A program made the position numbers and the translations under genes. The notes beneath the pieces are model-generated. The model was not told the origin of the DNA, did no database searches, and worked only from the letters and a program-made list of their open reading frames with translations. A DNA stretch of 32,000 nucleotides, taken from the NCBI GenBank assembly GCA_963704755.1, contig OY969938.1, positions 3,480,001 through 3,512,000 of the forward strand, in the 5' to 3' direction. This document shows positions 1 to 32,000 of this stretch, one piece after another. The stretch comes from an uncultured Chloroflexia bacterium (GTDB lineage: Bacteria > Chloroflexota > Anaerolineae > Anaerolineales > Anaerolineaceae). Every line of letters begins with the position of its first letter. Within the stretch, counting starts at the first letter, position 1.

Positions 1-1
1 T

Positions 2-634
2 GCGGATACCGGCTTTGGCAGCGCTTTCAATATTGCCCGCACGGTACGCTCGCTGGTCAAAGCTGGCGCGGCCGGCCTGCACATCGAGGATCAGGTGCAG
101 GCTAAACGCTGCGGGCACCGCCCGGGCAAGGCGCTGGTGCCGCCGCAAGAGATGGTGGACCGGATCAAGGCAGCGGTGGATGCGCGCAGCGATCCGGGCT
201 TTGTGATCATGGCTCGCACGGACGCCCTGGCGGTGGAAGACCAAAACGCCGCCATCGAGCGGGCAGTGGCCTACGTCCAGGCCGGCGCGGACATGATTTT
301 CGCTGAGGCAGTGGAAGACCTGGACACCTACCGGGCCTTTGCCGAGGCAACCGGCGTGCCCATCCTGGCCAACATCACCGAATTTGGCAAAACGCCGCTG
401 TTTTCAACCGGGGCATTGGCCAGTGCGGGGGTCAGCCTGGCACTTTACCCCCTGTCAGCTTTTCGGGCCATGAGCGCGGCGGCGCTGAGCGTTTACCAGA
501 CCCTGCGGAAAGAAGGCAGCCAGGCCGGCACCCTGGAGCAAATGCAAACGCGGGCCGATTTGTACGATGTTCTCAATTACTACGCTTACGAAGAAAAGCT
601 TGACCAACTCTTTGCAAGGGAGAAAATGGAATGA
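2..634 (+). CDS. prpB: methylisocitrate lyase, 5'-truncated by window start
   Basis: Frame is open from base 2. Translation [43 protein letters not shown] carries the KRCGH catalytic-loop signature of the isocitrate lyase/PEP mutase family. Stop overlaps the next start (ATGA at 631-634). Followed by prpC and prpD. Confidence 0.9.
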
Positions 635-1788
635 GCGACCAAGTCCTGTCAAAAAAGGAAACCAAGAAAAAATCAGTAACCCTTTCTGGTGTACCGGCTG
701 GAAACACTGCAATCTGTACGGTTGGAACCCTGGGGCATGATTTACGCTTCCGAGGGTACGATATCAACGACCTGGCCGAGTTTTCGAGTTTCGAGGAGGT
801 CGCTTTTTTGCTGGTGCATGGCGAACTGCCCCTGCCTAACGAGCTGGCCCGCTACCGGCGCCTGTTGAAAGACTTGCGGGGGCTGCCGGCCCCGGTGAAA
901 ACGGTTCTGGAGCAAATCCCGGCGGCGGCGCATCCAATGGACGTGCTGCGCACCGGCTGTTCCATGCTGGGGGCGGTCCTGCCGGAGCGAGAGGATCACA
1001 GCGTGGAAGGCGCCCGCCATATCGCCGACCAGTTGCTGGCGATTTTCCCCTCTATTTTGAATTACTGGTACCAGTTCGCCCATCACGGCCGGCGGATCGA
1101 GGTCGAGACCGATGACGATTCGATCGCCGGGCATTTTCTGCACCTGCTGCATGGGGTGAAGCCCAGCGACCTGTACGAGCACGCCATGGATGTCTCGTTC
1201 ATCCTGTACGCCGAGCACGAGTTCAACGCCTCCACCTTTACCAGCCGGGTAATCACCGGCACCGGCACGGATATGTATTCGGCCATCACCGGCTCGATTG
1301 GGGCGCTCAAAGGCAAGAAACACGGCGGCGCCAATGAGGGCGCCATGGAGTATATCGAGCGTTTCCGCACAACTCAAGAAGCGACTGATGGCGCTCGCAC
1401 CACCCTGGCCAACAAGGGCATCGTATTGGGCTTTGGGCACCCGGTCTATACCATCTCCGATCCGCGGGCTAAGATCCTCAAGGGCCTGTCCTGTTCGCTG
1501 TGTAAGGATTACGGCGATGAAACCCTGTGCGACATTGCCGAGTCAATCGAGTCGGTCATGTGGGACGAGAAGCGCATGTTCCCCAACCTGGATTGGTACA
1601 GCGCGGTGACCTATCACATGATGGGTATCCCCACCTTTATGTTCACCCCGCTGTTTGTGATGGCCCGCACGGCCGGCTGGTCGGCCCACATCATCGAGCA
1701 GCGCCAGGACGGGAAGATCATCCGCCCATCGGCCACGTACGTGGGCCCGTCGCCGCGCGATTATGTCATGATCGACAAACGCAGCTAA
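631..1788 (+). CDS. prpC: 2-methylcitrate synthase (citrate synthase family)
   Basis: 385-aa ORF with citrate-synthase motifs ([24 protein letters not shown]). Translationally coupled to prpB, with a 4-nt gap to prpD. Size is typical of PrpC-type enzymes. Confidence 0.85.
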
Positions 1789-1792
1789 AGGG

Positions 1793-3245
1793 ATGGCCCA
1801 ATCCGACCTGAATATTCGTCCCCAGCCCGACCGCGAGCTGGTCGATATTGCTGATTACGTACTGGACTATCCGGTGACCAGCCGGGAAGCGTACGCTACC
1901 GCCCGGCTGTGCCTGATGGATACATTGGGCTGCGGCATGGCCGCTCTGGCCTTTCCGGCCTGCACCAAATTGCTGGGTCCGCTGGTGGCGGGGACGGTCG
2001 TGCCGCAGGGTGCCCGCGTGCCGGGTACAGATTATGTGCTCGACCCGGTCAAGGCCGCCTTCGATATCGGCGCGATGATTCGCTGGTTGGATTTCAACGA
2101 TACCTGGCTGGCGGCCGAATGGGGCCACCCTTCCGATAACCTGGGCGGGATTCTGGCGGTGGCGGACTGGCTCTCCAACCAGGCTGCGGCAGCAGGAAAA
2201 ACCCCGCCGAGCGTGCGCTCACTGCTGACGGCCATGATCAAGGCTCACGAGATCCAGGGAGTGATGGCCCTGGGCAACAGTTTCAACCGGGTCGGCCTGG
2301 ACCACGTGCTGCTGGTGCGGGTTGCCACCACGGCGGTGACGGCGGACCTGCTGGGTTGCGACCGCGGGCAAATCGTCAATGCGCTGTCCAACGCCTGGAT
2401 CGATGGGCCGGCCTTGCGCACCTACCGGCACGCGCCCAATACCGGCTCGCGCAAGTCCTGGGCCGCCGGGGATGCCTCGGCGCGTGGGGTGACCCTGGCG
2501 CTGCTGGCGTGGAAGGGCGAAATGGGCTATCCCTCGGCGCTCAGCGCGGAAACCTGGGGTTTTTACGATGTGTTCTTAAAGGGCCGCCCGTTCGAGTTCC
2601 GCCAGGGCTACGGCTCGTATGTGATGGAAAACGTGCTCTTCAAGGTCTCCTTCCCGGCCGAGTTCCACGCCCAGACGGCGGTGGAGGCCGGGTTCAAGCT
2701 GCACGCGCAAGTCCAGGATCGCCTGGAGGATATCGAGCGGGTGGTCATTGTGACCCACGAGTTCGGCCATGCGTATTATCGACAAGCGCGGGCCGCTGAA
2801 CAACCCGGCCGACCGGGATCACTGCATCCAGTACATGACCGCGGTCGCGCTTATTTTTGGCGAGCTGACGGCGGCCGATTACGAGGACGAAGCCGCTGCC
2901 GATCCGCGCATCGATGCCTTGCGCGAGAAGATGACCGTGGTGGAGAACAAGCAGTTCTCGCGCGATTACCTGGAACCCGAAAAACGCTCGATCGCCAATG
3001 CGGTTCAGGTGTTTTTCAAGGACGGAACGGCCACTGAAAATGTGACTGTGGAATATCCGCTGGGGCACCGCCGCCGGCGGGCCGAGGCGACTCCGCTGCT
3101 GGGGGAGAAATTTGAGCGCAATTTGGCCAGGCGCTTCTCGGCCGGGCGGATCGCAGCCCTCCGGGAGCTCTTCGCCGATCCTGACCGGCTGGATGCCACC
3201 CCGGTGAATCGGTTTGTGGATCTGTTTTTGCCTGGTGGAGATTGA
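1793..3245 (+). pseudogene. prpD: 2-methylcitrate dehydratase, reading frame broken by one extra base near 2762
   Basis: The N-terminal ~320 aa (frame of 1793) look PrpD/MmgE-like up to ...VVIVTHE. The C-terminal part (frame of 2769) reads [25 protein letters not shown]...VEYPLGHRRRR, the conserved PrpD C-terminus as I recall it from E. coli. The second frame has a TGA at 2751-2753, so the shift must lie between 2754 and 2769. Removing one T of the TT at 2762-2763 gives [11 protein letters not shown]. Confidence 0.85.
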
Positions 3246-3254
3246 GGGGGAATT

Positions 3255-3326
3255 AACCACGGAGGCACGGAGAACACGGAGAAGAGAAGAAGGAAAACCA
3301 CAGAGAACACAGAGTTCACAGAGAAG
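3255..3326. repeat. two tandem same-orientation half-elements of the CACGGAG-heptad family
   Basis: aaccacGGAGgcacGGAGaacacGGAGaag (3255-3284), then aaccacAGAGaacacAGAGttcacAGAGaag (3296-3326). Same arm sequence as the hairpins at 6120 and 7487, but with no inverted partner here. Confidence 0.85.
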
Positions 3327-3748
3327 AATATTTGAAAGAACATTGTCGTAGGGTGCGTTTGAGGGCTGACATCGAGAACATAGTTGAATAACCAAACCAT
3401 TAGCCTAACCTGGCGTGCCCGGAACGCACCAATATGGCGCTGCCTAAAAAAAACCATAAGGCACGGGGGAAATGGCTTGCTGCAGAGCGCGCAGAGAATC
3501 TTTTGGGGAATCTGGCTCTTCCCTCCAAATCGATTTTGATTTAGGGGAAAGCAGGGCAGGGGGGCAGGGCGCCGGGGCTTGATAATTTACCGCAGAGGCG
3601 CTGAGAGCGCTGAGGAAAAATTTTATAATGAGAGGCAATTTAATTAAGGAATTGCCACCAAGCAGATCGGCCCGGTCTCCAGACCGAGGCCGCTCTTCAG
3701 CGCAGTTATTTCGAGCCCACGGGCTGGCCAACCGGCGCTCTTTGCCCC

Positions 3749-3798
3749 CACCTAACCTCCCCCAAAATCCAAAGTGCGGATTTTAGGGGAGGAATCTG
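3749..3798. repeat. hairpin repeat cctcccccaaaatcc / ggattttaggggagg, copy 1
   Basis: 15-nt arms at 3756-3770 and 3778-3792, one mismatch, 7-nt loop. Direct repeat of 3925-3978. A degenerate relative lies at 3521-3547. Confidence 0.8.
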
Positions 3799-3924
3799 CG
3801 CCGGCCAAGCACTGCCTGTTGACATCCAGACTCCCTTCCCCCAGAACGGGGGAATGGGCCGGGGAATGAGGGCGAAGCGCTAACCTAAGGACCTGCGGGC
3901 TGTCAACCCGGCGATTTCTGCCTC

Positions 3925-3978
3925 CTCCCAACCTCCCCCAAAAAAATTCAATGTGCGGATTTTAGGGAAGGAATTCTG
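3925..3978. repeat. hairpin repeat, copy 2 of the 3749 element
   Basis: ctcccaacctcccccaaaaaaattcaatgtgcggattttagggaaggaattctg aligns with 3749-3798. Arms are less perfect. Confidence 0.75.
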
Positions 3979-3988
3979 ATATCCCCAG

Positions 3989-4152
3989 GACACTTATCAC
4001 AGGGCAATCGCATCATGCCAATTTAGTCCCAAAAGAGAGGTAATTTTGAGTGTTATTGTGGGGCTACGCCCCACAATAACACTCAAAAACCTATTCTTTG
4101 GGGAATTGCCCTTGAAAAGCAGGCAGGCTGCAATCGCCCTGACACTTATCAC
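3989..4152. mobile_element. MITE-like element, ~138 bp, copy 1 including flanking 12-bp direct duplication
   Basis: Element 4001-4138 has imperfect terminal inverted repeats (agggcaatcgca / tgcaatcgccct) and a central 21-bp stem (4044-4064 / 4068-4088). It is flanked by identical gacacttatcac at 3989-4000 and 4141-4152. A reverse-complement copy lies at 14038-14178. Confidence 0.7.
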
Positions 4153-4180
4153 CTTTCCGCTATGATTTTCGTTAAACCTC

Positions 4181-4231
4181 TTGACATTTCCTCTGTCTGA
4201 ATATATACTGAACATGTTCAAATAACGTTCA
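4181..4231 (+). promoter_or_regulatory. sigma70-type promoter plus palindromic operator upstream of the TetR gene
   Basis: TTGACA (4181-4186), 17-nt spacer, TATACT (4204-4209). Perfect 12-bp palindrome tgaacatgttca at 4209-4220 and a third TGAAC half-site (acgttca, 4225-4231). AGGAGG at 4231-4236 precedes the ATG at 4249. Confidence 0.6.
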
Positions 4232-4248
4232 GGAGGCATTCAAAAATT

Positions 4249-4839
4249 ATGGTTGATCCAGCTATTGCCGATCAGAAAGAGCGCATCCGCCTGGCGGCCA
4301 TCGAGTTGATGAACGAGTTCCACACCGCCGAGCGGGTCACCACCCGCCAGATCGCCGAGCGGGCCGGGGTAGCGGTGGGGTCGATCAACTACCACTACCA
4401 ATCGAAAGACAACCTGCTCTACGAAGCCTACAATCAGGTCTTCCTGGCTGAAGTGATGCACTGGCTCGACGACAAGCAGTCCGGCGACCAGACTCCCCTG
4501 GCGCGCCTGCGCGGACTTTTCCTGGAAACGGCGCGGATCTCGCTGCCCAACCTGGACATGGCTAAATCCAGCCTGTTGATGGACATCCAAAAAGGCGGCA
4601 TGGCCACCTCGCTGATGATCCTGCCGCTGGTGCGGGCCATTTTCCAGGGCACCCAGGATGAATTGACCCTGCGGCTCAAAGCGGCCACCTTGATGAGCAC
4701 TTTGCAGATGGTCTTGCTTAAAAAGGAAGCCTTTGAAGCCTATATGGGAATCAAACTAGAGGATCCGAACCAGCTCGAGCCGGTTGTGGATCAACTTTTC
4801 AATCTCATTCTTTTTGAAAACAAGAAGGAAAACAAATAA
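4249..4839 (+). CDS. TetR/AcrR family transcriptional regulator
   Basis: 196-aa ORF. N-terminal HTH region TRQIAERAGVAVGSINYHYQSKDNLL is typical of TetR_N. Good RBS. Confidence 0.85.
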   Translation: MVDPAIADQKERIRLAAIELMNEFHTAERVTTRQIAERAGVAVGSINYHYQSKDNLLYEAYNQVFLAEVMHWLDDKQSGDQTPLARLRGLFLETARISLPNLDMAKSSLLMDIQKGGMATSLMILPLVRAIFQGTQDELTLRLKAATLMSTLQMVLLKKEAFEAYMGIKLEDPNQLEPVVDQLFNLILFENKKENK

Positions 4840-5045
4840 TGAAAATCTTGATGGTTATCCTATCGGTTGTGGATGTTTTGATGCTCGGCTCGACCCTGCT
4901 GTGCGGTTTCTGGATCCGCTCACATGCTACCAACGGTGTCCCGGACCCGTCCTCGGTCAGTTTCCATGGCGCCCTGGCCGTGGCTACCTGTGTGGTGGTG
5001 CTGATCACGATTGCCCTGGCCGTGTTCCGCCCGGGGATGAGCTGA
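4839..5045 (+). CDS. small hydrophobic protein (two predicted TM segments), function unknown
   Basis: 68-aa ORF whose ATG overlaps the TetR stop (TAATG). Two hydrophobic stretches. No family recognised. Confidence 0.4.
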   Translation: MKILMVILSVVDVLMLGSTLLCGFWIRSHATNGVPDPSSVSFHGALAVATCVVVLITIALAVFRPGMS

Positions 5046-5232
5046 GCGAATACGCCGCAAGGCTGACGAGACTTAACGTGTTCTGGAATATGTGAGCTGG
5101 CCTGCGCAAGCCGGTTTTACCCGAGCAGGCCGGCCCAATGAACAAATCACGATCCGGGCAGCCTTCAGTGGAATGGGGGGATTGGCGCAGGATGGACTAG
5201 AATATGCCCTGACCGGCATTCGGGAAGTTGAA

Positions 5233-6111
5233 ATGAAGCAAGATACTTTTCTCAAGCGGTTTTTGGCCGACCTGGCCATACTCGTTCTGGTTCTGGGCGC
5301 CTACGTACTGGTGGCGCGCCCGTACCAGCTCCATTGGGGCGCCACGCGCGCAGAAATCGAGCGGCCCATGCCCGGCGATGCGCTCGATCCAAACCCAACC
5401 TTCCTGGCGACCCGCGCCATCACCATCGACGGGACACCCGAGCAGATCTGGCCCTGGCTGGTCCAGATCGGCTACGGCCGGGCCGGGTTCTACGGCTACG
5501 ATATCCTCGAAAACATGGGCAGTCCCAGCGGCCCGCGCAGCGCGGACCGGATTGTCGATGAATACCAGCATTTTCAGGTAGGCGACGTGGTGCCGATCAG
5601 CGCCGTGGCTCAAATGGTCTTTGGCGCGATCGAGCCGTATCAGTACCTGATCTGGCAGGGGACCAGCAGCACGAACCCGGGCGCGTTCACCTGGGCGCTT
5701 TACCCCCTGGATGGGTCTCGCACCCGCCTGGTCATGCGCATCCGCTGGAGCTACCACAGCCTGTCTCAGCCGGGCCTGTTGGGCCTGGACCTGTTCACCG
5801 AATTCACCGATCACCTGGCCGTGCGCAAGATCCTGGTTGGCATCCAGGAACGGGTCGAGGGCCAGATCGAGCCGCCGGCTCAGGCCAACTTCGAGTTCTT
5901 CGTCTATGTCGGCGCAGCGGTTATCTTTTTGGCAGCTTTCCTGCTCGTACTGCTGCGCCCGCTCAACCGGGCCCGCTGGTTGGCCGGAGCGGCGGCCGGG
6001 CTGGGTTGGCTGATCACCTGGTACGCGCCGGTGTCGATTTGGATCGGCCTGCTGGTGGAATTGGCCATCGTTTTTAGCCTGGTGTGGGTGTTCCGCCGGC
6101 AGCGCGCATAG
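5233..6111 (+). CDS. membrane-anchored SRPBCC-like protein
   Basis: ORF 5092-6111. I prefer the ATG at 5233 (GGGAAG 6 nt upstream; MKQDTFLKRFLADLAILVLVLGAYVLV is an N-terminal TM). The segment IWPWLVQIGYGRAGFYGYDILEN resembles SRPBCC/polyketide-cyclase-like proteins as I recall them. C-terminal TM helices. Confidence 0.6.
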   Translation: MKQDTFLKRFLADLAILVLVLGAYVLVARPYQLHWGATRAEIERPMPGDALDPNPTFLATRAITIDGTPEQIWPWLVQIGYGRAGFYGYDILENMGSPSGPRSADRIVDEYQHFQVGDVVPISAVAQMVFGAIEPYQYLIWQGTSSTNPGAFTWALYPLDGSRTRLVMRIRWSYHSLSQPGLLGLDLFTEFTDHLAVRKILVGIQERVEGQIEPPAQANFEFFVYVGAAVIFLAAFLLVLLRPLNRARWLAGAAAGLGWLITWYAPVSIWIGLLVELAIVFSLVWVFRRQRA

Positions 6112-6119
6112 GAGAAATA

Positions 6120-6193
6120 AACCACGGAGACACGGAGAGCACGGAGAAGGATTTGTCTTTTTTCTTCTCCGTGTCCTCCGTGTCTCCGTGGTT
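6120..6193. repeat. CACGGAG-heptad hairpin between convergent genes (probable bidirectional terminator)
   Basis: 30-nt arms aaccacggagacacggagagcacggagaag (6120-6149) and cttctccgtgtcctccgtgtctccgtggtt (6164-6193), 2 mismatches, T-rich 14-nt loop. Starts 9 nt after the stop at 6111 and overlaps the stop of the minus-strand gene at 6192. Confidence 0.8.
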
Positions 6194-7106
6194 AACTACC
6201 CTTCCTGCGGATTTGCACCAGACCGACCCCCAGGACGGCCAGCGCCAGGCCGACCCCGCCCTGCCAGGTGATGCGTTCGCCCAGGAAGATCCAGGCCAGG
6301 ATGGCGATCTGGACGGTCATGGTGTTGTTGATGATGCTCGATTCCATGGCCGAAAGCACCTGCAAGGACCGGTTCCAGAGCGTGAAGGCGAAAGCAGTGT
6401 TGACCACGGCCAGGACCACGATGATCAGCCAGCTCTTCAGGCTCAAAACCGGCAGGCCCTGGGTGGCCAGGCCGGCGACCAGCAGGATGGCAGCCCCAAT
6501 GCCCATGCTGATGGCGGTCACCACCAGAGGCGGGATTTGGGCGCCGCGGTTGACCGAGCGTCCCAGCACGGATGAACCGGCGTTCGCCAGAACGGCGGTC
6601 ATGGCAAAGGCGATGCCGAGTACTTCACCGGCCGGCAGGTTGACCGGGTAAAAGTAGATCAAGACCCCCAAAATATTGAGCAGCGCCCCGGCCCATTGGC
6701 CCAGCCCGGGGCGTTCGGCCAGCAGGACGATGCCTAACAGGGCCACAGCGATGCCGGAGAAGTTCAGCAGCAGGGTGGTGGTGATGGCCGGCAGGTAGTC
6801 CAGGGCCAGGAATTGAGCCCCCTGGGTGAGGGTGTAATAGAGCAGTCCCAGCAAGGCCAGGCGCAGCCAGTCGGCTTTGCCGAGGGCCCGCACGGCCGGC
6901 AGAGAGCGGCGCGAGAAGGCGAACGGCGCCAGGCACAGGAAAGCCAGGCCGTAGCGCAGGCCGGCAAAAGTCAGGGCCGGGATATCGGCCAGGCCGAACT
7001 TGATCAATACCCACGAGGACGACCATAACACCGTCACCAGCACCGCCTGAGAAATGGCGATCAGGCGCGGGGAGTGTTTGGCGATTTGCGGGGTGTCGGT
7101 TTGCAT
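6192..7106 (-). CDS. EamA/DMT family transporter
   Basis: 304-aa ORF, about 10 hydrophobic helices, duplicated EamA-like halves (LWSSSWVLIKFGL..., LWNRSLQVLSAMESSII...). Confidence 0.8.
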   Translation of the reverse strand: MQTDTPQIAKHSPRLIAISQAVLVTVLWSSSWVLIKFGLADIPALTFAGLRYGLAFLCLAPFAFSRRSLPAVRALGKADWLRLALLGLLYYTLTQGAQFLALDYLPAITTTLLLNFSGIAVALLGIVLLAERPGLGQWAGALLNILGVLIYFYPVNLPAGEVLGIAFAMTAVLANAGSSVLGRSVNRGAQIPPLVVTAISMGIGAAILLVAGLATQGLPVLSLKSWLIIVVLAVVNTAFAFTLWNRSLQVLSAMESSIINNTMTVQIAILAWIFLGERITWQGGVGLALAVLGVGLVQIRRKGS

Positions 7107-7227
7107 GGGATAAGTCGCAGGATTCAGGATGGAAGTTGATTTTACTCTGAATCTTCACCACTTAGCCCGGCTTTCAAAGCCCGGCTTGGTCATGCTTTTG
7201 ATCCTGACCAAACGCAAGCGATTAGCG

Positions 7228-7403
7228 CTGTAGGGTGGGTGCAGGGCTCATAAAAAATGCTGGCGAACAAAAAGTGGATGTCCCAACCCAGGAATTGCCC
7301 ATAACCCACCATCCGTACATAATGGTGGGTTACGGGCAAGGTTTGGATAGGGTGCCGCTCGACGATTCCTCGGCGTTCTCCTTGAGCCCTACACCCACCT
7401 ACA
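7228..7403. repeat. nested inverted-repeat element
   Basis: Outer arms ctgtagggtgggtgcagggctca (7228-7250) and tgagccctacacccacctaca (7383-7403), imperfect. Inner 18-bp stem ttgcccataacccaccat (7295-7312) / atggtgggttacgggcaa (7322-7339), one mismatch. Confidence 0.65.
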
Positions 7404-7486
7404 TTTCTGGTAGAAGCATAAAGCGGATCGGCCCGGGCTCTCCTTCCCGTCGGCCGAGGCTGCCCTTAAACGCCAGTAAAGAAAAT

Positions 7487-7546
7487 CACCACGGAGGCAC
7501 GGAGGACACGGAGAAGAATTTTTTCTTCTCCGTGTCCTCCGTGGTT
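7487..7546. repeat. CACGGAG-heptad hairpin at the 3' end of the desaturase gene
   Basis: Perfect 19-bp stem cacggaggacacggagaag (7498-7516) / cttctccgtgtcctccgtg (7525-7543), loop aatttttt. The left side carries one extra heptad (7487-7497). Lies 11 nt from the stop at 7557. Confidence 0.85.
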
Positions 7547-7556
7547 AAAATCCCTC

Positions 7557-8618
7557 TTAATCCCCGCCTTCCAGCGGCGTGACGACTTCGATCTGTCGGG
7601 CACTTTTCTGCGGGAAGCCAACCATTTTGCGGGCCGGCTCGTTGTACACCTTCAAACGCACAGCCCGAATGCTCTCTGGAATAGTGACTACGCGGGCCCA
7701 TTTCTGCAGCAGGGGCGAGGACTTCTGGCATTGGGCCAGGTTATAGTTGGGGATGCGCGGGCTGAGGTGATGGATGTGGTGGTAGCCGATGCTGCCGCTG
7801 AACCATTCCAAAATCTTGGGTAATTTGTAATAGGAAGCGCCTAGCAAAGCGGAGGCGACGTAATTCCAGTTTTCGGCCCGGTCCCAGTAGCTGTCCTCGA
7901 ACTGGTGCTGAATGTAGAACAGCCAGATTCCGCCAATCCCGCCCATGATGAGCACCGGGAGTTGGATCATCAGGTAGCCTTTCCAACCGATCAGCAGGCT
8001 AAAACCGACGGCTTCGGCCAGGATGAGCAGGTCGGTGATGATAACGTTGCGGGTCTGGCGTTTGCCGTAGTTGGGCAGCGGCAGGCGGTGCATGATCAGG
8101 AACATAAAGATCGGCCCGAGCAGGAACATGATGGCCGGGTTGCGGAAGAAGCGGTAGCCCAGGCGTCCCAGCCAGGCTTTGTCATAGAATTCTTCCAGGG
8201 TCAGGGTGGTCACATCGCCGGTACCGCGCTTGTCCAGGTTGCCGCTGGTGGCGTGGTGGATGGCGTGCGAATGCCACCAGTGTTCGCTGGGGGTAAAGGT
8301 CAGCACGCCCAGCCAAAAGCCGACCCGTTTATTGAGTGTAGTGGTGGGAAAGAAGGAATTATGCCCACAATCATGGAAGAAGATAAACAGGCGTACCATG
8401 AAACCCGCCGTTACCAGCGCCAGTCCCAGGGTCACCCAATAAGAAACTTTCAGGCTAAGAATCATCAAATACCACAGGGCGATATAGGGCACCAGGGTAT
8501 TCACCAACTGCCAGATACTCTTGCGCAGATCGGACTTCTGGTAAGGAGCCAGAACTTTGTTGATTTCTTTCATCGTCGGCAACCGTTCGCCGTTGACAAT
8601 TATCTCTTTTTCAGCCAT
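7557..8618 (-). CDS. membrane fatty-acid desaturase (three histidine boxes)
   Basis: ORF 7557-8645. The likely start is the ATG at 8616-8618 (MAEKEIIV, AAAGGA upstream). His boxes HDCGH, HSHAIHH and HHIHH, plus hydrophobic segments. Confidence 0.85.
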   Translation of the reverse strand: MAEKEIIVNGERLPTMKEINKVLAPYQKSDLRKSIWQLVNTLVPYIALWYLMILSLKVSYWVTLGLALVTAGFMVRLFIFFHDCGHNSFFPTTTLNKRVGFWLGVLTFTPSEHWWHSHAIHHATSGNLDKRGTGDVTTLTLEEFYDKAWLGRLGYRFFRNPAIMFLLGPIFMFLIMHRLPLPNYGKRQTRNVIITDLLILAEAVGFSLLIGWKGYLMIQLPVLIMGGIGGIWLFYIQHQFEDSYWDRAENWNYVASALLGASYYKLPKILEWFSGSIGYHHIHHLSPRIPNYNLAQCQKSSPLLQKWARVVTIPESIRAVRLKVYNEPARKMVGFPQKSARQIEVVTPLEGGD

Positions 8619-8840
8619 TGGGGGGATCCTTTCTTGGAAAACCAATAACCATTCGACACCACTCAGGCCATGCTGAAAAGAAGGAGGTCGCCACGCTACT
8701 TTTTTTCGATGAACTGAACAACACTTTTCATTTTAAGGATTGAGCAGCCAAATATATATAGATAATGTAGGTGTAATTAGTCATGATATGGGTCATATTA
8801 TTTCCTGGCAGTGGACATATGACGGGATGTGTGTTTTGGG

Positions 8841-8921
8841 TTATTGCTCAGCCTAACGGGTAAGAACTCCCAATTCGGGGTGTACGCGAGGGGTTTACCC
8901 TCGCGTACACCCCGAATTGGG
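8841..8921. repeat. flank motif plus perfect 24-bp palindrome (family P1)
   Basis: gttattgctcagcctaacgggtaagaac, then cccaattcggggtgtacgcgaggg (8869-8892), loop gttta, ccctcgcgtacaccccgaattggg (8898-8921). Confidence 0.9.
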
Positions 8922-9052
8922 AAACTTCTTGCACAAACCCGAGAGTTTATGTGTTTTTTCATTCCCAATGGATAAGAGCTGTGGTTTAATCAAAAGCCTG
9001 TACCTGCAGAGGTTGAGCGGTAATAAGGATATTTTTCTGGAAGGTTTATATT

Positions 9053-9784
9053 GTGGAGACGTCTTCTCCGGCATTGGCAAAATCGATAACGCCTGAAGCC
9101 CCTACCCGCGGACGCGAATTCCTGTCGGGACTGCAGGGCGTGCTGCCGTTGATCGTCGGGATTGTGCCCTTCGGCATGATCTACGGCGTGCTGGCGATGG
9201 CTGCCGGTTTACCGGTGGGGGCCGCCCAGGCGACCTCGGCCATCATCTTTGCCGGGTCGTCCCAGTTAGCGTTGGTGCAGTTGTTGGCCGTCGATTCGCC
9301 CGCCTGGGTTGCGGTCCTGACGGTAATCGTGCTCAACCTGCGCCATTTACTGTATTCGGCCTCGATGGCGCCTTATCTCAAGCACCTGCCCAACCGCTGG
9401 AAAGTAATTTTGTCTTATTTCCTGACCGACGAAGTATATGCGGTCAGTATTATCAAGTACGAGCGGGATGGTTTTTCACCCAACCGGCACTGGTATTTGT
9501 TTGGCGCGGGGGTGGGCTTGTGGTCCACCTGGCAGATCAGCACGGCCATTGGAATTTTCCTCGGGGCCGTCATCCCTACCACCTGGCCGCTGGATTTCGC
9601 TTTGGCGCTGACTTTCATCGCCATGGTGGTGCCTTCACTAAAAGACCGGGCCGGGGCCGCGGCTGCGCTGGGAGCCGGGATCCTGGCGGTGGCCTTCTAC
9701 CGCCTGCCGTATAACCTGGGTCTGATCCTGGCGGCGTTGGCCGGCATCGCGATTGGGATGCTGGTGGAGAGGAGGCGGGCATGA
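9053..9784 (+). CDS. azlC: AzlC family branched-chain amino acid exporter subunit
   Basis: 243-aa polytopic ORF (GTG start at 9053; start uncertain). IFAGSSQLALVQLL-type AzlC region. ATGA overlap with a downstream azlD-like ORF. Confidence 0.75.
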   Translation: METSSPALAKSITPEAPTRGREFLSGLQGVLPLIVGIVPFGMIYGVLAMAAGLPVGAAQATSAIIFAGSSQLALVQLLAVDSPAWVAVLTVIVLNLRHLLYSASMAPYLKHLPNRWKVILSYFLTDEVYAVSIIKYERDGFSPNRHWYLFGAGVGLWSTWQISTAIGIFLGAVIPTTWPLDFALALTFIAMVVPSLKDRAGAAAALGAGILAVAFYRLPYNLGLILAALAGIAIGMLVERRRA

Positions 9785-10113
9785 CCCTGTGGATTTTGCT
9801 GATTGTGGCCGGCTTGCTGACTTACCTGATCCGGCTTTCTTTTATCGCCTTGTTTGGCAAAATCGAGACTCCGCCGCTGGTCACCCGCGGTCTGCGTTTT
9901 GTACCCCCGGCGGTGTTAACGGCGATCATTTTTCAGGAATTGTTCGTGCAGGGCGGGCATATCGCCCTGGACTGGTCCAACCCGCGCCCCCTGGCCGGGC
10001 TGGCGGCGGCCCTGGTGGCCTGGCGAACGCGCAGCCCATTGTGGACGATTTTGGCCGGAGCGCTGATTCTGGCACTGATCTTGCTCCTGGATTCATCGTT
10101 CCTGCCTTCCTGA
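9781..10113 (+). CDS. azlD: AzlD family branched-chain amino acid transport protein
   Basis: 110-aa hydrophobic ORF, translationally coupled to azlC. Typical size and topology. Confidence 0.7.
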   Translation: MTLWILLIVAGLLTYLIRLSFIALFGKIETPPLVTRGLRFVPPAVLTAIIFQELFVQGGHIALDWSNPRPLAGLAAALVAWRTRSPLWTILAGALILALILLLDSSFLPS

Positions 10114-10209
10114 GCGACCTTTTTCGGCCCGAACCTGGCTGCCGGGCGAGCCAATGACTTTGCCCGGGCACGCGTCCGGCCGGTACGGAGGGCGGGCAAG
10201 TGAAAAACA

Positions 10210-11613
10210 ATGAGCCTTAAAAAGATTCTCAATTGGTCTATCTGCACATTGGTGGGATTGTGCCTGGCGCCGGCGTTGATCGTTTTCCCGGTAGCCGCCA
10301 GCAGCCAACCCGCCCAGGTACCGCCAGACTTCAACCTGATCGAATCGGGCAGCGGCGTCAGCCTGTATAGCAAGGACTACCCCGGCGGAACGCCTGACTA
10401 CGTTTTGCTGGTTAACCTGAATAAAAAGGCCGGCTTGCAGTTCCTGACCGGGACGGTGGGCAGCGCGGGTACGGGCAGCGGGTATTACGGGGGCGATAAT
10501 CCCAGCTATGCACGCCGGTCCCTTTCCGATTTCTGGACCGATTTCAGCGGCTCCAATAGCAAGGCCTTTTGCGTGCTCAATGGGGCTTTCTTTTCCAGCA
10601 ACGATGACCCGGCTCAACTGGCTTTTCCCCTAAAAGTGGACGGAACCCTGGCCAGCGGGGGCGGGGATGGCGGCTCTTACGAGGGCAAGCAAATGATGCT
10701 GGAGATCTGGAGCGACCACGCGGCCATCCAGTCGTTGAGCAAGGACGCACTGAGTGGCTCGAGCGCGCCGGACATCCTGGCCGGCTTGAGCGAGGATGCC
10801 GACAAAGGCCCGCGCGACCTGGTGGGACGCACTTTTGTAGGGGTAGCAGACCTGAACGGTGATGGGCAGGCTGAAGAGGTGCTGTTCCTGGTCTCCAAGA
10901 CCACTCGCCAGGCGGACGCCGCATCGGTGCTGCGCAGTTTTGGGGCGAGCCAGGTGATGATGCTGGATGGCGGCGATTCGGCCCAACTATTGTGCCACGG
11001 GCAGCCATACGTGTACTCCGAACGCACCATCCCCCAGGCGATCGGCGTGGTGGACGGGGTGGTTTCGGATTACGCCGCGATCCTCTCCAGCCAGCCAGCC
11101 TGGCCGGTGGTGGTGGTGGGCGAAACCCAGGAGATTACCATCACGGTGCAGAACAACGGCAGCGTCACCTGGCAGCCGGGGGACGTGTACCTGAACAATG
11201 TGCGCAATGATTGGGGCGCCGGCCAGCGCCTGGATTTGAAAACTCCGCTGGCCCCGGACGAATCGACCAGCTTTACCTGGACGACGCCTCCTTTTGATAA
11301 GAGCGGGGTGTTTACTTCCTCGTGGGAGCTCAAACGCGGCGATACCACCCTCAGTGACCATCCCCTGGTGATCAGCCTGGTGGCCATCCCTAAGGAGCTC
11401 GAGTCGCGCAAGGTGGAGCTGCAAAACCAAATCCACCAGTGGGCCCAGGACCAGGTCAACAACATCGAGAACCTGGTCTTGCAGTGGCTCCAACAGCAGA
11501 TTCACACCGGCGTGCAGAGCCTGTTCGACAAGGTCTGCCCCTCTTCGGCCGCGCTGCCGGGTGTGGCGTTGGCCATAACGTTCTGGCTGTGGCGCAGGAA
11601 ACGTCATTTGTAA
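10210..11613 (+). CDS. secreted phosphodiester glycosidase-like protein with Ig-like domain and C-terminal membrane anchor
   Basis: Signal-peptide-like N-terminus. FCVLNGAFFSSND and VMMLDGGDSAQL resemble NAGPA/DUF2233 motifs. The ITITVQNNGSVTWQPGDVYL region is Ig-like. Hydrophobic C-terminal segment followed by RRKRH. Confidence 0.55.
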   Translation: MSLKKILNWSICTLVGLCLAPALIVFPVAASSQPAQVPPDFNLIESGSGVSLYSKDYPGGTPDYVLLVNLNKKAGLQFLTGTVGSAGTGSGYYGGDNPSYARRSLSDFWTDFSGSNSKAFCVLNGAFFSSNDDPAQLAFPLKVDGTLASGGGDGGSYEGKQMMLEIWSDHAAIQSLSKDALSGSSAPDILAGLSEDADKGPRDLVGRTFVGVADLNGDGQAEEVLFLVSKTTRQADAASVLRSFGASQVMMLDGGDSAQLLCHGQPYVYSERTIPQAIGVVDGVVSDYAAILSSQPAWPVVVVGETQEITITVQNNGSVTWQPGDVYLNNVRNDWGAGQRLDLKTPLAPDESTSFTWTTPPFDKSGVFTSSWELKRGDTTLSDHPLVISLVAIPKELESRKVELQNQIHQWAQDQVNNIENLVLQWLQQQIHTGVQSLFDKVCPSSAALPGVALAITFWLWRRKRHL

Positions 11614-11653
11614 AATTATTATAACGACACAAGTTTCTATTAAAAAGTTCTCA

Positions 11654-11847
11654 AATTTGAGGTGTATGCGGGGGCGAAGCCCCCGCATACACCTCAAATT
11701 CGGGCGACTTACCCGTTGGGCTGCGTAGTTACAAAATATTATAACTACGCAACTACCCCAAAAGAGAGGTGTTTTTATTATTTTTTGCGGGCTTCGCCCG
11801 CAAAAAATAATAAAAACACCTCTCTTATCTGAATTAACCTGAGTAAC
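11654..11847. repeat. composite of three consecutive hairpins (P1, short stem, P2) ending in gaattaacctgagtaac
   Basis: Perfect 22-bp palindrome 11654-11675 / 11679-11700 (loop gaa). 9-bp stem 11723-11731 / 11742-11750. Perfect 30-bp palindrome 11763-11792 / 11796-11825 (loop ttc). Flank motif ttacccgttgggctg at 11709-11723. Confidence 0.9.
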
Positions 11848-11972
11848 AACCAACATTTCACTTTGTGTATGCGACTCGGTTTACGCTATAATCCCCATAC
11901 CGCTATGCACTGGTATGATTTTCGATGCACATACCTGACGCGCCCCTGATAACCCGGTAGAGGAGTTGCGCC

Positions 11973-12545
11973 ATGAAAACGGATTATACTGGTCACGTAA
12001 AGGCTTTACTGTTATGCCTGGATCCTCACTCGCTGGAATCGACCCGTGTCCACGAGGTGAGCGCCGGGTTCGAAGGGCTGGTGGGGGATAAACATGCCGG
12101 CCTTACCCACCTTTCCGACAGCCGTACGCCGTTTTATACATTGGGGACGGTGATTCGCAACCACCGCCAGATTTCGATTGTCTCGGTCGAGGAGCTGGAT
12201 CAAATCGCCAGGGATATGGGCCTGCCCGAAGTCTTACCGGACTGGTTGGGGGCTAACCTGGCCCTGGAGGGCATTCCCGAACTGACCTTGCTGCCACCCA
12301 TGACGCGGATTTTCTTCCCGCATGGCACCGTCCTTTCGCTGACCGGTGAAAACCTGCCTTGCAAGAATCCCGGGCGGGTGATTCAAGAGAAGCACCCGGA
12401 CCACCCCGGTCTGGTGGAAGGGTTTGTCAAGGCGGCCATGCACAAGCGGGGGTTGGTAGCCGTGGTCGAGAAGCCGGGACTGTTGGTGGATGGGGATGAG
12501 GTCTGCTTTAGCGTGCCGGGGCAATATCGCTATAACTTGAAATAG
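11973..12545 (+). CDS. MOSC domain-containing protein
   Basis: 190-aa ORF. GLVGDKHAG, IRNHRQISIVSVEEL and a beta-barrel-like C-terminal half fit my recollection of MOSC proteins. Confidence 0.55.
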   Translation: MKTDYTGHVKALLLCLDPHSLESTRVHEVSAGFEGLVGDKHAGLTHLSDSRTPFYTLGTVIRNHRQISIVSVEELDQIARDMGLPEVLPDWLGANLALEGIPELTLLPPMTRIFFPHGTVLSLTGENLPCKNPGRVIQEKHPDHPGLVEGFVKAAMHKRGLVAVVEKPGLLVDGDEVCFSVPGQYRYNLK

Positions 12546-12566
12546 TGAAGTAGATTGGAGGTGTGT

Positions 12567-12971
12567 ATGGATAACCCGTTGCTCAAAAAGCTGGTTGTCA
12601 AAGCTGAGTATCGCATGCTGGTGCTGAATTCACCACCGGGTTACCTGGAAAAGCTTTTGCCTCTGCCAGAAGGGACCCAATTGCTGACCGAAGCAGATGG
12701 GGAATTCGATTTTGGTCTGGTATACGTCACAAGCCGGGTCCAGGTTGAAGAGCATGCCCCCCAGATGCTCTCGGTCATCAAACCGGGCGGCGTGATGTGG
12801 TTTGCTTACCCCAAACGCGGCAAAGGTATCGAGACGGATATCAACCGGGACAGCGGCTGGGATGTGCTCAAGGAAGCCGGCTACCGCGGCATCGCCAACG
12901 TGGCCATCGACGAGACCTGGTCGGCGGTGCGCTTCAAGCCGCTGGCGGATATCACTCCACGGGCCGCTTGA
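12567..12971 (+). CDS. hypothetical protein (possibly DUF3052-like)
   Basis: ORF 12555-12971. The ATG at 12567 is preferred (GGAGG at 12557-12561). Its 3' end overlaps the convergent methyltransferase gene by 20 nt. Confidence 0.5.
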   Translation: MDNPLLKKLVVKAEYRMLVLNSPPGYLEKLLPLPEGTQLLTEADGEFDFGLVYVTSRVQVEEHAPQMLSVIKPGGVMWFAYPKRGKGIETDINRDSGWDVLKEAGYRGIANVAIDETWSAVRFKPLADITPRAA

Positions 12972-13998
12972 GCCCTTTTCTGGCGATCGCACCGTCCTTG
13001 CGGGTTACCCGCAGCACGGCTATTTTGGTGGAGTGATTGAACGGCGCCGGGTCGGCCGGCGGCCGGCTGACGCGGGTGGCCGGATAGCCGGCCACGTCTT
13101 CCGGCACCAGGATGCGCTCTGCCAGGTGCAGGTAGCCGTTGGTGCATAATTGCTCCAGCGATTGGCTGAATTGAGCCCCGCTGGTGAAAATCGAGTTGTT
13201 GACCAACACCAGACAGCCGTCGTGGGCCACCAGCGGGCGGATTTTGTTCGCCAGGGTCACATATTCGGCCTGGATATCCACCTTGCCGGAGACGCCGGAC
13301 GAGAAGAAGGGCGGGTCGAGGATGACACAGTCGAACAGGCTGCCGGCCTTTTTCAGCCCGGCGATGACCCGGTAATAGTCGCCGGTCATCTCGCGGTGGG
13401 CCGCATCAGGCCAGCCGTTCAGCCGGCAGGTACGCCCGGCCAGGTCGAGGAAGCGCCGGGTGCGGTCGGTCTGGATGACCCGGTCCGCGCCGCCGGCCAG
13501 GGCGGCCGCGCCCAGGCTGCCGGTGTAGGCAAAAGTGTTCAGCGCCAGCTTGCCCCGCATGGATGCGTGCAGCCAGCGGCGCAGTTCGCGGGTATCCAGG
13601 TAAAAACCACAATCCTGGTTGAGGCGCAAATCCAGCGCATAGTGGATGTCATCTTCTATTAAGCTCTCGGGGAGCGTTTTGCCCCAGACCAGCCGGCCGC
13701 GGCGCTCGTTCTCGTCTGTGGATTGGCGGTTTTTGAGCAGGATCGATGTGACCCAGGGCAGCCGGTCCACCAGCCAGGCCGGTAAGGCCTGGGTGAGCAG
13801 CTCGCCCCAGCCGCCGGGCGGGTCGCTGTAATCGAAGAGCACCAGGCAAGGTCCATACGCGTCGATGACCAGCTCCGGGCAGCCTTCGAAGAAACCGGCG
13901 AACAGGCGGAATGCCCCCTGGTGAGGTTCCTGCAGCAGGTCCTGGCGGGCGGCCAGGGCCGCCTCGATCCGGTGTTGGAGGTCGCTTAACGGGATCAC
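12952..13998 (-). CDS. class I SAM-dependent methyltransferase, RlmI/RlmK-like
   Basis: 348-aa ORF. NTFAYTGSLGAAALAGGADRVIQTD (motif I region) and FDCVILDPPFF (motif IV) match the RlmI-type rRNA m5C methyltransferase layout. Confidence 0.75.
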   Translation of the reverse strand: MIPLSDLQHRIEAALAARQDLLQEPHQGAFRLFAGFFEGCPELVIDAYGPCLVLFDYSDPPGGWGELLTQALPAWLVDRLPWVTSILLKNRQSTDENERRGRLVWGKTLPESLIEDDIHYALDLRLNQDCGFYLDTRELRRWLHASMRGKLALNTFAYTGSLGAAALAGGADRVIQTDRTRRFLDLAGRTCRLNGWPDAAHREMTGDYYRVIAGLKKAGSLFDCVILDPPFFSSGVSGKVDIQAEYVTLANKIRPLVAHDGCLVLVNNSIFTSGAQFSQSLEQLCTNGYLHLAERILVPEDVAGYPATRVSRPPADPAPFNHSTKIAVLRVTRKDGAIARKGLKRPVE

Positions 13999-14037
13999 CG
14001 GGTAATTATAACGGCGGAATGGTTAACGGGAATGAGC

Positions 14038-14178
14038 AGGTCGATTGCAGCCTGCCTGCATTTCGAGGGCAATTCCCCAAAGAATGGGTTTTTGAGTGTT
14101 ATTTTGGGGCTAAGCCCCAAAATAACACTCAAAATTATCTCTCTGTTGGGACTAAATCGGCATGATGCGATTGCCCGG
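14038..14178. mobile_element. MITE-like element, copy 2 (reverse complement of 4001-4138)
   Basis: Aligns end to end with the reverse complement of copy 1. Central 21-bp stem 14090-14110 / 14114-14134. No flanking duplication seen here. Confidence 0.7.
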
Positions 14179-14256
14179 TAACCATTTCTGCAGAGTTACG
14201 TAGACTTAACATGAAGTTTGCGGCGATACAATTAAACTCAAGCCAGGAGGCATAAA

Positions 14257-14517
14257 ATGAGTGATCAGGAACAGAAAGTCCATTACGAAGAATTTCGTGT
14301 TCGCGGTGAAGATTTAGTTTCTAAAGTCAAAGAGATTTTTCACGAAGGCAATATCCGCCGGGTGATCATCAAAGACGAAACCGGGCGCACCATGATCGAA
14401 ATCCCGTTGACGTTAGGTGTGGTCGGCGTGGTTCTACTGCCTGTTTGGGCAGCCATTGGAGCGATTGCTGCGCTGGCGGCCAACCTGACCGTGGTGGTGG
14501 AAAAGGTGGACGATTAA
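14257..14517 (+). CDS. DUF4342-like small protein with C-terminal hydrophobic segment
   Basis: 86-aa ORF with AGGAGG RBS. EEFRVRGEDLVSKVKEIFHEGNIRRVIIKDETGRTMIEIPLTLGVVG matches my recollection of DUF4342. Confidence 0.65.
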   Translation: MSDQEQKVHYEEFRVRGEDLVSKVKEIFHEGNIRRVIIKDETGRTMIEIPLTLGVVGVVLLPVWAAIGAIAALAANLTVVVEKVDD

Positions 14518-14554
14518 AAACTAATTGTGGCTGCTCAGCCATCCAAGAGGGATC

Positions 14555-14607
14555 GATTGTTTTATAGTTTTTCGCGTGCGAAGCAGGCGAAAAACTATAA
14601 AACAATC
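14555..14607. repeat. T-rich palindrome (family P2 relative) 3' of the DUF4342 gene
   Basis: 21-bp arms gattgttttatagtttttcgc (14555-14575) / gcgaaaaactataaaacaatc (14587-14607). The apex contains tgcGAAgca. Confidence 0.85.
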
Positions 14608-14791
14608 TCTTAACCTATTGTTTACCCAATTTTGCTTGTATGTTTTACGAAAATATGGAAAATATAGATAGTTAATTCCTGTAGAGACCAGGAGCCTTGT
14701 TCAGAATTTATGGGTAGATCCCATTTACGTTACAGCAATAATCCATTTTCCTCTCCTTATTTATGGCTTTGCAAGGTGAGCCTGCCATGAG

Positions 14792-14832
14792 CGACCGGTG
14801 TTGAGACTGTCTCAACACCGGTCGTTTCGTTT
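14792..14832 (+). terminator. intrinsic-terminator-like hairpin immediately upstream of the RNase H-like gene
   Basis: Perfect 15-bp stem cgaccggtgttgaga (14792-14806) / tctcaacaccggtcg (14810-14824), loop ctg, then tttcgttt (14825-14832). The ATG of the next gene is at 14847. Confidence 0.6.
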
Positions 14833-14846
14833 ACTACGAGGGTGAT

Positions 14847-15386
14847 ATGACATTGACGCTTCGCTTCGACGGTTTGTACATGAGTATTCCCAAAAAGGGC
14901 GGAAAATTCAGCAGCGCCGGTTTCATGTGTTATGGCTGGATCATTTCACGCGACGGCCGGGTGCTGGCACGCGGGCACGGCGGCTATGTCCAGGCCCACA
15001 ACGCCAGCTCGCACATCGCCGAGTACCTGGGTCTGATCGAGGGGTTGGAGGCGCTGCACGACATGGGCGCGACAGGTGAAACCATCCTGGTGATCGGGGA
15101 TGCCAAATCGCTGATCGATCAGATGCGCGGCAAAGCCGCGGTCAATTCAGACCATATCCGCCCGCTGAACCGGCGGGCCTGCCAGGCCGCCCGCGGGTTC
15201 GACGAGTTGATCTGGGAATGGCTGCCGCGGCGGAATAACCGCGCGGCCGACGCGCTCACCCGCCGGGCCTTACGCCAGATCCGGGCCAACCCGGCCAGCT
15301 ACATGTCGAATTTGTACGCCAAGGCGAAGCCTAAAACGAGCCAGTTCCGGCCGGTCCTGGATTTGCGCATCTACCAGCCGGATTGA
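14847..15386 (+). CDS. RNase H-like (RNase HI / RVT_3-type) protein
   Basis: 179-aa ORF. DEDD-like pattern (RFDG..., IAEYLGLIEGLEAL, VIGDAKSLIDQMRG, NNRAADALTRRAL). Confidence 0.7.
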   Translation: MTLTLRFDGLYMSIPKKGGKFSSAGFMCYGWIISRDGRVLARGHGGYVQAHNASSHIAEYLGLIEGLEALHDMGATGETILVIGDAKSLIDQMRGKAAVNSDHIRPLNRRACQAARGFDELIWEWLPRRNNRAADALTRRALRQIRANPASYMSNLYAKAKPKTSQFRPVLDLRIYQPD

Positions 15387-15394
15387 GTATCTGC

Positions 15395-15540
15395 GGTAAG
15401 AACCCCGAATTTGAGGTACGTGTGGGGGCTTAGCCCCCACACGTACCTCAAATTCGGAGTACTATTTAACTAGAGCCTGAATAGTTACAATAATTCTCGG
15501 GGTGCGATCGTCTGCAACCCGAGAATTAACCTGAGAGTAG
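15395..15540. repeat. composite repeat: P1 palindrome, linker, second hairpin, aacctgagagtag end
   Basis: Perfect 25-bp palindrome 15405-15429 / 15433-15457 (loop tta). 10-bp stem 15492-15501 / 15518-15527. Shares tagttacaa and gaattaacctgag modules with 11654-11847. Sits between convergent gene ends. Confidence 0.9.
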
Positions 15541-15553
15541 GTCGAAATAAGCG

Positions 15554-16519
15554 TTATTTGTGGACGATCTCGGCGGCCCTGGTCAGCCGGTCGAGCAGTT
15601 CGGGGGTCAGGTCGAAGTGCAGCACCTGGGCAACCACCTGGGTCCAGCCGTGGATGAAGTAAACCCAGCCATCCTCCACTTTCAAAGGCCGTTTTTCGGC
15701 CTGGGCGAGCGCCTGGTGTAAAAAGTCGAGTTCACCGCGGTAATTGAATTCCCAGGCGATCCCGTTGGCCGGGAATTGGCCTTCCCAGGTGATCGGCGAA
15801 CCAGGCGAATTCTTCCCCATCCCGGTGGCATTGATGACCACGCTGTGGGCGGGCATGCCGGCCATGATTTCGTCGTTTTTGCGCGGGTCGGCGTTGCAAA
15901 TGTACTCCACCTGGATATCGGTTTTGAGTTTGCCGACCATCTCTTTGGCGTGATCCAGGCGCCCTTTGGAGCGGTTGACCAGAATAAAGCGGCGCGGGCG
16001 GTCGCCTTTGTTCTGCTTGTTGATCAGGTGCAGCAAGGTCGCGATCGCCGAACCGCCCGCGCCGAAACAAAGCACATCCCCGCCGGTGGCGGCGAAATAA
16101 TTTTCTCCGACGATGGCGTCCAGGCTGAGCCCGGATGAAATGGGGTCTTTGGCGTGGCCGACCAGGCTGCCGTTCTCTTTGGATATGCTGGAGACCTCGT
16201 CACATATCTGGGCGTAGGGGTCGAGGATTTCGAACATGTCCCGTGCGGCGGTCAGCAGGTCGATTTTATGGGTGGTGACCAGCGCGCCCAGGGAGAGCGG
16301 GTCGTATTTGATTTGGGCTACGGCCTGGCGGTAATTCTGCGGATCATCGTGGATCTTGAGATCCACACCTTCGATGATGACATCCGTGCGGCCCATTTCT
16401 TTCATCCATAAAGGAAAGACTTTCATAATGGATGATTTGGTCGTGGTTACCCCGATAAAATAGAACGTGGGGACGGATTTGGTGATAACGCGGTGCTCCA
16501 GGGAGGTTTGAGTTGTCAT
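15554..16519 (-). CDS. shikimate/quinate dehydrogenase family protein
   Basis: 321-aa ORF. FYFIGVTTTKSSIMKVFPLW... and GALVTTHKIDL (substrate domain), plus LCFGAGGSAIA (Rossmann). Confidence 0.7.
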   Translation of the reverse strand: MTTQTSLEHRVITKSVPTFYFIGVTTTKSSIMKVFPLWMKEMGRTDVIIEGVDLKIHDDPQNYRQAVAQIKYDPLSLGALVTTHKIDLLTAARDMFEILDPYAQICDEVSSISKENGSLVGHAKDPISSGLSLDAIVGENYFAATGGDVLCFGAGGSAIATLLHLINKQNKGDRPRRFILVNRSKGRLDHAKEMVGKLKTDIQVEYICNADPRKNDEIMAGMPAHSVVINATGMGKNSPGSPITWEGQFPANGIAWEFNYRGELDFLHQALAQAEKRPLKVEDGWVYFIHGWTQVVAQVLHFDLTPELLDRLTRAAEIVHK

Positions 16520-16539
16520 GAGAGATCCTATCGATAAGG

Positions 16540-17187
16540 TTAGTTCGTTCGAGCGGTTTGGACAAGGTGGGTAAATTCAACTGCCCGTTGGGTAATTTCG
16601 TCGAATTTGCCTTCTTTGGCGAGTTTGGATGGGCACAGTTCACTGCCTACGCCCACGGCGATGACCCCGGTGGCAAACCATTCCGCAATGTTGGCTGCAC
16701 TGACGCCGCCGGTCGGCATCATGGGAATATAGGGGAAGGGCCCTTTCAGGGCTTTGATGTAACCGGGCCCGGCCAGCGATCCGGGGAAGATCTTGATCAC
16801 GTCGGCTCCCAACTGGTAAGAGCGGAGCACTTCGGTCGGCGTCAGTGCCCCGGCCATGCTGACCAATCCACTGGCGACCATCGCACTGACCAGCGCAGGT
16901 TCGCAAACTGGGCTGACCAGGAAACATGCGCCGCTGGCCTTGGCCCGTTCCACCTGGCCCGCTTCGGTGAGCGTGCCCATTCCCAGGGTAATCTCATCTC
17001 CGTATTGTTCGCTCAGGGTTTTGACCACAGCTTCGGCATCGGGCGTGCTGTAGGTTACTTCGATTCCTTTCACCCCGCCTTTGACCAGTGCACCGACCAT
17101 TTGTACGGTCAGCTCGGCGGAAGGACCGCGGATGACGGCTAACAAACCCAGGTTTTGAATCCTTTTCAGTGTTTCTTTTTTATCCAT
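16540..17187 (-). CDS. eda: 2-dehydro-3-deoxyphosphogluconate / 4-hydroxy-2-oxoglutarate aldolase
   Basis: ORF 16540-17274. The ATG at 17185-17187 is preferred (GGAGA upstream, MDKKETLKRI). LLAVIRG, GVKGIEVTY, FLVSP, IKIFPGS and MPTGGVS are KDPG aldolase hallmarks. Confidence 0.85.
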   Translation of the reverse strand: MDKKETLKRIQNLGLLAVIRGPSAELTVQMVGALVKGGVKGIEVTYSTPDAEAVVKTLSEQYGDEITLGMGTLTEAGQVERAKASGACFLVSPVCEPALVSAMVASGLVSMAGALTPTEVLRSYQLGADVIKIFPGSLAGPGYIKALKGPFPYIPMMPTGGVSAANIAEWFATGVIAVGVGSELCPSKLAKEGKFDEITQRAVEFTHLVQTARTN

Positions 17188-17225
17188 TGTGTCTCCAGGG
17201 GAACATGTATGAATGAGCGGGGCGA

Positions 17226-18191
17226 CTATGGCACCCGGTGTAACGGCTCCTGGCCTTGTAAAACCGCCAGGCAATCTTGCATGGCCATCCAGCCCATGTT
17301 GCTGGTGGCGCCGTCGGTTTGTGCGCCGAGGTGCGGGGTGGCGATCACCTGGGGCAGGGCCAGCAAGGGGTTATGCGGATCAGGCGGTTCGGGGGAGAAG
17401 GCGTCCAGGGCGGCGCCGCGCAGGCGCCCGCTTTGCAGGGCTTGCAACAGGGCCGCCTCGTTGACCACTTCGCCGCGGGAAGTATTCACCAGGTAAGCGC
17501 CCGATTTCATTTTGGCCAGAAAATCAGCATCGACCAGCCCGGCAGTCTCCGGCAGGAGCGGCAAGTGCAGGCTGATGAAATCGGCTTGCGGCAGGATCTG
17601 ATCGATTTCCAGCAGGCTAATGCCCATTTGCTGGATAAAGGCCAGGTCTGGATACGGATCGTAGGCCAGGATGCGGCAATCAAAACCGGCCAGGCGGCGG
17701 GCAAGCTGTTTGCCGATGGCTCCCAGTCCAAGGATGCCGATGGTTTTCCCTTGCAGCGATTGCCCGCTCAAACGGGGCCATTTTCCGCAGTGCACCGCTT
17801 CGACCGCCTCAGGGATCTGGCGGGCCAGGGCCAGCATCAGGGCCAGGGCCAATTCGGCCACCGAAACCGAGTTGGCGCCGGGGGTATTGGTGAGCACAAT
17901 ATTTTTTTGGCGAGCGGCCGAATGGTCCACGTTATCGACGCCGACCCCGTAGCGGGAGATGACCTTCAGGCAGTCGGCAGCTTGCAGAGCGTCGCAATTA
18001 ATCTCGTCCAGGCCGGCGATGTAGCCATCGATGCCCGGCAGCAGCCTGGCGACTTCACCGGAAGTGAGCGGTTTCCCGGTCGGGTTGTAAACCACTTCGC
18101 CGACCTGTTCTTCCAGTTGGCTCTTCAGGCAGGGGTCGTTTTTGCCGTAGGAAGTGGGGGTTACTAACAAACGTGCTTTTTTAAGATCCAT
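17226..18191 (-). CDS. D-isomer-specific 2-hydroxyacid dehydrogenase (SerA/GyaR-like)
   Basis: ORF 17226-18320. The ATG at 18189-18191 (MDLKKARLLV) is preferred because the longer form overlaps the upstream gene. GKTIGILGLGAIGKQLA, LVNTSRGEVV and TPHLGAQT. Confidence 0.85.
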   Translation of the reverse strand: MDLKKARLLVTPTSYGKNDPCLKSQLEEQVGEVVYNPTGKPLTSGEVARLLPGIDGYIAGLDEINCDALQAADCLKVISRYGVGVDNVDHSAARQKNIVLTNTPGANSVSVAELALALMLALARQIPEAVEAVHCGKWPRLSGQSLQGKTIGILGLGAIGKQLARRLAGFDCRILAYDPYPDLAFIQQMGISLLEIDQILPQADFISLHLPLLPETAGLVDADFLAKMKSGAYLVNTSRGEVVNEAALLQALQSGRLRGAALDAFSPEPPDPHNPLLALPQVIATPHLGAQTDGATSNMGWMAMQDCLAVLQGQEPLHRVP

Positions 18192-18195
18192 GGGA

Positions 18196-18777
18196 TCAGG
18201 CCTTCTTCCAGCGTGGGTTATCGACAATCTGGATACCGTTCTCGTTTTCGACGACCAGCTTGTGGAAACCCTGGCGTTCGATCGTGCCGTAGTCGTGCCC
18301 GGCGTTGCCCGGGTAGGCAAAAAACGTGACCAGGTTTTCCTGGCGCGAGGTGCATACCGAGCGGTGGGCCCAGCGCGGCGGCACGTACAGGCAGCGCCCG
18401 GGCGAAAGCGGCTCGACCCGCGCTTCTCCTTCGGGCGTTTCCATCACCATAAAGCCTTCGCCTTCCAGGCAGTAATACAGTTCGGCGGTCTCCAGGATGG
18501 AATGGAAATGGCCTTTGGTCATGAAGAACTCCTGGCCCACCTTGCCCGGGTGAACGATGGAAAGGCCCATCAAAAATTCACCGGCAAGCTCGGGCCGGCG
18601 GATCTCGTAAACTTCGTAAATCAGGCGGTCATCCGCGGCCAGCATGCGCTGAAATTCTTCTTGATCGAGGAAAATTCCATCGAGATTAGAAAGCCGGCGT
18701 TGAAGGTGGTTGTCTCCCCATTGCTGGATGGTTCTGGATTCGGGGAGTGAAAACGAAAAAGGAAAATCGGACATCAT
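18196..18777 (-). CDS. cupin-type glucose-6-phosphate isomerase-like protein
   Basis: 193-aa ORF. TKGHFHSILETAELYYCLEGEGFMVME...LYVPPRWAHRSV matches the metal-binding cupin motifs of archaeal-type cPGI as I recall them. Confidence 0.65.
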   Translation of the reverse strand: MMSDFPFSFSLPESRTIQQWGDNHLQRRLSNLDGIFLDQEEFQRMLAADDRLIYEVYEIRRPELAGEFLMGLSIVHPGKVGQEFFMTKGHFHSILETAELYYCLEGEGFMVMETPEGEARVEPLSPGRCLYVPPRWAHRSVCTSRQENLVTFFAYPGNAGHDYGTIERQGFHKLVVENENGIQIVDNPRWKKA

Positions 18778-18797
18778 TAAAAACTCCGCATACAGGA

Positions 18798-19769
18798 TTA
18801 TTCGGGCAAACCCACCAGGCGGCGGGCGATATTGTCTCCTAACATCAGGGTGAGATCGACCTGGGGGATCTCACGAGCGAGCAGTTGTTTTCGAATGTGC
18901 GTGGGTAAACTGGCCAGGCCGGGTCCGCCGCCAAGATTGTGGTACATCTGGCGGTCGGCCATGTCGGTGGCCAGGGCAACCCGATTGGCCAGGCCGGCCG
19001 CGACCATTTTTTCGATGAGCGGCCAGAGATTTTCTTCGGGTTGGTACTTGGGCCGGTAGAAGGTGTCGTATTCCAACAGGACACCTGCCTGGGCTAATTC
19101 TTTATGCAGCCCAAAATCGGCCCGTTTGTCCATATGGCACAGCACGAGCTGGCCCAGGCCAACCCCGCGGCACAGGAAAAACTCGGCTACTTCATGAGCC
19201 ATGGCGCCCTTCTCGGTGTGAATTTCGAGCATTGCGCCGGTCTGCGAAGCGCACAGCGCGGCTCCTTCCAGGGCGGCTGCGGGGGTATTTTCCAGGCTCG
19301 CTTCGATGGCAATTTTGATGAAGCCTGCTCGAACGAGAAAAACACTCGAGCGTGTCTCCGCCAGCCCCTCGGACAACTCGGAAGCCATAAAACTGGCGAT
19401 CCCCTCCGGTTTGGCCCGCCAGAGCCAGAAATCCGGAGAATAATATTTGCGCAGATGAAAACCTGTGCAGGCCACGATCTTGACGCCGCTGGCCCGGGCC
19501 AGCTCCCGCAGGGAATTGCCGTTACGGCCGCAGCCGGCCGGCTGGCAGTCCAAAATTGTGTCTCCACCGGCCTTATGATATTCGTAAAGCTCAGCGCAAA
19601 TCGGGTGGAACTGGTTCAACACCGGGCTGGCCGGGTCCGAATCGGCCACCGGGTCGATCCAGACGTGGTTATGGGCGTCGGTCAATCCCAATAATGGAAA
19701 TGGAACTGGCCCGGTAACGGTTTGGACCAGGCGCGTGCTGCCCGGGAGGGGTTGCGGCGAGGGGAACAT
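18798..19769 (-). CDS. phosphotriesterase-related protein (amidohydrolase fold; possible lactonase)
   Basis: 323-aa ORF. HNH near the N-terminus (DAHNHVWI), GFIKIA (candidate carboxylated Lys), EIHTEKG, LCHMD and LATDMA fit the PTE/PHP metal-ligand pattern. The ATG shares one base with the upstream stop (TGATG). Confidence 0.65.
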   Translation of the reverse strand: MFPSPQPLPGSTRLVQTVTGPVPFPLLGLTDAHNHVWIDPVADSDPASPVLNQFHPICAELYEYHKAGGDTILDCQPAGCGRNGNSLRELARASGVKIVACTGFHLRKYYSPDFWLWRAKPEGIASFMASELSEGLAETRSSVFLVRAGFIKIAIEASLENTPAAALEGAALCASQTGAMLEIHTEKGAMAHEVAEFFLCRGVGLGQLVLCHMDKRADFGLHKELAQAGVLLEYDTFYRPKYQPEENLWPLIEKMVAAGLANRVALATDMADRQMYHNLGGGPGLASLPTHIRKQLLAREIPQVDLTLMLGDNIARRLVGLPE

Positions 19770-20827
19770 CAGGGTTCCAGGACGATTTTCAGCGACTTGC
19801 GGTCTTCGGCGGCGGCGAAAGCCTGGGCCACATCACTAAGCGGGAAGCGCTGGCTGACCATTTCGCTCAGATCGACCAGGCCGGATTGGATGATTTGGGT
19901 GGCCTGGCGGCAATTTTCGGTGCTGCAAGCCGTCGAACCGGTGATCACCAGTTCTTTGTAGTGCACCTGGTTCGAATCCAGTTGGATGGTGGGCCGGTCC
20001 TTCGGCAGGCCGCCAAAGAAGCAAATCCGCCCGCCGATCCCGGCCAGGCTCAAAGCGCTTTCCTGGGCGGCGTTGGCCGGGGCAGCCACGATGACCACGT
20101 TAGCGCCCAGCCCGCCGGTTTCCTGATCCAGCACGGATTGGAGGTCCTCCTGGGTGGGGACGACCACCCGGTCGGCGCCCATGCGGGCGGCCTGGGCAGC
20201 CCGGTCGGGGATGGGTTCGCTGACAATTACCCGCCCGGCGCCGCGCGCCTTGGCCAGCTTGACGTGCATGACGCCGATCGGGCCGGCGCCCAGCACCAGG
20301 ACCGTTTCACCGGGCTGAATGTGCAAGGCATTCTGGCCGCGCAGAACGCAGGCGAAAGGTTCCGTCAGGGCGGCCGCGGCCGGGTCAACGTTGGGAGCCA
20401 GGGGAATAATGCCCCCCTGCAGGACCAGGTTGGCCGGTATGCGGACGTAGTCCGCGAAGCCGCCATCGATGGTCACACCGACTGCGTCGTAGTTGGCGCA
20501 CAGGTTGTTGTTCCCGCTGATGCACTGGGCACAATGGCCACAGCCCATATTGGGCGCGACAAAGACGCGCTGCCCGGTGGCGACGGTAGTCACGCCCAGG
20601 CCGGTTTCGACGATGGTGCCCACAATTTCATGGCCGGGTATGCGGATGGTGCCGGCCGGGAATTTGCGATGGCCGCCGTGCAGAATGCGCAGGTCGGTAC
20701 CGCAAATGCTGGCGTCTTCTACCTTGACCAATAATTCGCCGGGGCCTATTGCGGGTACCGGCACGTTTTCCAGGCGGATATCGTTCGGGCCGTGATAAAC
20801 TGCTGCTAACATTGCCCCTCCTTTCAT
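19769..20827 (-). CDS. zinc-dependent alcohol/polyol dehydrogenase (MDR family)
   Basis: 352-aa ORF. GHEIVG, the structural-zinc Cys cluster GCGHCAQCISGNNNLC, and VLVLGAGPIGV. ATGA overlap with the upstream gene. Confidence 0.85.
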   Translation of the reverse strand: MKGGAMLAAVYHGPNDIRLENVPVPAIGPGELLVKVEDASICGTDLRILHGGHRKFPAGTIRIPGHEIVGTIVETGLGVTTVATGQRVFVAPNMGCGHCAQCISGNNNLCANYDAVGVTIDGGFADYVRIPANLVLQGGIIPLAPNVDPAAAALTEPFACVLRGQNALHIQPGETVLVLGAGPIGVMHVKLAKARGAGRVIVSEPIPDRAAQAARMGADRVVVPTQEDLQSVLDQETGGLGANVVIVAAPANAAQESALSLAGIGGRICFFGGLPKDRPTIQLDSNQVHYKELVITGSTACSTENCRQATQIIQSGLVDLSEMVSQRFPLSDVAQAFAAAEDRKSLKIVLEP

Positions 20828-21873
20828 TGAGGGTGTTTCTCTTCCAGAACTTCGGCCAGCTTGACCGGGCGCTCTTCCAGGAACGAACGTGTGGCGGCCA
20901 ATACGCCGGCCACCGCCCAGCGGCCTTCGTCACCGCCGACCTTCGGGGTGGTTTCGTTCTGGATGCTCTCGACGAAATGCTCCATTTCGTTGATATAGCC
21001 CCATTGGAAGCGCTGCGACCATGTGCGGTAAATGGGGGTAATCAGGCCCTGGTCGCGGTTGGTGCAAATGACCACGTCCTGGCCGCGCAACTCGCCGATC
21101 TGCAAGATGCCTTTCTCGCCGACTACCTCTACCCGGCCATCGTACCCGTAACCGCACGGGCAGATGCCCGAAATCGAGCCCAGGCTGCCGTTTTCGAAAT
21201 GGACGTTAACCAGGACGTTGTCGTAAAAGTTGGGTGTATCGACGTTGTTGGCAGCGCCTTTGAAATTGGCCACTTCGGTGTAGACCCGGTCGTAATTCGA
21301 GCCGACCATCCAGCGAATAGTGTCCCAATCGTGGCTGTTGACCTCGGCCAGCATGCCATTGGAGGTGCGCAGGTCGCGTGCCCAGGCCGGCGGCAGGCCG
21401 GGGCCATGGGTCAGCGATTTGATCAGCATGGGCTGGCCGATTTCGCCGGCCTCGATCCGGCTCATGGCTTCCGTAAATTCGGGCTGGAAGCGGCGCATAA
21501 AGCCAAGCTGGAGCAGGATTTTATTTTGTTGGGCGGCCTGGATAATCGCATCGCATTCCTCCAGGTTGAGCGCCATGGGTTTTTCCAGGAAAACATGTTT
21601 GCCGTAACCGGCTGCCAGGCTGGCGATGGCACGGTGGGTAAACGTGGGCGTGGTGATGATGACCGCGTCGAAGGCGACTTTGTCGATCGCCTGTTCCAGG
21701 ATGTCGAATTGGGCCTCGATCCCAAATTCGTCCGCCGTCTGCTGGCGCACGGTCTGCATGGGATCGACCAGGGCCACGATTTCAGCGCCCGGTACGTGTT
21801 GGGTAATTGCGCGGGAATGGTTTTTACCGACCCGTCCAGCGCCGATCATACAAATTCGGATCCGATTTTTCAC
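20824..21873 (-). CDS. Gfo/Idh/MocA family oxidoreductase
   Basis: 349-aa ORF, GTG start with AGGAG 7 nt upstream. IRICMIGAGRVGKNH Rossmann N-terminus and EKPMAL motif. Confidence 0.85.
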   Translation of the reverse strand: MKNRIRICMIGAGRVGKNHSRAITQHVPGAEIVALVDPMQTVRQQTADEFGIEAQFDILEQAIDKVAFDAVIITTPTFTHRAIASLAAGYGKHVFLEKPMALNLEECDAIIQAAQQNKILLQLGFMRRFQPEFTEAMSRIEAGEIGQPMLIKSLTHGPGLPPAWARDLRTSNGMLAEVNSHDWDTIRWMVGSNYDRVYTEVANFKGAANNVDTPNFYDNVLVNVHFENGSLGSISGICPCGYGYDGRVEVVGEKGILQIGELRGQDVVICTNRDQGLITPIYRTWSQRFQWGYINEMEHFVESIQNETTPKVGGDEGRWAVAGVLAATRSFLEERPVKLAEVLEEKHPQ

Positions 21874-21950
21874 AATAATCTCCTTTTTCGAAAGATATCT
21901 GTAAATTCAATAACTTCTCAAGCAGGTTCAGAAGATATGGGTGTTTTTTA

Positions 21951-22038
21951 GTAACTACTCAGGTTCCTACCCGTTCGGCTGAGCAGTTATGTTTTTTATT
22001 GTTTTTTGTGCGCGAAGCACACAAAAAACAATAAAAAC
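21951..22038. repeat. flank motifs plus T-rich palindrome (family P2) inside the operon
   Basis: gtaactactcaggttcctacccgttcggctgagcagttatg, then 19-bp arms gtttttattgttttttgtg (21992-22010) / cacaaaaaacaataaaaac (22020-22038) with a gcgaagc apex. Confidence 0.85.
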
Positions 22039-22129
22039 CTTTTTCCTCCCCGGTGTCGAATACTTTTTTCGAAAATTAATGGATTGCGTGGTGGTTTGGC
22101 ATCTTTCTGGGAAACCAGATGGTTTTCCG

Positions 22130-23699
22130 TTAATCTGGGTCAGCCGCAGCGGAAGCAGAGTTTGTATCGGCAAAAAATTGGGCAGCCATTGCTTCCATGT
22201 GGGCGTATTTTTTGACCAGCGGTCGATACACGGCCTGGTTGGCAGGGTTTGGCAAGCAAGGCGCACCGCTTGGATGAGCGCATTCACCGGCTTTGGCGGC
22301 CAGGTCGTCGAACAGGCCGGCGGCTTTACCGGCCAGCATGGCGGCGCCCCAGGTGCCAAATTCATTGCCGGCCAACCTGCGGTAAGGCACTCCCAGCACG
22401 TCGGCTTTGATCTGGTTCCAGGCCGGGCTGTGCGCGCCGCCGCCGACCACACGGGCTTCGATGAGCTGCAAGCCAGGTAAAAGCTCGCGCAAGATATTCA
22501 GGTAACCGGCATACTCGTAGGCGACGCCCTCGAGCAGCGAGCGCAGGAAATAAGCCTGGGTATGGCCCCAGGAAAAGCCGAGCCAGGCCCCACGCATTTG
22601 CGGGTCGGCCGGGCAAATCCGCCCGCCCAGGTGTGGGGAGAACAGCAGCCCATCCGAGCCGGCCGGCACATGCTCGATCCATTGGGTCATGGCGCCATAC
22701 AAGTCACCGTCTGGCAAACCCAAAGATTGCCCGCGAAAGGTGTTGTAGAACTGGTCGCGAAACCAGCGCAGGGCAATGCCGCCCCCGGCGATGTAGGCCA
22801 GCGGGTTCCACAAGCCGGGGATGACCGAGCGCATGGTCAGCAAGGTGCGGTGCTGCTCGTCGGCGACAAACGCATCGGTGCAGCCGGCCAATACGGCGGC
22901 GGTACCGGCCACGTCGAAAAGCATACCCGGCCGGACGATGCCGGCTCCCAGCGCATTGACGGCCGTATCTCCGGCGCCGGCGGCGATAATTGTGCCGGGG
23001 GCCAGGCCAAAATCGGCGGCCGCTGCGGGGCTGACCTCGCCGATGACCTCCCAGGGCGCGACGATGCGGGGCAGCTTCTCCTGGTCCAGGCCGAAGGTGC
23101 GGCAGAGCTCATCCGACCAGACCGTTTTTTGTGCGTCGGCAAAACCCGAAAAATGGATAAAGGTGTAGTCTATGTAGGCCTGGTCGCCCTTCAGGCCGGC
23201 CATCTTTCCGGCCACATAGGCGGCCGGCATGACAAATTTGACGATCTTCTGGTAATCCTGGAGGCGCTCGTTCTTCCACCACAGCATTTTGGGACCGTGG
23301 TCGCAGGTGGGCGGGCAGCCGGTAATCCGGGTGATTTTGTCGCCGGCTTCACACTCCATCCAATCGATGTAGGGCTGGCAGCGCATATCCAGCCAGGAGT
23401 CGAAACGGGTGGCGGGCTGATAATCCTGGTCCACCGAGCCGACCCCGGCCATCTGCGAATTCGAAGGCGATCGCAGCGATTTCGCGCGGGTCGATCCCGC
23501 TGGCGCTGACACATTGGCGCACGGTCTGGGCAGCGCTGATGTAAAAGTCTTCATTGGCTTGTTCCACCACCCCCGGCTGGGGATAATAGATGGGCACCTC
23601 CTGGCTGGCTTCGCTGATTAACCTGCCATCCGCGTTGTAGAGCGCAGCCTTGGTGCTGCTGGTGCCCAAATCGACGCCGATCAAGAACTCTTTTGCCAT
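22130..23699 (-). pseudogene. FGGY family carbohydrate kinase (xylulokinase-like), frame broken near 23459-23462
   Basis: The N-terminal ORF (23699 down) reads MAKEFLIGVDLGTSSTKAAL...DPREIAAIAFE and then loses similarity. The second ORF picks up at ...NSQMAGVGSVDQ and continues with FGGY C-terminal motifs (AGAGDTAVNALGAG, VVGGGAHSPAWNQIKADVLG). Removing one A from gaattc on the coding strand gives AIAF-D-SQMAGV. Confidence 0.85.
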
Positions 23700-23882
23700 T
23701 TCGATCTCCCGGCCGCGGCCAATATGCAGAAATACGCGGCGCCGCTTTCGTGCGTCAGCGCCTTGTTCAGGGTTATCCGAATGTTTGTGTCTAAGGGTTA
23801 CGTTACGTTATGGTGATTTGCCCGGGCTTTGCCCAAGATCCTTGCCGGTCAGGCTGAGCGATTACTCGTTGTCCAGAGAAAT

Positions 23883-24695
23883 TTATGAAGGCGGGTTCGT
23901 GAATTTCTCATTCTGATCCGAAAAGGCAGGATGCGGATCCTGCAATCGGACCAGATCTACTTCGAATCGGGACCGGTCGCCCCGGTGGAGCGCATGGTAA
24001 TATTCGATGGGTGAGCCGTCGTCGATGTAGCTGACGCTGTCGAGTAACAGGAGCGGCGCCCCGCGTTCGATCTCGAGCAGCTTGGCCTCTGCCTCGTTGG
24101 CAGCGACCGCCTCGATGTAGCGATGGCCGCGCGTCAGGGTGATGCGGCACTCTTTTTCCAGGAAATCGTACAAGGAGCGGTTGGTCAATTCGGCGGTGGC
24201 CAGTTGCGGGCATCTCTCGTAGGGAATGTACGTCGTAACGATTTGGATCGGCTCGGTATTGACGTAGCGCAAGCGCATGATATCGATCACCTGGGTGCCG
24301 GCCGGAATTTCGAGATACTGGCTGACTTTTTCGTCGGCCGGAATCACCCGCTGGTGCAGCACACTCGAGATGGGTTTCAACCCGCGTTCGACCATATCCT
24401 GGTAAAATCCAGTTAGCTTCTGGACCAGTCCTTCGCTGATCTTCGGCTCGGCAACAAAAGTGCCTTTTCCTTTACGCCGGGTGATCAGCCCATCTAGTTC
24501 GAGCTGGTTCAGTGCCTGGCGGACAACGGTGCGGCTGACAGAGTACATCTCGCACAGGTCCTGCTCGCCAGGGATCTGGACGCCTGGGGTCCAGACCTTC
24601 TGATTGATCTGCTCGCGAAGCAGTTCGATCAGTTGCAAGTAAAAGGGGATGTGGCTATCGAAATCTATCGCTGATTTTTGCTCCATACTGGTCAT
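23883..24695 (-). CDS. GntR family transcriptional regulator (HutC-like, UTRA effector domain)
   Basis: 270-aa ORF. IPGEQDLCEMYSVSRTVVRQALNQLELDGLITRRKGKGTFV is a classic GntR wHTH. The C-terminal half is UTRA-like. Confidence 0.85.
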   Translation of the reverse strand: MTSMEQKSAIDFDSHIPFYLQLIELLREQINQKVWTPGVQIPGEQDLCEMYSVSRTVVRQALNQLELDGLITRRKGKGTFVAEPKISEGLVQKLTGFYQDMVERGLKPISSVLHQRVIPADEKVSQYLEIPAGTQVIDIMRLRYVNTEPIQIVTTYIPYERCPQLATAELTNRSLYDFLEKECRITLTRGHRYIEAVAANEAEAKLLEIERGAPLLLLDSVSYIDDGSPIEYYHALHRGDRSRFEVDLVRLQDPHPAFSDQNEKFTNPPS

Positions 24696-24706
24696 AAGCC
24701 TGCCTT

Positions 24707-24759
24707 GTTGTAATCCTGTTATTACAACCTATTATAAGAAAAACTAAGGGATCAGTCAA
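24707..24759 (-). promoter_or_regulatory. promoter and palindromic operator of the GntR gene
   Basis: On the minus strand: TTGACT (24754-24759), 17-nt spacer, TATAAT (24731-24736). Just downstream is a perfect 8-bp inverted repeat, gttgtaat-N6-attacaac (24707-24728), 12 nt before the ATG. Confidence 0.6.
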
Positions 24760-24920
24760 TAAGCAATTTCAGGGTTTGTTAATGAAGGCGCATTTTAACC
24801 TGTCCGGCGAGTAAATGTAGGGAGGCGGCTTCGCCTTTTTGTTCCAACTCGAGAGGGAAAATAGATTGCCTCAGTCATAACAAAGCAGCCGGCTTTTAGG
24901 GCTGGGCGACTACTTTGCTC

Positions 24921-25003
24921 TTAATCCGACTGGGTTTGGATGGACGGGGCTCGCCCTCACCCCCACCCCTCTCCCAGAAACGGGAGAGGGGCTAAGAAAG
25001 TGC
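24921..25003. repeat. 83-bp bracket repeat A, copy 1
   Basis: ttaatccgac...cccctctcccagaaacgggagagggg...aagtgc. Contains a perfect 10-bp stem, cccctctccc / gggagagggg. Copy 2 at 25813-25895 differs at 6 positions by my count. Confidence 0.9.
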
Positions 25004-25797
25004 GCCGGCCTTGCTACCCCCCGGCTTAGAAAGCCGGGCTACGGGCGGGCTTGGACAGCGTAGCTCGGGTTTCCAACCCGAGAGAGCGCTTGCCAAACTG
25101 AATCCCGGCTATGGGATCCGGCCCTTGCCGAAAGTGAGACCCACGCAGGTGGGTCTTTGTGTACACGTAGGTGCAGCTTTAGCTGCTGCGAGCCTGTTCA
25201 GAGATGCCGGCCTTGCCACCCCCCCCGGCTTTGAAAGCCGGGCTACGGGCAGGCTTGGACAGCGTAGCTCGGGTTTCCAACCCGAGTGAGCGCCGCCCGG
25301 CCTTAATCCTGGCTATGAATAGAGTTTTGCCAAAAGAGAGACCCACGCAGGTGGGGCTTGGTGTACGCGTAGGTGCAGCTTTAGCTGCTGCGGGCCTGTT
25401 CAGAGATGCCGGCCTTGCTACCCCCCGGCTTAGAAAGCCGGGCTACAAGTAGGCCTGTACAGCGTAGCTCGGGTTTCCAAACCCGAGAGAGCGCCGGCCA
25501 AACCGAATTCCAGCTATGGGATCAGACTCTGCCAAAAGTGAGACCCACGCAGGTGGGTCTTCGTGTAGTTGTAGGTGCAGCTTTAGCTGCCGCGGGCCCG
25601 GTCAGAGGCGTTGGCCTTGCTACCCCCCCGGCTACGGGCAGGCTTGTCAGCGTAGCTCGGGTTTCCAAACCCGAGAGAGCGCCGGCCAAACAGAATTCCA
25701 GCTATGGGATCAGGCTCTGCCAAAAGTGAGACCCACGCAGGTGGGTCTTTGTGTACTTGTAGGTGCAGCTTTAGCTGCTGCGGGTCTTGTCAGAAAC
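25004..25797. repeat. tandem array of four units (202, 202, 202, 188 bp)
   Basis: Units begin with gccggccttgc at 25004, 25206 and 25408, and with gttggccttgc at 25610. Four conserved stem-loops per unit. Unit 4 lacks the first stem-loop. Confidence 0.9.
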
Positions 25798-25812
25798 GCC
25801 GGCCTTGCTACT

Positions 25813-25895
25813 TTAATCCGACCAGGTTTGGATGGCCGGGGCTCGCCCTCGCCCCAACCCCTCTCCCAGAAACGGGAGAGGGGCTAAGAAAGAGC
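25813..25895. repeat. 83-bp bracket repeat A, copy 2
   Basis: Same length and order as 24921-25003. Flanked on both sides by gccggccttgctac (25798-25811 and 25896-25909). Confidence 0.9.
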
Positions 25896-25946
25896 GCCGG
25901 CCTTGCTACCCCCCCCCGGCTTTGAAAGCCGGGCTACGGGCGGGCT
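25896..25946. repeat. truncated fifth array unit
   Basis: gccggccttgctacccccccccggctttgaaagccgggctacgggcgggct matches the first ~50 nt of the unit and then diverges. Confidence 0.85.
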
Positions 25947-26074
25947 ACGCCCGCTGGCGACCTTACCCATCTCCATCTTCTTGAGAAATCCATTTAAAAA
26001 ACCCGGATTGGCAATATCCTGCTGCCAAAAAAGTGTACAATAACAAACAAACCGGGCGCGTCAGACGTAAAACG

Positions 26075-26108
26075 ATGTACATGGGGGAACCCATGTACAT
26101 TTTTTATT
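26075..26108 (+). terminator. orphan rho-independent terminator
   Basis: Perfect 11-bp stem atgtacatggg (26075-26085) / cccatgtacat (26090-26100), loop ggaa, followed by tttttatt (26101-26108). No supported ORF upstream on this strand. Confidence 0.65.
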
Positions 26109-26306
26109 AATGGCCGGCCGGCGCTGTTCCCCTGATTGCGCGCAAAAAATAAACAATGGTCCAGGATCGGGTTCAGAAATCCCTGAATTTGATGTGTCTG
26201 TAGGACAATACCCAGAGAACACACCCAGTTTAGCGTACTTTCCTGTAGGTCTGGGCAGGCTTATTGAGGGAGGGATGAATTTTAGGTTAATTTTTGCGAC
26301 TCTATC

Positions 26307-26335
26307 TTGAAAATGCAGAAAGATATAGTTATAAT
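26307..26335 (+). promoter_or_regulatory. sigma70-type promoter for the plus-strand sugar cluster
   Basis: TTGAAA (26307-26312), 17-nt spacer, TATAAT (26330-26335). About 185 nt upstream of the ATG at 26521. Confidence 0.55.
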
Positions 26336-26520
26336 AATGTCATCCTGTAATAACATGTTCTTCCGTGTCTCTTGAACAACTAAATTTTACCCGTCTGGGC
26401 AGCGGCCGGTATGGGGTGTACCGGCTGTAGTTGAAGTGCGCCTCCAGACAAACATCAGTAAAAAGCCAGTTTCTGCAAATCACACATGACCGAAAATATC
26501 TTTGTATCAGGAGGAATCAA

Positions 26521-27381
26521 ATGAAGGTTGGGATCGACAGTTATTGCTATCACCGTTTCTTCGGCGAAGTCTATCCGGGGCAGAAGGTGCCGGCAAAGAA
26601 TATGACCATTTTCGATTTCCTAAAGCGGGCCAAGGAATTGGATGTCGATGCGGTTTCGCTGGAATCGTGCTTTTTGCCGAGCAAAGATGAGGGATGGCTG
26701 GGTGAATTGAAGGCCCAATTGGATGAGTACGGTTTTGATCGTGTGTATGCCTGGGGTCATCCGGATGGTCTGGAACGCGGCCAAAACATGGAAGCTTTCG
26801 ATGATATGATCGCCAGCATCCCGCGCGCCAAGGCGATCGGGGCGGATGTGATGCGCGTGGTGGGCAGCAGCCTGATGTTCCGGCACGAGCCGCATGGCCC
26901 GCAAATCGAGGCCTTGATCAAGCTGTTCAAAAAAGCGGCCAAAGTCGCCGAAGACCAGGGCGTCAAAGTAGCGGTCGAAAACCACATCGATTTCACCTCC
27001 GATGAAATCCTCCAGCTCCTGGAAGGAATCGGATCGGATAATTTTGGCTTGAATTTCGACACGGGCAATTTTCTGCGGCTGCTGGATGACCCGATCCGCG
27101 GGATGGAAAAGCTGGCTCCGTACGTTTTGGCCACCCACGTCAAAGACCTGATGCCCGACAAGAACGTCTCGCCGCTGGAATGGTCTTTCTTCGCCGGCGT
27201 CCCGGTCGGCCGCGGGCTGATCGATAACCAGAAGCTGGCCGAAATCCTTAATAAAGCCGGTTTCAAAGGATTCCTGGCGGTTGAAATCGACGCACCCCAC
27301 AGCGATTGGGTGGAGTGTGAAGATGAAGCGGTCGCGATCAGCATCCGCGAGCTCAAGAAAATCGTCGCTTCCTTGAACTAA
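26521..27381 (+). CDS. sugar phosphate isomerase/epimerase (xylose isomerase-like TIM barrel)
   Basis: ORF 26431-27381. The ATG at 26521 is preferred (AGGAGG at 26509-26514; MKVGIDSYCYHRFFG). VAVENH, LNFDTGNF and THVKD motifs. Confidence 0.8.
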   Translation: MKVGIDSYCYHRFFGEVYPGQKVPAKNMTIFDFLKRAKELDVDAVSLESCFLPSKDEGWLGELKAQLDEYGFDRVYAWGHPDGLERGQNMEAFDDMIASIPRAKAIGADVMRVVGSSLMFRHEPHGPQIEALIKLFKKAAKVAEDQGVKVAVENHIDFTSDEILQLLEGIGSDNFGLNFDTGNFLRLLDDPIRGMEKLAPYVLATHVKDLMPDKNVSPLEWSFFAGVPVGRGLIDNQKLAEILNKAGFKGFLAVEIDAPHSDWVECEDEAVAISIRELKKIVASLN

Positions 27382-27446
27382 GTCAGGAAAATGAACCTGA
27401 AAATCGCCACTTCTCTTGTTTTACCCTGTCGAAAGGAGAAGGTCAT

Positions 27447-28610
27447 TTGAAAACAGTAAATGTCGCCATCATCGGCACAAAATTTATGGGGAAGGCCCAT
27501 AGCAATGCCTGGACCTCGGCTCCAAAATTTTTCGAAACGCCGCTCAAGCCGGTATTGAAAGTGGCTTGTGGGCGGGATGAAAAAGGTACCGCTGAATTTG
27601 CCCGGAATTGGGGCTGGGAAGAAGTAGAGACCGACTGGCGCAAAGTAGTAAAGCGCCCGGACATCGATATCATCGATATCTGCACGCCTACTTACCTGCA
27701 CAAAGAGATTGCAGTGGCGGCGGCGCAGAACGGCAAACAAATCTTTTGCGAAAAGCCGCTGGCTTTGAATTACGGCGAAGCTAAAGAAATGTATGAAGCC
27801 GCCAAAAAAGCCGGGGTGCTCAATTACGTCAACCACAACTATCGCCGGGCTCCGGCGGTTGTGTTTGCGAAGCAGTTGATCGACGAAGGCAAGATCGGCC
27901 AGATCTTTCACTGGCGGGGCGCTTACCTCCAGGACTGGATCATGGACCCTAATTTCCCCTTGACCTGGCATCTCAAGAAAGAGATGGCCGGAGCCGGCCC
28001 GCATTATGATTTGAATTCGCACAGCCTGGACCTGGCCCGTTACCTGGTTGGCGACGTCGCCGCGGTCACATCGGTGATGAAGCAGTTCTACCAGAAGCGG
28101 CCTTTGCCGGGCGCCGGCGCCGGGACGTTCAAGTCCGGCTCGCAGGCCGGCGAAATGGCCGAGCAAACGGTCGAAGATGCAGCCTTCATGATTGCGGAAT
28201 TCGAAAACGGCGCGCTAGGGACCTTTGAGGCCTCTCGTTTTGCCGGCGGGCGCAAGAATTTCAACTATTTCGAAATCTACGGCAGCAAGGGCAGCCTGAT
28301 TTTCGATCTCGAGCGGATGAACGAGCTGCAGTATCTCAATCTCGAAGACCCGACGGATGAGCAGGGCTTCCGCACCATCCTGGTGACGAATTCCACCCAT
28401 CCCTATGTGGGGGGCTGGTGGCCGCCTGGGCATATTATCGGTTATGAGCACGAATTTATTCATGCAGTGGTGGATTTTCTCAAAGCCCTGGATGGAGGCA
28501 CGCCGATTGCGCCGAACTTCTATGATGGCATGAAAATTATGCAGGTACTGGAGGCGGGCATTCTGTCTGCCGCCTCTGGGTGCAGGATGGCCGTCAGCGA
28601 AGTTAAATAA
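27447..28610 (+). CDS. Gfo/Idh/MocA family oxidoreductase
   Basis: 387-aa ORF, TTG start with GGAG 8 nt upstream. VNVAIIGTKFMGKAH Rossmann N-terminus and CEKPLAL motif. Confidence 0.85.
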   Translation: MKTVNVAIIGTKFMGKAHSNAWTSAPKFFETPLKPVLKVACGRDEKGTAEFARNWGWEEVETDWRKVVKRPDIDIIDICTPTYLHKEIAVAAAQNGKQIFCEKPLALNYGEAKEMYEAAKKAGVLNYVNHNYRRAPAVVFAKQLIDEGKIGQIFHWRGAYLQDWIMDPNFPLTWHLKKEMAGAGPHYDLNSHSLDLARYLVGDVAAVTSVMKQFYQKRPLPGAGAGTFKSGSQAGEMAEQTVEDAAFMIAEFENGALGTFEASRFAGGRKNFNYFEIYGSKGSLIFDLERMNELQYLNLEDPTDEQGFRTILVTNSTHPYVGGWWPPGHIIGYEHEFIHAVVDFLKALDGGTPIAPNFYDGMKIMQVLEAGILSAASGCRMAVSEVK

Positions 28611-28787
28611 GAACAAACCTGCGATCGGGATGCCTGTCTTCAATTTGTAGGGAGGCGGGCATCCCGATTGCCCTGAAGAAATGGCTGGGATTGGCGGGCA
28701 GAGGCAGCGCACAATCTCATTTTCCGGATGCCTCCTGGTGTGTCTGTGAGAAGTAATCTGGAACGGATATTGGAGAAGAAGCAAAAA

Positions 28788-30119
28788 ATGAAGGCAAAAC
28801 TGGCGCCTGTTTATTACCGGGATCCGCAAGATCCGGATTTCGTCAAGCAGCTCGATAGTTTGAAAGCCTTGCTCGTGCAGGAAGCAGAGTTTTTGGAACC
28901 GGTCGCATTAGGCGCTCCGCTTAGCGGTGAAATCGACGCGGTCGTGTTCCCGCAAATGCTCGGGGATGCATACCAGCACGCGGCTGAAATTAAAGCGATT
29001 CCTTACCCCATCCTGGTCACCACCTCCGAGTTCGGTACGGTATCTATGTGGGACTGGGAGATCAACACTTTCCTGGCCGCGGAAGGCGTAAAAGTATTGG
29101 CGCCCTATAACCTGGAGCAGGCGCGCCAGATCTGCAGGGCGTGCGCCTTGAAGCGCGAACTGCGTACGGCCAAATTCCTGGTGTATCAAGACCAGCCGGG
29201 CGAGGGCTTCCAGGCTGAAATTTTCAAACGATTTTACTGGTGGGAAAAGAGCTGCGTTGACCAGTTACAGGAACGCTTCGGCATTACCGTGGTCAAAAAG
29301 AGCTTCAAGGAGATGGGTGAGCGGGCGCGCCAGATACCCGACACCGCAGCACAGGCCGTCTGGGAGGACTGGAGAGAGCGCATCCCGGTGGAGAACCTCT
29401 CGCAGAGAGCCATCCTGAACGCGATCAAGGTCTATATGGCCGTAAAGAGCGACCTGGATGCCGATCCGACGATTATCAGCGCCGGGATCAACTGCCTGAA
29501 CGAGTCCCAATATTCGAATTCGACCCCCTGCCTGGCCTGGAATATGCTCTTCGAAGACCAGCGCATTGTTTGGGGCTGTGAAGCCGACCTGGTGACCATG
29601 ATGACCGAGGTATTGATCGACCGTACCCTGGGTGTGCCCTTCATGATGACTAACCTGTACCCGTTTTTGATGGGGATGGCGGCGCTCAAGCACGAGCGCA
29701 TCCCTTATTTCCCGCAGGTCGAGACCGAGCCGGAGAACCATCTCCTGCTGGCCCATTGCGGCTATTTCGGCCTGCTGCCCCAGTCTTTTTCGACGAAGTG
29801 GAAGATGACCGAGAAAGTGCTGGCCATCGTGGACGATGACGCCCATGCCCTGGACGCACAACTGGCCGAAGGGGATATTACCCTGGTCAAGCTGATGCCG
29901 CCGTTCGATGCGATTTCGGTGGTTGAGGCAAAGATGGAGAAATATTACCAGTTCGAAAACTCCGATTGCCGCAACGGCGGCGTAATAACGGTGCCGGACG
30001 GGCATCGCATGATGCGAGAACTGGCCTCGCACCACTACATCGTCACAACCGGAAAGAACTTGCCTGATTTGGAATGGGTTGCCCGGGTCTTCGGCCTGGA
30101 TTGTCGCCAGATCCGCTGA
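28788..30119 (+). CDS. L-fucose/L-arabinose isomerase-like protein (tentative)
   Basis: ORF 28728-30119. The ATG at 28788 is preferred but the start is uncertain. The central region GINCLNESQYSNSTPCLAWNML...VWGCEADL resembles the sugar-isomerase fold of the FucI/AraA superfamily as I recall it. Family assignment is weak. Confidence 0.45.
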   Translation: MKAKLAPVYYRDPQDPDFVKQLDSLKALLVQEAEFLEPVALGAPLSGEIDAVVFPQMLGDAYQHAAEIKAIPYPILVTTSEFGTVSMWDWEINTFLAAEGVKVLAPYNLEQARQICRACALKRELRTAKFLVYQDQPGEGFQAEIFKRFYWWEKSCVDQLQERFGITVVKKSFKEMGERARQIPDTAAQAVWEDWRERIPVENLSQRAILNAIKVYMAVKSDLDADPTIISAGINCLNESQYSNSTPCLAWNMLFEDQRIVWGCEADLVTMMTEVLIDRTLGVPFMMTNLYPFLMGMAALKHERIPYFPQVETEPENHLLLAHCGYFGLLPQSFSTKWKMTEKVLAIVDDDAHALDAQLAEGDITLVKLMPPFDAISVVEAKMEKYYQFENSDCRNGGVITVPDGHRMMRELASHHYIVTTGKNLPDLEWVARVFGLDCRQIR

Positions 30120-30246
30120 GCACAAGAAATCAGCTTCCTTTGATTTGCACTTAAAACCGAACCAGAAATTCTATGGCTAAAACAAGGAAGAAAGTCGTAA
30201 AACTTATGACATATTTTTGCAAAAGTATGATAAATTTAAGCGTTAG

Positions 30247-30273
30247 TTGCAAAATATATGGCGTAAGTATAAT
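30247..30273 (+). promoter_or_regulatory. possible promoter of the ROK regulator gene
   Basis: TTGCAA (30247-30252), short 15-nt spacer, TATAAT (30268-30273). Repeated ttgcaaaa motifs at 30217-30224 and 30247-30254. Confidence 0.3.
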
Positions 30274-30321
30274 TCGTTCGGGTTTATGTTGTTGATACTT
30301 TTCAAATGGAGCTGAAGTAAT

Positions 30322-31563
30322 ATGCCAGACAATTTTGATGCCTTCCAACGTAAAGCAGAACCTCCCGAAAAATTTGCTCTTTCGAAAGAGGAGTGTTCGA
30401 TATTGGACGGGTTGAGGCAGTACGGTACCTTGGAACGCGCTCAACTTGTTGATCGGCTAGGCTTTTCCAGGGCGAAAATTTCTCAGATCGTCAATGAATT
30501 AATCGATAAGGGATTTATCGAGGATAAAGGCCTGGGTGAGTCCAGCGGTGGGAAAAGGCCAAAATTGCTGCGGATTAGTCCTACGGTCGGCTACCTTGCC
30601 GGGGTGGACATTGGCGCAACCAGCATCGATGTGGCCCTGGCCGATTTCACGGCCCAGATTATCGGGCACGTGGCAGTCCCGGCGAATGTTCGCAACGGGC
30701 CGGTGCCGGTCTTGTCCCAGGTCGCTGAACTGCTGATGGGCCTGGTCGAGGCGAACCATATTCCCGCTGACCAGGTGGTCAGTATGGCGATCGGCGTACC
30801 CGGCCCGGTGGATAGTTCGACCGGCCTGTTGATCAGCCCCCCGCTGATGCCAGGCTGGGACTCCTTCCCGATCGCCGAGTTTTTTGCCGAAAAATTCTCT
30901 TCTGCCAAGGTAATCGTGGACAACGATGCCAATCTGATGGCGCTGGGTGAGCTGTTTGCCGGGGTTGGCCAGGGTGTCGAAAACTTCATTTTCGTCAAGA
31001 TCGGCACCGGCATTGGGGCCGGCATTGTTTGCAAAGGGAAGCTTTACCGGGGTTCATCCGGCTGCGCCGGAGATGTGGGACACATTTGTGTCGATTGGAA
31101 CGGACCCAGGTGCCACTGTGGAAATGTGGGCTGTGTGGCCACGATGGCCGGTGGCACGGCGATCGCGGAGAAAGCTGTTGAAGCAGCGAAAAGCGGGAAC
31201 AGCCCCTTTTTGAATGCCCGCCTGGAGAAGAATGGCCGGTTGTCGGCTGAAGATGTGAGCGCAGCCATCGCCGAGGGTGACCTGACGGCTATGGAGATTA
31301 TCTGCGAGAGTGGCCGCCTGATCGGTTTGATGCTGGCCAGCGTAGTGAATTTCTTCAATCCAAAGTTGATCGTCATTGGCGGAGGAGTGACCAAGAGCGG
31401 AAATCATTTGTTGTCCAACATCCGCCAGACTGTGATTGGCCGCTCTTTGTCCCTTTCAACGCGCCACCTGCGTATCGAGTACTCGCGGCTGGGGGATAAA
31501 GCCGGCGTGACGGGTGCTATTGCTTTGGCTATCGAAAACCTTAATTGTGCCTTTTTGCCCTGA
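30322..31563 (+). CDS. ROK family transcriptional regulator
   Basis: 413-aa ORF. N-terminal wHTH, then ROK motifs GVPGPVD, DNDANLMALGE, GTGIGAGIV and the zinc motif GHICVDWNGPRCHCGNVGC. Confidence 0.85.
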   Translation: MPDNFDAFQRKAEPPEKFALSKEECSILDGLRQYGTLERAQLVDRLGFSRAKISQIVNELIDKGFIEDKGLGESSGGKRPKLLRISPTVGYLAGVDIGATSIDVALADFTAQIIGHVAVPANVRNGPVPVLSQVAELLMGLVEANHIPADQVVSMAIGVPGPVDSSTGLLISPPLMPGWDSFPIAEFFAEKFSSAKVIVDNDANLMALGELFAGVGQGVENFIFVKIGTGIGAGIVCKGKLYRGSSGCAGDVGHICVDWNGPRCHCGNVGCVATMAGGTAIAEKAVEAAKSGNSPFLNARLEKNGRLSAEDVSAAIAEGDLTAMEIICESGRLIGLMLASVVNFFNPKLIVIGGGVTKSGNHLLSNIRQTVIGRSLSLSTRHLRIEYSRLGDKAGVTGAIALAIENLNCAFLP

Positions 31564-31624
31564 TCGATCTGCCTGACGGTAAGTTACGAAAAAAAGGAAG
31601 TGAATCGTCGCCGAGGAATAACTA

Positions 31625-32000
31625 ATGATATCTGATGAACCAAAGAACTTCGCAAAACTCGACCTGTCGTCTGTGAAACGGGTGTTCCAACAGAACCAAG
31701 CCGTGATCGTTTGGACGGTTTTGATTGTGATGATTGGGATTGCAACCATCGCTTCACCGGCATTCCTAACTTCCAGGAATATGTTGAACATCTTACGCCA
31801 GGCAGCCGCGTTGGGAATTATCGCGATCGGCCAATCGTTCGCTTTATTAAGCCGCGGAGCGGACCTTTCACAGAGTGCCGTGATGACCTTGAGTGCCGTC
31901 GTCTCTTTCAAGATTTTGAACGGGCAGAATGAGCTGATCGTTCCGGTCATTCTGTGCTCGATGGCGCTGGGAGCCCTGGTGGGAATTTTCAATGGGGTCA
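31625..32000 (+). CDS. sugar ABC transporter permease (RbsC/XylH-like), 3'-truncated by window end
   Basis: Not in the ORF track because no stop is reached. ATG at 31625 with GAGGA 7 nt upstream. My translation: MISDEPKNFAKLDLSSVKRVFQQNQAVIVWTVLIVMIGIATIASPAFLTSRNMLNILRQAAALGIIAIGQSFALLSRGADLSQSAV..., typical of the N-terminus of monosaccharide ABC permeases. Confidence 0.75.
   Translation, partial: MISDEPKNFAKLDLSSVKRVFQQNQAVIVWTVLIVMIGIATIASPAFLTSRNMLNILRQAAALGIIAIGQSFALLSRGADLSQSAVMTLSAVVSFKILNGQNELIVPVILCSMALGALVGIFNGV

Follow-up and report, generated by a model that had tools for sequence, protein, structure and literature searches.

A proposed MITE family in Anaerolineae whose perfect hairpin cores are probably homogenised and flipped by template switching

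Palindromes of the window and the elements around them

The 32,000-nucleotide stretch of DNA analysed here (the window) contains three related palindromes that differ from one another in sequence and have perfectly paired arms, which raises the question of how both arms come to change together. Their cores are the following:

8868-8922, no strand: core palindrome of copy 1, with 25-nt arms that are 100% complementary and a GTTTA loop
11652-11702, no strand: core palindrome of copy 2, with one mismatch; perfect part 11654-11700, centre GCGAAGC
15402-15460, no strand: core palindrome of copy 3; perfect part 15405-15457

The perfect part of copy 2 has 22-nt arms (complementarity 100%) and a GAA loop, and the palindrome of copy 3 can be extended to 15399-15463 with 94% complementarity. 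Direct reading of the arms shows 4 differences between copies 1 and 2 over the 21 positions they share, and 4 between copies 2 and 3 over 22; since all three copies are perfect palindromes, every difference between them is mirrored. The 4+4 mirrored differences reported by an earlier, sequence-only reading are therefore present. All three copies are also intergenic, as that reading had it; the genes on either side are divergent for copy 1, tandem for copy 2 and convergent for copy 3. Hairpin lengths in the window are far above chance, with 10 hairpins having stems of at least 16 bp, against none in 30 first-order Markov simulations of the window, where the longest stem was 15 bp. Folded as single-stranded DNA, the copy 1 element reaches -42.2 kcal/mol (z = -10.2). 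At least five more long hairpins of the same class, which the earlier reading had missed, are found at 4044-4088, 11762-11826, 14090-14134, 14555-14607 and 21993-22037.

The palindromes are almost certainly stems of 22-27 bp at the centre of ~112-bp transposable elements of the non-autonomous kind (MITEs). MITEs as such are an ordinary kind of element, and we put this one forward as a new family. From the outside inwards, a copy consists of a 12-nt terminal inverted repeat (TIR), GTAACT[A/G]CTCAG, two outer arms of ~16 nt that are conserved among copies and not complementary to each other, and, in the middle, a perfect hairpin whose closing sequence is usually GCGAAGC or GCTTCGC. The motif GCGNAGC, an extraordinarily stable DNA mini-hairpin (PMC13037366), is central in 43 of 87 long hairpins. 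Copies reach GTAACTRCTCAG at both ends and are 108-113 bp long; at 112 bp, copy 1 agrees with the TIR-delimited copies of other genomes, which span 111-113 bp. The sequence-only reading had overlooked these larger elements, with TIRs and target-site duplications enclosing the palindromes, which are arranged in the window as follows:

8830-8837, no strand: left target-site duplication of copy 1, TGTGTTTT, a perfect direct repeat (8/8)
8838-8949, plus strand: MITE copy 1, 112 bp; left terminus GGGTTATTGCTCAG, right terminus degenerate (...CCGAGAGTTTA)
8950-8957, no strand: right target-site duplication of copy 1, TGTGTTTT
11621-11732, plus strand: MITE copy 2, 112 bp; left terminus ATAACGACACAAG, right terminus CTGCGTAGTTAC
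11741-11847, plus strand: related MITE adjoining copy 2, 107 bp; termini ATAACTACGCA... and ...CCTGAGTAAC
14527-14625, plus strand: related MITE with the same terminus type (GTGGCTGCTCAGCC) and a different core
15390-15488, plus strand: MITE copy 3; right terminus CTGAATAGTTAC (15477-15488) clear, start coordinate uncertain
21951-21990, plus strand: core-less derivative, 40 bp; GTAACTACTCAG, outer arm, CTGAGCAGTTAT

Copy 2 is flanked by AAATTATT (11613-11620) and AAAATATT (11733-11740), which match at 7/8 positions, the left repeat overlapping the stop codon of a NAGPA-family gene. The MITE adjoining it has a longer, different core (11760-11828, arms of 31-33 nt, centre GCTTCGC), and no clear target-site duplication was found at its flanks. 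The core of the MITE at 14527-14625 spans 14555-14607, with 25-nt arms at 96% and centre GCGAAGC. The left outer arm of copy 3 is recognisable only from ~15395 (GGTAAGAAC), and its start coordinate is uncertain because the left end is truncated or diverged beside the stop codon of an RNase H-like gene. The core-less derivative, also unnoticed before, lies between the two halves of a perfect 8-bp duplication, GTTTTTTA (21943-21950 and 21991-21998). The shared motif that the earlier reading placed beside each palindrome does exist, but it belongs to the element itself, as its outer arm, and is not a flank: TTACCCGTTNGGCTG is found exactly at 8849-8863 (minus strand), as part of the left outer arm of copy 1, and at 11709-11723 (plus strand), and with one mismatch at 21967-21981, in the core-less derivative. 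Beside copy 3, GGTAAGAAC is located at 15395-15403, ~4 nt off the position given earlier.

Among 33 TIR-delimited copies, flanking direct repeats match at 8/8 positions in 13 and at 7/8 in 6, and 0 of 297 shifted controls reach 7/8. A filled site (L070) reads GTATGCTA-AGTCTATC-[112 bp]-AGTCTATC-AGCTTGAG and its empty orthologue (L176) GTATGCTA-AGTTCATA-AGCTTGAG; this is a clean insertion. Presence of the element also differs between L072 and L110 (87% identical) and between the window and L112, whose orthologous desaturase-AzlC spacer lacks copy 1. The elements are abundant in genomes of Anaerolineae (Chloroflexota). The 12-nt TIRs and 8-bp target-site duplications are marks of a DDE transposase, and since the ends are those of the ISBst12 group (IS66 family), we infer that such a transposase, encoded elsewhere in the genome, moves the elements. 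No transposase domain was found among the 36 ORFs scanned in the window, in agreement with the earlier reading and as expected for a non-autonomous element. No cognate full-length, autonomous IS with these ends was recovered from ~0.9 Mb of sampled loci, and our literature search found no description of MITEs in Anaerolineae, nor of ISBst12-derived MITEs.

Mirrored changes and inverted centres among copies

In an alignment of 55 copies found by an independent half-site search, 95.5% of the stem cells pair, versus 84.5% in shuffles, and 22 of 27 pairs show change on both sides (145 two-sided cells versus 23 one-sided). None of 500 shuffles attained these pairing and covariation values, and slid controls gave 30-45% pairing. 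Uncompensated mismatches are thus not prevalent in this larger set, which upholds the earlier proposal that palindromy is maintained rather than an accident of three young copies. A minimum spanning tree of the copies contains 66 two-arm changes (62 of them Watson-Crick in both copies), a seven-fold excess over the 9.6 coincidences expected (maximum 20), and 48 one-arm changes; the latter are not rare, so homogenisation is not instantaneous. The 125 metagenomic copies comprise 89 distinct inner sequences, mostly perfect or one mismatch off. G-T intermediates are scarce, as the one-sided and two-sided cell counts of the 55-copy alignment indicate.

At resident sites, moreover, decay is slower in the stems than in the flanking duplications, by a factor of about 3-6. 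Across 27 full copies, mismatches amount to 0.20 per position in duplications versus 0.035 per pair in stems, and to 0.053 and 0.020, respectively, in a conservative subset of copies whose duplications mismatch at no more than 2 positions. Between the orthologous elements of L176 and L070 (position 3420 in the latter; 86.6% identical) the differences are two mirrored pairs, one G-C to A-T and the other C-G to G-C. The window copies look young, judging by their 8/8 and 7/8 duplications, and their mutual differences therefore arose in master lineages, not in place.

We also compared near-identical orthologous pairs, assembly against assembly. In 5 of 11 pairs (flank identity 97.0-99.7%, aligned blocks of at least 300 nt) an inverted centre is the sole difference. 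In one of these (L188/L029) an imperfect 32-bp centre is swapped for its exact reverse complement, with one SNP in the flanks. An orthologous alignment of 28.8 kb has 10 clusters in which at least 3 differences are adjacent, and 6 of these are located at hairpin centres. Relative to outer-arm polarity, loop orientation is mixed in the CAZMMI MAG (5 GAA : 4 TTC) and in the DAIQPZ MAG (2:6), and uniform in the JAFGLU MAG (11:0). This uniformity fits poorly with a very high flip frequency in DAIQPZ-type orthologues; either rates are lineage-specific, or population polymorphism or misassembly accounts for some of the loop-only flips.

Proposed origin of the mirroring and rival explanations

Taken as a whole, the elements probably represent a new MITE family with a core homogenised and flipped by intra-palindrome template switching. 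As to the mirroring itself, we lean towards quasi-palindrome template switching in the course of replication. The nascent palindrome strand would fold back or switch strands, and one arm would be synthesised with the other as template. A switch within one arm would revert a new single-arm mutation or make it a mirrored pair, and a switch across the centre would invert the loop; the outer arms, being non-complementary, would stay unaffected. Arms would thus evolve in concert, strand-symmetrically and at the DNA level, with no need for an RNA function, and selection on the element for a transposition-aiding hairpin or cruciform may act too. Template switching has been described to homogenise the arms of inverted repeats, to invert spacers, and to be able to create and maintain perfect hairpins (PMC8794818, PMC5941160, PMC8604942). 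Regeneration of one arm from the other had been offered by the sequence-only reading beside hairpin selection, and it is the better supported of the two, given the centres inverted in situ and the rarity of G-T pairs. These two observations, and only these, favour a DNA-level mechanism; selection on the hairpin, by element or host, predicts the same covariation.

Selection at the level of the element would imply that transposition requires a perfect central hairpin (a cruciform or folded single-stranded DNA), which could, for example, help the two ends to meet, the element being shorter than the DNA persistence length. New copies would then descend solely from those whose stems are intact, and ordinary compensatory evolution in master lineages would account for the mirrored differences. 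A perfect core is present in every subfamily that has these termini, even where the core sequence is unrelated (11760-11828, 14555-14607), perfect cores differ among many copies whose duplications are perfect, the mini-hairpin motif is central in about half of the hairpins (43/87), and core-less derivatives were seen only as single examples. We nevertheless regard this explanation as unlikely, for it accounts neither for in-place inversion of centres, nor for the slower decay of stems than of duplications in resident copies, nor for the mirrored pairs of the resident orthologues L176/L070; the 40-bp core-less copy with its perfect duplication, moreover, either moved core-less or lost its core in place. 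The inversions could instead be short-read assembly artefacts of repeated palindromes, which would leave in-place inversion without direct evidence. Only assemblies were compared, 4 of the 5 inversions are loop-only, inside perfect arms of 23-26 nt, the flipped copies in L142 and L168 are close to contig ends, and orientation is uniform in the large-k JAFGLU MAG (contigs named k87) and mixed in SPAdes-style assemblies. By reasoning, however, orientation is resolved once k reaches arm + loop + 1 (~31); the imperfect centre of L188/L029, with ~17 nt of perfect arm, is unambiguous at k of at least 21, L133/L017 carries an extra substitution, and three inversions are contig-internal with both unique flanks matched, making artefact a quite unlikely source of the flips. 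It is highly improbable that nothing maintains the arms and that very young copies of several slightly different masters are each perfect by chance. Many copies are indeed young, with perfect 8-bp duplications in 13 of 33, and in the window the duplications match at 8/8 positions for copy 1 and at 7/8 for copy 2, but the question merely shifts to the masters, given that the 125 metagenomic copies have 89 different inner sequences; the seven-fold excess of mirrored changes and, within the same copies, the slower decay of stems also speak against it.

A host-level RNA function, with hairpins serving as terminators, 3'-end stabilisers or small-RNA precursors and arms kept paired by selection on RNA, appears very unlikely. 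Copies 2 and 3 do lie 40 nt and ~15 nt past stop codons, L112 (61% identical) has unrelated long hairpins at the same positions 3' of the NAGPA-family and desaturase genes, and a deletion derivative (L104:3908) consists of a 12-bp stem with a T run after it. However, copy 1 and the hairpin at 14090-14134 are located between divergent genes, the stems have no T tract after them, 0 of 3 window copies were called terminator-like, and the terminator-like count (27 versus 23.1 +/- 5 in shuffles) is not elevated. Copies occur in both orientations and their presence varies among close relatives. Since G-U cells are scarce (23 versus 145 double changes), the structure is strand-symmetric, unlike selected RNA stems. 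A search of Rfam returned no family at the gathering score, only weak generic hairpin hits (E < 1), and we regard the elements as neither terminators nor Rfam RNAs. The sequence-only reading had suggested looking elsewhere in the genome for a RAYT/IS200-IS605-type HUH gene, which implies REP/REPIN-type elements mobilised by a RAYT (an HUH Y1 transposase). The repeats are short, abundant, intergenic and hairpin-forming, with no transposase nearby, but they have 12-nt TIRs and 8-bp duplications, their termini match a DDE-type IS66-family element (ISBst12 group), no conserved GTAG or GGAG tag was found at the hairpin foot, and the stems are much longer and more perfect than REP stems, which leaves this affinity practically no probability.

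Comparison with known systems

The closest counterpart of the termini is ISDge4 (IS66 family, ISBst12 group), which has TIRs GTGACTACTCAGCA and GTAACTGCTCAGCA and an 8-bp direct repeat, and for which transposition has been shown (PMC12898284); IS66-family repeats begin with GTAA and yield 8-bp direct repeats (PMC11946415). Its TIRs are nearly identical to the MITE consensus GTAACT[A/G]CTCAGC and both have an 8-bp target-site duplication, but ISDge4 is ~1.5 kb long, encodes a 449-aa transposase and resides in Deinococcota, whereas the MITEs described here are ~112 bp, non-coding and hosted by Chloroflexota. REP/REPINs share with them abundant intergenic palindromic repeats and a hairpin kept across copies, but have no TIRs or target-site duplications, and show a GTAG-type tag, short imperfect stems and an HUH enzyme; none of these traits holds for our MITEs.

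Correia/NEMIS, RUP, MITEAba12 and Nezha are bacterial MITEs that are short, non-coding, multi-copy and mostly intergenic, with TIRs, target-site duplications, long hairpins and insertion polymorphism. Unlike in these, complementarity is partitioned here: outer arms are conserved and non-complementary, and the inner 22-27 bp are variable yet perfect, with a DNA mini-hairpin centre and evidence of that centre inverting in place. Quasi-palindrome template-switch mutagenesis (Ripley; Lovett; Loytynoja and Goldman) predicts perfect arms, one-step multi-base mirrored changes and spacer inversion, in exact agreement with the pattern observed. It is a general mutational process and not an element family, whereas here, as we propose from sequence comparison, it would recur in mobile palindromes that number hundreds per genome. 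In the flip/flop of parvoviral terminal hairpins, the asymmetric tip of a palindrome is met in either orientation and copying of one arm from the other keeps the two identical, through a dedicated rolling-hairpin replication of a linear single-stranded DNA genome; the palindrome described here is internal to chromosomal DNA, and only the outcome is alike.

Palindromes as the cores of short mobile elements

The three long palindromes reported in the sequence-only reading (copies 1, 2 and 3) were found again in the sequence, all of them perfect. They are the cores of MITEs, elements of about 112 bp with terminal inverted repeats (TIRs), two outer arms and a central palindrome, which are non-autonomous derivatives of a DDE transposon. 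The members of the family in the window are listed below.

MITE copies, their cores and related elements in the window
8838-8949: MITE copy 1, 112 bp, target-site duplication TGTGTTTT
8868-8922: core palindrome of copy 1, 25-nt arms, loop GTTTA
11621-11732: MITE copy 2, 112 bp, target-site duplication AAATTATT/AAAATATT
11654-11700: core palindrome of copy 2, 22-nt arms, loop GAA
11741-11847 and 14527-14625: related MITEs, termini of the same type, cores different
15405-15457: core palindrome of copy 3, perfect (15399-15463 at 94% if extended)
to 15488 (right end): MITE copy 3, left arm truncated at the adjoining stop codon
21951-21990: core-less derivative, 40 bp, perfect target-site duplication GTTTTTTA

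The TIR GTAACTRCTCAG was present at both ends of copies in the window and in three metagenome-assembled genomes (MAGs), and when the 50-nt flanks were displayed arm against arm, all well-preserved copies reached GTAACT[A/G]CTCAG on either side. The length between termini is 108-113 bp, with no ORF possible. In JAFGLU01 and CAZMMI01, two Anaerolineae MAGs rich in copies, the full element reads GTTACTACTCAGCCAGAGGTGGAAGAAA-CCTGAATTTGAGGTGTATGTGGGGTGC-GAA-(mirror)-AACTTTCCCCACCCTCTGAGCAGTTAC. Its two outer arms are conserved across copies and are not complementary to each other, while the inner 22-27 bp are perfect. The motif TTACCCGTTNGGCTG, earlier taken for a flank shared by the palindromes, is in fact the outer arm of the element; it adjoins copies 1 and 2 as an exact match, and a third site (21967-21981) has one mismatch.

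Insertion was accompanied by an 8-bp target-site duplication, perfect in 13 of 33 TIR-delimited copies and matching at 7 of 8 positions in another six; none of 297 shifted controls reached 7 of 8. An orthologous pair of loci provided both states of one site: GTATGCTA-AGTCTATC-[112 bp]-AGTCTATC-AGCTTGAG where it is filled (L070), and GTATGCTA-AGTTCATA-AGCTTGAG, with a single 8-mer, where it is empty (L176). The presence of elements also varied between two loci that are 87% identical (L072 and L110). In the relative L112 (61% protein identity), the desaturase-AzlC spacer kept its conserved motifs and copy 1 was absent; the comparison of the window copies with L112 bears on presence or absence only. 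For the NAGPA-family protein of the window, encoded on a 4.87-Mb contig, the closest relative is 61% identical, so the source is an Anaerolineae-like genome that has no close relatives among those sequenced. Deletion derivatives without the core occur, and internal deletions of the MITE were found at L104:3908-3935, L100:695-764, L034:5844-5900 and L039 (around 7370-7400). The first of these has just a 12-bp stem followed by a run of T, resembling an intrinsic terminator.

As had been noted from the sequence, the copies are intergenic (copy 1 between divergent, copy 2 between tandem and copy 3 between convergent genes), and no transposase domain was found among the window genes. The neighbours are ordinary housekeeping genes, encoding a fatty-acid desaturase, AzlC/AzlD, the NAGPA-family protein, a MOSC protein, a methyltransferase and an RNase H-like protein. 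Ten hairpins with stems of at least 16 bp occur in the window, against none in 30 Markov simulations, in which the longest stem was 15 bp.

Several other repeats share the region. Hairpins that are perfect or nearly so, and in which no MITE termini can be recognised, lie at 21993-22037 (with a GCGAAGC centre, adjoining the duplication of the 40-bp mini-MITE), at 14792-14824 (just before the RNase H-like gene begins) and at 15491-15528. The sequence CCTGAATTTGATGTGTCTGTAGG at 26176-26210 is like the left half of the core, has no evident right arm and could be what is left of a decayed or truncated copy. Elements of a second, MITE-like family, 136-139 bp long, occur twice in the window in opposite orientations, at 4001-4139 and about 14040-14176, with termini that differ from those of the main MITE (AGGGCRATYGCA); the first stands between direct repeats of 12 nt, GACACTTATCAC, at 3989-4000 and 4140-4151. 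Their cores (4044-4088 and 14090-14134) are one mirrored substitution apart and about 62% similar to the core of the main family. Arrays of the octamer CACGGAGR, a repeat class unrelated to the MITE, occupy 3245-3340, 6120-6193 and 7498-7543, the latter two being head-to-head hairpins with 21-30-nt arms placed right after the stop codons of the flanking genes. Hairpins of L112 (7341-7391 and 11399-11463) and of the window (7498-7543 and 11654-11700) stand in equivalent places, right after the stops of the desaturase and NAGPA-family genes, and are unrelated in sequence, which suggests that hairpins have been repeatedly acquired or retained at these 3' ends. A 202-bp unit is repeated 4.1 times in tandem at 25003-25811 (83% matches), with a flanking repeat at 24921-25022 and 25813-25914; the units are non-coding, adjoin a GntR regulator gene and each carry short GC hairpins (e.g., CCCGGCTTAGAAAGCCGGG). 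Finally, prpD (MmgE/PrpD, 1793-3245) is broken up: its N-terminal domain is in one ORF (1793-3037) and its C-terminal domain in another that overlaps it (2769-3245), the break being a frameshift, the mark of a pseudogene or an error of sequencing.

Mirrored change between copies and at single sites

The arms of copies 1 and 2 differ at four positions, as do those of copies 2 and 3, and the arms confirm the earlier observation that all of these differences are mirrored, since every copy is a perfect palindrome. Scanning one genome per species with the pattern AATTYGRGGT-N20-36-ACCYCRAATT gave at least 111 loci. Among the matches listed, members of the family were concentrated in the Anaerolineae MAGs DAIQPZ01, JAFGLU01 and CAZMMI01, with at least 12-14 loci each, and the others were different repeat families or chance matches. 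When the same loci were scanned for hairpins in general, long ones occurred at 0.2-0.35 per kb.

So as not to favour perfect stems, we looked for the outer 12-mers of the two arms separately, with no more than two mismatches, and then paired the matches. In the resulting alignment of 54 half-site pairs and window copy 1, standard pairs filled 95.5% of 1363 cells (shuffles gave 84.5% and slid controls 30-45%), and 22 of 27 pairs changed on both sides; two-sided changes amounted to 145 cells and one-sided changes, of the G-U type, to 23. None of 500 shuffles reached these measures. Along a minimum spanning tree of the copies, 66 pair positions had changed on both arms and 48 on one, where 9.6 two-arm coincidences were expected and 2000 randomisations gave at most 20; the both-arm changes were Watson-Crick in both copies in 62 of the 66 cases. 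The pairs of the core thus covary. Another 125 elements came from a metagenome scan; among their inner sequences 89 were distinct, and the majority were perfect or one mismatch short of it. That the palindromes are maintained, as first proposed, holds in this larger set, which is without many uncompensated mismatches, though imperfect and decayed copies do occur. The comparison of G-T with A-C asymmetry, made with regard to the RNA strand, had few mismatches to draw on and no transcription orientation as an anchor.

The two halves of a target-site duplication are identical at insertion, and the duplication therefore serves as an internal neutral clock. Over 27 full copies, mismatches stood at 0.20 per position in the duplications and 0.035 per pair in the stems; in a conservative subset with no more than two duplication mismatches, the values were 0.053 and 0.020. 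Stems therefore decay more slowly than duplications. Outer-arm identity was also tried as a proxy of age, and copies in which it is low may belong to other subfamilies.

We identified 12 pairs of orthologous elements, 11 of them near-identical (97.0-99.7% identity, measured in aligned blocks of at least 300 nt) and one diverged. Five of the near-identical pairs were identical, one had a single-arm C-to-T change and five differed only by an inverted centre. Four of these inversions involve the loop, GAA/TTC or CAA/TTG (L141/L142, L133/L017, L217/L036 and L118/L168), and in the fifth, L188/L029, an imperfect 32-bp centre is swapped for its exact reverse complement. The diverged pair (L176/L070:3420, 86.6% identity) had two mirrored substitutions and four single-arm changes. 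Across 28.8 kb of orthologous alignment, six of the ten clusters of at least three adjacent differences fell on hairpin centres. All copy and orthologue comparisons rest on assemblies. The loop-only flips lie in perfect arms of 23-26 nt, where a k of about 31 or more should resolve orientation, and the L188/L029 inversion cannot be a k-mer ambiguity; at least one robust inversion has occurred in place. Relative to outer-arm polarity, GAA and TTC loops numbered 5:4 in CAZMMI01, 2:6 in DAIQPZ01 and 11:0 in JAFGLU01. Possible reasons for the uniformity of JAFGLU01 are inversion rates that vary by lineage, a recent burst and an effect of the assembler; the uniformity implies that flip rates differ between lineages, or that some flips are polymorphism or artefact.

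Mirrored changes between copies were also seen in a sister subfamily, with outer arms ending in GTGGTAGG or GTGGTGAA and the core CCGCAATTTGGGGTGTGAGAGCGGC (L074:84-136, L085:2519-2571, L049:7242-7294, L048:228-280, L018:5975-6027, L079:517-568, L003 and L023); at least one copy (L049:7242) has a terminus of the GTAACTACTGG type. Among the scan matches listed there were also two unrelated families of palindromes, each in multiple copies whose interiors vary yet are perfect: AATTYGGGGTCAGAG...CTCTGACCCCRAATT in diverse Proteobacteria (L013, L028, L054, L057, L063, L067, L069, L080, L084, L096, L102 and L109) and AATTTGAGGTAGGGGCAATT.ATGAATTGCCCCTACCTCAAATT in Chamaesiphon cyanobacteria (L010, L083 and L106).

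Source of the mirroring

Template switching at inverted repeats homogenises their arms, inverts spacers and can both create and maintain perfect hairpins (PMC8794818, PMC5941160, PMC8604942). Acting during replication, it would yield mirrored changes, transversions included; it would account for the scarcity of G-T intermediates, a sign of strand symmetry; and it would invert hairpin centres and leave the non-complementary outer arms untouched. Since one process would explain all four features, we consider it the most likely source of the mirroring, at somewhat better than even confidence, and we infer both the switching itself and its correction of one arm from the other. Selection for the hairpin at the level of the element is a serious explanation too, either as a partner of template switching or as its rival: the perfect core has been kept in all subfamilies, and GCGNAGC, a DNA mini-hairpin motif, stands at the centre of 43 of 87 hairpins.

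A bolder reading, which we regard as rather improbable, is that the core is a working part of the element, its extrusion or folding aiding transposition and driving the flips. The GCGAAGC-centred palindrome would extrude as a cruciform, or fold in single-stranded DNA, and so bring together both ISBst12-type ends, which an element of this length is too short to do by looping; very short MITEs would thereby become transposable. Frequent extrusion would turn the core into a hotspot of strand switching, where it would keep re-symmetrising and flipping at rates high enough to differ between strains more than 99% identical. If so, a DDE transposase would have a transposition substrate dependent on structure, coupled to a natural high-rate inversion "clock".

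The elements offer a clean natural case of compensatory covariation in DNA palindromes, most likely without RNA function. Their strong covariation most likely reflects DNA mechanics instead, which calls for caution when RNAs are sought by covariation (R-scape, RNAalifold) in genomes rich in repeats. If the inversions in place hold at read level, hundreds of elements per genome would offer a ready-made way to assay how fast template switching proceeds in uncultured bacteria and what controls it genetically.

Likeness to ISBst12-type insertion sequences

Other kinds of palindromic repeat were considered and set aside. The initial suspicion of a REP/RAYT system fails on the presence of 8-bp duplications and terminal repeats; moreover, the foot of the hairpin is CC[C/T]G, there is no GTAG tag, and no RAYT (Y1 HUH) gene was found within the window. 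As for intrinsic terminators, a T tail is missing from all three cores, and the intergenic space around copy 1 is a divergent promoter region. Rfam 15 gave no match at gathering score over the whole window; at E < 1 there were weak matches to miRNA-precursor and sRNA models, scoring 18-33 bits against cut-offs of 55-100. Integron attC sites and CRISPR repeats were dropped, the copies being dispersed, in both orientations, among housekeeping genes. The identity of the palindromes is settled: they are ordinary mobile DNA, neither a new RNA nor a REP system.

In all loci, about 0.9 Mb, TIR pairs 0.9-3.5 kb apart were sought, and no full-length autonomous IS was found between such ends; each candidate proved to consist of ordinary genes with a MITE on either side. 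We found no literature on ISBst12-derived MITEs and nothing relevant on MITEs in Chloroflexi or Anaerolinea; in the literature searched there was thus no description, for this phylum, of a MITE family with ISBst12-type ends such as the one seen here in Anaerolineae.

ISDge4 of Deinococcus geothermalis, a member of the ISBst12 group of the IS66 family that has been shown to transpose, has the TIRs GTGACTACTCAGCA and GTAACTGCTCAGCA and generates an 8-bp direct repeat on insertion (PMC12898284); ends of the IS66 family begin with GTAA and produce 8-bp repeats (PMC11946415). The MITE TIRs are identical to those of ISDge4, as printed in PMC12898284 and not as held in ISfinder, at 12-13 of 14 positions. 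Because the GTAACT[A/G]CTCAGC ends match and the duplication is of 8 bp, the MITE appears close enough to be assigned to the ISBst12 group of the IS66 family. The MITE as a kind and its IS group of origin are already known, and the self-mirroring has a published general explanation. GTAA-starting ends and 8-bp direct repeats are common to the MITE and the ISDge4/ISBst12 group; what is unusual is the clean division of the element, whose outer arms are conserved and asymmetric and whose core varies yet is perfect, a division that raises the question of whether an ISBst12-type transposase requires a hairpin in the space between the ends, and also how often the centres appear to be inverted.
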